In this document: piece by piece, positions 1 to 64,000 of the stretch
How the letters are laid out: the number at the start of each line of letters is the position of its first letter
How positions within the stretch are numbered: the stretch's first letter is position 1
NCBI GenBank assembly: GCA_002811645.1
Contig: PDIP01000028.1
Span: forward strand, 124,001 to 188,000
DNA length: 64,000 bases
From: Corallochytrium limacisporum Hawaii
Taxonomy: Eukaryota > Protista > Pluriformea
Direction: 5' to 3'
The notes under the pieces: generated by a model
The model's input: only the letters and a program-made list of their open reading frames with translations
What the model was told of the DNA's origin: nothing
Database searches by the model: none
Position numbers and translations under genes: made by a program

Positions 1-639
1 AATATTCAGCAGCAGCTCGGGGCGGAAGGAGAACTCATAGCGCGACACCAACGGTTGCTCCAACAGTTTGAGAAGCTAGAGAAAGAACACAGAAAGCTGG
101 CCAAGGATCACGAAACATTGGTAGAGCGCTTTGTGGCGCTGCAAGTGAAGCAACAGCAAGGGGAGAATGACCACAGGGATACCAAGATCGAGATGGATGC
201 GCGTTTGAACCATGTGGCCACACAACTGGACGATCACATAGCAATGAACCACGCCTTAAGCCTGCAGAACCAGAAACTCCGCCTCATCTTGATGGAGCAA
301 GAAGGCGGCAATGCGAAGCTGACGGAAATAATGGGCTCGGAGAACTTGTCAGTGAAATCAAGCGTTTCGTCAAGATCTTTGTCCTTGAACGAAATGGGGC
401 TAACGATGCCCAGACCAGACAATACCATAGAACGGACTCAGTCCTCAGTGAGTGGAAACTCTCTATCTGGCGTGTCGAAGCTCAGCAGCTGGTTCAAGGG
501 CTTCACCACCGCCAGGAGTCCTCCTTCAAGCGCCATGGCTGCTAGTGACACGGAGCCCGAGCCTTCGCAACAGAACGTTGTTAGTCCACAGGGTCCCAGG
601 CCTCTGGCCGACAACACCCTGGATGAGATATTGTCCTAG
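1..639 (+). CDS. 3' end of a coiled-coil protein (5'-partial), function unknown
   Basis: Frame is open from base 1 to TAG at 637-639. Heptad-rich segment (QQFEKLEKEHRKLAKDHETLVERF) followed by a Ser-rich disordered tail. Confidence 0.7.
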   Translation, partial: NIQQQLGAEGELIARHQRLLQQFEKLEKEHRKLAKDHETLVERFVALQVKQQQGENDHRDTKIEMDARLNHVATQLDDHIAMNHALSLQNQKLRLILMEQEGGNAKLTEIMGSENLSVKSSVSSRSLSLNEMGLTMPRPDNTIERTQSSVSGNSLSGVSKLSSWFKGFTTARSPPSSAMAASDTEPEPSQQNVVSPQGPRPLADNTLDEILS

Positions 640-1051
640 CGCTGCCATTCGCAATAACCGGCGCCCGCGCCCCACCTTAGCCAATGGTGGATGAAATAGG
701 CTCCACTCACCTACACCGTTGACTGTGGACGAGTATTGACATGAATCTACTTTCCCGTATATTTAATAATCTGGTTTTCAATATACGGGCTCTTGGTGCA
801 ACTTCCCTGGGCGAGACACAGTTGGTGTTGTGCTGATGATTCGGTTCGGCCCTGGACACAAAGATCAAAGAAATAGCTCTACATCGTGACATTGGTGTAT
901 GGAGATATGTTTTAATGATGTTATGGAAACTGATGACTTACATGATGAAATATTGATACGGTGAGATGAGATGGATCTCAAAAATATGAACAACTCTGGG
1001 GAGTGGAATAGTCAAATACATTTCTGCCTACTGTCAACACAGGAACTGTGA

Positions 1052-2947
1052 TCATTCATTGACAAGTCTTGCGTTGTACGTAACCATTTCGCCCAGACCC
1101 TTAACAATTTGGCGCGGTAGCGCATCATATTTGAACTTCTTCGCAACATCCGCTCCCTCAGTTTTCACAGCTTCGATTACGGAGCCGTCGACATGGACGC
1201 GTCCAGTCATTGCCGTAGTCTGCATCCGGCTGGCCAAGTTGACGGTATCACCAATAAGAACCCATCGACGATTTACTGTGCCCAAAATGTCTCCCTGCAC
1301 GCAACCACTACTCAACCCCAGAGTAACCTTGCCGGCAATGCCCCATGGATTGTCCTCGGCACCGAATACGCGCATGTTGCTTACCGCAATCGCAAAGTCC
1401 AGAGCCGTGCTGGCATGAGCTGAGTTTTCTTTCGGGCATCCCGTAATCGAAAACATGGTATCGCTCAAGACGTCAACCTTGGTGATACCGCCAATGCTAT
1501 CCCGGACATCATCTATGCGTTGCCATACATCGTTCAAGTAGGCCAGACGGATATCAGAGTCCAAGCACCCTATAGGTTCGACTTGGATGAAGATGACAGT
1601 GGTGCTATCATAATAGCGGTCTGTATTCTCCAGTTCACCCTCTAGTAGCTGCGCCATAACGTCCTCAGGCATCAGAGTGCCCAGCACTGTGTCACTCAGC
1701 CTCTTAGCATTGCTGACAGCCCGAGCATCCCCCGTGATAGCAGCAACTTCGTGCTGGTGAGTAATCTCCAGCATGCAGTAGTTAATCGTAGAAGATAGGA
1801 CAAACTTAGCCGCCAAATCAGCGAAAACGAAGCCAAGGTTGCTGGCGAAGGGACTGAGGATATCGAAGTAGGTTAGGAAGAATATCAACGGAAACAGAGC
1901 CCAGGTTGTGTAGGACTGGTGGCGGAGCATTCGTAGGATGCCGCTGGAATCTTTTGCTAGAGCAGCCTCCATGCCGTTCAAGTCGCTCTGCACCGCGGAC
2001 ATGCGCCGCAGCAAGGCAGAAGATCGGCGGGCGTGACGTTGCTTCTCTTCGACGTCTAGAAAGCGCATAGCACTCTCAACGCGCTTGAGAGAACCGGTGT
2101 ACATGCTGAACATCTCCAGCTGCAGCTGCATAAAACAGACACCAGACACGAGAAAGAAGGGCAGAGCCATCCAGAACTCAGGAACGATACTACCAAGCAG
2201 ACCACACAGTGATGTTACTGCACTGAGGCTCATGGTGGTTGCGACGTTGTTGACCGTTGGGTACGTCATGTTCTCAACCATGAGCAGAATACCTGGACAT
2301 GTGAAAATCCATTCCAGGTATCGCACAAAATACATCTGGGACTTAGTGTACGGAAGAGTAACCATAGGTGACATGTCTAATGCGCACAGCAAGGCCGTCA
2401 GAAGCGCGATTCCGTTGACCTGACACATGAGCATGCACATGACCTTTCGCTGCTCACTGATACTGACCAGCATGGAAGTCAAATCAAAAGTCATGGCCAT
2501 AGCAAAGAAACATACGCAGACCTCGTCGGTTATCCGCTCGTACTGTATATCCCAATCAATGATGTCGTCATCCTCTTCATCGAAATTCCAGTCCCCGATG
2601 GCCGACTGAGGTTCCCACCATTCCAAACCAAGCAGCTGCTGGCCGTAGAACAAGGTAATGATGAGAGTGATCATGTAAGCGATTGTGTTGTACCAGAAGA
2701 ACTTCTTGGATGCCTCGCGCAGGCGCTGAGCAGACATTTCAGCTGACTGCCAGTGATGGTTGGCACCCCTTGCCTTGACCGATAGCATGTCAACACCGTG
2801 ATCATCTTCTGACATTATGCTGCTAGTGTCGCTACAGCGCCGACTTGACTCGCTTGTGGTACTAGAATACTTGCGCAGATCGGTTAAGGAGTCTTCCTCC
2901 TCTCCCAGGGTTGCGAACTCGGATCGAGACGCAAGTGCGGCTGCCAT
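1052..2947 (-). CDS. Type-1 rhodopsin / class III nucleotidyl cyclase fusion (RhoGC/CyclOp-like enzymerhodopsin, 8 TM), cyclase site partly degenerate
   Basis: First ATG at 2947 (631 aa). TM3 RYLEWIFTCP; TM6 TWALFPLIF; TM7 DLAAK with the retinal Lys at 1805-1807; extra TM0 (FFWYNTIAYMITLIITLF). Linker VLGTLMPEDV. Cyclase motifs LNDVW, KVDVLSD, LSSG, WVLIGDTVNLASRM, VKGLGEMVTY. Confidence 0.93.
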   Translation of the reverse strand: MAAALASRSEFATLGEEEDSLTDLRKYSSTTSESSRRCSDTSSIMSEDDHGVDMLSVKARGANHHWQSAEMSAQRLREASKKFFWYNTIAYMITLIITLFYGQQLLGLEWWEPQSAIGDWNFDEEDDDIIDWDIQYERITDEVCVCFFAMAMTFDLTSMLVSISEQRKVMCMLMCQVNGIALLTALLCALDMSPMVTLPYTKSQMYFVRYLEWIFTCPGILLMVENMTYPTVNNVATTMSLSAVTSLCGLLGSIVPEFWMALPFFLVSGVCFMQLQLEMFSMYTGSLKRVESAMRFLDVEEKQRHARRSSALLRRMSAVQSDLNGMEAALAKDSSGILRMLRHQSYTTWALFPLIFFLTYFDILSPFASNLGFVFADLAAKFVLSSTINYCMLEITHQHEVAAITGDARAVSNAKRLSDTVLGTLMPEDVMAQLLEGELENTDRYYDSTTVIFIQVEPIGCLDSDIRLAYLNDVWQRIDDVRDSIGGITKVDVLSDTMFSITGCPKENSAHASTALDFAIAVSNMRVFGAEDNPWGIAGKVTLGLSSGCVQGDILGTVNRRWVLIGDTVNLASRMQTTAMTGRVHVDGSVIEAVKTEGADVAKKFKYDALPRQIVKGLGEMVTYNARLVNE

Positions 2948-4698
2948 ACTTAAGAAAGTTCTTTGTAAGGCCAGCCGTCCAAGTATACAAACCCTAGGGC
3001 CGCAATATCCCACTATCTTACACTATACGGTTTCCGGCACAAAGGTCCGGCCTACAATAACATTGACTACTTATAACCTAATTTTTCTGTTGCGCGTTCC
3101 TTCAAAATGCTGTTCGAAAGGTAATTTGCAACACTATGATCTAATGATCATTCAGCCTTCGAGTACCAGACAGTCTATCACGCAGGCAGGGCGACTAAAT
3201 GGGAATTGCACCAAGATTTACGACAGTCTACCATCTTCGCGGTTGTGCTACTTATCATACTCCAGCTTTCGTGCGCCAACCACCACTGTGCTCTGTCCGT
3301 GTATTGAATGGATGTCTCACACCACATCTTGTTTCGTGTGCTCTTGGGAATATGAAACACAGGTGCCAGTGGTCCTCCCTACTGCACACTCAATTGGTTC
3401 TCCGTTTCGCTTCACGTACGAGAACTGGAATGGGACCCGCGCTGGAGAACAAGAAGGAAGGAGAACAAAATCTGCACACCCAGCCGACCATAAATCAACG
3501 GCGGAAAATGGAGCGGGTGGGGAACGAGCCGTGCAAAATGGCGGGAGACGAGAACGCCAGGGGAAAGGGGAGGGGGGGGGGGGGGGGAAGAATTGCGATG
3601 AGCTCTGCATACACTTTCAGTACTACCAGGATTGGGATGCGAGCCCACGCAGTGGGCGTTGGACGAATCGAAGTATTTTGCATCCAAGTAACAGCTTTAG
3701 ATTTGTACGGGCTATTCGTGCGTCATGATGGAGCCCGTAAGAAAAATCTTGGCCGTACGAAATGTACATGGAGAATAATGCAGATGCGTACTTCTTCCTT
3801 GCTGCACACTAATTTGGATAGGAGCTGATACACACTGCTTGGAATTTGCTTTGTTTGAAAGTTGTTGGCTGGTACTCCAGCGTATCTGCCATTAGGAATC
3901 CGACGCCTGCCATCGGACATGACATAATGCCATCGTATATGATCGCAATTCAAGAGTCTCCATAAAGGTCCATCCCTAGCTGATTGCCATCAGAGCATCG
4001 TACTGAATCAAGGGTAAGGTGTTGTTATCACACACGGATACGGCAAACTTGCTTTCTCTTTTGATGGTCCGTGTCATAGAACGTTATTATCGCGAAGGAG
4101 TAGCTCCGGTGCTCGTACACCGATATCCCATGTCCTGCCATGTCAGAACTCACCGTGAACCACACAACACAATGAGGTAGCGGGAGTCTCTGTGCGTGTT
4201 GTCTTTGCACAGGACAACATTCATCACAGGACACGACAAGATCACCAACAGGAACCTAACAAATATCAACATGTCTGTGCATATTGATCACGAACATCAG
4301 TTCCACTGCTCACCGGCAAGCCAATTTCTCAGCTCTCGGGTGGGACCTGCATCTCTGATCTATGGCCACCTTTCCCCGCCCCTCAATCGATTCCGTATTT
4401 TGACACTTTGATCGCCCCCTCTTTCTCGGCCCGTCTCCGCTCTGGGCGATCGAATTATATTCACATAGCAAAAATAGTGGTATTCCTTAGATTAACGAGA
4501 CCCCGGGGGAGCGAATAAGGCCAGGTGGACGAGGTTGCCAAGTGATTCCGCTCGCTCGACTCCGCTCGTGAGGGAGTTTGGGTGGTCCCCTACTGAGTTG
4601 TAGAGAAAGTGGCCACGCCAAAGGCCCCCTTCCCCGCACCAACAAGGAGGGAGAGGGAAGGAGGAAAATTCTGTCAACGGAGTCATAGAATTTATCTG

Positions 4699-4719
4699 CC
4701 CCCCCCCCCCCCCCGGGGG
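4699..4719. promoter_or_regulatory. C16G5 tract, example of the recurrent intergenic C(n)G(n) palindrome
   Basis: Seen directly. Similar tracts at 4501, 4792, 5936 and 6441 in the same divergent intergenic region. Regulatory role is inferred. Confidence 0.35.
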
Positions 4720-6874
4720 TCGGATATCCAACGGGGTGCTGGGAGTGGGCCTCACACTGCGGGCCGCCGAGCAAAATTGGGGTTTGCTGGTCCCCCCGGG
4801 GGAAGCTGGCATTTCAATTATATATCCGGAGTTTCTTTTAAATCAGCCTCACCTCCCTTGCCCCCTCCTGGTGATGCGTATATTTCAAAGAAGTAGGTAT
4901 AAACAATTCAGGTATTGACGAGAGGGTGGTCAGGAGTCTATTTCTATCCCCAACCCCCTCGGGGTCGGGGGTTTGAGGCGGGTCCGCTGCGGGCCTTAAA
5001 AAAATTCGCCCTTCCAACACACACAGTTTCTGCTCGCCCCACACACAGCCCAACCCGTCACACATGCACGGCTCAGCTAAAAGAGGTAAGGCACCGCAGT
5101 AGCGGTGGAGCCCAGCACTTCGACACCCCTTCCCTGGTTCTTACTGTGCGGTTCCTCCATAGACAACATATCAATACGTTTCAGAGTCCGCCACTATATG
5201 TCACATGCGCTCCTTGCTTCCCGTGATCCTGATGTTGACGTTGAGAGATGGAGTCCGCAGGAGAACGCAGTACATTAAGTATGGAGAATTCCAAATCCTT
5301 TGCACCAGGACTTCGACCGTCCTCCCATGTCTCCACACTTCAATGGAAATCCTCGGCAATAAAGGGTGACCTACGCACTGAAAAATGACATCGCCTATTT
5401 TGAACCTGTGAGAGCGATTTCACCACATATTTACCATACACCCGACGGACCGCAAGATAGGAGGTTATTGAAAAGGGAGGTGTGTGCGGACCTGCCTATG
5501 TCTCTATTACCCGTCCTTTCAGTTTTGCACACAGCTCACAATTGCACCGGGTGAGTTGGCGGTTGTGCCCAACCGCATACTAAAACACCTGTGACTCAGA
5601 AACTCAAGAATCGTCGGGACAAGCATACCCGCAAAATGCAGCAGGCTGTGGTCTTCGCTTTCGAATTAAGTCCGTTGATTATGTATGTCTTTCCCCTACC
5701 ATTTTCGGATTCATTCGCTGCGCTGCCTCCCTGCACGGGCGATCGTTTTACCCCAAGCATCGTGCGCTCTTGCACTGGATGATTAATTCTCGGTACCCTT
5801 AATCCACATATTTACTATAGAAACGAAGCGATAGATGTCGGGCATCAAGCTCTGACATTAAGGTCCTATCGAACTTCAGAACACCTGCCCTTTGAGCTGG
5901 CTGCGGTTGCGTTTCTGGAAAGCGGTGGTGCACGACCCCCGGGGCGCGGGGGGAAGGGAGAGTCGGGGCATTTTTTTTCTCTTTTAGTGCGTTCCATTCT
6001 CGCGTTTTGGAAGGGAGGGGTGTCAGCCAGCGCTTCAATCCCGGAAGCGGCCAGGCCTGCAAGCAGCAGCGGGGCAGCCCGCTTATCCCTGGCTTGCAGC
6101 TGTGAGTCTAAAAAATTATGCAGTACGTTCAGTTCTGAGAACTCCTATGGGGAAGTTGGGAGTACGTTTTAGACCTTGCGTTTTTCTGCCAGCCCAGCCC
6201 CGACCAGGCGCGGCGTTCGCCCCCCCCCTCCCCCCCCACCTCTCCCGGGCACGAAGACCCACGCAGTTGCAGCCAACGCAACGACCTTGAAAAAAATTTG
6301 CGCGAACAATTGGATACGTGTTGTCCGGATCGAGCTCATTGTCACCGGCGAAATCAATACTTAATAAACGATCTGGTGGTGTACCTTGGGATGTGCCTGC
6401 AGGTATGCAACCGGGCGAGAGGGACGTGCCTACCCTAGTGCCCCGGGGGGAATGGACGTGCATAATTTTTTTTGGTCCGCCCCCCAGCAGTCGTGCAATT
6501 TCAAGGCAGAAGAAAATGTACCGCAAACTGAGTCGTGGGAAGAGGAAGAACCCCCGGGCTGACCTAGAATGATCGCCAAAGACCAAGAAAACCCCCTATT
6601 GCGTTCCCCCCCCCCCAAACGACAATCAGTGATAGAGAACGGAAATCGATCGGAAGGGGAGAAGTTTTCCATAGTTCCAGTACTAAAATTGTTATGAGCT
6701 GGTTCCTCCTTTTGACGGCACAAGCCACCTGATTACGACAAAAATCACGAAATGGTCAGGACATGGCCGGTTTGTTTAGCACATCCCGTTGGGTTTGTCC
6801 ATAGTTTCTGTGTTCGTACACGCATTTGCGCATTGTTTTCTGTGCGAAATAGTTTTGGGCTACTTGAAAACCTC

Positions 6875-6882
6875 TATAAATA
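6875..6882 (+). promoter_or_regulatory. Putative TATA box of the cysteine dioxygenase gene
   Basis: TATAAATA about 120 bp upstream of the ATG at 6998. Confidence 0.45.
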
Positions 6883-6997
6883 CAAGTAAATTGCAGCTGT
6901 TTTCGGCGCTCTAGAACATTTCTAATTCGTGCGATTTGCGGTGTGACAGGAGTGGTATTTAACCGTGTCCGAATAGATCATTATCAGATTCTACATT

Positions 6998-7723
6998 ATG
7001 AGTAACCAAGCATTAGAGAACACTGGCGTTTCTGTTACTGCCAACGGAAAGATGACCTGCGATCAGCATTGTCACGTGTCCACTGAGTGTACCTGCAAGC
7101 ACTCTTCGGGTAAGCGCTACTGCCTCGGCGGTATGGGTCCCAACGTCTGCAAGGAGGCACCGGTGCCAAAGAACCTCGTGGAATTGCAGGATCTGCTCCG
7201 GGAGGCTCTGAGCAGTGAGAGGGGTGACATTGATTACATCTTGGCAGTTATGGCAAACTACGCGTCCAACGCGGACGACTGGAAGCAATATGCTTTCTAC
7301 GCTCCTCACAGATACACTCGGAATCTGGTTGATGTCGGCAACGGTGCGTACAATCTCATGATCCTTTGTTGGAGTGAAGGTCAGGCTAGCAGCGTACACG
7401 ACCATGCTGATAGCCATTGCTTCATGAAGCTGCTTGAGGGTGAACTGATTGAGGAACTGTACGAAATGCCCGAGGACCATGATGGTCGGGACGAGAGTCT
7501 TACCCTGCGTTCCAGAACTACTCTGGAGAAGAATGCTGTAGCTTACATTGACGACAAGATCGGTCTGCACCGTATGGTCAATGCAAGCCACACCCGGAGA
7601 GCTGCATCCCTGCATCTTTACTGCCCTCCTTATGACAAATGCAAAGCCTTTGATGTCAACACTGGCCACGCCAAGCGCTGCGGCAACATCGTCTTCTACT
7701 CACAAATGGGCGAGAAGATTTAG
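6998..7723 (+). CDS. CDO1: Cysteine dioxygenase type 1
   Basis: YTRNLVD, NLMILCW, HDH..SHCF, GLHR and SLHLY: the 3-His iron site and the Cys-Tyr crosslink residues are present. Confidence 0.96.
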   Translation: MSNQALENTGVSVTANGKMTCDQHCHVSTECTCKHSSGKRYCLGGMGPNVCKEAPVPKNLVELQDLLREALSSERGDIDYILAVMANYASNADDWKQYAFYAPHRYTRNLVDVGNGAYNLMILCWSEGQASSVHDHADSHCFMKLLEGELIEELYEMPEDHDGRDESLTLRSRTTLEKNAVAYIDDKIGLHRMVNASHTRRAASLHLYCPPYDKCKAFDVNTGHAKRCGNIVFYSQMGEKI

Positions 7724-8291
7724 GTGCCACCCAACAAACAACAGACATCATGGAGCATCATCCATCCCAACACAGATCTGACTTTTAGCATACTACTTTA
7801 AGATTCGCATCACTGACATGCAAGTCTATCAATATTAAAAATATTCTGAATCCGAAATCTCATCAATAAGGCCATCGTGTATCCACGCCCACAAAACTCA
7901 CCCCCCAATCCCAATTTTCACATACGGTCTCTCGAATTTCCCCAACCCCGTTTTCCGGTTGCCGGTTGGTACCGCCCCATTCAAGAGGTACATTCAATAT
8001 TGTTCCCTACTCTGTCAGTGTCTTTCTACCGGCCATGCAGTAACCGCCCCAATGGACCCACCCATGAGGAGGTACCACTGGCACTGAGTTCAATTGGGCT
8101 GTTGCAACACAGGTATTCAATCTCTCAAGGCAGACAAGAAGCTTATGGGATTCGCGACATATCAAATTCGGGACGCTGTTTAGTTGTATGGCTATTTGTG
8201 CTGACTTTCTGCGACCGATCCGACCAGACAGACATATCGCCAACCCCCCTTGGCGCATCGCCTTTGTGCACACAATACAGACAGCTTCAAG

Positions 8292-8804
8292 ATGGCTGCA
8301 GAAGAACCGGAAGATTTTCCTAAGGAGCTCAAAAGCATTTTGGCTAGTTTTGATGATGCCCTGAAGGAAGCGGAAAGTAAGATCAAAGTGATTGTGGAGA
8401 ATGAAACGCAACAGACACGGCAGAAGCTCTCTCCCATCGAGCAGTGTCAACTAGAACTGTCATCAGCGTACGCAATGAATGCATTGTACTATGTATATCT
8501 GCGTACGCAGGGTATTGATCCTGCAGAGCATCCTTTGATGGCGGAAATAGACCGGGTGAAGACCTACATGGAAAAGCTGGAGGAAGCACGAAAAGAAGCC
8601 GAGGAGAAGGGTATTGAGGTGCCTCCACCACTGGTCTCGGCTGCCACAACTAGGCGGATGATGGAGCGCGTGCTCAAGGATACGGGTATGACCGAACCAA
8701 AAGATGACAAGGAGCAGACTGACAGAAAAGATAGCAGCAAGAAGCACGCCGCCCCCGATGGCGATGGGTCGAAAGGCTCCAGGAAGAAGCGGAAGAAGAA
8801 GTAA
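8292..8804 (+). CDS. C1D: Nuclear exosome cofactor C1D/Rrp47 (Sas10/Utp3/C1D family)
   Basis: LSPIEQCQLELSSAYAMNALYYVYLRTQGIDPAEHPLMAEIDRVKTYMEK signature; basic C-terminal NLS; first ATG at 8292. Confidence 0.9.
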   Translation: MAAEEPEDFPKELKSILASFDDALKEAESKIKVIVENETQQTRQKLSPIEQCQLELSSAYAMNALYYVYLRTQGIDPAEHPLMAEIDRVKTYMEKLEEARKEAEEKGIEVPPPLVSAATTRRMMERVLKDTGMTEPKDDKEQTDRKDSSKKHAAPDGDGSKGSRKKRKKK

Positions 8805-8942
8805 CAGATACCCAACTGTATCATAAAGTCTCTTCGTAGTATCATAAGCATTAGATGCAAGTGTAAATACAAATGTTAATAAACCAAGGCTCTATTGGTT
8901 CGCTAGTACATACTAGACTTAAGCTATCGATACTAGTACAGT

Positions 8943-9335
8943 TTACTCGGCGATGGTATCAATGAACTGGGCTAGCTTGATGTCGCGCTCAGACAAACCA
9001 CCGCAGTCGTGAGTGGCCAAGGTGATCTGGACCTTGTTGTAAACATTGAACCATTCGGGATGATGGTCCATCTTTTCAGCCTGCAGAGCAACCCGGCTCA
9101 TGAATCCCCAGGCCTGAATGAAATTCTGGAAGACAACCTCGCGGTAGATGGCATCACGGCCTTCAACCATAGTCCACTTGGGGATCTTGGCCAGCTCCTG
9201 GGAGCGAATGCTGTCCTCAAGCTTCTGCACCATCCTGCTGCTATAGTATCTTAAAGTAAGGGGCACTTTCAAAGTATGAACAGGGCTGGCCTCGCTTGCA
9301 AGTCTGACAGTCGTCAACAGGATACTCATTAGCAT
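8943..9335 (-). CDS. PCBD: Pterin-4-alpha-carbinolamine dehydratase with likely mitochondrial presequence
   Basis: [43 protein letters not shown]. Second in-frame ATG at 9233. Confidence 0.96.
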
Positions 9336-10798
9336 CGTGTTGGCTCTTTTGCCACATTGATCTGCACAACTGGCAATTCCTTACGCTTTGTATAGGTACT
9401 TGAACATACAACTTCACAAGGAGAATGACCTACTCGTGCGCATAACAAACGGATTGAAAAATGTTTCAATTCATGGATCCGTGGGTTTGCTGCGGCGTAT
9501 CTCCGTGTCTGCAGTGGATCATGGCAAAGCATCTTCGAGTAGGGACTACACCTCATAACCCCCCCCCTCTCATTCCATCAGTTCTGGGCCGTGGGACAAT
9601 GAAACAGCATACATTCACTATAGCCATAACCGAGAGCGGTCTTCACCTAAATATATTATCTGAATCAATGACTATGTAAACCGTTACTGCAGTCTGCAGA
9701 AGTGCGCAACTTTGGACGGACCGAACATTGAATCACCCCCTCCTCATGATTCTCCTTCTCTTTCCCGAGTACCACAAAGAAAGTTTTGGGAAATTGCGGA
9801 GGAAGTATATTTCCTAAAAAATAACGTCCCGTTCAAAGAAACTACTGCCGCCCTGCTACCGGTTAGGAATGAAGCAAAAAATTGACTTCGCGAGCCGTGG
9901 GTTGGGGGGGGGGTTCCGGGGTTGGAGGGGATCACAAAATGGAGCACGAAGCCCCAACCCCTTCCCCCAACACCACCAGTGCAACTGCCGGGAGCCCACG
10001 AAGCAAGGGAGGACACCCTGTCCGGGGCGCAGTAACAAAAGGGTCGGAGACAGGGGGTGAGAGACACAGCCAGCCCTCTGGCGTATGCGTGTGTGTGTGT
10101 GTGCACAAAGGGACAATGAATTCAACACACCCTTGCGTGACACCAAGGGGAAGAAAACAAAGAAATGAAAGCCGTTCGTAAAGTCTGTTCAGTATTAACG
10201 GTTCACTGCAAATCTTTCGGTCGCCAAAACAAGCAACTCGGGAGGGGCCCGAGGAGGGGAAACCGAACGGGAACGAATGGACTGGTCCAAGTGTCTACCT
10301 GCGAGGAAAAACACCCAGGCTCGATACACACACTGCAAACCCAGTCACATTAATTGCACGACCACAGCCTTTCATCTCTCCCTCTGCTTCGGTCTACCCA
10401 TACTTGGCCTGGAAGAGATCCATAGGAAAGGAAGTATCTCGCCGGGGTTACTTCATCTCTGGGGCATCTCGGTGGAATGGCTGTGGTGGTGACGCGGTGA
10501 ATTTTTTGGGTCCTGGTTGACCTGCCTGCTAGGTCATTGTGTGAATACCTGCTTTCTATGATGCACAATTCTTTAGCAATGTCTACTCACGCTTCTTTGC
10601 GACTGGATTGTAGAGAAGGGATGCTTTGACTTGACCAGCTGTTTGCGTACTTGAACCTAATGGCTTGGATGCGTGTCTAAGATAGTCCTGTTGTCGCTGC
10701 ACATATGATCCTGGATTGAAAGGATGTATTACAGAACTTCACCAGAGAAAATGACCTAACGGAACACGCAATACCACGAACACCCGTAGAGCACAAAC

Positions 10799-12442
10799 AT
10801 GAGCACAACACCGGAAGTGTTCCGTAAATTCCTGAACCTAGGAGGAAAAGAAGGACAAGTGGGCAATAGAGGCGGTATGGGCAACAATTCAAGTTGGAGT
10901 ACAAACAATAGCCTACCCTCACGATCCTTTGGATCTCGCAGTCCATCTCCGAACTGGAGGACTACTCAGGTCAGCCCTATCTCGGACTTCTTTCGGCCAG
11001 AGATCCGGGATTCTGTGCCACAGAGCGGAAGCGCATACGAACATATTTTGCAGCAATGGGACTACATGAGTCGGAATGGCTTGGAGAGCTGGAGGAGACA
11101 ATACGATAGCATTGAGGATGGACTGTGGATAGACGGCTATCCTTCTATGTCTATCGCTATGCAGAATCCCAATGCGAACCGTTACATTGATATTTTGCCG
11201 TTCAACAGTACTCGAGTCACTCTGAAAGAGCCTGTGGCAGAGACCGGTTCGCAGTATCCACCAACGGATTATATCAACGCAAACAGTGTAGTAGTGAAGT
11301 TTGGCAATCGTACATATCACTACCTTGTCACACAGGGACCAATGGCAAGCACGGTGAATGCATTCTGGCAAATGGCTTGGGAGCAAGGCTCACTTTCTAT
11401 TGTCATGATTACTCGAGTCCAGGAGAGGGATCGTTTGAAATGCGAGGCTTACTGGCCTGCTGAACTCGGAGAAACAATGCATGCAGGAAATATTTCAATC
11501 AAGATGAACAAGAAAGTAGACAAGGGAGACTGGATTGAGCGTGAGTTTCTAATGCAGAACACCAACGAGAAATCGGGGAACACCTCACCGAGGACTGTTG
11601 TCCAGTATCAGTATGTCGCATGGCCCGATCACGGTGTGCCAGAAACAACCGGTGCCGCGGAGAAATTCGTTTCCCGAGTTCGGGCGGTACATGACAGCCG
11701 CAGCAAGGCTGTTGTTAGCCCTATGGTTGTGCACTGTAGTGCGGGTGTGGGTCGTTCAGGATGCTTCTGTGCGCTGGACGTCAATTTGGACTACTTGCGA
11801 CTCACGGGTGGCAGGGATCCGTTCCCCTTGTCTGTTGCTGACCTTCTGCGTCACTTCCGCAAGCAGCGGACAACCCTGATCCAGACTGTAGACCAATTTA
11901 TCTTTACCCATGCAACAATTGCGTGTGCCGCAAGAAAATACGTAGATAGTGGAAAGGCTAAAGTTAAGCATGCGCAGCTTTTGGATCGAACGCGTATCAT
12001 TCAATATGTGTCCAACCCAGGATCTCATGCTGCATTGACGGACGGCAACAAGAACAAGGGAGACAGTCACATGCTGATTATGAATCCCAGTGTCTTATCG
12101 CTCGTCCAGGTCGGGGACAAGCAGGCGAGTTTTCGTGAATCCTTTGAAATGTGCATCGCAGGAACTGAATATCCGAGTGAACGGATCATTTCAATGTCCC
12201 TTAAGGATAGAAAGCGGATGTCGACAGCTGTCCAAAAGCTTCGCTTCACCATCGCTTCACTCCTCGCCATTCCCATTGCGATTATATCGATCGTCACGGT
12301 ACTCCTCGCACCTACACAGGGCCGTGCGATTCTTCAGGATGGTAGCCGGGCGCTGAAGATGATCGTTCTCCAAGCAAAGAGCTACATTACCGGGGTATTG
12401 TTTCCTCAAGACGGCGGAATACCAGTTGACACCCATGAATGA
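10799..12442 (+). CDS. Classical non-receptor protein tyrosine phosphatase with C-terminal membrane anchor (PTP1B/TC-PTP-like topology)
   Basis: NRYIDILPF, DYINAN, TQGP, FWQMAW, WPDHGVP, VHCSAGVGRSG, IQTVDQF; hydrophobic FTIASLLAIPIAIISIVTVLLA near the C-terminus. Confidence 0.95.
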   Translation: MSTTPEVFRKFLNLGGKEGQVGNRGGMGNNSSWSTNNSLPSRSFGSRSPSPNWRTTQVSPISDFFRPEIRDSVPQSGSAYEHILQQWDYMSRNGLESWRRQYDSIEDGLWIDGYPSMSIAMQNPNANRYIDILPFNSTRVTLKEPVAETGSQYPPTDYINANSVVVKFGNRTYHYLVTQGPMASTVNAFWQMAWEQGSLSIVMITRVQERDRLKCEAYWPAELGETMHAGNISIKMNKKVDKGDWIEREFLMQNTNEKSGNTSPRTVVQYQYVAWPDHGVPETTGAAEKFVSRVRAVHDSRSKAVVSPMVVHCSAGVGRSGCFCALDVNLDYLRLTGGRDPFPLSVADLLRHFRKQRTTLIQTVDQFIFTHATIACAARKYVDSGKAKVKHAQLLDRTRIIQYVSNPGSHAALTDGNKNKGDSHMLIMNPSVLSLVQVGDKQASFRESFEMCIAGTEYPSERIISMSLKDRKRMSTAVQKLRFTIASLLAIPIAIISIVTVLLAPTQGRAILQDGSRALKMIVLQAKSYITGVLFPQDGGIPVDTHE

Positions 12443-13115
12443 CATATCATCTACTCTGTACTTTCTTTGTGATCCATAGAATACATTTCATCATCGTTGT
12501 AATTCACCCAGTATCTATGTGTCCATGGTTCCTTCCACGGGCAGCTTGGCAGCACACTGTGATATTGCAACTCCTTTTACCGAAGACAGCTGGTGACCCA
12601 GCCCTTTGTCGACGCGTACACTTCCTAGGCTTTGGCGGACCCTCCTAAAAATAGTGCTGTCACCCACCGGTACCCTCAGTACTGCGCACTGGGGTTTGCT
12701 GGGATAGGCCAACACCGCTCCGGGTCGCGGTTTTCGATTAGCCGATCCGGTTTCGGTGCTGGGCGTATGGATTGTACCTTCACAGGGAAAGGTTAAGCAA
12801 CTCTCCCTCTCATCAGTGCCCCCCCCCCCGGGCACTTTTCTTCTTTCATTTCCGTAGTGAGAGTACCGAATTTCCTTGGGTGGGTTCAGAGCGTAGGGAC
12901 TCCCTTGCCTACAGAAGGTAAATCACGCCCGGGGAGGAGGGAGACTACGCAAGCGGTGGAGACGACAGGTACAGCCGACGATGGGAAGGTGGGACCTCTA
13001 ACGAATACATCAGCATCTTCCGAACCGAGTAAGGTACTTGAGACGATACCTACCATTGGAAGAAAAAGAGGAGGAATTGATACCTAACGCTTATCTCCGG
13101 AATAATCTCTACCAA

Positions 13116-14213
13116 ATGGCCTCGTCAACATTAAGACAGACTGTTCAAAACCTGTCAAAGATGAGTGAGATCTACACTATCTTTGGTGCTCCAGGTAGTC
13201 CATACACCCTGAAGGTGCGCGCGGCCTTTAGATATAGACACATTCCGTACCAATTCGTGATCATGGGTGGTATGTGGAAGAATGATGTCATGGCCAAAGT
13301 TAAGGTACCGGTGATCCCAGTAGTGAAGACTCCAGATGGCGAGTATATGAATGACTCAACACCTCTGCTACTCAAAATGGAGAAGCTCTACAGGCCCGGA
13401 TTTAAATCTTTGGCCCCTGAACAATCCAACAATGCGGTTCATTTCCTTATTCACTTCTTGGAGGATTTCGCGGATGAATGGTGCACCAAGGGCATGTTCC
13501 ACTGGCGATGGTTCCGAGAACGAGACGGACGCGATGCTGCGCGGTGGCTCGTAGCGGATCAAACACTGGGTCTGGTTGATCAGCAGAGCAGCGAGGCGCT
13601 CGCTAAAGATTTCTTTGAGCGCCAGACAGGCAGAAATCCTATTGTCGGTGTGACTCCAGCAAACCAGAATATGATTGAAACTACAATGTTCAAAGTGCTT
13701 GATGTCGTGGAGAGTCTGTGTACGGAAGCGGCCGGTGGACCTTACCTGTTCGGCACGGCGCCTACTCTCGCAGATTTTGCTCTGTATGGCCAGATTTCGC
13801 AGTTCATTGTCGATCTGACGATTATGGAAACCGTGCGAGAAAAATATCCATACAGCTACCGCTGGATTATGATTCTGGACGATGTTAGCGGTGTGGATGG
13901 GTCCGTGGCCAAGACAGTTGCGGAGATCCCAAAACCGACTATGGATCTGGTAGCATTGGCGGCAGAGGTATATCTGCCGTTTTTGAAAGCCAACGCCCTG
14001 GCTATGCAAGCTGGAGAGAAGAGCTTTGAGTTCTCCGCCCGTGGTATGAACTACAAGCAGAACACGTTCAAGTACCAGGTTCGCTGCCTGCAGGATCTAC
14101 GCCAACGCTACTCTTCCCTGAATGAGACCGATCAGAAGGAACTATTGTCCGTCCTACCGAGCAATCTTCATACACTAGTGGAAGAGACCCTGGGCTCTCG
14201 AGCTAGGCTGTAG
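13116..14213 (+). CDS. Glutathione S-transferase-like protein (bacterial-type long GST family)
   Basis: GSPYTLKVR, cis-Pro VIPVV, DSTP, ADEW..KGMFHWRW, YLFG..PTLADFALYGQ. ATGs at 13116 and 13161. Ends in -ARL. Confidence 0.85.
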   Translation: MASSTLRQTVQNLSKMSEIYTIFGAPGSPYTLKVRAAFRYRHIPYQFVIMGGMWKNDVMAKVKVPVIPVVKTPDGEYMNDSTPLLLKMEKLYRPGFKSLAPEQSNNAVHFLIHFLEDFADEWCTKGMFHWRWFRERDGRDAARWLVADQTLGLVDQQSSEALAKDFFERQTGRNPIVGVTPANQNMIETTMFKVLDVVESLCTEAAGGPYLFGTAPTLADFALYGQISQFIVDLTIMETVREKYPYSYRWIMILDDVSGVDGSVAKTVAEIPKPTMDLVALAAEVYLPFLKANALAMQAGEKSFEFSARGMNYKQNTFKYQVRCLQDLRQRYSSLNETDQKELLSVLPSNLHTLVEETLGSRARL

Positions 14214-14313
14214 GTGATCCTTGTGCCTGCCCTTCTTTAGGAATACACCGTTACGTAGGACAGTCAAAACATGTAATGCCTTTTATATATGATGCAGCTG
14301 GGATTGTTACCAT

Positions 14314-15351
14314 TTACTTTCGTCCGCGAGTCTTTCGCGTCGACGCAAGGCCGCTTTCGGCAGCAGCCCGGCGCTTTGGGAGCACACGCTCCGGCGATTC
14401 CGGCTCCAGCTCCTTCTTTGCTGATCGTGGAGGACTCTTTCGTGTCGGAGAGGCAGCACCGTTCCTGCTGCTTTTCTTTGGTGCAACATTGCTGGTGCTG
14501 CTTTTGGGGGCCGTGGACGCCTTCTTTGGCTTGATCAGCGGTCCCTTTGGTAGCTCCATGGTAGGAATGAGTCCATACCGGTAGACAATTTTCGCATCGG
14601 TACGTTTGAGGGCCCGCACGCGGACCACGCTCAGCAATACCACAGCGCCGTAGCTGCCGTAGCCGGTCAAACAGTGCCACCAGGCATGCAGCTCAAGGAA
14701 AGGTCCAAAGGGCTCGATTTCCGCCCGCAATGCCCGCAGTTCCTCACAGAAGATGTTGTCAATATTCCAGAGCAGGAAACCAGTGCCGTAAGCACTGACG
14801 CTGTAGTACATCAGCCGACGAGCATCCTCCATCTTCTTGGTCTTTGTGTGATCCACGCCCTGATAAGCCAACAACACGACACCGATTCCGTAGCACACAA
14901 AAAAGAACTCTGATATCTCCAGGTACATGTACCCAGCCCAGCTGACAACCACGTACGCCACCAAACCCACAGCCCATTTCTTCGATCTGTCGCTGAAAGC
15001 ATTCGGCGGGTCCTTGTATGAGACACTACAGAATAGGAAGGCAGCGGCGGTGAAAATCATGGGGAATTCATCCATCATCTGCCCCTCCATAGACAGTGTA
15101 CCGTGGAACCAAGCAGAACCGGCACCCGTAATCAGAATTGCCAGATACGCAAGATCGAATCGCGTCTCAAGACCGAGACGGCGCACCTCAAACATGCCAT
15201 AGATGGCTAGAGCCATGAAAGATAAATTAGTGATCGTGTTCCAGAACTCTGCAATGTAATGTGTCACCCGGTAATTGAACTCACACCAGTCCAGGTAGGC
15301 CGTCCGGGGGCCCCAGTACCAGTGCTGCTCTGCCTCCTCGAAATGCTTCAT
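14314..15351 (-). CDS. ACER3: Alkaline ceramidase (CREST family, ACER3/Ypc1-like)
   Basis: WG..T..LDWCE.NY, IAEFWNTITN, GSAWFHGTL, DEFPM, HAWWH; 7 TM segments. Confidence 0.93.
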   Translation of the reverse strand: MKHFEEAEQHWYWGPRTAYLDWCEFNYRVTHYIAEFWNTITNLSFMALAIYGMFEVRRLGLETRFDLAYLAILITGAGSAWFHGTLSMEGQMMDEFPMIFTAAAFLFCSVSYKDPPNAFSDRSKKWAVGLVAYVVVSWAGYMYLEISEFFFVCYGIGVVLLAYQGVDHTKTKKMEDARRLMYYSVSAYGTGFLLWNIDNIFCEELRALRAEIEPFGPFLELHAWWHCLTGYGSYGAVVLLSVVRVRALKRTDAKIVYRYGLIPTMELPKGPLIKPKKASTAPKSSTSNVAPKKSSRNGAASPTRKSPPRSAKKELEPESPERVLPKRRAAAESGLASTRKTRGRK

Positions 15352-15922
15352 GGCGCTGTATCTTTCCTTAATCGACTGTTGTTATGAAGCCTTTCCAATA
15401 CACATCAGTTGATCCTCTGTGTGATATGATCCATCGGTCGCAAACTTCAAATACTCTTCTGGGGCCACGCTCTGCGCACTTTCGCAGAAGCCTCTGCGGG
15501 CCGAGGCAAAGCCCGCGATTTCCACCCGGGCACGTCGATGAGTGCCCTTTTCGTTCGCCTCCGCCGCACCGCAATAGCTGGGCGCTCGGGGCAACTCTTT
15601 TCTTTTTCTCTCCTTCCCGCCAAAAACCGGCCCCTAAAGGAATTATCGAAATTTTCAATTGCTAGTGTCTTTTGCGGACACAAATTGCGCGAAATACAGC
15701 GGGGTCCTTTCCCCCCCCCCAACCTCCCCTTGAGGGCACGATGGGGAGGGGAGTCGCTGGCAAGCCCGATCAATGACGCAGGTGGAGCAGAACGGGTCTC
15801 CTGCGGATGTTTAGCTCACGATGCGTTGTCATCATGACGCTATTGATATGTACACTCACACCAGCCCGTACAGGAATTTAAATGAGTCTATCTTCTTCAT
15901 ATTCGAGGAATCATGAGGATGC

Positions 15923-18900
15923 ATGTCGTCGGAGCTTTCGACTGCGGGAAAGCACTCTCGAGGAATGGGAACGATTCTAGGCCGATCGGCTCCACAAATG
16001 CCTGATAAGGCAGTGACTCAGGAACGAGATGGGGGTAAGAAAGATGAGAAGATCATGCATACACCAATGCGTGGTAAGACAATGACAAAGAAACGCAATC
16101 GAAGCAAGGAAAATGAGGAGATTATGGCTCCGTCGAAGCGTGGTACGGCGGTGAAGAAACGTGCTCATGGCAAGGAGAATGAGGAGAGCATCGTCAGAGA
16201 TGAATGGCAAATAAGCAAGCTCATGCATGCCAGATCTTTACCGGGTTATGTCATCATGAATATACAGGATCTGCCGCAGAGTGCGCAGATCCATAGCGGA
16301 GCACCTAGTGTTAAGAAGAAGAAAATAGTCTACGCTCCAATGGAAGTCGATGAGGAGGAAGATCGCGAGGTTGAGTGTTGCGTCATCGAGTGTAATGTAG
16401 TCGGTGTTCAGTATTACACCGGCCTGTGTGATAAGGGCGAACATTTGCTCCTGGTGAGGGAACCCAACAACCCCCATGACAAGTGGGCAGTGAAAGCATG
16501 CAACATGAATGGGGTGCAGATTGGACACCTACCCAGAGCGTTAGTGGCGCATCTGGCACCGCTTATGGACGAAATGGTTGAAACGCTAAGGTTGGCACCA
16601 TGTACAAACCGGCCACCAGGTACATATGTAATGCCGATAAAGATCACTGTGTATTGTCCCATGTCCCGACTTCGTACAATCCAAGGTAAATTGGCATTGG
16701 CGCTCAACGCGTATGGCGTTAAGGACATTCGGATGGGTGACGGTAGTGGGTCAACGACGAGTCTGCGGCGGAGTGCCCTTGGGTCCATGGACAGCTCAGA
16801 AATGTTCACTCCCTTGGTCCCATGGGAATATCAGCAATACGTTCCGCAACCCAAACACATCACAACTTCAATGTATCTTCATCAGAGAATCGCGCTGTTG
16901 TGGATGCAAAGAATGGAAATGTTTCGGCATGTGAAACAGGTTTACAAGGATATGGACCAAATTTTCCTTAGAAACGTAACCGACAAGGACATGCGTCCTG
17001 TGATTCAGGGCTGGCAGGAACGGCACGGAATCTTCTACAACATTTCTAGCAATCAACCAACCCGCGAGAGTCCGCTTCTTCTACGCGGTGGCATTCTAGG
17101 AGATGACATGGGACTTGGAAAGACGTTAGAGATCATCTCGTTAATCGTCTGGTCAATAGACAAACAACGAGAAGATCAAAGGGAAGGGGTCACGGGCCCG
17201 ACCCTCGTGGTCGCCCCACTGTCGGTTTTGTCAAATTGGTCCAACCAAATTACGCAACACGTGTCCCAGTCGACCAATCTGCGGGTCCTTGTCCATCACG
17301 GTGCGACGAGAGCGAAGGCATATACATCTGATAAGAACAGGAAAGTGCTTGCTGAGACTGATGTAGTAATTACAAGCTACGAAACTTTGGCCTCGGACTT
17401 TGCTGGTGGTCGAAGGGAAGAGAAGAGTACTGTATCGAGTGGCCTCTACAAGACAGAATACACAGGAGGCTTCTTCCGCGTCATACTCGATGAAGCACAC
17501 ATCATTCGAAACCTCCACAGTCAACGTACGAAGGCATGCATTGCAGTGCCTGCGAGTCGTCGTTGGTGTGTAACTGGGACGGTAATGCTGAATAGCATCA
17601 ACGATGCGCAAGCCCTTTTCGCCTTCCTTCGCCTGAAACCGTGGTGTGAGGATGGCTTCTGGACGCATAAGATCGGTGCTCCTTGTAGAATGGGGATCGC
17701 AGATGGGTTCCATTGGGTTCAGTGCTTAATGCGCACCTACTGCCTTCGCCGTCACAAGAACATGATGATTCCAGGAAGGGATGGAGGATCTGAGCAGCCC
17801 CTTGTTGACTTACCATCCAAGACGATCCGGGTACAGTCTATTGACCTAAACGAGCAAGAGATGGAATGGTACACCACGGTGTGGGAGCAGGTCTTAGATA
17901 CTCTGAGTGCCATGGCAGAAGGGCGTGCTTCTGGTAAGCAGCCTACCGTGAGCCCTATGACCGCTGTTCTGGTGTATCTAACTCGTCTGCGGCAGTTGTG
18001 TTGCTCAATGGCTCTCCTACCGCATGCAATGAGGCAGTCCCTGCTGCGGGGACGGAATGTAAAGCTGCTGGAAGATGTCACTCAGCAATGGCTCATGCTT
18101 GAAAGAACCCAGGGCAAGGAATTTGCTGAAAAGATGCGAGATGCATTGATGAAGAGCGCAGATGAAGACGAATGTGTTATTTGTCTGGAACTGGGCAGTA
18201 CCGTGATTACTCCATGTGGCCATTGCTACCATAAGCCCTGTATCATGGAATCGCTGAATGTCAAGGAATCTTGTCCCTTGTGCCGTACCCCGGTCACACA
18301 GAACGATCTGCTGGAGAAACCAGTTGACGTGGAAGACCTTGATAGGGCACGCGAGGAGGAGCAGGCGAAGTCTTCAGAGCGCGAGAGGCGTGTAAGGGAG
18401 GAACCAAGTTCCAAATTACTCGCTGGTCTCAAATACGTTCAAGAACACCAAAAACGAGACCAGATCATCGTCTTTTCTTCATTCCGAACCTTCCTGGATC
18501 TCTTCAGCGATGTGCTACACGAGCACGAGATCCGGCATGGCATGATTGTTGGCAGCATGAACCTTAAAGAACGCGAACGCAACCTACAGCATTTTCAGGA
18601 TGGTACTTCACGCGTTCTGTTGATCAGCCTCAAGGCGGGCAGTCTCGGCATGAATCTCGTGACCGCAAACCACGTCCTTCTCATGGACCCGTGGTGGAAT
18701 GTTGCCGCGGAGGAACAGGCCATTGACCGCGTTCACCGTCTCGGACAGCACAAGGATGTGCATGTCACGCGCTTCTGTGCAGCAGGCACTATCGAAGATC
18801 GCATTCTCGATGTCCAGTGGATCAAGAATCGCAGTATTCGGTCTGTCTACTCTGGGCGGAAGAAATCAAGGACAGACCTTGTCAAGGAACGGCAGGCGCT

Positions 18901-18967
18901 GATGGGCGCGCTTTTTGGGGACAACATTGTCCAAAAAGTATTCGGTCAAGAACGAACTCGAAGATAG
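15923..18967 (+). CDS. HLTF: HLTF/Rad5-like SNF2 helicase-E3 ligase (HIRAN, SNF2_N, RING, helicase C)
   Basis: HIRAN (VVGVQYY, REPNNPHDKWAV, IGHLPR); GGILGDDMGLGKT; DEAH; RING inserted in the ATPase; MDPWWN..EEQAIDRVHRLGQ. Confidence 0.9.
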   Translation: MSSELSTAGKHSRGMGTILGRSAPQMPDKAVTQERDGGKKDEKIMHTPMRGKTMTKKRNRSKENEEIMAPSKRGTAVKKRAHGKENEESIVRDEWQISKLMHARSLPGYVIMNIQDLPQSAQIHSGAPSVKKKKIVYAPMEVDEEEDREVECCVIECNVVGVQYYTGLCDKGEHLLLVREPNNPHDKWAVKACNMNGVQIGHLPRALVAHLAPLMDEMVETLRLAPCTNRPPGTYVMPIKITVYCPMSRLRTIQGKLALALNAYGVKDIRMGDGSGSTTSLRRSALGSMDSSEMFTPLVPWEYQQYVPQPKHITTSMYLHQRIALLWMQRMEMFRHVKQVYKDMDQIFLRNVTDKDMRPVIQGWQERHGIFYNISSNQPTRESPLLLRGGILGDDMGLGKTLEIISLIVWSIDKQREDQREGVTGPTLVVAPLSVLSNWSNQITQHVSQSTNLRVLVHHGATRAKAYTSDKNRKVLAETDVVITSYETLASDFAGGRREEKSTVSSGLYKTEYTGGFFRVILDEAHIIRNLHSQRTKACIAVPASRRWCVTGTVMLNSINDAQALFAFLRLKPWCEDGFWTHKIGAPCRMGIADGFHWVQCLMRTYCLRRHKNMMIPGRDGGSEQPLVDLPSKTIRVQSIDLNEQEMEWYTTVWEQVLDTLSAMAEGRASGKQPTVSPMTAVLVYLTRLRQLCCSMALLPHAMRQSLLRGRNVKLLEDVTQQWLMLERTQGKEFAEKMRDALMKSADEDECVICLELGSTVITPCGHCYHKPCIMESLNVKESCPLCRTPVTQNDLLEKPVDVEDLDRAREEEQAKSSERERRVREEPSSKLLAGLKYVQEHQKRDQIIVFSSFRTFLDLFSDVLHEHEIRHGMIVGSMNLKERERNLQHFQDGTSRVLLISLKAGSLGMNLVTANHVLLMDPWWNVAAEEQAIDRVHRLGQHKDVHVTRFCAAGTIEDRILDVQWIKNRSIRSVYSGRKKSRTDLVKERQALMGALFGDNIVQKVFGQERTRR

Positions 18968-19499
18968 ACATGTGTAAGAATTTATGTGGTTAGTTTAATT
19001 AGATATTTGTTACTTTACGAATGATTCTTTAGGACGAATGCAAACAATGTTGACTACGAAAACAATTCAGAGAATGCTTTGCCGAATATGGGTTTGGCTG
19101 CGGTTGGTTCACGCCTGGTGAACGCTGCATCGTCGGCTGACGACTGCAGACAGGGGACCATCGCGGACTTTTCTGTGTTAGAGATGTGGAAGTGAACTAT
19201 CGCAGAGCCCACTGATATGGAAGTAAATGGTTTGGTGTTGATGTTCAGCACGGGAACATGCAAAGATGGATTGGGGATACTAGGAAAGGCCGATTGCCGA
19301 GGTAATTGATTTACGGTCAAAGGGCTGGTCAGAAAATACTAAACATTTTGAAGGGAGAACGAAGCAAATGAGCTGCCAAGATGGATTCGGCGGGGTTGGG
19401 ATGACGATCATCTGAAGATAGTGCAGGTCCTGCAGTCCAATCATAGGCTAGCTACAGAAGTTCTAGGTTCTGGCCTTCTGATGGAGTTCCTTGTCTTTC

Positions 19500-22400
19500 T
19501 CACTGTAGCTCGTTCAAGGGGGCAATCTGGTTGATGTAAACACCTACCATGCCATTGTTGAAGATAAGGTGCCACTCCCACGGCTTGAACACCGCCGGAG
19601 AGACAGCAAAGGTATACTCCTGCGCGTTGGATGACACCAGCACCGACCAGGGTTCGTCGTCAGTGGAACCTTTCCAACGGCGAGGAAGCTCCAGAGTGAA
19701 GGTCTCAAAGCCGGAGACACCCAAACTTTCAGCGCTGGTGCCATCGGTGAAGAGCAGCGGTAGAATGCCGTAGGCGATCAGCCCCTTGCGGAAGTCCTCA
19801 CCGAAAGACTGAGCAATGATGGCCCGCACACCGAGCTCCCGGCATGACTTGACCGCCCACTCACGGCAATTTCGCATGCCAAAGTCACGGCCACCAAGAA
19901 TAATTACATCGACATCTTCGCGGCGGTATCGGGCAGCCGCTTCGTGAATGGGCATGACTTCACCAGTTGGCAGATGCATAGTTTTGCCAGCTATGTTCTG
20001 GCTTTCGTTTGCAGCAGAATTAGTGGCATCGTTTCTACCACTGTAATGGCCACGGGGACTGCCGTAAGAGTCACTCTGACCCGTAGGCATGCTGTAGTAG
20101 CCGCTAGCATTTGCACCGGTCCATTGCTGACGCTGATTGGAGGAAATGTGCTGATGATGTTGCTCTTGCATAAGTAGCCGATTGCGAACAATGGCACTGG
20201 CAAAGGCAGCACGGATCATCACCTCGTGGTTCGCACGACGACTACCATAGGAGCCGTATTGTCGATTCTGTAGACCGAGCGACTTGAGGTATAAACCACT
20301 CGCACTCTGTCGACGAATCATGCCTGCCGGAGAGATGGCGTCACAGGTCACACTGTCACCAGCAAAAAGCAGGCAACGTGCCCGCCGGAAAAGACGGTTG
20401 ACCATCAGTGCTTCGGAAGAGCTCCGGCCAGCCATGCCGTCAAAACCAAGTTGACGAACCGCGCCACGACTTGGACGCAATTCTGTGGATTCCGGATCCC
20501 AGGGATACATTTCGAAGCGTGGGCACTGCAGAGAGTCCCATAGGCGGGTGCCTTCTGCGATGCGGCAGGACAGGTCCTCGACCAGCGAGGGCACTACCAC
20601 GGCCGATTCCACCGCGCGAATCTCCTCACGAGACGGCCATAGGTCTGCCAGGAACACTGGCTCGCCGGTCTCCGCGTCAAAACCAAGTGGATCGGTGGCA
20701 AAATTAATGTTTACGGTGCCAGCCAGAGCGTAGGCTACGACTAAAGGTGGTGATACGAGGTATGCTCCTCGAGTGGACGGATGTACGCGGCGTTCGAGCT
20801 TCCGGTTACCGGAGAGAATACTCACGGCCACGATGCTTTCCTTGGCGATCGTTTCATCGACTTCAGGCATTAGCGGAGCGGTCTCGCTGCGGCATACAGC
20901 GCAGCCAAAACCGGCATTGTGGAAGCCAAGTTGTTCCAAGTGGCGCAGAACTCCGGAATCTTCCAGGTACGACTGCACAGTACCGCCGCCAGGGGCAAGC
21001 TGTAGACGAATGTGCGGCAAGGGCTTGAGACCGCGCTGGAGGGCAGCTTTGGCAAGAAGACCAGCACCGAGCATGACGGTTGGATTGGACGCGTTGGTAC
21101 ACGCACTGATGGCCGCAATCACGACACTACCGTGCCTCAAGTGCACGGGGCGCTCAATGTTCTTCTTGCCCGTCCAGAGAGTGAGTTTCTTCTTGCCATC
21201 CTCCAGAGTCTCCTGCTGAAATTCCTCAAGATATTGAGGTACCTGGCTGGCAGTCATGCAGCGACTGCGAAATTCCTCGGGCAAACAAACGACAGTGTCC
21301 AGGCGTTCGTCATCCACACCAAAACCAATCTGTGGATTTGGGTCCGTAAGTGCCTTTAGGAAGGTCTCCTGCATGTCTGTCACGGCAATACGATCCAGAG
21401 AGCGACGGGGACCACTGCAAGTGGGCTGCACCTCAGTAAGGTCTACCATCTCCAGGCGGGTGTAACGATGACTCAGTTCGTCCGCGGTCTCAGTCTTCAG
21501 GTCCTTTTGGCTCCTGTACAGGCCCAGACACTTGAGTAGGTCCTTCACAATATCAACACTCTCCCACGGAGAGGACGCATCGGTAGCATCGTCCATCTGT
21601 GAAGTGGCCGAACTTCTAGATCCAGCGCAAGAGCCCACAATCTCGCTAAAGCTGGAATCGCCCTTGCTGTTCCCGAGCACAACCCAGTGGCGTTTCTTTG
21701 TGGCCAGGCGACTCTGTTGCAAATGCTGTGATGCAATGTCGTCGAATGGGAAGAAGGCGATCTGTGCGTCGTACTCTCCACACATGTGTGCCACAGTACA
21801 TCGGTCAGCCACGCTCAGATTGCTCACACCAGGACCAACAAACTCAACAATAGCCCCATTCAAGGATTTGATCTTCAGACGCTTGGTTATGGCAAGTACA
21901 ATGTCTGTGGAGGTCGCCAGTGGATCTACGTCGCCGTGCAGGTAGACGCCGACCACATCACGTATGGACAAAGGCAAAGACAGACCGAACATTGCCATTT
22001 CTGCGTCCAAAGATCCCACAGACCAAGCCAGCTCACCCAATCCGTTGATCAGACCGACGTGGCTGGCATTGCCGACCAGAATATCAGGGTACAGGAACGC
22101 ATCTTTGGAGTTCCCGTTATTGCTGTTCCCGAAGGACCCACTCTTACGCAGACGGCTCGTTAGTACTCCAGCCAGGTCACTGGTACCGCCAACGCCCACC
22201 TCGCCGCTGCCTGTGCGGATAGAGCCGGCATTGCTCACTGACGTGCGATTCATTACAACCTGTGCCATGCGCTCCAAATTTACCTGGTGCACAATACCGC
22301 AGTCGGGAGGTGTGACGTTCACGTTTTCCATCTGCCGACTGGCCCACTTCAGCAGACGGTACATCTCCTTGCTCTGCTCAAAGTTTGCAAGCTGGGCACG

Positions 22401-23297
22401 GGTCATAGCGGCCTGGAGGGTGGTTTTGTCCTGTAGCGGACGTGGAATGTCTTCGATCTGTCCAGTACTCCCCTTGACATTCCGATCACGACGGGAGGGG
22501 GACGAGTACATCCCACTGTCTTCATTGACGGATCCCATGTGACTTGAGTCTTCATAGTCGCCACCAAAGGAATAGTTTGAGGAGCGGTCACTGGCCCTGC
22601 TCCGTGTGCCAGTGGAACGGTGAGTCTGGGAGCCTCCAACACTGGAGCCTCCTCCGACACTGCTGGTTTCACTGCCTCCACCCATAACGCTACCTTTCTT
22701 GGTTGCACCACTGCCGCCGTCGAGGAGAATTTCTGTGGGGATCACCGGACGGATGGTACTGACATCGCCACCCTGCCTGCCCACTTCCTCCCGAATAACA
22801 GCGATGTCCATGATGGCATTTACGGCTGCATAGTCCTGCATGACCACCTGTGAAGGAGGGATGGCCAGATCGATAGTGTGTCTTACGTCCTTGGCGGTGA
22901 TCACTCCTGAGGACGCGCTGCTTTCTCTTGCTGCACTTACGGCGGCGACGTGCTTTTCCCAATTGAGCAGGCGCTGGATGTCAGGATGATTTTTTACCTC
23001 TCCAACTGATGGGGCATGGGTTGGATCCAGACCACCGCTGCTCATTGTCGCAAGCAATTCGTTAGCCACCCGGCGCACAGTAGCCTCTAGAATGATCTTG
23101 AGCACATACGGATAGTTCTTGAGCTTGTCCGCGCCACCAACAATCGTCTCTAAGTCGATGTGATGGACCTCAATCTTCTGTCGCTTGACGATGGTGACTG
23201 ATCCGCTCTTGGTCAATTTGTGTGTGCTCGACCTAGGAGTGGTAGCTTCCCTCGTAAGGGCTACTGTCCGCTCGAAGCTACCGCACAGCTTCGTCAT
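19500..23297 (-). CDS. Iron-regulatory protein / cytosolic aconitase family member, probably catalytically inactive (IRP2-like)
   Basis: GIVHQVNLE, STDIVL, VEFVGPG, ISACTNASNP, GCAVC, SGNR, SPPLVVAYALAG, ISPAG, YGSRR. Several catalytic positions substituted; four low-complexity insertions. Confidence 0.9.
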   Translation of the reverse strand: MTKLCGSFERTVALTREATTPRSSTHKLTKSGSVTIVKRQKIEVHHIDLETIVGGADKLKNYPYVLKIILEATVRRVANELLATMSSGGLDPTHAPSVGEVKNHPDIQRLLNWEKHVAAVSAARESSASSGVITAKDVRHTIDLAIPPSQVVMQDYAAVNAIMDIAVIREEVGRQGGDVSTIRPVIPTEILLDGGSGATKKGSVMGGGSETSSVGGGSSVGGSQTHRSTGTRSRASDRSSNYSFGGDYEDSSHMGSVNEDSGMYSSPSRRDRNVKGSTGQIEDIPRPLQDKTTLQAAMTRAQLANFEQSKEMYRLLKWASRQMENVNVTPPDCGIVHQVNLERMAQVVMNRTSVSNAGSIRTGSGEVGVGGTSDLAGVLTSRLRKSGSFGNSNNGNSKDAFLYPDILVGNASHVGLINGLGELAWSVGSLDAEMAMFGLSLPLSIRDVVGVYLHGDVDPLATSTDIVLAITKRLKIKSLNGAIVEFVGPGVSNLSVADRCTVAHMCGEYDAQIAFFPFDDIASQHLQQSRLATKKRHWVVLGNSKGDSSFSEIVGSCAGSRSSATSQMDDATDASSPWESVDIVKDLLKCLGLYRSQKDLKTETADELSHRYTRLEMVDLTEVQPTCSGPRRSLDRIAVTDMQETFLKALTDPNPQIGFGVDDERLDTVVCLPEEFRSRCMTASQVPQYLEEFQQETLEDGKKKLTLWTGKKNIERPVHLRHGSVVIAAISACTNASNPTVMLGAGLLAKAALQRGLKPLPHIRLQLAPGGGTVQSYLEDSGVLRHLEQLGFHNAGFGCAVCRSETAPLMPEVDETIAKESIVAVSILSGNRKLERRVHPSTRGAYLVSPPLVVAYALAGTVNINFATDPLGFDAETGEPVFLADLWPSREEIRAVESAVVVPSLVEDLSCRIAEGTRLWDSLQCPRFEMYPWDPESTELRPSRGAVRQLGFDGMAGRSSSEALMVNRLFRRARCLLFAGDSVTCDAISPAGMIRRQSASGLYLKSLGLQNRQYGSYGSRRANHEVMIRAAFASAIVRNRLLMQEQHHQHISSNQRQQWTGANASGYYSMPTGQSDSYGSPRGHYSGRNDATNSAANESQNIAGKTMHLPTGEVMPIHEAAARYRREDVDVIILGGRDFGMRNCREWAVKSCRELGVRAIIAQSFGEDFRKGLIAYGILPLLFTDGTSAESLGVSGFETFTLELPRRWKGSTDDEPWSVLVSSNAQEYTFAVSPAVFKPWEWHLIFNNGMVGVYINQIAPLNELQ

Positions 23298-24116
23298 GGT
23301 CGACTACTGATATTGAAACTAAACAACTACTTCGATTCTAACCCACTCTATGTCATGGTGAACGCCTGTAATCCCGTATCCTTTCTCTATGCAGCAACTT
23401 CCTTTTCATCGATAGTCCAAATTCTCAATTCTCCGATATTGCTACAAACAGTATGCGGTTTTGTCAGCAAACACTACTTCCTCGATCCTTATACCATTTC
23501 AGTACCAAATGTCGAAGCGTGTGAAGTGGGACTCTCTGTTATGCCGGAAGAACTCTACAAAGCATTCTCCTACGTAATCCAAACCCATATACATTGGTAC
23601 TGACGCACATCCCGCCAAAGCCAAGTTCGATCGACGACCTCCACACTGGGTGGAATTCGCACGCGTCGTGTCCCGGGTGTCCACTCCCGTCGTGCCCAAG
23701 CACTCAATCGCCCTTCAGTGCACGGTATGCGCTTTGTCAAATTTGGAATGTGTTGGGCACTTTTTTGTGCCAGATCATCTCGCTCAGTTGAAGGAAAGTC
23801 CAACACCCGCTCCACCCCCTCCCCCAAAAAAAACTGTGGCTGACATTCTAGACCTCAAGGGTGGACACCAGAAAGCAAGTGGCCATTGCGTTTCGTCATC
23901 GAGGCAAAATAGTTTGCGGGCGCGGGCGAGGGTGCGATATAGCGAACGAGTACGAAGTGACTTTGTATGGGCCGCCGGAGGGGCCATGTGAGAGCTTGGA
24001 GCGGGCGCAAGGGTGTGTCTCGGCTCTTACCGGTCCCGGACACTACTAAACACAGGCTCACAACAGTACCACGGGGGTATTGGGGAACTCCCCCCCCCCC
24101 GGGGGGTTTTCTTCTC

Positions 24117-24166
24117 CTTTTTTCATTTAAAACCGACCGTACTTTTTTCACTTAAAACCGACCGTA
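24117..24166. repeat. 25-bp tandem duplication (2 copies, 1 mismatch)
   Basis: CTTTTTTCA(T/C)TTAAAACCGACCGTA twice, next to a C11G6 tract at 24090-24106. Confidence 0.85.
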
Positions 24167-24491
24167 AGGCCGCCCCGAGCAAAGGGGTCCATATAGAGGA
24201 CGAAAGGGGAACTTGAAACAGCCACCTCGGGCGGGGGACATGGGAGTTGGGAGTCTATTTTTGATAGTTAATTCATGATAATTTAGGGTTTAGTTTATTT
24301 TTGCTTTGCCCCGGGACGAACGCACGCCCGGTAGGGCCGTGATTGCTCATCCTCGGATCGTTCGATACTTGCATCTTTTTGTTGCGATAAGTGGTTAACC
24401 ATTTCGCACCGCCATCTGATACTTTATACTCCTATGACTTTCGGCTGCGCTTCCAGCCGAAACTGAGCCCTGACCTAAACATTCTTGATTT

Positions 24492-25276
24492 NNNNNNNNN
24501 NNNNNNNNNNNNNNNNNNNNNNNNNNNNNNNNNNNNNNNNNNNNNNNNNNNNNNNNNNNNNNNNNNNNNNNNNNNNNNNNNNNNNNNNNNNNNNNNNNNN
24601 NNNNNNNNNNNNNNNNNNNNNNNNNNNNNNNNNNNNNNNNNNNNNNNNNNNNNNNNNNNNNNNNNNNNNNNNNNNNNNNNNNNNNNNNNNNNNNNNNNNN
24701 NNNNNNNNNNNNNNNNNNNNNNNNNNNNNNNNNNNNNNNNNNNNNNNNNNNNNNNNNNNNNNNNNNNNNNNNNNNNNNNNNNNNNNNNNNNNNNNNNNNN
24801 NNNNNNNNNNNNNNNNNNNNNNNNNNNNNNNNNNNNNNNNNNNNNNNNNNNNNNNNNNNNNNNNNNNNNNNNNNNNNNNNNNNNNNNNNNNNNNNNNNNN
24901 NNNNNNNNNNNNNNNNNNNNNNNNNNNNNNNNNNNNNNNNNNNNNNNNNNNNNNNNNNNNNNNNNNNNNNNNNNNNNNNNNNNNNNNNNNNNNNNNNNNN
25001 NNNNNNNNNNNNNNNNNNNNNNNNNNNNNNNNNNNNNNNNNNNNNNNNNNNNNNNNNNNNNNNNNNNNNNNNNNNNNNNNNNNNNNNNNNNNNNNNNNNN
25101 NNNNNNNNNNNNNNNNNNNNNNNNNNNNNNNNNNNNNNNNNNNNNNNNNNNNNNNNNNNNNNNNNNNNNNNNNNNNNNNNNNNNNNNNNNNNNNNNNNNN
25201 NNNNNNNNNNNNNNNNNNNNNNNNNNNNNNNNNNNNNNNNNNNNNNNNNNNNNNNNNNNNNNNNNNNNNNNNNNNN
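24492..25276. other. Assembly gap (785 N)
   Basis: Run of N. Confidence 1.
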
Positions 25277-26106
25277 ATAAATAATCATATAAATCACGAT
25301 CCGGTATATATTTTCGAACGAAAATTTTGGTTGGATACGGAGTATACATTCAACTCAGAGGATAGTACCAGTACCATATATCGCTCTCTTGGAGTGTGAT
25401 GATGACGATGCCTGGTGGGGTGTTTGCTCTATGGAAACCGAAGATCTCAAGAAACACGTTCGGCAGCAGAGTACTCATGATCAGCAGAGTGTGGCGGACA
25501 TCTATTCAGGCAGCAGATAAAAAATGGGCTGAGTGTAAGAGGATTGAGCAGGGCTGGCCAGGGATCAGCTGACTGCCTGCCCCCTCTCCCTATATCGGCT
25601 GAGTAAGAGCAGCGCTCCCACCGAACTGCAAGCTCATTTCCCCTAAAGACCCGCCCGGTTATCCTTCTCCGTCCACTTCCCGCTGCCCCGTGCTCAGACC
25701 CAAACGCACCTGGTTTTTCGTGCCACGGGCCTTGCTTTGCCTTCCTCACAGTCATCGCCGTATATTCAATATGAAAATATTCCAAGCGATGAAAGCCGTC
25801 CGTGCATTATCAGTGGGGGGGGCCCGGGGCGGGGGGGGCAGACGCGGACGGTGCGGGACAGAGAACGGTGCCAGTGTTCTCAAGGATGGTGGTTAACTAT
25901 GTCGCATCAATCACTCAGATCGCAGCGCTTCCTCGCCCCTCTACATCCACGTATGTGTCATTTCTTCGGTATAGAAGACAGCGATGCGATTTATTTATAG
26001 ATGGTCAGCTGACCTAGAAAAGATTGAGCACCCTATCCTATCGCCTGACAGGCCTGCATTGGGTATTAAAGACGAACCTTGACTGTGTAGACTGGCCAAG
26101 GAACGG

Positions 26107-27339
26107 ATGATCCGCAGAGCTGCACTACATTTGCCTGTCCCACGACGCCGTTTGGTGCCACTTTCTGTTCTTCCTGTCACATTTACTAAAAGTCGATCCA
26201 CCGTAACCTGGGATTCTCAGCGCTCGCAGGAAAAACGAATGCCTAGTACGATGGCTGCAAACGTGGAGCTCAAGGAAGAGACGGTCACTATGGTGCCGGA
26301 TCTCCAGGCTGCCGTAGTGGCCGCCGGTTTCGGAGATAGACCTCCACCCTGTGCTGCTGCCTTGAAGCACTCTTTTGACACATTGACAGATAAGGAATTG
26401 ACTACCACGGCTGAGATCGAGGGTACCAGAATTCGCGGCATTGGCGGAGATTTTATTAGCGGTGGCATGATGGTGGCACACTTGGATAACACTTTCGGAC
26501 CACTCTCATTCTTCCGCGGTCCACGTCCGTCTGTGACCGCTCAGTTGAGCTGCATGATACTGATGCCGATGCCTACTAACACCCCAATGAAAGCGTGGGC
26601 CAAGATTACAGAACAGACCCGCCAAAACATATTCATGGACGGACAGATCATGGACGAGGACTCGAGAGTGTTTGGTTTCTCATCCAGCAGCAATCGCATG
26701 GTACCAGAGCAAATTGCAACAAAGGCTACCGGCTTCTTTGTCAGTGCAGTGGAAAGCTTCTACACTATGTACTTCAGTATTTTTGGCAAGCCGGCTCAGC
26801 TATCGTACAAAGTGAAACCAAGGGTACGTCTTGAAGCCAGCGGTAAACCGATTTTGAAATCCTTACCACCAGCCCTGGAAGAAGCAATCAAGGATGCTAC
26901 TGTTCTGGATTTTCTGAGCGGAGAGTTTGTTGCGGTCAACGCCGGTGATGGTGAGAAGATTTGCGATGGCCCCTGCCATGTTGGTAACGAATCCATCACT
27001 AGCACGAGTATCCGCTTTCCCAACCAGAAGTCCCTGTGGAACCCTCTGAACAGCTACCAGGGCGGCTTCGTGGCCACATGCATGTCCACCGCCGCCGAAG
27101 CAGCAGCGGTTCTATTCTTCGACGGCATGGGCCAGGGCAAGAGGCAGTTCTTCCTCAGCAATATCAACATCTACTACCAGCGTCCTGTCAACAAGAACGT
27201 CAAGTACATTATTGCCAATAGTCGCATTATATGCGGTCGGGAGAATGGTGAGCTTGTCTGGGAGGGCACACTGCACAATGATGACGACGAGGGTAAGCTG
27301 TGCGCCTTTGCCAACGGAACCATCCGCACAGTCAACTGA
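26107..27339 (+). CDS. Tandem hot-dog-fold (PaaI-like) thioesterase with likely mitochondrial presequence
   Basis: Two PaaI-like motifs: ISGGMMVAHLDNTFG and NPLNSYQGGFVATCMS, the latter followed by INIYYQRPV. Arg-rich, acid-free N-terminus. Confidence 0.7.
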   Translation: MIRRAALHLPVPRRRLVPLSVLPVTFTKSRSTVTWDSQRSQEKRMPSTMAANVELKEETVTMVPDLQAAVVAAGFGDRPPPCAAALKHSFDTLTDKELTTTAEIEGTRIRGIGGDFISGGMMVAHLDNTFGPLSFFRGPRPSVTAQLSCMILMPMPTNTPMKAWAKITEQTRQNIFMDGQIMDEDSRVFGFSSSSNRMVPEQIATKATGFFVSAVESFYTMYFSIFGKPAQLSYKVKPRVRLEASGKPILKSLPPALEEAIKDATVLDFLSGEFVAVNAGDGEKICDGPCHVGNESITSTSIRFPNQKSLWNPLNSYQGGFVATCMSTAAEAAAVLFFDGMGQGKRQFFLSNINIYYQRPVNKNVKYIIANSRIICGRENGELVWEGTLHNDDDEGKLCAFANGTIRTVN

Positions 27340-27413
27340 AATGGTAATCTATTTTTCTTATTGTACATTAAATCTCCCTTAGTAAGTAGAAGTTTTATCC
27401 TTCATGGACCTAT

Positions 27414-29183
27414 TCAGAGCTCCGCCTTGTAATCGAAGAGTTCCGGGGTTGCCGGTGTCGGTTCGGGCTGCTTGATTGGTTCTATAGGCGGAAGGTGTTC
27501 GGCACCGCAATGCAGATCTGTTGCCGGTTTAAAGCCACTCACCAACTCTCGCGTATCCGCAAGACAATCTCCCAGGCCCTGCAGGAATTGATACCCCTGC
27601 AAGGTCCCACTCATCAACGCTGAGTTGTGACGGGTCAGCCCCATTAGTTTTGCAGCCGGGTCAGCTTCTGCGAGCATAACGGTCAGCAGCATCCCATTCT
27701 CAGGTCCATTACACTGTGTAAGGTCGATGGCATCGAAGCGATATGTCCGCATGTCTCGGTACTGTTGCGAAGCTCTCCACGCATTTGACGTTTGCTGTGC
27801 ACCGGTGGCCGTCTGAAGAAAGTAGTTTTCCACTTCAATGATACTTACAAAGCATTGTTTCATATCTTCCGACACACGAATGGCTGGATTGAAGCCCGTC
27901 ACACTAATTTGCCAGCGGGATCCGTCAGTCAAAAAGACACCACGGCTCCAGCTCTCTTTCTGAATCGCAGTTTCCAGGAACGGAGAGGACCACTGCACAC
28001 GGCCGGCCAACGACAGGCCACCACGATCTTCAACGTATCGCGTCAGCTCAGTGCTCACACTACTTCGCAACGACGGTAGATCGTACGGCATAAACGCAAC
28101 AGTGCGCAACAGTGAAGGGAAAGTAGCTCGACCACCGCGTCTCACGATACTGCTGACATCCAGTCCTCCATCAAGCAATCGCTCAGTGGAAAGCATGCTC
28201 TGCAGGTTTACACCGGTAAGCACCTCCCAAGACGATTGTAGTTCTGGCCCTTCCTCTATGCTGCGCACCATCTGCGCGTAATCACTGCCAGTGAGCCAGG
28301 CGGCACCAATGTCGACCCCATCCGACCTTGCGTATCGTTGCGGGTACCGTTCGTAGGTGTCCATTGCTGGATTGGTCACAAACACAAACGTTGCTCGACT
28401 AGCATCCACACGCCTGAGCTTCGATGTTAAGGGTAGCGACCCCGTTGGACCAGTGACGTGGTCATTGTCGTTGGTGTCCTGTGCCTCTGTCCTCCATGGC
28501 TGCTGTCCCCCGCTTTCCTCGTAGGCCACCTCAAAGACTGGACCGCCCTTCAGCACACTCTGCAAGATGCGTGCAACATCGCTATGTAGCCGGCCATGAA
28601 GCGGCCTACATGACTCGATTTCATCAAATGCAATCACAGCGTATGGGCACCGTTCCAGGGCCTGACCAATTTCCCTTGCAACTTGGTGGTACCATGCTTC
28701 ACTGTACCCACCAGTGTCGCAGCTGAAGTATAATGTTTCCGCTGATGCAGGCGTCTCTAAGAATAACGAAGCAGCTTGACGCTGTATGATCCAATCTTTG
28801 CCGAAGACCCGCCGCAATAGGCGGGTCTTTCCGACAGCAGTGGGCCCTACCAGGAGAAACACCGCTGGAGTAGCATTCACTGACCCAGATGAACTGGAAT
28901 CAGCTCCATGCCATTCCCAAGTCTTTTCTTGAAGCACTTTCGATATCGTGTTTACTACATGCACTTGAGTACCGAATCCTTCCTTCAAAGCGTTTCGGCG
29001 GAAAGCATCGCCAAGACTTGGATTTGCTCGGCATTTACCCATCAAGACATCAGTGGCAATAGTCTTTGCGATCCCAACGGCACTGCCAATCAAGTCACTC
29101 ACTACTGCATCCGTCTGCATACAATGTACTAGTACCAAAAATATGTATAACAGTGTCCACCAGGGACGCTGTCGCAACCGCAT
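27414..29183 (-). CDS. Torsin/ClpB-like AAA+ ATPase with signal peptide and KDEL-like C-terminus
   Basis: Signal peptide; Walker A GPTAVGKT; Walker B CPYAVIAFDEIE; sensor-1-like ATFVFVTN; ends in -KAEL. Confidence 0.7.
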   Translation of the reverse strand: MRLRQRPWWTLLYIFLVLVHCMQTDAVVSDLIGSAVGIAKTIATDVLMGKCRANPSLGDAFRRNALKEGFGTQVHVVNTISKVLQEKTWEWHGADSSSSGSVNATPAVFLLVGPTAVGKTRLLRRVFGKDWIIQRQAASLFLETPASAETLYFSCDTGGYSEAWYHQVAREIGQALERCPYAVIAFDEIESCRPLHGRLHSDVARILQSVLKGGPVFEVAYEESGGQQPWRTEAQDTNDNDHVTGPTGSLPLTSKLRRVDASRATFVFVTNPAMDTYERYPQRYARSDGVDIGAAWLTGSDYAQMVRSIEEGPELQSSWEVLTGVNLQSMLSTERLLDGGLDVSSIVRRGGRATFPSLLRTVAFMPYDLPSLRSSVSTELTRYVEDRGGLSLAGRVQWSSPFLETAIQKESWSRGVFLTDGSRWQISVTGFNPAIRVSEDMKQCFVSIIEVENYFLQTATGAQQTSNAWRASQQYRDMRTYRFDAIDLTQCNGPENGMLLTVMLAEADPAAKLMGLTRHNSALMSGTLQGYQFLQGLGDCLADTRELVSGFKPATDLHCGAEHLPPIEPIKQPEPTPATPELFDYKAEL

Positions 29184-30031
29184 GGTTCTGTCTCTTGGTC
29201 CTCAGGACGGCTATCCACCTGTCATTTCTAGTCTCGTACCCGTAGGGTCTCGGATTACTCTAAAAAAGAAACACAGAGGGTAATCAAATGTCTATCATGT
29301 ATTTATTCTATGATATCTGTTCTACCTACACAAGTAATCGCTCACTAGCCGATTGAGCAGATATGGCCAAGATGTCACGCACTGCCACCTCACCGTATCC
29401 GCGCGCCGCCACTGCTGCGCACCACCCCCTCACCGTTGGTGCTTCCTCTTCCCCCCTCCCCCGGGGGGGGGGGGCCGATCTCTGACCCGCTCTCCTGGGC
29501 CAGATTGATTTTCTGATTGATCTGCACGTTTGATTTCCGTATAGGCGAATCGAGCCATAAACAAACAGCCAGTGGAGATCAGGTGAGAGGGAAAGCCACG
29601 GTTGGTATGTGTATATGTGAAGAAACTTCGATACTGAAAAAGTAGAATTGGATATGTGGGAGGTATCCCTCATGGTTTTGGGGGTCCTCGAAAGTGAAAA
29701 CAGGTGGTGTGTGCCTCCTCGCTCTTGGCCCTGTGCGCCAAGTGGGAACCAATACCCCACAACACACAGGTGCACCAATCAGCCCAGGGCCGGTTGCCTG
29801 TGTGTCTCTATCTTGTGAAAGCGTACCCCGTGTCAACGATATGAAAGTCTTGACGCGTGCTTGTGTTTTGAATTAGAACGCTCTTTTCAATATGGACAGA
29901 TACTAGAATCTGATCATTCTGGTCTGGTATTTGAAATCCTGGTTTACAGGAATGGATAAATTTCAAAGCAAGAAACGCCAACGGGATGGACTCTGTTCAC
30001 ACAGATATTGTACCACTTTAGTTGATTCAAC

Positions 30032-30538
30032 ATGTTGAGCCGATTTGCACTTCGGAACCGGGCCACTATTAACCGGGCTGTGTACAGCGCCCGCCGCTTC
30101 TACGCTGCTGAGGCTGCCGAGTCTACTGTGCCTGAGGGAAAGATCCAGCTGACTTTTGCCAGCGCTCGCGAGGGATATTTCGAGAAGGCCATTGTCCAGC
30201 AGGTTATTGTCCCCGCCGATGAGGGTAACATGGGTATTCTGGCCAAGCACGTTCCCACCCTCGGAGTGATGCGCCCTGGTGTGGCTACTGTGATTGAAGA
30301 CGGTGGACAGGAAACCAAGTTCTTCGTGTCTAGTGGCACTATTACCGTCAACCCAGATAGCACCGTGCAGATCCTTGCAGAGGAGGCTGTGCCCCTGGAC
30401 CAGCTGGATGCTGGTAAGGCCAACGAAGAGCTGAACAAGGCCCAGAGTCTGCTGAACGCTGCTAGCGATGATGTGGCTAAGGCCAAGGCCCAGATTGAGG
30501 TTGATGTATTTACCGCCATGGTCAACTCTCTCAAGTAA
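30032..30538 (+). CDS. ATP5F1D: Mitochondrial ATP synthase F1 delta subunit
   Basis: LTFAS, GILAKHVPT, RPGV, FFVSSG.ITVN.DS.VQILAEEA; mitochondrial presequence. Confidence 0.97.
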   Translation: MLSRFALRNRATINRAVYSARRFYAAEAAESTVPEGKIQLTFASAREGYFEKAIVQQVIVPADEGNMGILAKHVPTLGVMRPGVATVIEDGGQETKFFVSSGTITVNPDSTVQILAEEAVPLDQLDAGKANEELNKAQSLLNAASDDVAKAKAQIEVDVFTAMVNSLK

Positions 30539-31029
30539 TTTTTCGGGATTAACTCTGCAAAGATTTTACATACAAATATCAAACATTTTCGCATACTACA
30601 TTCGAGAACCAAAATGCATGCTCGTGGGCTAAATCGATAGTGATGTAGGGAGCTAAAGCAAGGATGCACCGGTGTGTGAAAGCCGTTTACAATGAATCAT
30701 CATTGGCATTCCATATGAATCAATGTGACTTGCTTCTTCCTCCTCCTCGTGTATGGGAAATCACTAAGTAACATTTGCTGCCCATCTTTTCTTGTCTCTT
30801 TTGTCTCCAAACCTCGTTTACGTGACTTCTTTATGCTACAGGTCAGTCGAAGCTATCGCGGTTTTATAGGATGTATTTGTTTCATGACCACTGCTGTGTC
30901 CTTGTTTGCCATTCGCGAAAGTGGCATGTTGATGATTATATGTAAAGGATGCAGCAATATATGGATATCATTTGTAGTACACGAATGACAGAACTGCAAT
31001 GATCATAAAAGAATATGATGACGGTAGGC

Positions 31030-32160
31030 CTATGACTTCACCTTCGGAGACTTTCCGTTCACTTTGGTCTTACCGTTGACGCTGTTCTTTAGAGAAGTTC
31101 CCTTTCCCCTGTTTGCACGCATGACAGTTTTCTTATCTTCTCGGATGTCATCACCTTCTTCTCCGAGCACAATACTACGGTAGGCAATGCGACTAATCAG
31201 GTAGCTCCAGTAGATGTGGATGACCTGCAATGCGGTCAACCATAGCACGAAGAACGTGTAGATGGTAGGACCGGGCCAGTCAGGGACCATGGTGCCGTAG
31301 ACAACGCTCATCAGGACCTTTGTAGGGTAGAAGTACAAACGAGTCACCACCCAGACAGCAATGAACGTGGCGAAGCAACAGTCACCAAACCTTCTCCAGA
31401 AAGCACGCTCGCGTCTCATTCCCCGTGCTTGCGCGCTTTCCTTCAGGTATACGGTCATCTTTGATGTCTCCAGAAATCCATCAGCGGCATCGTGCACGAA
31501 GAGTACGGTAATACAAATCCAATGATAGTTATTACCCCAGCCGAATGTTATAAGCAGAATAGTGAGAAGGTGGTGGACTACCATGAGCTGCGAGTCACCA
31601 CGCTTTGCATCCATGTAGTAAACACCCCAGATAGCATAAAAGTAGAAGGACAGCTGTGCCACGCACATCCAGTAAACCTCGGGGGGCTGCTGGACGCCAG
31701 GACCGTACGGTAACTCCAGCCACATGTATGTAGGGTCCTCCCACAAGTTGTGCTTCTGGATTATGAGCCACTCAAGGCCCACCATGGTCATATAGTACGT
31801 TGCCTTCCACATGCTTTCGTCCCATTTTAGGGCGTTCTGACTCTTTGCCGATGGCTCCGTTAGGTTCAGGGCCCGTGCAAGCGGGCGGCTGATCAGGGTA
31901 TGATACAGCGGTCTCACGAGTGCCCAGATGAAAGTACAGACCAGCAAGTGCAGCAAGCGCTCTGACGAAAGATCAATGTGGAAATTTTGAATTTCCCAAG
32001 CCCACCATGCTGCCGGGTCCTTATATGCCCAAACGATCCTCTCTATCCAATAAGGATACGCTTCCATAAACAGGAAACGATACGCTTCGCCGATCTGTGC
32101 CAGAGACTCCATGACTCTCGGTATACACTCTGCATTTACTGGTGAAAAACTTTTTGACAT
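31030..32160 (-). CDS. Ceramide synthase (TLC/Lag1 domain, CERS1-like, no Hox domain)
   Basis: KWDESMWK; Lag1p motif KRGDSQLMVVHHLLT...VHDAADGFLE; TRLYFYP. First ATG at 32160. Confidence 0.93.
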   Translation of the reverse strand: MSKSFSPVNAECIPRVMESLAQIGEAYRFLFMEAYPYWIERIVWAYKDPAAWWAWEIQNFHIDLSSERLLHLLVCTFIWALVRPLYHTLISRPLARALNLTEPSAKSQNALKWDESMWKATYYMTMVGLEWLIIQKHNLWEDPTYMWLELPYGPGVQQPPEVYWMCVAQLSFYFYAIWGVYYMDAKRGDSQLMVVHHLLTILLITFGWGNNYHWICITVLFVHDAADGFLETSKMTVYLKESAQARGMRRERAFWRRFGDCCFATFIAVWVVTRLYFYPTKVLMSVVYGTMVPDWPGPTIYTFFVLWLTALQVIHIYWSYLISRIAYRSIVLGEEGDDIREDKKTVMRANRGKGTSLKNSVNGKTKVNGKSPKVKS

Positions 32161-33895
32161 GGTAGTTATGTCTTTCAACTTTGAAATAGCCTTGCACAAC
32201 TTCCAGCAGACGCGGTACTATCTGTCGCTCCCTGCTGTGCTACCAACCAATGTCTGCCTCCACAGTCGAGAACTTGTATCACCGTGCGATCACAAGTGTC
32301 ACGGGGAGGAAGTAGACCATACGCTGCTCACGAGTGTAGAGGTGACGCGCAGGGCCAATTTAATCACCATTGCTCAGAGTCGGTGACAGAATTAGAAGGT
32401 CGCTACTCTTCGCGCTGCGGCAGCCACACCATGGTCACCCGCAGGAACACGCGCCCGCTGCCACTCACTCTTTCGTGTGCCAACCCCCCAAACTGAAATG
32501 TTACAAAGGCAGCCTGGGAAGCAGGGGAGAGAGAGAGGGGCGGGGGCGTGTTTTGGGGACATACCCCCCCCCCGGGGGGGTTGTTCCGGCCTTTGCCAGG
32601 CGACTGACACAAAAAGAAAAGGGGGTCACACTGTGTGCACTGACCACCCGCAGTATTCTTGGTTTGAACTCCCAAGGAAAAAAGCGCGAACTGAGTATCA
32701 GGTATGGCCCAGAGAAAGTATAAAAAGAAAAAGGCCAAAAAAAAAGGGGGAAGCGGCAGCGTGTGTCTAAAGACACACCGACGGAAAGGGAAGTGCGAAG
32801 CGAAAGAGAACGGGACGAAGAGCGAGTGTTCGAGATGGGCCGGGCGGACAGTGATCGAAATCTCATAGCAATACCACTCTTCTGCTGGTTTGATGAAAGG
32901 TGTAATTTTCTTAAGTTTCCCCTGGCCGCGAGCAATTGGGAAAAATTATGTTAAGAAAAATTAGACCGAAAGACTGGCTTTTTTGGGGGGGGGAGGAACC
33001 AAGAAGCTCACGTCTCAGTAACCAAAAATAGACCCCGCGACCCACGGGACGCATTGGTGAGAAATTACAAGTAAGTACCGTTGGTACCGTCCAAAAGCCT
33101 TGGGCCTGCGATTATCTTTGCAAACAGAGGAAAAAAATAAAGGAGAAAGGCACCACCATTACCACACGTGAAAACCAACCCCTCCCTTGGCGGGGTAGCC
33201 ACTACTTTAGAGAAAGAAGGGGTCATCAAAGACCCGCCAAGGGTCATTTCGAACGGGCAGTGTGGTACGAGTGCTACTGCCGTGAACCTCTCTCGCTGAA
33301 CCCGGGGGGACACAGTGTCTGGCAAGGAGACAAAACGGCAGGGCACCAAGGCTTTTACGAGTGGGCTGGCTCTGGTTCCGGATCCGGCGGGGGAAAAAGG
33401 TGTGGGTGTCCCAGTCGTGCGCAAAGCAGAAGGAAAAATTTTTTTCTTATATATATTCTCTCCAGCCATGGATCCGCGGCAAGTCAGTTTGGGCACCTGA
33501 GCGAGAGGGCCGGAACCTCTCTCCCTCCCCCCCCCTTCCTTTTGTCGCTCGGTGTGGCGAGGGAGAGTGTAATAATTAGGCCCCCGTACCTGCTGTATCC
33601 ATCGCGCGCGAAAAGTTTGGGCCAGGGAGGGCGAGCAGTCAAGAGGGAGATCGATCGGCACTGAGTTCTCCAAGCACTTCGCCGTGTACCTTTCTCTGCG
33701 CTTCGTATGTGCGTGCACACGTTGCCTTGAAAGAAAGGTGCACATCGTATTACACGATGATGTTGTGAAGATTTTTTTGCTAACCCGGAATGTAAAACAT
33801 GTGGCTGGTATTTGAAACAGAAGTGTATTGTCTACGAGGTTGGAGGCGCTTTTGCTCTCTGTACAGCGATCCATCCTGCCTACTTACACTGCTTT

Positions 33896-34561
33896 ATGAT
33901 CAGTACCAAGTATCGAGTATTCTTACGCTCATTTCATACAACTGAGAAACGGATCCCATCTGATATTTTCCAGAAAGTCATGCCCGCCGTGTCCCAAGTC
34001 GAAGCTGGCTCGACCCACGCTGATAACATGAACATCACTCCAAAGAAGCGTAAGGAAACCGAGCCCAGCATTGAGGAATCTTCAGCCAAGGTTCAGGCTG
34101 TCGAAGCTGCTCCTGTGGCAACCCCCGAAAGCTTCGGTCCTCTTCAGGTCAAGCTGTGGTCTGATAACGCGAAGCTGCCAGCCCGAGGATCCTCCCACGC
34201 CGCCGGTTATGACCTGTACGCGGCCGAAGACCGCACAATTGAGGCCCAAGGCAAGGCCATCGTTCCCACTGATATTTCCATTGCTGTCCCTGCTGGCACC
34301 TATGGCCGCATTGCTCCACGTTCTTCTTTGGCATGGAAACACCACATTGACGTCGGTGCTGGAGTGATCGACGAGGACTACCGCGGAAAGGTCGGCATTG
34401 TGCTCTACAACTTGGGCAAGAATGACTTTGAAATCAAGAAAGGTGACCGCTGCGCCCAGCTGATTTTGGAGCGGATTATAACTCCTGAGGTGGTGCAAGT
34501 TGATGAGCTAGTTGAGACTGACCGTGGCGCAGGAGGTTTTGGGTCCACTGGTAAGAACTAG
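33896..34561 (+). CDS. DUT: dUTP diphosphatase
   Basis: Five motifs: [41 protein letters not shown]. ATGs at 33896 and 33980. Confidence 0.97.
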
Positions 34562-34684
34562 AACAGCATGGTAGGTAGCGGATGTTCATCAAGAAGAAAG
34601 ATGACGAGTCTCTGGCAGTCCCATCAACACCACAAAACTACTTTATAAAAGCAATCTAGTCCTTCGTTCGTTTATGTCTAGCCA

Positions 34685-37600
34685 TTAGTTGCACAGATCC
34701 TCCAACGTCCGCTTCACCGATCCTGCAAAGTCCTGAGAAGATGCCCTGATTTCAATTTCGATTACGTTTTGATCGTAATCGCTCTCTTGGGCACGGACAT
34801 ACACCCGCCCAGCCGCATTACCCACTGATGCAGCAGCATAGCCGCTGCGGTGCATGGCTACCTGCAGAAAGACGCGATGGAACAAAGGACGGCGGACGAA
34901 AGCATGATCCAACCGTTCGAGGGTCCAATTTTTGCGCAGAATCATAGACTCTCGACCTTTTAGAATGCGCCATTGTTGGGCAAAGTCGTGCTCAAAAACC
35001 TGAGGCATTGGCCGGAGGAAATCTGCGAAGTGCAGAGTACACGGCACATTCGTCACAGTGGACGTGCCATCGGTTGGATCGAGTACGGTGACCTCGAGAG
35101 TCAGGCGCGGGAGAATGTCGTCCGTATCATCGCTAGGCTCTATGTTGCTCCGTTCATTCCAAGCAATGCTGAAACACGCACTGCTCTGGTCGGTCCCTGG
35201 TCGGAGGTGGGCCACAGCACTAGATTCCCGCGTGGGATCAAAGTTGTCCTCGTCAGGGGAGCGCTCGAGTTTGGTTATGATAATCATTGAAGGTTGTCCC
35301 GAGATCACGCCAGATGCCTTGAGACCGAGCACGAGTCGCTTTCCTTTCAGAGGATCTCTTCCCTTGACGCGTCCGTCCTTCGCACAGCTAAATTTCAGCA
35401 CTAGATCATGCTCCCGCCAAATGCGCACAAGCGAAAGCGAGGGGAATTCCGAAAGCTGGGTTGGTTTGGACTGGCTGCTATCCAAGGAAAAGACAGCCGA
35501 GTACACTCCTGACCCTTCGTTGCCGGTCATCGACGATGGAGGGACGTGGACATCCAGGCCGCCCGAGGACCCGCTCAGTCGACCTGGGGACTGGGAACGA
35601 AGCAGGCTAGAGCCACTGCCACGACGTCGCGGGGACATGGCGCCGCCCATCGACGATAGTTCTCCAAGGAGGCCTGTGTCCTCACCTGCTGACATTGTTA
35701 GACCGACGCTGGCTTTGGACTTGACGGGAACCAGCGAAACGGGCTCCGTGCCTGAAGAGGCGACTTTGGGGCTGAGCTGGAGAGCATCAAAGGCGTCTCG
35801 AGTTCTTGAAATGCTGCCTTGGCGGCTGCTGCTGTTGCTCGAGCTCACGTCCAACTTGGCTGGCTCCTGGTTCTCTTCTTCCTCTTCCTCCTTTAGACCC
35901 GCAAACAGCTCGCGGGCAAGGTTTCTCTTACGCTCCTGCTTCTCTCGAAGCTTCTGCTGTTCGAGGGCAAGCTGTTGGCGCTCACGTTCCGCGCGCTCCG
36001 CAACTTCCTGTTGTTGGCGCTTCTGCTTTTCTTGTTCACGCATGTGATCCTCGTCTCGGGATTGCACGTTTGAGCTCAGAGGTGACCGGTTTCTAGGGAG
36101 ATGCGCTGCGGCAGCTTGGCGTCCTGGTTGGCTTTGTGCCAGACTCACGTCAATATGTGCCTCGACAGTAGACGCTTGTGAAGCCAGTCGCTGCTTCGAT
36201 GTCTGCAGGTTAAGGAGGTGACTTTCAACTAGTGATCCACCCTCATCGAAGAAGTGCGCAACGCCGGTGACATTGGACGGTGGGTTCGTATCGGAGGCTT
36301 GAGACGTGTTCAAGGCTTCTTGTGTGGAAACGGAACTTTCGCTCACGTTATCCGGAATGTGGTGCTCCAGACGAATATCTGTTGGAGAAATGTTGGCTAC
36401 TGAAGGGCGATGAAGTTCGCTTTCCCGGGTTAGAAAGTCGATCAGACCCTCTTCAGTCAGGGCATCTACTGCACCCGCACTATGGGCAGAGTTCACCATT
36501 GGAGGCACCGCGATTGAGCTCTTTAGAGGAGTAAATTGGATTCCCGTGACAGAGAACGCAACCTCTAGATTCACCAAGAGACCCTGCCTTTGATTGGGGC
36601 GCACAGTGTTGATCTTTCCCAGGCAAGATTGATATAGTTTTTTCACACCCTCGTCGTCTCCTGCCTCACTCTGCAATGTTCTTTGCAAAACAGTGTAGAT
36701 AGCGGATAGTAGAATTATCAACTCAAAGGGGCTGAATGGTGCAGACCTCTTGTTCAAAAGTGCCGTCAGGAGCGACACGGGCTTGTCTTGTGGCTTCGCA
36801 GCATGACAGGTATACCACACAAGAATCAAGAACCGGAACTTGTTGTTTGTACCTGATTGGTTTTCAATCATCTCCTGAATTGCAATGATGAATTGATCGC
36901 TAAGGCCGGGAGGTGCTGAAACACATAGATCCGCAATGGTCTTCAGCACTCTTTGGAAGTCAGCGTCTTGAACGCCGATACACTCAAGGGTTTGCCAGTC
37001 AGCATGTCGAAGCGATCCGCCACAGTATTCGCACAACTCCCAAACTGCTTGCATGAGGGACTGTAACTCCGTGAGGTACGTCTCAGCGACCTTCCAACAC
37101 AGATTGAACGTTTGCTCCGCGTCGGCTACGGTGTAGGTAGACGGGGAACGTTTACCGTTGATGTTCTTACTGACGTCCCTCATTTGGCGTTCCAGGGTGC
37201 CCAACATTACCTTCAAAATAGCTTGTGCGTTGTCCTTGTTGGCTATGCGGAACAGCACTTCCAATGCGGCACTGTTAATAAGTGGATCGGCCTCTTCGTC
37301 CGCCTCACCATCAAGGCAATCTACAACTTCCATCCGAAAGGAAGAGATGATGTCCAATGGCACACTGTTCATCAGCTTAAGTCCCTTCCATCGAAGATTT
37401 CGGCTGGGCGAAGACAGGAAGGATCTGATTGCCTCTTTGACAGCCCCAGTTAGCCCTTCAACCTCTTTCAGCGACTGATGGGCAGCGCTGTAGAGAAGTA
37501 CAGCCTCACTAATAATCATGTATGCCATGATTGATGTCTTTGGAATGCGTCTTAGTGATGTCATCAGCGTGGACGCAAGCTTCTCACTGCTCATGTCCTC

Positions 37601-38770
37601 GTCTGTCACCCTGAACACTTGCACAATATCAGCAATCAGGGCCAGTAGATTGGAATGAAGGAAAGGTCTTGTAAGTCCTTTGTGGCCTCGTCGGCTTGCC
37701 TGGTCTCCTGAAGGACTCTCGCTGCCAGATCCGACGTCTCTCATGCCTGTAGCATTTCCTTCGGACAGATCCACAGACAGTTGACACAACTGATCTAGCA
37801 ATTCTCTAAAGATATTGCCCAGTCGCTGAGAGGGACTAATATTTTGAGCTGCCATGAATCTCATTAGGTGGCGCATTGCTGCTATCACCGAGGCACGCAC
37901 GTTCCAGTTGGGATCATTGAGACGAGATCGAATTGTCCATGTGCTCTCTGCTAGCTTGTCGTCAATTGAAGCGAAACTCCCTGTGCGGGTGGCTTCGACC
38001 ACTGCAGATTCAATCTCCATTAGGGTCAATTTCCCGGTGACGTATACTGCTCGGGCTCTCACTGCTGGCCGTGGGTGATCAATAAGCTTTCCAATAACCG
38101 GCAAAATTTGTGATACGACTGCAGAGACATCGATTCGCATCGACCCAATCAATCCTAATAGCAGACGTGACTCAATCAGGTCATCCTGCTGCTTTGTGGG
38201 GCTAATGACCGCGGGTTCTGATGTACCGTTCGATAGTGAACTGCTGGCCTGACTTCGCTGATCACTGGAAAATGCTATAGCTGAATAGTTCAGGTCTTGC
38301 AGTATACTATTAATGACCAAATACTTTAGATCTTCCGGGCCCTGTGGTATCAAAAGCCCCGCCCCAAGGTAGCCTATCCGTCGTTCACGTAGACTGTACT
38401 GATTTCCGGTGAGTTTAATGCTAGGCACGAGCGCAACAGAAGGCACATCCGAAATAAGACCCATAACATGCAAACAGATCGCCTGCTTTAGTAATATTTC
38501 TTTCGCCGGCAAAGGTTCCTTCATGAGCCTCTGAATATGCTCGCGCGCTGCTGTGGTGGGCGATCCATTCGGTGACGCTGCAGATCTTTGTATACTCTCT
38601 AACAGTTCCCCAGGTTTTACGGACGCTCCATCGCCGCCACGCGCGGAAAGCTCTAACTGGGCGACAACTGTGTGCCACAGCCGTTGAGCAGCCAGTTTTT
38701 CACCGGCTGGGGTGGTCGTAAGCGCAATGGCTTTGAGCGGATCATCATACTCACTCTTATGTGTACTCAT
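34685..38770 (-). CDS. AP4E1: Adaptin large subunit, most like AP-4 epsilon (divergent)
   Basis: Adaptin_N motifs ERRIGYLGAGLLI, LVINSILQDL, NLRWKGLKLM; long disordered hinge; appendage platform DFLRPM....DFAQQW. Confidence 0.7.
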   Translation of the reverse strand: MSTHKSEYDDPLKAIALTTTPAGEKLAAQRLWHTVVAQLELSARGGDGASVKPGELLESIQRSAASPNGSPTTAAREHIQRLMKEPLPAKEILLKQAICLHVMGLISDVPSVALVPSIKLTGNQYSLRERRIGYLGAGLLIPQGPEDLKYLVINSILQDLNYSAIAFSSDQRSQASSSLSNGTSEPAVISPTKQQDDLIESRLLLGLIGSMRIDVSAVVSQILPVIGKLIDHPRPAVRARAVYVTGKLTLMEIESAVVEATRTGSFASIDDKLAESTWTIRSRLNDPNWNVRASVIAAMRHLMRFMAAQNISPSQRLGNIFRELLDQLCQLSVDLSEGNATGMRDVGSGSESPSGDQASRRGHKGLTRPFLHSNLLALIADIVQVFRVTDEDMSSEKLASTLMTSLRRIPKTSIMAYMIISEAVLLYSAAHQSLKEVEGLTGAVKEAIRSFLSSPSRNLRWKGLKLMNSVPLDIISSFRMEVVDCLDGEADEEADPLINSAALEVLFRIANKDNAQAILKVMLGTLERQMRDVSKNINGKRSPSTYTVADAEQTFNLCWKVAETYLTELQSLMQAVWELCEYCGGSLRHADWQTLECIGVQDADFQRVLKTIADLCVSAPPGLSDQFIIAIQEMIENQSGTNNKFRFLILVWYTCHAAKPQDKPVSLLTALLNKRSAPFSPFELIILLSAIYTVLQRTLQSEAGDDEGVKKLYQSCLGKINTVRPNQRQGLLVNLEVAFSVTGIQFTPLKSSIAVPPMVNSAHSAGAVDALTEEGLIDFLTRESELHRPSVANISPTDIRLEHHIPDNVSESSVSTQEALNTSQASDTNPPSNVTGVAHFFDEGGSLVESHLLNLQTSKQRLASQASTVEAHIDVSLAQSQPGRQAAAAHLPRNRSPLSSNVQSRDEDHMREQEKQKRQQQEVAERAERERQQLALEQQKLREKQERKRNLARELFAGLKEEEEEENQEPAKLDVSSSNSSSRQGSISRTRDAFDALQLSPKVASSGTEPVSLVPVKSKASVGLTMSAGEDTGLLGELSSMGGAMSPRRRGSGSSLLRSQSPGRLSGSSGGLDVHVPPSSMTGNEGSGVYSAVFSLDSSQSKPTQLSEFPSLSLVRIWREHDLVLKFSCAKDGRVKGRDPLKGKRLVLGLKASGVISGQPSMIIITKLERSPDEDNFDPTRESSAVAHLRPGTDQSSACFSIAWNERSNIEPSDDTDDILPRLTLEVTVLDPTDGTSTVTNVPCTLHFADFLRPMPQVFEHDFAQQWRILKGRESMILRKNWTLERLDHAFVRRPLFHRVFLQVAMHRSGYAAASVGNAAGRVYVRAQESDYDQNVIEIEIRASSQDFAGSVKRTLEDLCN

Positions 38771-39395
38771 TGTAGATTAGCCAACTGGAGTATTCCAATG
38801 ACGGGACCCTAGGCACACTTGTCACATTGTTGCTACCGATATCGACAACCTCGACCTACGTTTATTTCGCTTGCATCACTATACTTTTTTCCAATTAGTT
38901 CCGGATCATATGCGCGCGATGGTCCCTTGATATCAATTCTAGCGTGCACATATCATGGTCCATACGCAGTCGGCCTCTCTCTAACACCCGTCCGAGCCGG
39001 CTCCAGATAGAAAGGACGAGGCAGGGAGGGTTCCGGCCTCCCCTCAAATTTGCGCCGCGCCTCCGGAACACGGCGCAGACAAGCGGCCCCCTTCTCCCCC
39101 TCCCCCCAACCCTCCCTTCCCCGCGCCCAAAAAAATGAGGGTTGGGGCAGATGGGGTAGGCGGGCCTTCACCTGAGGCACGCACAGGAGACGCGTCTCAG
39201 CAGGGTCGACCATCAGCGTGCCGTGTAGACTGCTCTCTGTTCCACTATGTTGATCAGCTCCTTGAACAATGTCTTCTCTGCTTCCATAGATGGCTCACCT
39301 GTTCAGTGAAATATCAAGGCTAAGGTAACTACGTGATGCGATCATGTGGATTTGACCCGCCTTTTGGCAGAAGCTAGAAACGCAAAGATACTGGC

Positions 39396-40595
39396 ATGAG
39401 CTTCCGTCCAGTTCCGCTCAAAAGTCCAAATTTGGAACGAGATCGCTGGACCATTATTGAACACGTGGATTTTACGTTCTTAGAAGAGCACTTTGAACGG
39501 AACAGACCGCCGCTGTGTTGCATCCAAAACGAGACGCGTTCCGACAACAGGAAACTGGCACCGATCATTGCGGCACTGCGTCTGGAGAAGGATGGGTATG
39601 AGCTAAGGATTTGTTTCGATTGGCACTACATCTACACAGAAAGGATCATCGGCAGTCCCTCACTGTTTGCGCGAAATACAGAATGTAATCGCAGCAACGA
39701 CGAGTTCGAAACAGTGGACGCTCTGATCGCTGCATTAAAGGAGGCATTTGCCGACATTGAACAGTTCTCGTACGGACACGAAAGACGACCAACTCTTCAA
39801 TTGGTTGCGGGATCACACGAACACACAAGTGTTAAAGAAGAGGACGACTCGGCGCAAATAATCTTGAAGATTCATTGCAAAAAGCCATACGAATTCAAAT
39901 GGACTTGCAAACTGAAACGGGACACTGAAACCAACTTCCTGCGGACAGTTTTGATACCGGAACGGTACGCTTTGAATATCCTTGATCAGGCATTGATCCA
40001 ATTTGATAAGAGTGTGGGCGACCTGATTGTACCCGAAGTATCCAACAAGCGACCATATTCTGTGCGCTCCCTTTGGAGATCTTGTCTTCGGGATCAGCTG
40101 AAAAACTCCCTGCCTGAGGACGCCACACAAGAGGCATCTGTGTCGCTAGATCGGCACCTTGGATCTCAGCAGTCTAGCACGTCACAACTGACCTCGTCGC
40201 AAGTTCTCAGTCATATGAGTGCACTTGACTCTGCGCTGGACTTTTTCCACCAGATATTCGGAGATCGGATCGCAAACAATCGCCGAGGGAACGATAGTGT
40301 GAAAGGGAAGGAGGAAGGGTCGGAGGCAAGAGCCGAGGTCGTAGACGAACAAGTGGACAACAAAATCGGCTCGCTATCTGACGTTGACGAGGACATTGCT
40401 ATTGCTCAGGACGCTCTCAACACAACAGCGAGTCTGCCGACGGCAACCACCATCGAACAGCCACAACCGCAAGGAGTGAACCCTCGACGGCAAGGATCTC
40501 AGCAATCCAACACTCCAACACAGGAACCAAGTGAAGAAGTAGAAGAGGACAATCGCGTGAGGAAAGCTCGTAGACTTCTCGGTTTTGGTCGATGA
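39396..40595 (+). CDS. Probable XLF/Cernunnos/Nej1-like NHEJ factor
   Basis: Head-domain-like YELRICFDWHYIYTE..ARN.ECN and EFKWTCKL; SQ-rich disordered tail; basic-hydrophobic end RKARRLLGFGR resembling the XLF Ku-binding motif. Similarity is weak. Confidence 0.5.
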   Translation: MSFRPVPLKSPNLERDRWTIIEHVDFTFLEEHFERNRPPLCCIQNETRSDNRKLAPIIAALRLEKDGYELRICFDWHYIYTERIIGSPSLFARNTECNRSNDEFETVDALIAALKEAFADIEQFSYGHERRPTLQLVAGSHEHTSVKEEDDSAQIILKIHCKKPYEFKWTCKLKRDTETNFLRTVLIPERYALNILDQALIQFDKSVGDLIVPEVSNKRPYSVRSLWRSCLRDQLKNSLPEDATQEASVSLDRHLGSQQSSTSQLTSSQVLSHMSALDSALDFFHQIFGDRIANNRRGNDSVKGKEEGSEARAEVVDEQVDNKIGSLSDVDEDIAIAQDALNTTASLPTATTIEQPQPQGVNPRRQGSQQSNTPTQEPSEEVEEDNRVRKARRLLGFGR

Positions 40596-40605
40596 TCTGA
40601 CAATC

Positions 40606-42096
40606 ATGACTGGGAGAGCGCTATCGCAGAAAAGGTCAAGTCAAGGATCCCCGCTTCGGAGTAAGGCGAGGGGGACAAAGTCCCAGGGGAGATCCCTTGC
40701 AGGGTTTAGCGGAAAGAAGAAGCCAGCCTCAAAACGTGGGTCATCATCCATTTCGTCGCCTCTGGGATCGTCCGTGAACAAGTCAAAAAAGCGTGTGACA
40801 TCACCGGGCATCAGTCTGTCACAACCAAAGCGTGCGATACATCGCAAGAGTGCCCTCTCACAAGCGCCTTCGCGGACCCAGCAACAGGAGCGCGATGAGC
40901 AAGAGATTATGGAAGAAGTCCTACGCGATTACAGTCTGGGAGTTGATGTCAAGACTGAGCTGCGGAAGTCGATTGCAGGTGGTGCAATGAATATGAACTT
41001 CCCATCGTTCACAACCCTGGTACAACAGCAAATTATTGCCGATATTGAGCACTGCATGGATAGCGGACGGGTGAATGAAATTGGCGTCCATCTGGCCAGA
41101 CTTCTACCGGTTGTGAGGCTTCATGTAGACTTCATTTACTGCTGGGGTCGGGCGCTCTTTCTATCAGCTCTTGCGGCTAGCCGTCATCATAGAGGAGGGC
41201 TCGCGGACGATGTGTCCATGACAACTTCCGTTGCATTGCGGTTCCTCCGGCGCTTCCTGACCTTGGCCTCCAATCGACCGCGCACTGACCTAGCGCTGGA
41301 GATTGCTGCGTTCTACGCTAAGTATTTCTCCTTTGAAGATCTCCTGGCGTTCATCACGCCCATCATTGCAAATGAACCGTATGCAAGCGATCCGCGCTTC
41401 CATGCCCTGGTTGGATTTGCCAAGAATCTGGGCCAGAGACCGGGCTCTGGTGACAACGATCTTCGGTTTGCTGTAATCAACATTGATCGTGGCAGGACGG
41501 CTGCCATGGCAGCTGCATGGATCAGCAGCCAACTGCAGAACATTACAAGCAGTGATGACCCGAAGCCGCTTGAGCAGCTGCTGGCCATTTGCATGCTTTC
41601 GCGTGCTGCACGGAGCAGAGTCTTGACTCAGCAAAGACTCGGTCGAGACTTCCGCCTGGATCGACTCGTTCTGACTCTGTTGCATGACACCCGCCTCCAA
41701 TCTGACCTGCCCTTGGCCAAGACCCGAGAGGTCGCCATTTTAGTCGCGTGTCGCGAAACCGACCCGTCCTACGTTCCTGCTTCATGCAGCATGGTAGAGA
41801 GTATGTGGAATGAAGGCTATCTGAGCACATACGAGGCTTTAGAAATCTGCGTGGATGCGCTTTCCCCGGCAGTGACTTACATTGAAAGTCAAGCTGCTGA
41901 CGAGGACGCAGTTGCCATGATTGCTGCCTACGCTGTATTTGCAGCCCGGGTTCTGGAGGCCGAGATTGAACAAGGCCTGTGGACAGATCCGGTTGAGCTC
42001 TGGACCTTCTGCGGCGGATTAGAGCTGCCTGAGAGTGACACAGAGGAGTTCCAGAAGCTCAGAGATGTGCTTCTAGGCAAGAAATTCAAGTTGTGA
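40606..42096 (+). CDS. Hypothetical protein: basic low-complexity N-terminus plus helical/TPR-like body (possibly Rrn11/TAF1A-like)
   Basis: 496-codon ORF with coding-like composition; K/R/S-rich first ~90 aa. Family guess is weak. Confidence 0.6.
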   Translation: MTGRALSQKRSSQGSPLRSKARGTKSQGRSLAGFSGKKKPASKRGSSSISSPLGSSVNKSKKRVTSPGISLSQPKRAIHRKSALSQAPSRTQQQERDEQEIMEEVLRDYSLGVDVKTELRKSIAGGAMNMNFPSFTTLVQQQIIADIEHCMDSGRVNEIGVHLARLLPVVRLHVDFIYCWGRALFLSALAASRHHRGGLADDVSMTTSVALRFLRRFLTLASNRPRTDLALEIAAFYAKYFSFEDLLAFITPIIANEPYASDPRFHALVGFAKNLGQRPGSGDNDLRFAVINIDRGRTAAMAAAWISSQLQNITSSDDPKPLEQLLAICMLSRAARSRVLTQQRLGRDFRLDRLVLTLLHDTRLQSDLPLAKTREVAILVACRETDPSYVPASCSMVESMWNEGYLSTYEALEICVDALSPAVTYIESQAADEDAVAMIAAYAVFAARVLEAEIEQGLWTDPVELWTFCGGLELPESDTEEFQKLRDVLLGKKFKL

Positions 42097-42204
42097 AGCA
42101 ATATACATTACATCCAATGGTTGAGGCCTGCTCCAATTTTGATATGGTTTATTATCATTTCAACATATGTTCACAACCGAATTTCGGCGCCACTGCAAGA
42201 AAGT

Positions 42205-43080
42205 CTATCCGTGGGTCTCACCAACCTCACCAGCCACACGTTTAAACTCCTTCATGTTGGTCGCTTCCGCAGGCTGTCCGAGGAGGATAAGCTCTTCCAT
42301 AGTGGTGACATCGCCACCGCCCTGGTTGTCCTTGATAAAGAGCAACAGGGAATGTACATTCTGAAATTTGACAAACTGTAACTCTCGAACACCGCTTTCA
42401 ATGCCCGGGACGAGGTCCTTGTCGGTCAGATCGAATTCCTGGGTGGCGGCCGCGGTTTCCGCGTCCTCGAATTGGAGCATGTGGATCGGGTTGGCAAATA
42501 AACGGACATGCTTTGGCCCTGTTTCCTTGTCTGTGGAACTAATCTTGATCGAGTGTAGACGCATAGGCTGCTTGAAAGGGATACTGATCAGCAGTTGCTC
42601 ATCACAATCACTCTGCAGACAGCCCGGTGCTTTGCCTAGTGCATTACGCAATGGCTTCGTATCGTCTTGATTAAGGCACTCCATCTGTGAATCGTCAATG
42701 TACTCCCGGATGTTGATAAATTGCTTGCCGTAGCTCTGCACGCCCTCGGGATCAGCGCCCTTGTGCATGGAGATCGTCCCCTCGAGCTTTTCTGCGTTTG
42801 CTCCTGAGAAAGAGGTGACCTTTGCCTGGTCTTTGAAGAACACGAAGGTCGGGGTAGAGGTTACACCGTGGGCTTGCGCAGCGTCTGGGTTAACTTTTAC
42901 GTCGACCTTCAGGAAACCCACACCCGGATACTTGTTGCTGAGTTCATTAAAAACCGGTGCGATCATCTGACACGGTCCGCAGGTGGCTGAGGTGAAGTCA
43001 ATCACGATCAATTTTCCTGCCCCAGCATTGTTGATTTCACCGGTCAGCTCGTCAGCTGTTGTTATGTTTTTCACCGGCAT
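42205..43080 (-). CDS. TXNL1: Thioredoxin-like protein 1 (Trx plus PITH domain)
   Basis: CGPC active site; PITH motifs ECLN, SDCDEQL, FVKFQNV, TNMKEFKRVAG..GE.H. First ATG at 43080. Confidence 0.95.
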   Translation of the reverse strand: MPVKNITTADELTGEINNAGAGKLIVIDFTSATCGPCQMIAPVFNELSNKYPGVGFLKVDVKVNPDAAQAHGVTSTPTFVFFKDQAKVTSFSGANAEKLEGTISMHKGADPEGVQSYGKQFINIREYIDDSQMECLNQDDTKPLRNALGKAPGCLQSDCDEQLLISIPFKQPMRLHSIKISSTDKETGPKHVRLFANPIHMLQFEDAETAAATQEFDLTDKDLVPGIESGVRELQFVKFQNVHSLLLFIKDNQGGGDVTTMEELILLGQPAEATNMKEFKRVAGEVGETHG

Positions 43081-45135
43081 ACTTGTCGAGGATATGTAAC
43101 CAACGTCTTCTGATGTGGCACTCAATCATCAGACTACAAGTAATGACTGAGTAGTTTGAACTTGGTTGAATACCACCACGTACGGAACCACCAAACTCAG
43201 CCGAAACAAAGAATATGGTATTCCTTCGTCGAACCAGGCCATGTTGTTCTCAACCGAATGGTCACCTCCTCGAAAGAGTCTGAATGTGCCAGATCTGCAA
43301 TAGAGCGGGCAACAGCAACGGTACACGGTGTTCTCTGGAGCCCCTTGGCGCCCAACACACTCTCCCCTTGGCAATTCGCGAACAACAGCTCTCTAGAAGA
43401 AAAAGCCGACTTGGGGGGGGGCCATCCCAACGCAGTCCCTCCTCCCTCCCACCGGTCTCAGAATACAGGAAATACAAGTGTTTAGCCCAATCACATGAAT
43501 CGAAACAGGGGCCTATTTAATCCGAACCCGAGTAGAAAATTGACACTGAGCACACAGCTCGCAGTAATTGGAGTCTGGGGCATCTGTTTACCCAGAATTC
43601 CGTTTCCAGCCACCTATAATACCGCAGCCCCACGCAACCCCCACCACTAAGGAACGGATAGGAGCAACCCTTTTTTATTTTGGCCAACGCTCAAGGGTAT
43701 TGGAAGTTTTTGTTTTCCTGGCTGTGAGAGGGGAGGGCAAAGAAAGTGGGGAACAGGACTTTGCGAGCGAGTCCCAAACTCATTTACCGGGGGCGCCACC
43801 CTCCGCACGGTCGGCAACAACCGCCGGAAACCATTGTCTGGGGAGAGACAATTCCTTGGTTTTCTCATCGAGGCCTCCCCCACCTGCAAGATGAAAAGAG
43901 GGAGGGAGGGGTGGGGGGAGGAATCCATATCGAAGGCGAGGCAGGCCTACCGAACAAAGGGATCTATTTCCCTTCTTTCGGGGCGTTCCCCTATCCGCCT
44001 CAGCTTGTTCCCCCGGGGTTCTTATGGTTCCTTTGTTGCTAGTTGAGGAATGTGTGTATAAGGTATGCCTGCCTCAGCGGGCAGTGTCCACCCGGGGACG
44101 TAGGCAATCCCCGCTCATTGTCCACTGCTGAAGAGTCCGCACAAAGTGCGACGCCACGTAATGGGTTCCCATCAATCTTAGCGTGCAAGGAGTAGTGGAT
44201 GTTTTTACTGGAGTACCACACGTGAGCTGAATAACTTTGTTGCTTGTCCTTGACCATAGTGCGTAACCAGTACCTTATCTTGGACTTTGCAGTGCTCGAT
44301 ATTCTCTGCGGGATAGGGCTGGCTCAGCAACACTGACACCCAGGAACATTTCATTTGCTCGACGGCGCCGATCCAGAGAGTAGCGGACAAACAATAAAGT
44401 CGCGCATTTGTCTCCCACCAAGCGGGAGGGAGGCCGAGGCGGGTATGAGGAATTCCCTGTTCCAATAACACGATGTCAAATTCGGGACCATTGCTGGGAG
44501 CTTGTACTCACGGACGAAGATTGTATGAGGGCAACAGACGGTCAAAAATCAAAAGGCATGAGTTGCTTTCTCTCTCGGTCTGCGTGCTCTCTAAATCTGG
44601 CCGACCAAACACGTTGACTGTCAAATTCCGAAACAAGAGTCAGCAAGTTGAGTCAGTGCACCCCGTAAGTTCCCGAAAACGATCGGCCAGCTTACTTGTC
44701 ATCGTCATCAGCCGCTGTGTTCTCTGACAGGCACTCCGCCGTTTAGCCCCATCAGCGGCCTTTCAAGAGATGGATAGCGGTAGTCCAAACAACGTCGCAC
44801 TATCAAAAGTTAATGACACCAACAACAGTTTTAGCCCTATCAATGAGTATATGATTTGAAAAAGGGCTATGTCTGGTACAAGAGCTGATGTGTGTGTACA
44901 TGGGAGTTCAGAACGATAGCGCCAAGGTCACGTCGCTACCTAATCCTTACCGCCCACATACACAAATTAAATAAAGTAGTAGTAGATTGGGGATCTGAAT
45001 TGTTTCAAGTACATATCAAAATCGTGTACGTTGTCTACCTCTCGGGACAAAGTGAGAAAAAGTCCCCACAATATCAGCAGCGCGTGAGCTGAAGCCGAGC
45101 TTTAATATGCCGCCCCCCCCCCGGCCCTGGTGGAC

Positions 45136-45143
45136 TATATAAA
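45136..45143 (+). promoter_or_regulatory. Putative TATA box just downstream of a C10GG tract
   Basis: TATATAAA, 1.2 kb upstream of the next ATG (46373). Confidence 0.3.
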
Positions 45144-46372
45144 GTCACTGTTGTGACAATGGCACTTCTCAATTGACTCTCTCGTACGAAAACTAAGCAC
45201 TATTGCTGAGTGTTGGCGGGCTTGAAAGAGAGGCGGGCGTGAACGCGCAATTATGGAGATTAGACAATGGTACGGCCCAAGACAATTCCCGTTGTGCAAC
45301 CAGTGCCAGGTTCGCACTACCACACTCTGACCCTACGATCAGAAAATGAAACTCAATAACATTGAAGCAGAACGTTATGCCTGCGGGTGGCGTAAGGTCC
45401 GGTACTGCGCTGAGGGTACCGCTCCTGTAAATACCGCGAGAGCCTCTGTATCACGAAACTAAACCGCACGGGGTACAGAACTTTGCAATTGCTGGAGCAT
45501 TGTGCGTTTGGGAGACACCACCTTTCCGGATTGGATAAGTATGGCTCCAGAGTCTTGTCGGTGTGTGTCACCAGACAACCCCTTTAGACTTCGGATGTTT
45601 CTTTCCTTCGACGAGCCCCAGCTCCCCCCCCCTTCCGGGTGGACCGGAACCACAGGCTGACCAATGCCCCAAGCTGGATAGTAGCGGTAGATACTAGTAT
45701 TGAGATCGACGAAAATTTTCCTCTGAGCACCCATCCTTACACCGGTACCGATACCTAAAACTAACACAGAGCCTAACATGCAATGTTCACTCGGTGAGAG
45801 CTTTATGCGCCAGGCCTCCGGCTCCCCCGGTTCTACCAGTTTCGACTGGGCTCACAAAAATAGCCGTTGCCCACACGCACTCTCCTAGCGTACAGTTGCG
45901 TGCAGAGCATTTTTTTGCCCTTCGAGGTTCTGTTCGGTACCAATCCTCGCGGACCGGAGCTTTCAAGAGGGAGGGAATGGCTTACCGGGAGCAGTGTTCC
46001 CTGCTGTCCGCGTAGACAAATGGGGAAAGGCGAATAATTTACATGAAGATTATCATGGATGCTCTGAATGCTTTGGTAAGTGTCTGTGGAATGTTCTCGC
46101 CGTATAAACCAATGGTCTTCGAAATAATGCGCTTGTCCTGGTATTTGTCGGTAACGCACCCTGTCGGAAGCTATTCTTTGTTTCTTCTCTCATTGGAAGA
46201 ATCTTTTTGACATACAGTTCCGGGAATGGGAAACATAATGAATTAGGCGGATTGTGTAAGCCAAGGTGAAGAGGCCGAGACACAAGGAACCGGAAAGACA
46301 CATTGACTTGAAGTGAGCAAGGGACTGTAAATTACAACGCACGGGGAACAAAACCTGCCAACAGACACCACA

Positions 46373-46951
46373 ATGGTGCAGGGTGCACACTCTGTCATGG
46401 CCAGCCTCTTTGAGGATGGCGGAAAAATGGCCCAACACAAAGCCCTTGTCCGGATGGGGTTAGTGGGAAAATGCAACATCGCCCTTGGTGAATTAAGTGT
46501 GGAAAACTTCAAGAACGAAGAGGATTTGAAGCCGATGATGGATTTAATCTTCGAAGATTTGAGCGAAGCATACACAGTGTACACATACCGATTTTTTATC
46601 GTCAACTGGCCCCAGTACACTTGGATAGCACGGTACAAAGGTAAAATTATTGGGTGTGTCCTTACAAACCTTTTTGAGGATGATGGGATAAAGCAAGGTT
46701 ACATTGCCATGTTAGCAGTTACGAAATCGTATCGTCGCAATGGCGTAGGTACTGCCCTCGTGAAGTGCGTTCTCGACCAATTGATTGCAGATGGCGCAGA
46801 TGAGATAGGACTTGAGACTGAAGTCATCAACAGTCCTGCCATTAGGCTGTATGAATCTCTTGGGTTCTCTAAAGACAAACGTCTGATTGCACACTATCAG
46901 GACGGAAGCGATGCCTTCCGTATGAAGCTGTGGCTAACCGAACCTCAGTGA
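46373..46951 (+). CDS. NAA30: N-alpha-acetyltransferase NatC catalytic subunit-like (GNAT)
   Basis: DLSEAYTVYTYRFF..NWP, GYIAMLAV...YRRNGVG, LETE..N..A..LYE.LGF..DKRL, DAFR.KL. Confidence 0.88.
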   Translation: MVQGAHSVMASLFEDGGKMAQHKALVRMGLVGKCNIALGELSVENFKNEEDLKPMMDLIFEDLSEAYTVYTYRFFIVNWPQYTWIARYKGKIIGCVLTNLFEDDGIKQGYIAMLAVTKSYRRNGVGTALVKCVLDQLIADGADEIGLETEVINSPAIRLYESLGFSKDKRLIAHYQDGSDAFRMKLWLTEPQ

Positions 46952-47133
46952 GTAATCTGTTCAATTATTCTTACACATTGATTCCATTATCATCGTTTGA
47001 GCATAACATCCGTACATAGCATCCATCCATATCACAATACAGCTCTAAATTTTATAACATTTTATGGTTGAAGAATCGTGGCTTAATGTTGGTGTACAGT
47101 GGAACCTCTACTTAAACATGCGTAATCATCTTC

Positions 47134-47706
47134 CTATGCTCCCTTAAGTGCATCGACAGGCTGGAATTTGACCACAAAGGTCTGCGGCTGGACTTCAAAT
47201 GACGCTGCAGCGCTCAGGATGTCTTCAATGTTTGGTCGGAGCTTGTCCAAGAGCTCATTATCAACGGTCTCTGGGGCCTTGAGGCGGTCTGCCACGGACC
47301 CTTTCGCGGGTGCTGATACGAAACTGTGAACCTCTTCAGGCCACGAGTCCACCTTGAGCAGTCGCTTGAAGTATTCATCGGCTCTTGCCATTGCTTCGTT
47401 ACCTTCCAGAGCACCCACAGTCGCTGTTGTGTCGATCATTGTGTCCGCAGCCTTCTGGATGATCTGTCGGAAGAACGCTTGCTCAGCCTGATATCGATCT
47501 GTGTAACTGTGGCTGTACTGTTGAGAGTTACTCTGAAGAGGCCCGCCTCCATTCTCCTGGCCAGATCCAGCTACTGTGGCACTATTTTGAGGTGCAGCAG
47601 CGGGCACGCTCTGCGGTGTCCCCTGTGCGGCATTCTCTCCGCCCTGGCCTCCGGCCCGCTGCCGACTCTCGGCCCGGTCAGAGCTTTTTCCCAAGTTGCA
47701 CCCCAT
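47134..47706 (-). CDS. LAMTOR1: Ragulator scaffold LAMTOR1/p18-like
   Basis: MGC myristoylation/palmitoylation N-terminus; EQAFFRQIIQKAADTMID...ARADEY.KRL; C-terminal VVKF. Confidence 0.75.
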   Translation of the reverse strand: MGCNLGKSSDRAESRQRAGGQGGENAAQGTPQSVPAAAPQNSATVAGSGQENGGGPLQSNSQQYSHSYTDRYQAEQAFFRQIIQKAADTMIDTTATVGALEGNEAMARADEYFKRLLKVDSWPEEVHSFVSAPAKGSVADRLKAPETVDNELLDKLRPNIEDILSAAASFEVQPQTFVVKFQPVDALKGA

Positions 47707-48413
47707 AGCGTATAGGGCCTGATCCGTAAAGGCTTATGATATGTTTTGGTTGCTACGTAGCAGTATGCTCGAAACCTTGTCGGGTCAAGTTAGTTCCTTG
47801 TCACGAATGAGCTCGCAGAATCTTACTACAAGCAAGTCCGGCACACCTTTACATATTCTATTGGCTGATACTCTGAGAAATTGCTCATACATATTCCGCT
47901 TTGGTGTAGAAATTGACAGTTGGCTTCTTTAAAACACCTGCAGTCTGATCTGGTACCACTTTCAGACTGCAAAAGGAATCGAGTTCTCGCACACTTTAGG
48001 CGTCGGTTATTTACGCATTGTTTGGCTTTTTCCTCTCTTCCTGCGCTGGGGGGCCTCTGGGCCCCAACCTCCCTCGTTAGTTTAGGGAGGTGAGACCTCC
48101 CCTCGAACACAGACCATTCAGGGGGATGGTCTGCACCGCTACCGATTTTGTACCCGATCCCTCTCTTTGACCGCCGCTGGTGAGTGCGGGCCGGTCCGAG
48201 GCAACGCGAGGATCCATAGCAAGTTTTACAGTCCGATGTCCCTGTGGTTCTTCTGTTCGTCTGAACTCATTTTGGTCGAAGTTTTGAACTTCTCTTTCGT
48301 TGCCTTAAGCATCCTCGTGTGGGTACGTAAGAGCAGCGGAAACCTCCGTCTCTTAAGGATGGATACCAATGAGTTGTGCGGAATCGTGAAGGTGAAGTTG
48401 AGGAAATATAACA

Positions 48414-49016
48414 ATGGCTTTCAAGACCAGGAAGAAGAGAAATCAGACTTCTTCTTCACGGACACTGGATGTAGAAGATGATGTTACCATAAAGACTCAG
48501 CTCGAAGGCGCACAGGACGGAGAAGAGAATGATTACGAGCATCCAGTTGAGGAACTGGACGACCTCAAATCCCACCAAAACCTGAAACGGCGAAAAACAG
48601 GCGTGGGTGCCACCGACGCTCATACTGATCGAGGAACAGACATGAAAGAGAAGGATTCTGTAGATGACTATTTGAGCGGGAAGTCATTTCGCAAGTTCGT
48701 TCCGGAGCAAGAAGAAGTCAACAAGGACAAGAGAACCGCAGCAACCCAGAAGGCTTCCCTCCTACATGACCGGATTCTGTCTGCCTTGGAGGAAGGAGCA
48801 GAGGACGATGACTCTAGCAAACAGAAGCCTGGCCACAAAGTCCTTAAGCGAGATCAGACTGACGCGATGTATACATTGCCGGAGCATCTAGTAGGAAAGG
48901 AACGAAAGAGTCCAAAAAACGTCATTGACCCGAAGGATCCGAACCGTATGGTACCCAAAGAACTATTGCGAAAAGTACCAGAGGTTCAGTTCGGGCCCCA
49001 GCAGGGAAAATCATGA
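48414..49016 (+). CDS. C9orf78/Tls1 (HCA59)-like splicing factor, short form
   Basis: HQNLKRRKTGV, MYTLPEHL and VPEVQFG resemble the family motifs QNLRKRPNGV, LYELPE and IPEVDLG. Confidence 0.6.
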   Translation: MAFKTRKKRNQTSSSRTLDVEDDVTIKTQLEGAQDGEENDYEHPVEELDDLKSHQNLKRRKTGVGATDAHTDRGTDMKEKDSVDDYLSGKSFRKFVPEQEEVNKDKRTAATQKASLLHDRILSALEEGAEDDDSSKQKPGHKVLKRDQTDAMYTLPEHLVGKERKSPKNVIDPKDPNRMVPKELLRKVPEVQFGPQQGKS

Positions 49017-49108
49017 CCCAGGGAACAGCCTTAAAAATTACAATGTTAAAGAAGAATTTGACGACGACTCTTTGTTGATTTGTTTTGATACTGCGTCGGC
49101 AGCGAGAC

Positions 49109-49633
49109 CTAAGGGCCTGCTTCGGCTCCGATCTCTTTGTTTGTGTCAGTTTTTCTGATAATGATACCGTTTTGTTTTTCCATGGACTCCCGAAGCTCTG
49201 CCAAACGAAGATCAAGGCCCGCGATCTCTAGAGCTAGTTCAAGACACCTTTTGTAGCACTTTTGTGACTGGCGCAGACTTTGAGGAACCAGTACACCAAA
49301 CCACAGCAATGGGTCTCGGCGATGCTTTGCGACGTTCTCCGACCCTGTTATTTCTTCCAATTCTTCGTCTGTGTAGGTGCACTCTGACAGGCTCATGGTG
49401 TTGTCCTCTACATCCAATGCAACCTTGGGAAACATGAATTTGGGATACTGAGACGGTCCTATTGTGTTGCCACCCTGATACTTCCGTGCCTCTGCCATGA
49501 ACACGCCTGCTTCACTTAGCAGAGCATTAAGTTTGCGCTGCCGTGCCGCCCTGTCGGCATACAGCTCAAAGTATGAATTAAGGTCCTGATCCAAGGCCTC
49601 CTTCAGCTCTGTCATATCCAGTGCTTCCGGCAT
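49109..49633 (-). CDS. CCDC115: V-ATPase assembly factor CCDC115/Vma22
   Basis: DPLLWFGVLVPQSLRQSQ signature; MAEARKYQG. First ATG at 49633. Confidence 0.9.
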   Translation of the reverse strand: MPEALDMTELKEALDQDLNSYFELYADRAARQRKLNALLSEAGVFMAEARKYQGGNTIGPSQYPKFMFPKVALDVEDNTMSLSECTYTDEELEEITGSENVAKHRRDPLLWFGVLVPQSLRQSQKCYKRCLELALEIAGLDLRLAELRESMEKQNGIIIRKTDTNKEIGAEAGP

Positions 49634-50885
49634 TCTGACCACAATAGTTCTTTATCTATACAAATACAAGGAAGATTGGCAAGGTGCTTCTCTTAATTTA
49701 CAAGATGTATCTTGCAATAACTACCAACACATGTTTTGGTAGCCGCATTTTGAAAATCTTTGTTGGAGAGCCACTCCACAATTCCCGTGCACAACATGAG
49801 CAGTGACTCCAAAGGCCCACGTCAGAACTTTCACTTCAGAGAAGGTAGGGAAAGCAGCTAGCCACTTTATTATAAATAGACTCCCATTATTTGATTCGAA
49901 TATTATTTCTGTTGCCCGGCACACCGAAGCCCGGCAACTCCGGTGGTAATTGGCTGGTGCGCATCCACGCTTTCCGCCCAAACAATAAGCCAGCTTTTAT
50001 GGACACGTCCCGTCGCCCATGATAGGGGATGATTAAATACTTAACATACTGATATTCGTAGGCAACATGGTGCACCTATGTACAAGCGTGGATGAGGCTG
50101 AAGTTATTCAATTGCGCGGTGGCGGGAAATATTCTAAGAGCAAATGATGAGGCACTGAAAGTACGGGGCATTTTTCCAAAGAGACGATGATATTTTTGCT
50201 TTTCCGAGACCATCCCCGGCCAGGCAAATGTGGAACACGAAAAGATACCTCCCTCGCCGCCACAAACGCGCACGTTCGGCCCTTGAAATACATAAAGTAT
50301 TGAAATTAATCTCACCGTTTTCCTGGAAATGGCAGTGACGTCTGCAGCCGAGGAGGTAAGAGGAGCCTCACACCGCGGACTGGAACATCACCACAGCGGC
50401 GCCCGATATCCTTCACCGGTTTTGGGTACTGGGGAATGGGGGGGGGTTTGCGAGAAGGGGCCCCTACGCCTTTGGGCGCGGAAAGTACCCGCAAGAACGT
50501 GCCAAACGGAGCACCGCCGGTACTTGTGCTGTGCGTTTTGTGTACGTTGTTAACGCTGTTTTGGCCTGAGACTCCTTCCAGCGTTCGTGCGTGTGGAGCC
50601 TGCCAATGAAGCAGGCAGAGGTTGCTTTAGGCTCGGTTGCAGCGATGAGAGCACCTTCTTGTTTGACGATTGGAGGGTTCAGCGGGAATGGCTTTTTTTG
50701 AGAAGTGTCCTTACCTTGTCATCCTCTTTTGAAATGCTTAGTGACTAGGTATTTAGAACAAAATGGTTGCTGAAACACGGTGATCATCTCCTTTGGCATG
50801 CATGAATGTGACTAGATAAGCGGTCGGTACCGAGTGAGCTCGTTGAACGCATCCTCTCCGGGAACCTCTAAAAGTTCAAATCGTC

Positions 50886-51773
50886 ATGCCCGCGATGAGC
50901 TGCTTCTCGTGCGGGTCGGTACAGGAGCAAAAGAAAGCTCCTTTGTCCAAAAATCTGATCGGAAACCCTACAAATTTTGTACACACAACACACCTGGGAC
51001 GCAATGATGCCCAAGGAGGAGTTGCTGCATACACTGCCCAGCAAATGCAAACAAAGGGCGGCTACACAGGCGCTAAAGTTGCACCCGAGCCCGGCGCAAG
51101 GGCTGCAACACGGCCAGCGGGGGCTGTCAAGAAGGTTGAGCAACCGAAGCCGGTGCAACCCAGGAAGAGTGCCACCGAATTGCCTCCGCCTCCTCCAGTC
51201 TCCACCACGGCTGCGGCTGTCACTGCTGCAGTGGCAGATGATGCTGTAGTCAGCGAAGAAGAGGTAGAGTCAGTTGTTGAAGCCGTTGATCCTGTAGAAA
51301 TTAAGAAGCAAGATTCGATCCCGTCTGTGGAAGATTCGGTACAGGATGTCAGGGAAAATGTGGCAGAGTCGACTGAGGAAATTCAGACCAAGGAGCGAGT
51401 TGAGGGTCCAAATATCGCTGACCCTCCCACTCCGGCCCCTACGCCTGTCGAATTCAGCTTTAAAGACATTCCATCCGCAGTTGAGCAGGCTCAAGCCGAC
51501 ATGAACGCAGCGGTCGACGAAGCTTTGGAAAAGACGGATGCACACGCTGACGAGGAGGAGACCACCTTTGTTGCAGAGACAGTTGAGTCTGAGTCGCAGA
51601 AGAGCGAGGAAGCCGACGTCGAGGACATCAAGGAGAACGTGAACGAGTGCGACGCAGTGAACGAGTGCGACGCAGTGAACACTGTCGAGGACGCAGTGAA
51701 TACTGTCGAGGACGCAGCGGCAGAGGAATCTAAAGAGGAAGAGGAGGATGAGGATGGGGGCATGGATGTTTGA
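50886..51773 (+). CDS. CDC42SE: CDC42 small effector (SPEC)-like CRIB protein with long acidic extension
   Basis: N-terminal CFSC; CRIB IGNPTNFVHTTHLG; SPEC-specific QMQTKGGY. Confidence 0.8.
   Translation: MPAMSCFSCGSVQEQKKAPLSKNLIGNPTNFVHTTHLGRNDAQGGVAAYTAQQMQTKGGYTGAKVAPEPGARAATRPAGAVKKVEQPKPVQPRKSATELPPPPPVSTTAAAVTAAVADDAVVSEEEVESVVEAVDPVEIKKQDSIPSVEDSVQDVRENVAESTEEIQTKERVEGPNIADPPTPAPTPVEFSFKDIPSAVEQAQADMNAAVDEALEKTDAHADEEETTFVAETVESESQKSEEADVEDIKENVNECDAVNECDAVNTVEDAVNTVEDAAAEESKEEEEDEDGGMDV
51639..51716 (+). repeat. In-frame coding tandem repeats (18 bp x2, then 21 bp x2)
   Basis: GTGAACGAGTGCGACGCA x2 and GTGAA(C/T)ACTGTCGAGGACGCA x2, encoding VNECDA and VNTVEDA. Confidence 0.9.
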
Positions 51774-53600
51774 TTTGACGACCGCATACCTATACTCCGC
51801 TAGACCTCACCCCTGAGAATCATCTATACCATACTCACCAGTTCATCATCCATCATAGTCTGAAATTCGTATAAACGAATACTGTATGTATCATCATTGT
51901 CACTTTTGCAACCACTCTCAATACCGTCCCTACGCGTATGCTAGTATCCCATTCGCTCACGCGGCCAGGCCCCTGTGCGGGGATCTTTGAAAACAGTCCC
52001 ACTTAGAGCTTCCGTGAACATGTTGCGGACATGCCCTTCAACCCTTTTCCGACTGAAGATGTGCACGCTAAAAGTGTACTCTCGCACCGCTCTTCTCCGC
52101 TCCCAATGTACGTGTGCAATTGGTCCTCTGTGCGGAAAATTCACCCGGTCCGGAAGCTCGCCCGCCTCTGACCGACACGCCTCCGCCCGTACTGACGCTC
52201 GGTTGGGCTGAGGGTTTTTGTCTGTTTCAATTTTTTCTTCAAGCCACCACCGCGGTTAGCATTAAACTTTTCAGTACATTCAGTACCGGATGTGGACTGA
52301 CCTGCCCAACCCAAGGGTCATGCCCTTTGCTCCCGGCAGGTGAAAAAAAAAAGTGGGGTTGCACAAGAATAGTTAATGTAGGGGGATCTCCCGCTTGAAA
52401 AATTGAGAGCAGCTCTGCCAGGGCAGCTGTCCCTGGGGTTACGAGTCAGTATTGAAAGTACCGGGCGCCTCCGCGAAAACCCTCCGCACCCCCCCATCCC
52501 TACTTTTTATACATATACGGATTCCAATATAGAACTATCTATATGCGTATTTTAATTAAGGTAAATCTATAATATATATACTGAACTATTGTAAATATGG
52601 ATGACCCCACCATGGCGTGCCTTCCCGAACACGCAGCCTGGTTCTGGCGATCCTCAGAGGGGAGCGGGCCCGGACGCGAGTTCTTGAGACCCGCCTTCCC
52701 ATCTCTCCCCCCCCCCCTCCGTTCCCCTTTGCACCAATCGCGTTCTACATGCTAAAGTACCTAGTGTACTAGTTGTCCGTGACTGGGTCAAGACTGTGGC
52801 AAGCAGAGGCGATGCGGCCGGACAAAAAAAAGTCCAGCCAGGTGGAATTTCCACTCTGTCCCAAGAAAAACGCCACGGCCAGAGAAAGGAAAAAAAAGGA
52901 AAGGAAAAGGAAACCATCGGTCGTGGCCCAACTAGCGCGCATACTGAATGAAGGGAAAAGGTACGACCTTCGGACGTGCACGAGCGCCTTTGCTGAAACA
53001 ATAAAAAATACTCTCGCTCTCTCGATCTCTCGCTCTCTCTCTCGTCTCCCCCCCCTCCTCCCCTCCCCCTGTAAATCCGTCACCTTTCATACGGCAGACT
53101 CTTGACAGTCCGAAGAAGATGGGAAAGTTCATTGGCAGTCATATCTTTACGACAGATCGGGTACCGGATAAGTTAAGCGGGAGGACATTAAGCGAGGGCG
53201 GTCGCTCACGTTTGGTCTTCCCAAGAGTCTCACAAGCCAAAAATGCCAAAAAAAAGAAAAGCAAAAGAAAACCCCAATCGGCACAACTTTTGTCCGGCTC
53301 GTCATCGGGTCCTGACCAGCACAGGAGATAGCGGCAGCAGGGGCCCCATTGGTTTCCCCTATATTTTTTTTCTTCTCCTTTGTGGCCCTCCCACCTCCCC
53401 CCCACCACCCCGTCTTTTTCCTTTCAACGGACGGGGTCCCGACTGAAATGAATGTGTAAGAAAGAGGGAGAACCCCCCCCTTTCCCGTCACCCGGGGTTG
53501 AAGTGGTAAGGAAGGGGAGGGGGGAGTTTGCTGTGTCGGTTCAGTGGAGAATTGAACTGATACTGTACTGAACCCAGTGTGTACTGGCAAAGGGGAGGGG

Positions 53601-53620
53601 CCCCCCGGGGGGGGGGGGGG
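53601..53620. promoter_or_regulatory. C6G14 tract upstream of the HECT ligase
   Basis: Seen directly within a homopolymer-rich upstream region. Function inferred. Confidence 0.35.
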
Positions 53621-54075
53621 TTGACGAAGTGTCCTCAACTGGGGGGGGTTTTGGCAAAAAAAAAAGTTGGATCGAAGGAGACCCTGTTGATCGGCTGGCG
53701 GATGGAGGTGCGGAGCAGGTTCCTACTTTTTGGTGCTGCACTTTGTGGCTTGTTTAGTTCCGCCTCCGCTTTACTGTTTCCTGTGCTGTTGCGATATTAT
53801 CATGTGAGACGTGCAAATTGCGTGTCTCGTGAGCCGATCTTGGTATGAATACTCGGACGGTTTCGCAAGGTATGGAAGGCGCAGCGACAAGCACAGACGA
53901 AGAAGAATCCATGGCTTTGCAAAGAGTAGTCGTGTTCGCAAGTTAAGTCAGATAGGAGGTCATCATGACATAGAACAGACATTACAACTCCATCCAGAGA
54001 GTTAGGAAACTGGGGGAACACGATCCAATTTCTAGTTTCATTTGATAGTTAGTTAGCACTGCAGAGACTACAGGC

Positions 54076-57000
54076 ATGGAAGCTGCAGGAGCCATAACGG
54101 GTGTCGGCAACACCCAAAACGACCGCAAACATGCGTTTGAATGGCATACCTATGCTAAATGGTCCTACTGTGGGGTATGTTCGAAACTGATGTGGGGATT
54201 CCACCGACAGGGCTTGAAATGTAAGGAATGTGGACTTGACGTTCACGACCACTGTGTAAGACTTGTGCCAAAGTGTCTTGGAGCAGATGTAGTGGCCAAT
54301 ATGGGAAACCTCAGAGACAGAAAGGCAGCTGCTATCCAAACTTTACGCAGCCAAGAGTTCCGGGACGTCGCGGTCACCATTGTGAGTGCAGCCAACTTGG
54401 CAAAGAAGCAAATGTTCCATACCCCTGACCCGTTCGCGGTGCTTGACGTGGATGGAAAGATCACTGAGACCCCTCCTTGCATACGTACGCACAGTCCGGT
54501 ATGGAACTTTAAGCAGATAGTGGCCATCAAAGAGGATTCAACGATAATCATCCACATCTACGACAATAAGAAGAAGATTAACGGTGGCAAAGACGATGGC
54601 TTCTTAGGTATGGTGGCTGTGCCCTTCACTGCATTCTCACAGATGAGTCTCCAGTCTGGTGCGACGATTGCCTTTCGGTTGAAGAAACGGACAGCGAATG
54701 ACACGGTTACTGGTATGGTCGTGCTCAAGATGAAGTATACTGGTACCGCAAAGAAACAAGCCACTGGGTTGGAAAGGATTGTCAAGTCACAGATTATTAC
54801 GACCGGGCGAAGGAACCGCCATGTGAGCATGTCTGGCCTGGGCGATAGTTTAAGCAAAGAAGACGAAGATCCACGAACTCCACGCGATGACATTAATGTG
54901 CACCACCTAACCGTGGTGGACGAGAATGTCATAGATGAACACCTTGAAGCTGATGCCCTCGACATGGATGACCAAGAGTACGCAATTAGCCTGTCAAAAC
55001 TGGGAACGAGTCCTGGTGCGCGTAGCTACATCAATCCAGATTTCGAAGTGAGGTTACGCGATATTGCTGCGGAACAAGACGTCAACCTGCCGGCAGGATG
55101 GAAAGAAGAGGTTGATGACACGGGCCGGACTTACTACGCCAATCCAAAGAACCGTGAAAGCTCTTACACGGTACCTACCACAGAGCTCAAGACAAGGACG
55201 TACAAGAGCCATAGGCCTGAAATTCTTGCTCAGGCGGCCAAGGCGGGGGAGGAGAAGCTTACACATGAACACATGCCTGACTCCGCGCTTCGAGGTCAAC
55301 ACTCGCGCCAGGGATCTCTGAGTTCGATAGATGCCAGAGAGCTTCAAGGACCGAGCCATTTGGTGCCAATGGTCCTTCCTGCACCGGAAGCAAAGACTCT
55401 CGAGGGCGACGGCATTGTTGTGCGCTGGTTGCACCCTCATTTCGTAGGAGAGGAGAATGGCAAAGCCAAGGATGTGGTGACTCCGCAGATGCAGAACCTC
55501 GAGTACACTGTGTATGTTTGGCAGGAAAATGAATTGGAGTCGGATCTGGATATTGTCTACAAGGGACAGGACACAGAGCATCTCATCAAAGGGTTGGTAC
55601 CGGAGCGTCCTTATCAGTTCGTAGTGAGCGTCAAGAACAACTACGGAGTGTCTGATCTGAGCCCCCCTTGCACACAAGTGGTGGCTCCGAAACGTAAATC
55701 ACGCAAGGAGAAGGAAGCAGAGAAGCGGGCGGCCCAGGCAGAGCACGATAATCGTCCACATTGCCCGTTCATGATGGCTGGATTCTGCAGGTATGGCAAT
55801 CGCTGCCGATACAGTCACGGGGCCGGCTTGCAGACTGAAGACGATGTGATGGTTGCGCTCATGGCGGCGTCCCTCAACGAGGATCCCAATGCGGGATATG
55901 CCGCTGCCATTGCAGCATCTCTGATGGATCAACAGAAACGCAAGGCACCCATCAATGCGGAACATATGAGCACGTTTCAACGTCATCTGCACAAGAAGGT
56001 GTCGCGATTCCGCAAGGACCTACCGAGGAAGAAGGGAGAGGTGCACATAACCATTGACCGGGAGAACGTCGTCGAGAGCTCGTTGAAGCAATTGACGGAG
56101 ACATCCACAAAAGAGCTGCGTAAGCGTCTGTTTATTCATTTCAGCAACGAGGGAGGCCTTGATTACGGTGGTTTGGCACGTGAGTGGTTGTACCTTCTCA
56201 GCCAAGAACTCTTTACACCGTTCTACGGGCTGTTTGAGTACAGCAAAAGCGACAACTATACGCTGGAGATCAATCCCAACTCAATTCTCAACAAGGACTG
56301 TGTGCCTTACTTCACCTTCATCGGCTGGATCCTAGGTATTTGCATTCTTCATGGTCAATTCATTGATGCGGCCTTTGTGAAGCCTTTGTACAAGCGTATG
56401 CTGGGCAAGCCCATCGAACTAGCAGACCTGCAGAACGTGGACCCTTCCTTCCACTCCTCCTTGTTGTGGATTCTGGACAACAGCATAGAGGGTGTGCTGG
56501 AGCTTACCTTCTCCGTAGATGCGGATCAGTTTGGTGAGGTAGATACTGTGGATCTTGTGCCGAACGGTCGGAGCATACCCGTGACTGATCAGAATAAGGC
56601 AGAGTTTGTCAGTCGTGTTGTGCAGTGGCGGGCCACCCGCAACACAGAGAAACAATTTGATGCTATGATGACTGGTCTAAAAAGATTCGTGCCACCGGAT
56701 TCACTAACGAGTTTTGATGAAAAAGAGTTGGAGATTCTCTTATGTGGCCTGCGGAAGTACGATCTGGACGACTGGAAGAAGCATACCGAGTATAAGGGCT
56801 TTGAGCCAGAGGATGCAATCGTCAAGTGGCTGTGGGAACTACTTGAGGAATTCGGACGCGACGAGCAAGGTAGATTCCTTCAGTTTGTGACCGGCACGTC
56901 TCGGGTACCCTTAGAGGGCTTCCAGGCACTCGCTGGCAGTGATGATCGCCAAAAGTTCTGTATCCAGAAGCTTGAAGGGGCCACGGACCGGTTACCGGGG

Positions 57001-57111
57001 AGCCATACGTGCTTCAACCGTTTCGACTTGCCTGAATACGGCAGCAAGGAAGAGCTCAAGGAAAAGCTTGGCAAGGCAATGGATGGCTTTGAAGGCTTTG
57101 TGGACGAATGA
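54076..57111 (+). CDS. Nedd4/Smurf-family HECT E3 ligase with C1-C2-WW-FN3-CCCH-UIM-HECT architecture
   Basis: C1 (54130-54276); C2 (PDPFAV, GFLG); WW (LPAGW..GRTYYAN); FN3 (YQFVVSVKNNYGVS); CX7CX5CX3H; AIAASL; HECT (GLDYGGLAREW, FLQFVTG, SHTCFN). Confidence 0.93.
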   Translation: MEAAGAITGVGNTQNDRKHAFEWHTYAKWSYCGVCSKLMWGFHRQGLKCKECGLDVHDHCVRLVPKCLGADVVANMGNLRDRKAAAIQTLRSQEFRDVAVTIVSAANLAKKQMFHTPDPFAVLDVDGKITETPPCIRTHSPVWNFKQIVAIKEDSTIIIHIYDNKKKINGGKDDGFLGMVAVPFTAFSQMSLQSGATIAFRLKKRTANDTVTGMVVLKMKYTGTAKKQATGLERIVKSQIITTGRRNRHVSMSGLGDSLSKEDEDPRTPRDDINVHHLTVVDENVIDEHLEADALDMDDQEYAISLSKLGTSPGARSYINPDFEVRLRDIAAEQDVNLPAGWKEEVDDTGRTYYANPKNRESSYTVPTTELKTRTYKSHRPEILAQAAKAGEEKLTHEHMPDSALRGQHSRQGSLSSIDARELQGPSHLVPMVLPAPEAKTLEGDGIVVRWLHPHFVGEENGKAKDVVTPQMQNLEYTVYVWQENELESDLDIVYKGQDTEHLIKGLVPERPYQFVVSVKNNYGVSDLSPPCTQVVAPKRKSRKEKEAEKRAAQAEHDNRPHCPFMMAGFCRYGNRCRYSHGAGLQTEDDVMVALMAASLNEDPNAGYAAAIAASLMDQQKRKAPINAEHMSTFQRHLHKKVSRFRKDLPRKKGEVHITIDRENVVESSLKQLTETSTKELRKRLFIHFSNEGGLDYGGLAREWLYLLSQELFTPFYGLFEYSKSDNYTLEINPNSILNKDCVPYFTFIGWILGICILHGQFIDAAFVKPLYKRMLGKPIELADLQNVDPSFHSSLLWILDNSIEGVLELTFSVDADQFGEVDTVDLVPNGRSIPVTDQNKAEFVSRVVQWRATRNTEKQFDAMMTGLKRFVPPDSLTSFDEKELEILLCGLRKYDLDDWKKHTEYKGFEPEDAIVKWLWELLEEFGRDEQGRFLQFVTGTSRVPLEGFQALAGSDDRQKFCIQKLEGATDRLPGSHTCFNRFDLPEYGSKEELKEKLGKAMDGFEGFVDE

Positions 57112-57289
57112 AACCACTAGGAATAGAGCTCCCCTGTTGCATCTTGTACGGCTTGAGTAGTTTCAGTTTAGTTTCTATTATATTTATAATCGGCTTGTAT
57201 CACTGTTGAATTGAATTTAGTTGTACAAATTTTATGTGATCAGCTTCAGATGTCGCTTGTCGACTGGTCATCAACGCAGCTGACAATAG

Positions 57290-60200
57290 CTATCCGAAGA
57301 TGGGTGACCCCTCCTTAATGGGTAGTCCAGTCTCGGGATGCTGCCTGGGATCGCTCTCAACATCGAGCATGACCATGCCCGGTGCCACATTATTCGGCGC
57401 GTTGGTAACTGACCGGAGATTCAGTCCAACCATGCGGATGCGCAGATCTTCCACCTGAGTTGTCTTCAGCCACGGCGTGTTCACTTGGACGGTAGTGGAC
57501 TCTGACGGCAGCAGTGTCACGCAGTTATCAGACCAGAAGACGGGTAGGAGACGACATTGGTCGCGGTACCAGAGCTGCGCCTGCACGCACATCAGCGGGT
57601 ACTTCTCGGAAGAGTTTGAAAATGTCACGATAAGAGGAGGACAATCCGACGGATGTGGGTTGCTGCTGAAGTTTGGTCTCACCAGTGGCCGCATCACGGA
57701 CACAGTCATATCGCATTTGGGCATCTTGGCGAAGACACTGAGGTCGATATTCTCTTTGCCAGAGCCAATACCACGGTGCCAGTAGACATTGCGTGACAGG
57801 AGGAACTGGGTCGTGTCGACATCAGTTGGCTTCGCATTGGCCCGCAATTCGAGGCAAACTACAACTGCATCCTTCAGACGCCTCCAGACGTTGCCTTCAT
57901 CATCCTCAGATCCAGTTTTTACTGCACGCAGGGTCGACATGGGACCAGAAGGGAGGGGCAGGTTCTGCCATGTGAACGTCTCAAGCTGTTGTGTCCCTAC
58001 AAACAAGCGCTTGACGATAAGGTCTAGCGTAGACGCCTCCGATACCTCACGATGCGCAATTACAGATATGCTGTAGTCGTCTTCATTCAGCATGACATGC
58101 ACTGGTTCACAGGCCTTCCGAGTGGCGTACAATGCAGCACAAGGCTCCATATCGTGATGGTATAGCTGCCACACGAAAGATGGTTGCGCTGGGTTTGACA
58201 TCCACACAAAAACTCCACGGCATGGATCGTTTAGCGCGGCCAGACGACCCTCGAACAGGGCTCGGTGGCTCTCGTAGCAAGCGACAGAGCCCTTCAACGC
58301 AAAATCACGTGCATTGCGGAACTCTCCGTAACGCTGTGCCAAGTCTGCCGGGAAGGTGTCGCCGCGGGAAGCGCCCCGGGCCAGGTCGCGGTGCGCCCAT
58401 GCATCAGTGATAGCGTTCAGGTCCAGATCGGTGTCAGGGAGCATGCCACGAATGCTCTGCCACGAGGGGATGCTCACGCTGCCGATTTCGCTTTTGGTAA
58501 TCTCGTTCTCAGAGTCAAAGTGGTAGTAGGCCTGTGGTGGTCGCCAACAATATGGCCCTCCGCTCTGAACACCGAGGCTCGGTGGTGGAGAAGTCGCCAT
58601 TTGAGCTCGTGGGTGCTGCGGTGGGGGTGCCCCAGGTTTCCCGCTCGACGAGACATATGGCGTCCCCGTAGCCCCGAAGGTAGCCACAATGCGCCGGAGA
58701 CCATCGTCAAGAAGCGGAGGTGGATAGCCCTCGTTCCGTCCGCAATACAAGAGTACGCACGGGTGGCCACCGAAACGCATAACTTTCGAGCGTGCATTGT
58801 CGAGATAGATGTCGGACCTGAGCGGATCGGGACCATCCGAAGGGTTTGGTTGAAAGAACTCGTCCCAGAGCAGCAGACCGTGCCGATCGCAGGCATCGTA
58901 AAGTGCTTCACTTGTGCTCTGTCCAACCCAGTTACGGATGAGATTCAGCCCAGCGTGGACATGGTAAGCGACCCGCTGATCAATGGCCGCACCGAAGATC
59001 CGTTTCAGCCCTTCGTCCATGCCCCAGTTGCCACCGCGCAGAAAGAGCGGCACGCCGTTAATGCTCACGGCGAGGGGCCCATCCCCAAGCTCTCCAGATC
59101 CACCAACGCTGTAGTGAAACTTGCGTACGCCGAAGACCACGCTGCACGGATTTGTAAGGACCTTGGGAACCCTATGGAGGCTACCAATTCCACCACGTCT
59201 GGCTGGAGGAAGCTGTAATTGGACTGTTAGCCGGTAGAGCGGCTGGCTCCCGAGGTCATGAGTCCACCACAGCCGCGGATGCTTCATAAGCAATGCATTG
59301 GCACAACCAGTTGATCGACTGTTAAGGCGCAAGTGGACTACCGGGGATGTGTCGGATGGTAACTCAGTCTTGGGGTCTAGGCGGTAGCGGAAGGTACCCA
59401 CTGGAGAAGTGGGATCTGCCTCGGTGGTGATGATCCCAACGAGATCCAATGGATGAGGGTCACCATCAGTTCTGCGCAATTGCGTCAGCTGTAGTCGAAC
59501 CTCTAGTTCCGCTGCTAGTGGCAGATCAACTTCACTGGATTCAGTAATGTCATCCTTGTGATTCTTACCATTCCATTCTGGACCTAATCTGTGCTTTTCT
59601 GGCTTCCGCAAGGCCAGTGTACTCAACCGCACTGCATCTATGGCGTACCGCACGTGTTTGTCGCTCTTGGCGGTGTGAATCTCAACTCGAACAGGCTGCC
59701 AGATTCCAGTGTTACGGTCGTGAATAGCAGTCAACCAGTCCCATCCAATACTGCACAGAAACGTCGGGCCGTCTTTCGCCGTGTCGCCGCCATTGCGTCC
59801 CATACCATCACGGATCGTGTGTCGATGGGGAACTCCAGGGTTGGGCTGTGGCGAAACTTTGAGAAGAATGCTAACTGTGTCATCAGTGTCATCGTCCATA
59901 TTATGGCTATGGTAGTTTCTGCGTCGCCAATAGAACTTTCTCTCCTTGAAAGCTCCGACTGTAGAACCGATTCCTTGTCCATTTACAACAAACTGTCCTT
60001 CGTAGTTAATGCCCTCGAATATGAACGTAAGTCCTGTTACGTCGTTAGGATCTGTATTGGGATCCAAATCTCGAATGCGAAATGTTTTTGCGTAGGTCCA
60101 TGACTGTCTGCAAATGCTATCTGGAATGCGATCGTTGTTGTAGCCAACTAACGGTTCGTCGTAGACACCATTGACTACCAACGTGTGTAGGACGGTACCT

Positions 60201-60364
60201 GGTACGGCGGCTGGTATCCAATCGTCATTGTACTGTAGTTTCCATCCATCACAGAAATCTACTGTATTTGTCACATCTATGATACGCACACTGTTGTTGT
60301 CACCATTTGGCTCAGAGCCATCTTTGCGCCAGCACAGCGCTGAAAGGCAACCACGGCCGAACAT
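57290..60364 (-). CDS. Glycoside hydrolase family 2 (exo-beta-glucosaminidase / beta-mannosidase-like)
   Basis: AVPGTV, FEGINY, GWDW, NTGIWQPV, FGVR, RGGNW, IRNWVG, CDRHGLLLWDEF, YCGRNE, SEIG. Confidence 0.9.
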   Translation of the reverse strand: MFGRGCLSALCWRKDGSEPNGDNNSVRIIDVTNTVDFCDGWKLQYNDDWIPAAVPGTVLHTLVVNGVYDEPLVGYNNDRIPDSICRQSWTYAKTFRIRDLDPNTDPNDVTGLTFIFEGINYEGQFVVNGQGIGSTVGAFKERKFYWRRRNYHSHNMDDDTDDTVSILLKVSPQPNPGVPHRHTIRDGMGRNGGDTAKDGPTFLCSIGWDWLTAIHDRNTGIWQPVRVEIHTAKSDKHVRYAIDAVRLSTLALRKPEKHRLGPEWNGKNHKDDITESSEVDLPLAAELEVRLQLTQLRRTDGDPHPLDLVGIITTEADPTSPVGTFRYRLDPKTELPSDTSPVVHLRLNSRSTGCANALLMKHPRLWWTHDLGSQPLYRLTVQLQLPPARRGGIGSLHRVPKVLTNPCSVVFGVRKFHYSVGGSGELGDGPLAVSINGVPLFLRGGNWGMDEGLKRIFGAAIDQRVAYHVHAGLNLIRNWVGQSTSEALYDACDRHGLLLWDEFFQPNPSDGPDPLRSDIYLDNARSKVMRFGGHPCVLLYCGRNEGYPPPLLDDGLRRIVATFGATGTPYVSSSGKPGAPPPQHPRAQMATSPPPSLGVQSGGPYCWRPPQAYYHFDSENEITKSEIGSVSIPSWQSIRGMLPDTDLDLNAITDAWAHRDLARGASRGDTFPADLAQRYGEFRNARDFALKGSVACYESHRALFEGRLAALNDPCRGVFVWMSNPAQPSFVWQLYHHDMEPCAALYATRKACEPVHVMLNEDDYSISVIAHREVSEASTLDLIVKRLFVGTQQLETFTWQNLPLPSGPMSTLRAVKTGSEDDEGNVWRRLKDAVVVCLELRANAKPTDVDTTQFLLSRNVYWHRGIGSGKENIDLSVFAKMPKCDMTVSVMRPLVRPNFSSNPHPSDCPPLIVTFSNSSEKYPLMCVQAQLWYRDQCRLLPVFWSDNCVTLLPSESTTVQVNTPWLKTTQVEDLRIRMVGLNLRSVTNAPNNVAPGMVMLDVESDPRQHPETGLPIKEGSPIFG

Positions 60365-62683
60365 AAGGTCAGGAACCAGCGAGATGCAAACCCGGTGCTG
60401 TAGTTCTCAGTCCATGAAGCACTAGATCTCGTCTGCGGGTGGTTTCGTGTCTCAGACTAGCATTGCCTGAAAAACGTAGAATCGTGACAGACATGGCAAG
60501 CGAAAAGACCGATGTTGCTCCACTACAAAGGAGCCTGTCACATCGCTTCGCATTCGAACGATCGAGGGTTCCTGGCAGGCAACTTTGCCCACCGGTTCTC
60601 AATGAGCCTGGGCCTTCGCGTACCCTAACCCAAATCTACCCCACCCATCATCAGCCACAGATACTCTCTCTCTCTCTGTCCAGCTCCTGGGTGTTGCGGG
60701 GGTTTCAATAAACGGGGGCCTAATTTATGTTCCGTTAACTCAAACTGATCAATTCCCTCTGCCCCCCAAGCAACTGGGGGGATTAGCAATGGCTCCTTGA
60801 GTACTTCTTCTATGAGGCGACACAAAATCCTTGCGACATGGCTCACATCGAAGGAAGTAGTAGAAGGGAAACAAAATGCGCATTCAGTCCAAAGAGAGAG
60901 AAGGTCGAGAAAAATACTTTAGGCCCCCCCCTCTGCACAAGCGGCACAGGCCGGCCTAATGTCGGGTCCCGGGAGTCCAATTTGTCATTTGATTTTTGGT
61001 ATGTTTTCTTTTTGATCCACATTGGGAAGATATATAAGTATAGTACCATCTATTGAAGCATGTATATAGTAACCGGAAAACCTATAGGCAGCGTCTGTTT
61101 TGATGATGATCCTGACGACACCCTTCGTGCCTGAGATGAGTGTGCACTCTGTGCGAATACCTCGGGAATCATAGCAAACCCTGCCGATCACCTACTTTTT
61201 CATCGGGTAGTAACGCGCTCTCGACACTCACTTCTGGTTGATTGGGTACTGAAAGTCGAATATCGGGAAACTGCGTGCGCTCTTTTGGAACGAAAGACGT
61301 GGCCTTCGTCGCTTGTCCACGTACCACACAAAACACACAGTTTGACGTTTCAGGAGCGCATACGTAGACCGGCCGAAGCAGGGATTAGCTTGCTCTGCGC
61401 GCACCGCCCAGTAGCGGTACAATTACGCGCCCGCCTACTTGTGTGGGTACTTTACTCATCAAATTTCGACTCTCCGCATCGCCCGTCGATCGATGCCATT
61501 CCCTGGAGCACAGGAACTGGCCAAGGGGCAGAGGATGCGAAGAAGACGAAAGAAGCTGCCTGAACTACGTAGTGTACGAAGTTCGAGGTAGACGCCTACA
61601 TGCTACCATCACAGTCACATCATGCACAGGCGACACGCACAGAAGTGCACACAAAACACATCCCACGGCTGATCGAGCACAGAAGGTACAGTGGGGCTGG
61701 GACGGCGCAAGCTTTTTCACAGAACAGCGCGCAACCAAAACTGACAATCAACTTTTAGTATCAACACTACAGGACACTGACGAAGCTTTTCCACCGGCTC
61801 CCATTCGCTTCCGTTTCCAAAGCGAAACCGAATTTCAAACGGAGCCGTACCTAGAAAGAAGAGACGAAGCTCACGATTTCATTTTCTTGCGCTCTGTGGC
61901 AAAGTAGAAAAAGAGCAACCCCCCCCCCGGCGCTCTCTCCTCCCGCTCCGCACAGCAGCGGAAAAATTCCACCTTTTTCCCGGAGGTCCGTAAAGGACGC
62001 AACGTCTGTTGTCCACCCACCTACACTTAATCCATTATTCCATCCACGCATTTATCAAACCAACCATGTCGTAACCATTCAACCCACAGTATTTCTGTTT
62101 CTTTCTTTCTCGCGTCCGTAGACAGGCGGTGCATTAAACCGTTCGTCGCGTTAGGTGGGCATGTGTGAGTTCTTCGCTCTGATTTGTTTCGTGAGCTTCC
62201 AATCCTCATACTTTATCCAAAGCTCTCCTTGGGTCCGGTCTGTGGTTCTGTGGTGGCGACGACAGCCGTGCCCTCGTTGATTTGATCTATCAATATTGGT
62301 CGCACACTGGTACTGACAGTCTTACAAGCCAGCATTGGATGGATGGATTGTGATGATGATCAGCCATTGTCAAAGGACACGGGGAACTAAGGCTATAACG
62401 GGTGCTGCGCAGTCGTGCCTCGAACCGTTTTAGGACACGATACTCCCCTCAGCACGGGCCGGTAAACCCCTATCAAAAACCAATTTGGTTCAAGCATTCC
62501 CGGGGTCAATTTTTCGTTTCCGTCCCGTGAGAACGGGGTTTGACAAGGAATTCGATAGTGGAACTATTGTACAATTTCCGGCAAGCGATGTGGATTTGAA
62601 ACCTCTCTGAAACTGTTTCTGCGTTCTCGATGCGGTTTGCCCTTGCGCAGTAGGCAGTGTTTGTAGTTGTTGGTTGTCCCTGA

Positions 62684-62712
62684 GAGCGAGGGAGCGAGCG
62701 AGGGAGCGAGCG
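62684..62712. repeat. Short GA-rich tandem repeat (GAGCGAGGGAGC, about 2.4 copies)
   Basis: Seen directly. Confidence 0.7.
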
Positions 62713-64000
62713 CGCGAGTTTACAGGCACTCCTCCAAAACAAATTCTTAGTTGTTCGACATGAACAGTTTTGGATGACTCCCAGCATTCTTGGGCGCTTA
62801 TCGTGCGATTGTCTTCCACTACGAAGAATGCGAATAACGTGGCGGCATCAACAGTGGGTAGAGACGGGTGCACTACCGCAACACTATACGTTCGTCCTTA
62901 ACTCACAACCTCTCGGTTTGCGTGCTTCATTCGACGCACCCTTTGGATGCGGCCAGTTTCCAATTTGGGATTCACTGATGAAGCGGCCGTGCATGCATAC
63001 CAGTGAGAATCAAGGGGCCCAAGACGGAGCAATTGTTGTGAATGAGTAGCAAAAGTGGACACGTTCGACCATTAATCTCATCACGCCTTTACTACTGCAT
63101 CTCCGCAACTGACTCTGCTCTATGTCACAATTTTACCACCCCAGAATCTGCCTGATCTTCCCATTCTTGTTGTGTGACATGCAACAACAATGGAGTCAGC
63201 ATGCTTGTGTTCATATTGATCGAGGCGCACCGAGAACACTTTCTGACTGAGCGCAACTATAGCGATGCATTCTCAGCACTCATGCAATCACCAGCTGATC
63301 TATGTATCTGGGCATGGTGTGCCGGGGTATCAGTTAGGGCTACGTCCCTGTTCCCCATGCATTATTTCCTTTGCCATTCTAGTTGATGATGGTCAAGAGC
63401 GTATCGGTAAGCAAACTAACGAAGATAATACTTAAAGATCAAGGTTCGGTTTGTGTGTTTGTGTGGACTAGACTGGGTTTGTTGTTTTTGATAGCGATGA
63501 CGGTAGATGAATCCCTTTGATGCGCGGTGATGGCCACCGTACCCAATTGGAGCACGCTGGAATGGAAAACACCACAGATATGGGGCCTAATCCAGTGGAG
63601 ACATGTGGGACCCAAGGATGGATGGCCGCGCTACGCACTGGGACGTCTACCAACAGCGGAGCAATGTGCCCGCCAGGAGGTCGAACAACGACTGCAGAGC
63701 CTGCCGAGAATGATCCGCGGACAGTTCTTCCTCAGGCCACTAGTTGTTGATATGTGTCAAATACGTGCTTGGATGTTCTGGTGCTGTCGCTTTGTGAGTG
63801 GCACTGCTAGTTCTCATCGATCATCAACATACCCACAGTCGAAAACTGGATACCAGCCGTTGGTGTTATGCGCTCAAGACATGTGAGCGATTCGTTGTTG
63901 ATGGTTGCAAATGATGCGATTGGGGCATCATGGCGAACAGGAACCGAGCCATGGAATCAACTAGCCCGTGTGTGCATGGCCGAAGATGGCAGACAGGGAG

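Follow-up and report, generated by a model that had tools for sequence, protein, structure and literature searches.

A rhodopsin-cyclase with half a catalytic site in the holozoan Corallochytrium limacisporum, and its candidate partner

The locus and its host

Close to the start of the window (the whole 64,000 nucleotide stretch of DNA that was analysed) lies a gene, here called A, which is read from 2947 to 1052 on the minus strand as an intact ORF of 631 aa without an internal stop or an intron. Two Pfam domains, Bac_rhodopsin (aa 148-293, E 6e-14) and Guanylate_cyc (aa 446-624, E 4.5e-20), together with the ORF define a type-1 rhodopsin joined directly to a class III cyclase in a single chain. 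The kinase and receiver domains of a histidine kinase rhodopsin or 2c-Cyclop are absent between the two, no C-terminal PDE domain of the RhoPDE type was found by Pfam, and NCBIfam has no model for A or for the second protein, B, described below. In the AlphaFold model (pLDDT 81), an additional helix (TM0) precedes the seven helices, TM7 continues as an unbroken helix into the coiled coil, and the C-terminal part has a class III cyclase fold. The first-pass annotation had proposed an 8-TM type-1 rhodopsin, a linker and a class III cyclase, and this is borne out by the ORF, Pfam and the model.

The top structural match of the model is the RhoPDE of S. rosetta (7d7q; Z 28.1 over 262 residues, TM0 included), and its cyclase superimposes on the RhGC cyclases of Catenaria and Blastocladiella with an rmsd of about 2 Å. 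RhGC cyclases (6sir, 5oyh and 6ao9) are also the top PDB sequence matches, with E values of 1e-21 to 1e-19. All cyclase motifs quoted earlier for this locus are present, and the RhoGC/CyclOp-type layout that had been suggested agrees both with these matches and with trees that place the cyclase of A within the RGC clade. A is almost certainly an RGC/CyclOp family protein, and within that family it is outside the homodimeric, RGC(a) and NeoR subtypes.

The assembly consists of 24,109,830 bases in 286 contigs, and for C. limacisporum the published genome size is 24.1 Mb and the intron density 0.0 per kb (PMC5560861). The neighbours of A are intronless eukaryotic genes with a GC3 of 0.53-0.65, that of A being 0.60, and contigs from a second study and isolate span the A locus and its upstream flank. 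Six of the nine coding differences in this isolate leave the protein unchanged, where chance predicts a synonymous fraction of 0.23 (P 0.006), and in the folded core the count is six of seven (P 0.0008). These second-study contigs are assembled sequences that are only guessed to be RNA, and RNA support is weak. The intronless neighbours of like GC3, the second isolate and the synonymous excess together indicate that A is native, holozoan and under purifying selection. A fungal contaminant contig is ruled out by the neighbours, by the second isolate and by the presence of B in EukProt as Clim_evm8s57. Hence, the host is, with near certainty, the holozoan C. limacisporum; the first-pass annotation had described the genome as apparently non-fungal and holozoan-like.

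Elsewhere in the window, a homologue of IRP1/cytosolic aconitase (19500-23297, minus strand) is 1265 aa long and so exceeds the human protein by about 350 aa, and a HECT ligase at 54076-57111 (plus strand) combines C1, C2, WW, fn3 and CCCH domains in an unusual Nedd4-like architecture. Low GC and spurious ORFs at 24.5-25.3 kb are due to a scaffold gap, a run of N at 24492-25277. No TGASTCA site lies near the A gene and there is no excess of this site in the 64 kb window.

Rhodopsin and cyclase domains of A

Table 1. Features of the gene for A and of its product, with positions in the window
Feature	Position	Strand	Evidence
CDS of rhodopsin-cyclase subunit A, 631 aa, intronless	1052..2947	-	ORF and Pfam; identical protein in EukProt; second-isolate contigs with mostly synonymous changes
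Ser/acid-rich N-terminal tail, aa 1-78, two R[RK]xS motifs; cytoplasmic (inferred from 8-TM topology)	2714..2947	-	
Extra N-terminal helix TM0, aa 79-105, typical of enzyme rhodopsins	2633..2713	-	Model helix H2-28; aligned to RhoPDE 7d7q from model residue 1
Seven-helix retinal-binding core, aa 135-392	1772..2545	-	Pfam, model, structural alignment
TM3 motif R209, counterion E212, W213, T216, C217 (bacteriorhodopsin R82/D85/W86/T89/T90 positions), without the second NeoR carboxylate	2297..2323	-	
S242 at the bacteriorhodopsin D115 position	2222..2224	-	
TM5-TM6 insertion of ~38 aa, modelled as a helical extension, with RRSS and RRMS (PKA/PKG-type) motifs	1958..2071	-	
TM7 D377-x-x-A-K381, second counterion and Schiff-base Lys	1805..1819	-	
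Coiled-coil linker and cyclase-transducer element (LMP, P427)	1655..1774	-	Lys-to-Pro 46 aa
Class III cyclase domain, RGC clade, aa 444-625	1073..1618	-	Sequence matches, structural match, trees
Degenerate metal/phosphate loop: Q455 for the first metal Asp (CaRGC D457), P-I-G for N460-F461-T462	1568..1585	-	Residue roles from PMC5967339
D492 at the guanine-reading E497 position; S495 for G500; D496, the second metal Asp (D501), kept	1460..1474	-	
T542 replacing the gamma-phosphate Arg (R545)	1322..1324	-	
Base/transition-state side: R561, V563 (C566 position), intact N570-x-x-x-R574	1226..1267	-	

The counterion Glu of RYLEW, which had been assigned to 2312-2314, and the DxxxK motif at 1805-1819 are found exactly there, as E212 and as D377 and K381 (Table 1). 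In TM3 and TM7, A has the combination E/T/C with D..K and B has E/A/C with D..K, and the E/D/E carboxylate triad of NeoR is missing from both subunits, being E/T/D in A and E/A/D in B. The earlier observation that Thr-Cys follows the TM3 Glu without the extra NeoR carboxylates is therefore correct (T216-C217), and A as a near-infrared pigment of the NeoR type is ruled out on these residues. From the same residues, absorption in the visible range is expected for the rhodopsins of both A and B; in B, the Ala at the T89 position may shift it towards the red. The D115 position is an Asp in B, in the related protein of Syssomonas multiformis and in most visible-light RGCs, and a Ser in A and in NeoRs. 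The TM5-TM6 insertion was found in no other protein among the 23 aligned. Speculatively, S242 and this insertion may be regulatory elements.

The roles of individual cyclase residues are known from the CaRhAC structure, where one monomer contributes D457, D501, N460-T462 and R545, which hold the metal and the triphosphate, and the other contributes E497, C566, N573 and R577, which act on the base and the transition state (PMC5967339). The set D457, D501, R545, N573 and R577, carried in one chain by the homodimeric RGC(b) proteins, is incomplete in A owing to Q455 and T542. On the other side of the site, A retains D492, R561, N570, R574, K616 (equivalent to K612) and the VKGxG loop, and the loss of NxxxR that typifies NeoR has not occurred. 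The base-reading positions of A, with Asp at E497, Arg at H564 and Val at C566, are non-canonical when compared to the usual Glu/Cys pair.

As A is without the first metal Asp and the phosphate-binding residues, an A/A dimer should not bind metal-GTP and, going by established class III cyclase chemistry, is very probably catalytically dead. The suggestion that the locus encodes a light-to-cyclic-nucleotide sensor thus holds with respect to the protein family, but A is very unlikely to be active alone because the metal/phosphate half is degenerate. For the same reason, the gene is very unlikely to serve singly as the optogenetic part that had been envisaged, and a partner would be needed.

A candidate partner and a predicted composite site

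Exactly two rhodopsin-cyclase fusions are present in the genome, A on contig 173 and B on contig 57. B (817-2367 of locus L002) is ~510 aa long, is identical to the EukProt entry mentioned above, and lies between genes for a receiver-domain protein and HPPD. It has a very short N-terminus and Ala at the T89 position. In the residue table, B keeps D457, F461, T462, E497, D501 and R545, and has Ser, Thr and Lys at the C566, N573 and R577 positions and no GxG loop, the change from NxxxR to TxxxK being the one seen in fungal NeoR. Reciprocal half-sites are therefore present in the two chains, as in heterodimeric class III cyclases, and the same kind of split is found in a two-domain adenylyl cyclase on contig 230 of this genome and in human AC5. 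In Rhizoclosmatium globosum, NeoR has T/K in place of NxxxR, supplies the metal Asp and is inactive alone, and the base-reading residues come from RGC1; turnover is confined to one site, and emptying the second site (RGC1-D379A) raises light activity ninefold (PMC12264004).

Since A and B each have half of a working site, they probably pair to make cGMP in the light, and A most likely works as the catalytic-side subunit of a heterodimeric cyclase. We consider it reasonably probable, on the residues of the two chains, that A and B form an obligate heterodimer with one GTP site that evolved independently of the chytrid NeoR/RGC pair, and the same degree of belief attaches to this reading including its two conventional chromophore pockets. 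That such a pair would be active is likely, and it is a little likelier still that its substrate would be GTP rather than ATP; light activation of the pair is predicted with the same assurance as the substrate. In A, B, the Syssomonas protein and most fungal RGC and NeoR sequences, 46 residues separate the Schiff-base Lys from the transducer Pro, a spacing that would permit an in-register coiled coil. Counting against pairing are an identity of only about 25 % between A and B, the unlinked genes, each flanked by unrelated ones, and the very long branch and non-canonical Asp/Val base-reading pair of A.

In the proposed mechanism, A and B would dimerise through their membrane domains and the coiled coil to form one composite site, where B would bind the Mg/Mn-triphosphate and A would read the base and stabilise the transition state, the second site being dead. 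Retinal made by the cell's own crtB, crtI, lycopene cyclase and Blh would bind both subunits, and visible light acting on one or both chromophores would turn on the synthesis of cGMP, which would act on PKG or on a cyclic-nucleotide-binding channel. Kinase feedback through the RRxS motifs of the A insertion is a speculative addition.

Genes for these steps, which the first-pass annotation had proposed searching for, are all present. A phytoene-synthase-like (crtB-like) gene lies beside two CrtI desaturases on contig 230 (21.2-29.3 kb), a lycopene cyclase is on contig 175 and Blh is on contig 64; an RPE65/CCO-type oxygenase was not found in the genome, Blh being present instead. Besides a kinase with three cNMP domains, for which the best matches are PKGs, and an HCN/CNG-like channel, the genome encodes six class I PDE domains and a PKA regulatory subunit. 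It thus has what is needed to supply retinal, to read out cGMP and to reset the signal, and the link of these parts to A and B is inferred. C. limacisporum is not known to have a flagellated stage, and the output may therefore not be phototaxis of the zoospore type.

Several further genes of this genome were recorded. The carotenoid cluster lies about 12 kb from the cNMP-domain two-cyclase gene on contig 230. Three stand-alone type-1 rhodopsins with a DTD motif (contigs 171 and 77) are proton-pump-like, in a non-photosynthetic osmotroph. Two cNMP-binding domains are fused to EF-hands and a mitochondrial carrier on contig 110 (L033:1360-3261), and a cNMP domain is fused to a D-2-hydroxyacid dehydrogenase on contig 182. 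Two related cyclases on contigs 267 and 231 mix GC and AC signatures, their base-reading positions being Glu/Arg/Thr.

Other explanations for the state of A were weighed. A could be a non-catalytic light sensor or regulator that signals via the TM5-TM6 insertion or by binding B, with B weakly active alone or with another cyclase. This would fit the most divergent cyclase of the set (branch 3.2), the altered E497 and C566 positions, the Ser at G500 and the unique insertion, but A lost one half and retained NxxxR, K616 and the VKGxG loop, as would be expected had selection acted on a composite site, and the TxxxK of B matches NeoR, whose cyclase is inactive alone; we regard it as unlikely. It is somewhat less likely again that the pair forms and is an adenylyl or dual-specificity cyclase, or is inhibited by or insensitive to light. 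The Val at C566 is neither the Cys of GCs nor the Asp or Thr of ACs, Asp replaces Glu, and with Ser at the D115 position the chromophore may be slow or bistable. However, there is no Lys at the 497 position, an Arg lies two residues before the Cys position as in animal GCs, the characterised RGCs are all light-activated GCs, and PKG is present in the genome. The long branch and lost catalytic residues might also be those of a decaying duplicate in a system that is being lost, though an intact 631-codon frame, a full retinal pocket, the exact linker length and the excess of synonymous differences between isolates, both overall and in the folded core, make decay very improbable. An obligate A/B heterodimer remains the preferred reading.

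Relatives, origin and comparison with known systems

A profile search of 1.8 billion representatives recovered about 25 rhodopsin-cyclases. The named matches other than A and B were all fungal, none was from a choanoflagellate, filasterean or ichthyosporean, and no orthologue of A appeared among the matches. In a word-index homology search, A and the rhodopsin region of the Syssomonas protein each retrieved only themselves, because they are too divergent for that tool. A search of the ESM Atlas returned clusters of giant-virus cyclases, which were uninformative for the fusion, and one candidate relative (P0002) was rejected as an unrelated bacterial cyclase. The nearest relative of B is a 530 aa protein of Syssomonas multiformis (45 % identity; EukProt EP00128 P000236), which has a complete catalytic set with Ala at the C566 position and is therefore probably a homodimer.

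Trees of the separate domains had been recommended, and in them the cyclase of A falls within the RGC clade (SH-aLRT 99; 100/99 in another tree), apart from the other cyclases of the genome, animal GCs and HKR cyclases. Its place inside the clade is unstable: one tree makes A the sister of B, another puts it in a basal position and a third inside the fungal group, and its branch is very long. The trees of the rhodopsin, of the cyclase and of the concatenated domains all leave B and the Syssomonas protein outside the fungal group, moderately supported (92/81, 98/94 and 76/85; 92 when long branches were removed). With few outgroups and no RhoPDE (SrRhoPDE, like CaRhGC/BeGC1, was left out), the trees are weakly rooted. 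In AU tests, grouping B with NeoR was rejected (p-AU 8e-6), which rules out B as a NeoR orthologue, as was grouping the pluriformeans with Chytridiales (0.0008), so that descent from the Chytridiales RGC(a)/NeoR duplication is rejected; grouping with Allomyces was also rejected (0.012). A with B (0.36 and 0.25) and A with B and Syssomonas (0.24) were not rejected. A and B have 18 rare residues in common, against 4-16 for any fungal or environmental sequence. We favour a gene duplication within the Corallochytrium lineage after which the two copies lost function reciprocally, and the T/K change in B would then be convergent with that in NeoR.

The first-pass annotation had left the choice between an ancestral and a horizontally acquired gene. 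The AU tests reject a recent transfer out of those chytrid or blastoclad branches that were sampled, and an RGC is also found in Syssomonas. An ancient transfer from or to early fungi, or separate acquisition of A from a fungal donor, is a serious competitor, given that no other holozoan RGC is among the named matches and that one careful cyclase tree puts A inside the fungal group (97/80) with B and Syssomonas outside. Against this stand the position of B and Syssomonas in all three kinds of tree, the rejected nestings, the A and B grouping, which was not rejected, the rare residues, and the GC3 and lack of introns that A shares with its neighbours. On balance, descent from the opisthokont ancestor is slightly to be preferred over ancient transfer. 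SrRhoPDE is the closest solved structure to the rhodopsins of both A and B, and an Asp in TM1 is common to A, B, the Syssomonas protein and SrRhoPDE, which suggests a common holozoan origin of these rhodopsins. A fuller scenario, in which the RGC fusion arose in the common ancestor of animals and fungi, choanoflagellate RhoPDE arose from it by replacement of the cyclase with a PDE, and Corallochytrium independently arrived at a heterodimer with two chromophores and full reciprocity, the natural counterpart of the ninefold more active RGC1-D379A/NeoR, is put forward tentatively as a minority possibility.

Environmental sequences were also noted. The cyclases of two RGC fragments, P0155 and P0216 (ENA ERZ4203368 and ERZ4204489), branch between the pluriformean and fungal sequences and are possibly from an unsampled opisthokont lineage. 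In two further rhodopsin-cyclases, P0141 (L051:1431-2876), which is from the same sample as the intact P0216, and P0175 (L052:904-2088), the catalytic residues are degenerate on both sides. P0242 (L054:374-2539; JGI 3300019003; 65 % GC) combines a RhoPDE-type rhodopsin (E 2e-57 to SrRhoPDE) with a complete guanylyl cyclase whose grouping is with sGC-type cyclases of animals and not with those of RGC, and is apparently a second, independent rhodopsin-GC fusion; the gene recurs in L049 and L050, from Tara and other marine samples.

The RGC fusion has been placed in the fungal ancestor, with heterodimers limited to Chytridiales and Cladochytrium (Galindo 2022, Broser 2023), and RhoPDE and RGC have been treated as distinct solutions (Brunet 2019). 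No description of an RGC outside the fungi, or of any RGC from Corallochytrium or Syssomonas, was found in the searchable literature, subscription reviews such as the 2021 Annual Review of microbial rhodopsins being outside its scope. A and B are both in EukProt and may already be known to specialists. The presence of RGCs in two holozoans of the Pluriformea would shift cGMP signalling under light control to the animal branch of the opisthokonts, possibly to their root, and a second independent heterodimer with a NeoR-like T/K change would be a clean case of convergence. The predicted dead second site of the A/B pair mirrors the published gain-of-activity mutant RGC1-D379A. Because both genes would be needed, a two-part light-gated cyclase of this kind would, as a tool, lend itself to intersectional control. 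Corallochytrium grows in axenic culture.

In animal soluble guanylyl cyclase, the metal-binding and NxxxR residues are split reciprocally between alpha and beta. This split, and that between C1 and C2 of membrane adenylyl cyclases (the AC5 pattern), is the same as in A and B, but these enzymes belong to another cyclase clade and have another sensor, and are analogies only. The homodimeric fungal RGC/CyclOp proteins (BeGC1, CaRhGC; RGC(b)) share with A the 8-TM type-1 rhodopsin, the coiled-coil length, the cyclase clade (100/99) and the E/T/C and DxxAK chromophore motifs. A differs from them in its holozoan host, in having half of the catalytic residues, in the 38 aa insertion and in its Asp/Val base-reading positions. 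The Syssomonas protein, from the same phylum-level group (Pluriformea), has the architecture of B and differs by its complete catalytic set, and no A-like partner was found in Syssomonas. SrRhoPDE (7d7q/7cj3), the closest solved rhodopsin by both sequence and structure, has the TM1 Asp that fungal RGCs lack and, like B, an NCN(L/V)(E/D)Q end to TM7, whereas its effector is a PDE and that of A and B is a cyclase.

The system most like the proposed A/B pair is the RGC(a)/NeoR of R. globosum and other Chytridiales, with the same predicted single composite site, A in the role of RGC(a), and B in that of NeoR with the same T/K. The origin would be independent, neither A nor B has the NeoR carboxylate triad, and the head-to-head arrangement of the chytrid genes, which are clustered (PMC10622942), is absent, A and B being on different contigs. 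A has lost the metal site that RGC(a) keeps, and hence both the A/A and the B/B homodimers should be dead.

What the first reader, a model, noticed from the sequence alone, without database searches (positions are those of the whole stretch)
1190..1620. Half-dead cyclase site: obligate heterodimer or pseudo-enzyme of unpredictable specificity
Seen: the first metal-binding Asp (F.D) is Gln (FIQV, 1583-1585) and the following phosphate-binding loop is shortened. KVETIGD reads KVDVLSD: the guanine-selecting Glu is Asp, and the second metal Asp is kept. The guanine-selecting Cys is Val (RWVL). The transition-state Asn and Arg (NLASR) are intact. Known: class III active sites form at the dimer interface, one chain giving both Asps and the other giving base-selecting residues plus N/R; heterodimeric rhodopsin cyclases exist in chytrids. 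Inference: a homodimer should be inactive, so a complementary partner (perhaps a second rhodopsin-cyclase, giving a two-colour sensor) should exist elsewhere in the genome. The D/V pair fits neither GC (E/C) nor AC (K/D).
Basis: partly seen in the sequence, partly recalled or inferred. Interest (0 to 1): 0.8.

Follow-up and report, generated by a model that had tools for sequence, protein, structure and literature searches.

The report
Split light-gated cyclase, one half
A single-celled marine relative of animals (Corallochytrium) has two light-sensor/cyclase fusion genes; each has lost the opposite half of the catalytic site, so they probably make a cyclic-nucleotide signal only as a pair, and this gene is the more divergent of the two.

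Summary
Window 1055-2947 (-) is an intact 631-aa rhodopsin + linker + class III cyclase gene. Against the canonical rhodopsin-guanylyl-cyclase (RGC) set D,E,D,R,C,N,R it reads Q455, D492, D496, T542, V563, N570, R574, with a 4-residue deletion after the phosphate loop. No other of 108 RGC-family proteins lacks the first Asp or the phosphate Arg.

The predicted partner exists. The only other rhodopsin-cyclase gene in this 24-Mb genome (contig C57) keeps D,E,D,R but has C->S, N->T, R->K. It is 100% identical to EukProt Clim_evm8s57, so the organism is Corallochytrium limacisporum, a holozoan, not a fungus.

Best reading (0.66): an obligate heterodimer with one composite site, like sGC alpha/beta or tmAC C1/C2. 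Here the window protein supplies the base pocket (D/V) and N/R. In the known chytrid NeoR/RGC(a) pairs only NeoR is degenerate (T/K).

Limits:
- Binding has only weak modelling support (ipSAE 0.46, best control 0.00).
- Activity, product and colours are untested, and no RNA evidence could be obtained.
- The protein has no orthologue, and its place in the tree is unresolved.

The scan had already read the partner locus the same way (s1-560846). New variant of a known kind.

The parts
1052..2947 (-). Complete single-exon gene for a 631-aa rhodopsin-linker-cyclase protein (stop codon at 1052-1054).
   Evidence: An open frame of 653 codons has P about 2e-14 by chance. GC 0.514 and GC3 0.604 match neighbouring genes.
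1772..2788 (-). Microbial rhodopsin module, residues 54-392: an extra helix TM0 plus seven helices. Retinal-pocket residues kept: R209, E212, W213, T216, C217, W349, D377 and the retinal Lys K381 (1805-1807). The Asp of the 'DC pair' is Ser242 (2222-2224).
   Evidence: PF01036, alignment and AF2 model helices. Of 16 rhodopsin columns conserved at 90% or more, 9 are kept.
1922..2092 (-). Insert of about 57 residues (286-342) in the cytoplasmic loop between helices 5 and 6. It is absent from every other RGC aligned and contains RRSS and RRMS motifs.
   Evidence: Alignment. The AF2 model shows it as helical extensions of TM5 (258-307) and TM6 (313-360), with pLDDT 53-71 at the tip.
1619..1771 (-). 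Helical linker (residues 393-443), continuous with TM7. The distance from the retinal Lys to the conserved linker Pro is 46 residues, as in the partner and in 102 of 105 RGCs.
   Evidence: Five of 6 conserved linker columns are kept.
1055..1618 (-). Class III cyclase domain (residues 444-631), of the 'beta/C2-like' half-site type. Lost: metal Asp 1 (Q455), the phosphate loop and the phosphate Arg (T542). Kept: D496, N570, R574 and K616. The base pocket reads D492/V563.
   Evidence: PF00211 at 72 bits, PDB hits, residue table, Foldseek TM 0.87-0.89 and rmsd about 2.2 A to RGC cyclase cores. Of 74 conserved columns, 38 are kept; the losses cluster at 449-467, 489-501 and 542-553.
1583..1585 (-). 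Gln455 codon, at the position of the first metal-binding Asp.
1226..1240 (-). N570 to R574 (NLASR): the transition-state Asn and Arg, both intact.

Best explanation
The gene encodes one subunit of an obligate heterodimeric rhodopsin-cyclase photoreceptor of Corallochytrium limacisporum. Its cyclase domain is the 'beta/C2-like' half. It no longer binds the catalytic metals or the triphosphate (Q455, degenerate and shortened phosphate loop, T542). It still supplies the base pocket (D492, V563) and the transition-state Asn570 and Arg574. The genome's only other rhodopsin-cyclase, on contig C57, is the 'alpha/C1-like' half: both metal Asps, the phosphate loop and the phosphate Arg are kept, while Asn is Thr and Arg is Lys. 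Paired through the equal-length helical linkers, the two domains would form one competent site (metals and phosphates on C57, base and transition state on this protein) and one doubly dead pseudo-site. This is the arrangement of soluble guanylyl cyclase and membrane adenylyl cyclases. Light absorbed by either or both rhodopsins would gate that single site. The product is most likely cGMP, because a carboxylate is kept at the Glu position, but possibly with relaxed selectivity. The signal would act on cNMP effectors such as the CNG-type channel on contig C7. Shown here: the residue pattern, its uniqueness, the existence of the complementary paralogue, the conserved fold and the conserved linker length. 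Inferred: dimerisation, activity, product and light control.
For: 1. The residue pattern is QDDTVNR here against DEDRCNR in 76 of 108 family members, and DEDRSTK in the C57 gene. The losses are reciprocal, not random. In this protein they cluster in the metal/phosphate half, while GDTVN.ASR is kept.
2. The genome has only two rhodopsin+cyclase genes.
3. There is an experimental analogue. Chytrid NeoR cyclases carry the same N->T/V/A and R->K changes, and the isolated RgNeoR cyclase is inactive (PMC10622942). A C57 homodimer should therefore also be dead, which leaves complementation as the only route to activity for either gene.
4. There are signs of constraint despite a branch of about 5 substitutions per site: an intact 631-aa frame, the retinal Lys and pocket residues kept, a Lys-to-Pro linker length of exactly 46 as in 102 of 105 RGCs, and a cyclase fold at TM 0.88 to 6SIR/5OYH.
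5. Q at the D1 position with N/R kept also occurs in C2-like halves of two-domain cyclases (pattern QEDRKNR). Among heterodimeric enzymes, Foldseek ranks sGC beta and AC IIC2 chains ahead of alpha/C1 chains.
6. Complex prediction on linker+cyclase of both proteins gave weak support: ipSAE 0.46, best of 3 controls 0.00.
7. The surrounding pathway is present: a Blh-type beta-carotene dioxygenase and a channel with Ion_trans and cNMP-binding domains in one frame.
Against: There is no direct evidence of binding or activity. The complex score is only 'weak support'. At 0.60 or under, the mark was reached by only 5 of 78 solved complexes and by all 4 mismatched pairs that passed. Solved cyclase dimers may also be recalled from memory, and the test cannot say which family member binds. 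No expression data could be obtained. No orthologue exists in 1.8 billion representative proteins, so purifying selection cannot be measured. The cyclase keeps only 38 of 74 conserved columns, and the second Lys of the KGKG motif is Leu618, which could also impair the used half. The two genes are on different contigs, unlike the head-to-head chytrid pairs. Lys in place of Arg in C57 might leave residual homodimer activity.
Confidence: 0.66

Rival explanations
1. The protein is a catalytically inert pseudo-enzyme or modulator. It binds the C57 subunit, or itself, but contributes no working half-site. It would act as a light-dependent inhibitor or scaffold, or signal through its large cytoplasmic helix 5-6 insert instead of through cNMP synthesis.
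For: Only 38 of 74 conserved cyclase columns are kept. The base pocket D/V is non-canonical, and KGKG reads KGLG. The unique 57-residue cytoplasmic insert has RRSS and RRMS motifs. Ser242 replaces the DC-pair Asp, as in bistable NeoRs.
Against: In that case neither RGC of this genome could make cNMP, because C57 lacks N/R as the inactive NeoR cyclase does. Yet C57 keeps 61 of 74 conserved cyclase columns, including every metal and phosphate residue. In this protein exactly the residues needed from a C2-like chain (N570, R574, K616, a carboxylate at 492) survive an otherwise extreme divergence.
Confidence: 0.17
2. The protein complements a different, non-rhodopsin cyclase of the genome that has both Asps but no N/R (for example the C1-like orphan on contig C33), rather than the C57 rhodopsin-cyclase.
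For: The genome holds several half-site cyclase domains. C33 reads DKDRTEE and C235 reads SKTNTNR, and two tmAC-like proteins carry a C1 and a C2 domain each.
Against: C33 and C235 complement each other. Only C57 shares the rhodopsin + 46-residue linker architecture needed for in-register pairing. C57 is the closest relative of this protein in all databases (E 1e-43), and C57 itself needs an N/R donor.
Confidence: 0.06
3. The gene is a decaying duplicate that evolves neutrally, a young pseudogene still without stop codons.
For: The branch is very long (5.1 substitutions per site), no orthologues are known and no expression evidence was obtained.
Against: After that much change, an open 631-codon frame is very unlikely without selection (P about 2e-14). 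Functional residues are kept selectively: K381, D377, R209, W213, N570, R574 and the exact linker length. GC3 is that of local coding genes.
Confidence: 0.05
4. The homodimer is active after all, using another carboxylate (for example Glu457, two residues after Gln455) as the metal ligand.
For: Glu457 is near Gln455, and D496 is kept.
Against: The +2 position is variable and is already Glu in 4 domains that keep D1, so Glu can stand there beside an intact D1, which is no sign that it replaces the metal ligand. The phosphate loop is shortened and the phosphate Arg is Thr542 as well, so three separate elements of that half are lost.
Confidence: 0.04

Closest known systems
Heterodimeric NeoR/RGC(a) rhodopsin-guanylyl cyclases of Chytridiales (Rhizoclosmatium globosum RGC1/2 + NeoR; Broser 2020, 2023)
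   Same: Two paralogous rhodopsin-linker-cyclase proteins that are expected to work only as a pair. One subunit has Asn->Thr and Arg->Lys in the cyclase: NeoR there, the C57 protein here. The Ser at the DC-pair Asp position of this protein is also found in NeoRs.
   Different: In chytrids the second subunit, RGC(a), keeps every catalytic residue, and its isolated cyclase is active. Here the second subunit has also lost its metal/phosphate half. Neither Corallochytrium rhodopsin has the E/D/E counterion triad of NeoR (this protein E/T/D, C57 E/A/D). The genes are on different contigs, not head to head. The host is a holozoan. The tree places C57 with Syssomonas outside all fungal RGCs, and a clade of C57 with the NeoRs is disfavoured (AU p 0.039).
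Homodimeric fungal RGCs (BeGC1/BeRGC of Blastocladiella, CaRGC of Catenaria; PDB 6AO9, 6SIR, 5OYH)
   Same: Same architecture (TM0 + 7TM rhodopsin, helical linker, class III cyclase), same linker length, and the cyclase fold superposes at TM 0.87-0.89.
   Different: Identity is only 25-28%. The catalytic set is incomplete (QDDTVNR against DEDRCNR). There are a 57-residue insert in the helix 5-6 loop and a 4-residue deletion after the phosphate loop. A homodimer cannot form a complete site.
Pseudo-heterodimeric class III cyclases: soluble guanylyl cyclase alpha1/beta1 and membrane adenylyl cyclase C1/C2
   Same: One chain gives the metal Asps and phosphate contacts, and the other gives the base-specifying residues plus Asn and Arg. 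This leaves one active site and one degenerate pseudo-site (established knowledge; summarised in PMC8815786). Among such enzymes, the model's best Foldseek matches are the beta1 and IIC2 chains.
   Different: The regulatory module is a microbial rhodopsin on each chain, not a haem domain or a G-protein/forskolin site. The base pair is D/V, not E/C or K/D. From my memory only, and not tested here: sGC beta1 also keeps Asp 2 while lacking Asp 1, and sGC alpha1 also reads Thr and Lys at the N and R positions.

Membership tests
Rhodopsin-guanylyl cyclase (RGC, enzymerhodopsin) | N-terminal microbial (type 1) rhodopsin with a retinal-binding Lys in helix 7 | tested here: met
   PF01036 at 52 bits, cut-off 24.6. 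K381, D377, R209, E212, W213 and W349 fall in conserved columns.
Rhodopsin-guanylyl cyclase (RGC, enzymerhodopsin) | Eight transmembrane helices (extra TM0), with helix 7 running into a helical linker of fixed length | tested here: met
   AF2 model helices 54-106, 132-161, 165-189, 207-228, 235-254, 258-307, 313-360 and 366-425. Lys-to-Pro distance is 46, as in 102 of 105 RGCs. This is a model, not a structure.
Rhodopsin-guanylyl cyclase (RGC, enzymerhodopsin) | C-terminal class III nucleotide cyclase domain | tested here: met
   PF00211 at 72 bits. PDB RGC cores at E 2e-21. Foldseek TM 0.87-0.89.
Rhodopsin-guanylyl cyclase (RGC, enzymerhodopsin) | Complete catalytic set (2 metal Asp, phosphate Arg, Glu/Cys for guanine, Asn, Arg) | tested here: not met
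   Q455, D492, D496, T542, V563, N570, R574.
Rhodopsin-guanylyl cyclase (RGC, enzymerhodopsin) | Light-activated cGMP synthesis | not testable with these tools
   Needs expression and a cNMP assay.
Chytrid NeoR/RGC(a) heterodimeric RGC system | One subunit is a NeoR with the E/D/E counterion triad (near-infrared absorbing) | tested here: not met
   This protein reads E212/T216/D377 and C57 reads E/A/D. NeoRs in the same alignment read E..D and E.
Chytrid NeoR/RGC(a) heterodimeric RGC system | The two genes are clustered head to head on opposite strands | tested here: not met
   The genes lie on contigs C173 and C57. The cluster rule is from PMC10622942.
Chytrid NeoR/RGC(a) heterodimeric RGC system | Descent from the single Chytridiales duplication (membership of the NeoR + RGC(a) clade) | tested here: inconclusive
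   The ML tree puts this protein with C57 and Syssomonas (SH-aLRT 98), but with a long-branch warning. Forcing it into the chytrid clade is not rejected (AU p 0.26). C57 with the NeoRs is disfavoured (AU p 0.039).
Chytrid NeoR/RGC(a) heterodimeric RGC system | Activity only on co-expression of the two subunits | not testable with these tools
   Modelling only: ipSAE 0.46 against best control 0.00, which is weak support.
Asymmetric (C1/C2-type) class III cyclase dimer | Reciprocal loss: one chain lacks metal/phosphate residues but keeps Asn and Arg; the other keeps the Asps but lacks Asn and Arg | tested here: met
   QDDTVNR (this protein) against DEDRSTK (C57).

The most novel reading that the evidence does not exclude
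Corallochytrium evolved, independently of chytrid fungi, a two-rhodopsin photoreceptor in which both cyclase chains are half-dead, so catalysis strictly requires the heterodimer. Because the only base pocket is Asp/Val, the enzyme would make something other than plain cGMP: mixed cGMP/cAMP or another cNMP. The divergent rhodopsin (no DC-pair Asp, large cytoplasmic insert) would act as a slow or bistable second input. The whole would be a natural two-input optical logic gate in a close relative of animals.
Probability: 0.15. Interest if true: 0.85.

Novelty: new variant of a known kind. Interest (0 to 1): 0.62.

Why it matters
Rhodopsin-guanylyl cyclases have been described and characterised only in zoospore-forming fungi. 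I found no paper in the held library that links them to Corallochytrium or other holozoans.

In the known heterodimeric RGCs, why the pair is obligate is still unexplained, because RGC1/2 keep all catalytic residues. Here the reason can be read from the sequence: each chain lacks what the other keeps. That gives a clean natural system for testing how two rhodopsins gate one active site.

It would also be a second, probably independent, origin of heterodimeric enzymerhodopsins, with the same Asn->Thr and Arg->Lys solution. The Asp/Val base pocket is a rare natural variant whose product cannot be predicted, which matters for optogenetic tool design. Finally, it places light-to-cNMP signalling (retinal synthesis gene, RGC pair, CNG-type channel) in a lineage close to animals.

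Tried and rejected
Expression is unknown.

2. Word search for relatives: the only non-self hit, P0002, is a bacterial-type HAMP-cyclase and is irrelevant.

3. Exhaustive HMMER search: no orthologue. The nearest protein is the genome's own C57 paralogue, at 29% identity.

4. P0206 (36% identity, also reads KVDV) looked like a possible orthologue. Its contig L033 shows a kinase-homology guanylyl cyclase with an intact Asp 1 and an intron carrying a GT microsatellite. It is not an RGC and not an orthologue. It serves only as a precedent for Asp at the Glu position.

5. Shared promoter motif: both genes have a poly-C tract about 630-660 nt upstream, but such tracts are common (13 in this window), so this was rejected.

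6. Phylogenetic origin of this protein: not resolvable. Without C57 it attaches at the base between the Syssomonas group and the fungi. An AU test does not reject the chytrid clade.

7. An RPE65-type carotenoid oxygenase was not found. A Blh-type enzyme was found instead.

8. A hetero- against homodimer comparison could not be run, because only one complex job is allowed.

9. I could not verify the sGC alpha Thr/Lys recollection. A short-query PDB search did not print that alignment.
Full report
**What is there.** The finding lies in the C-terminal third of one open frame, window 1052-3013 on the minus strand. From the ATG at 2945-2947 it encodes 631 residues. That sequence is identical, end to end, to a gene model held in EukProt, so the single-exon reading is not only mine.
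- Pfam finds a bacteriorhodopsin-like domain (52 bits) followed by a class III cyclase domain (72 bits).
- The best solved relatives are the cyclase cores of the Catenaria and Blastocladiella rhodopsin-guanylyl cyclases, at E about 2e-21.
- GC and GC3 match neighbouring genes, and an open frame this long has a chance probability near 2e-14.

**The observation.**
- Gln455 (1583-1585) stands where the family has the first metal-binding Asp.
- Four residues are missing directly after the beta1-alpha1 phosphate loop, whose own motif is degenerate (FIQVEPIG where the family has FSDIxNFT).
- KVDVLSD replaces KVETIGD, so Asp492 replaces the guanine-selecting Glu, and the second metal Asp is kept as D496.
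- Val563 replaces the Cys. Asn570 and Arg574 are intact.
- I add one more loss in the same functional half: the phosphate-binding Arg of the IRIGL strand is Thr542.

I tabulated these positions for 108 RGC-family proteins. Seventy-six read DEDRCNRKK, and no other member lacks Asp 1 or that Arg. Of 74 cyclase columns conserved at 90% or more, this protein keeps 38. The losses cluster at 449-467, 489-501 and 542-553, while the GDTVN.ASR stretch survives.

**The partner and the organism.** Pfam scans of the whole 24.1-Mb assembly found 14 cyclase matches and 5 rhodopsin matches, but only two loci with both domains: this gene and one on contig C57.
- The C57 protein keeps Asp 1, Glu, Asp 2, the phosphate loop and the phosphate Arg. 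It reads Ser for Cys, Thr for Asn and Lys for Arg, and its KGKG motif is degenerate. The two proteins are thus reciprocal.
- The C57 protein is 100% identical to EukProt entry Clim_evm8s57. This identifies the genome as Corallochytrium limacisporum, a unicellular holozoan.
- Its nearest relatives are an RGC of Syssomonas (Colp12, 45% identity) and three metagenomic proteins. These keep both Asps, the Glu, Asn and Arg; the Syssomonas protein has Ala at the Cys position.

**Comparison with the known heterodimeric RGCs.** In the same table, 11 chytrid proteins that carry the NeoR rhodopsin signature (E..D in helix 3, Glu before the Lys in helix 7) read Thr/Val/Ala for Asn and Lys for Arg. NeoR is therefore the N/R-less subunit.
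- The literature reports that the isolated RgNeoR cyclase is inactive, while the RgRGC1 cyclase is active (PMC10622942).
- The Corallochytrium pair is exactly that missing case. The C57 subunit repeats the NeoR-type Thr/Lys change, and this window's subunit has in addition lost the metal/phosphate half.
- Neither rhodopsin has the NeoR counterion triad, and the genes are not clustered.

**Phylogeny.**
- A quick IQ-TREE (LG+C20) run on 51 proteins puts this protein, C57 and Syssomonas together (SH-aLRT 98), with the three metagenomic proteins next (99). All lie outside 45 fungal RGCs. The NeoR clade is nested in Chytridiomycota as sister to RGC(a).
- Without this protein, C57 is sister to Syssomonas (99). 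Joining C57 to the NeoRs costs 40 log-likelihood units (AU p 0.039). The shared Thr/Lys change is therefore probably convergent.
- This protein's own end branch is 5.1 substitutions per site, and the tool warns of long-branch attraction. Without C57 it attaches at the base. Forcing it into the chytrid heterodimer clade is not rejected (AU p 0.26). Its origin is unresolved. A lineage-specific duplication is the simplest reading, but it is not shown.
- It has no orthologue. In 1.84 billion representative proteins the best non-self hit is C57 (E 1e-43, 29% identity), and only 5 hits pass 1e-30.

**Structure.** I ran an AlphaFold2 model with a 43-sequence alignment (mean pLDDT 78).
- It gives eight membrane helices, with helix 7 continuous with the linker helix (366-425), and a normal cyclase fold. 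That fold superposes on 5OYH/6SIR at TM 0.87-0.89 and rmsd about 2.2 A.
- The 57-residue insert (286-342), found in no other RGC, is modelled as cytoplasmic extensions of helices 5 and 6.
- The distance from the retinal Lys to the conserved linker Pro is 46 residues in this protein, in C57 and in 102 of 105 RGCs. This is a strong sign that signal transmission geometry is under constraint, and that the two linkers can pair in register.
- Among heterodimeric cyclases, Foldseek ranks sGC beta1 and AC IIC2 chains ahead of alpha/C1 chains.

**Dimer modelling.** Complex prediction on linker+cyclase of both proteins gave weak support.
- The score was 0.46, against 0.00 for the best of 3 controls.
- The pass mark was reached by 51 of 78 solved complexes and by 2 of 108 mismatched pairs. 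At 0.60 or under, however, it was reached by only 5 of those 78 and by all 4 mismatches that passed (of 180).
- The runs agree in at least 74% of contacts, and the partner's pLDDT is at least 82.
- Because cyclase dimers are solved, such a pass may reflect likeness only, and it cannot tell which family member binds.

**Mechanism proposed.**
- Shown: reciprocal half-sites, the only two RGC genes in the genome, conserved fold and conserved linker length.
- Inferred: the two chains form a parallel dimer with one composite active site. Metals and triphosphate sit on C57. Base, Asn and Arg come from this protein. The second site is dead on both sides.
- Base selection therefore rests on Asp492 and Val563. 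Asp at that position together with intact Asn and Arg occurs in only 2 of 366 cyclase domains in hand. The other case is a kinase-homology cyclase with a complete catalytic set, so Asp there is probably compatible with activity.
- A retained carboxylate argues for GTP over ATP, but selectivity cannot be predicted.
- Ser242 replaces the Asp of the Asp-Cys pair. Disturbing that pair slows the CaRGC photocycle 5- to 10-fold (PMC8575461), and NeoRs also have Ser there. A slow or modulatory photocycle is possible but untested.

**Context in the genome.**
- A Blh-type beta-carotene dioxygenase lies on C64 (147 bits).
- A 759-aa frame on C7 holds both Ion_trans and cNMP-binding domains.
- Several other half-site cyclases are present.
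- Three stand-alone rhodopsins are present.

**Earlier notes of the scan and verdict.** Note s1-560846 read the C57 locus in the same way, and s1-557763 covers this stretch. I re-derived everything above independently. I rate it a new variant of a known kind.

Noticed in passing
G000:C57:25439-26977 (L018 1276-2814, + strand): This is the complementary rhodopsin-cyclase (EukProt Clim_evm8s57). The public model starts at an internal Met (476 aa). The open frame allows an upstream ATG (MSGDPRK...) that would add the start of TM0. A 4-hydroxyphenylpyruvate-dioxygenase-like ORF lies just downstream on the other strand.
   Followed up: partly
window 1922-2092 (-), residues 286-342: The cytoplasmic insert in the helix 5-6 loop carries two basic-basic-x-Ser motifs (RRSS, RRMS), which look like PKA/PKG-type phosphorylation sites. 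That could give cNMP feedback onto the receptor. This is pure inference.
   Followed up: no
G000:C195:45532-45762 (L009 1489-1743, - strand): An isolated 84-aa open frame encodes only the C-terminal half of an sGC-like cyclase domain (R, C, N, R kept). It is wedged between a SUMO-E1-like gene and a metacaspase-like gene. It is either a relic or a lone exon.
   Followed up: partly
G000:C33:159907-160398 and G000:C235:90053-90619: Two single-domain cyclases have reciprocal half-sites: C33 reads DKDRTEE (C1-like) and C235 reads SKTNTNR (C2-like). They may be a second split pair, of adenylyl type (Lys at the base position).
   Followed up: no
G000:C171:163140-163760; G000:C77:156050-156679 (-) and 161532-162161 (+): Three stand-alone bacteriorhodopsin-like genes (169-180 bits to PF01036). 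Two of them lie about 5 kb apart on opposite strands.
   Followed up: no
G000:C64:43580-44470 and G000:C7:92199-93491: A Blh-type beta-carotene 15,15'-dioxygenase (PF15461, 147 bits; no RPE65-type enzyme was found), and a 759-aa frame combining an Ion_trans domain with a cNMP-binding domain (a CNG/HCN-like channel). These are candidate upstream and downstream parts of the light pathway.
   Followed up: partly
L033 4595-6575 (ENA metagenome contig ctg152695): A GC-rich eukaryote-like or giant-virus-like contig. It carries a kinase-homology guanylyl cyclase split by a frame break at a GT microsatellite (a likely intron) with an Asp/Ser base pair. Its neighbours include an mRNA capping enzyme, a PDEase_I gene and a small GTPase.
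   Followed up: partly
window 3572-3587, 4699-4714 and 11 more: Homopolymer G or C tracts of 10-16 nt are frequent: 13 in 64 kb. One lies about 630 nt upstream of this gene and a similar one about 660 nt upstream of the C57 gene. This is a genome-wide feature, not a shared regulatory element.
   Followed up: yes
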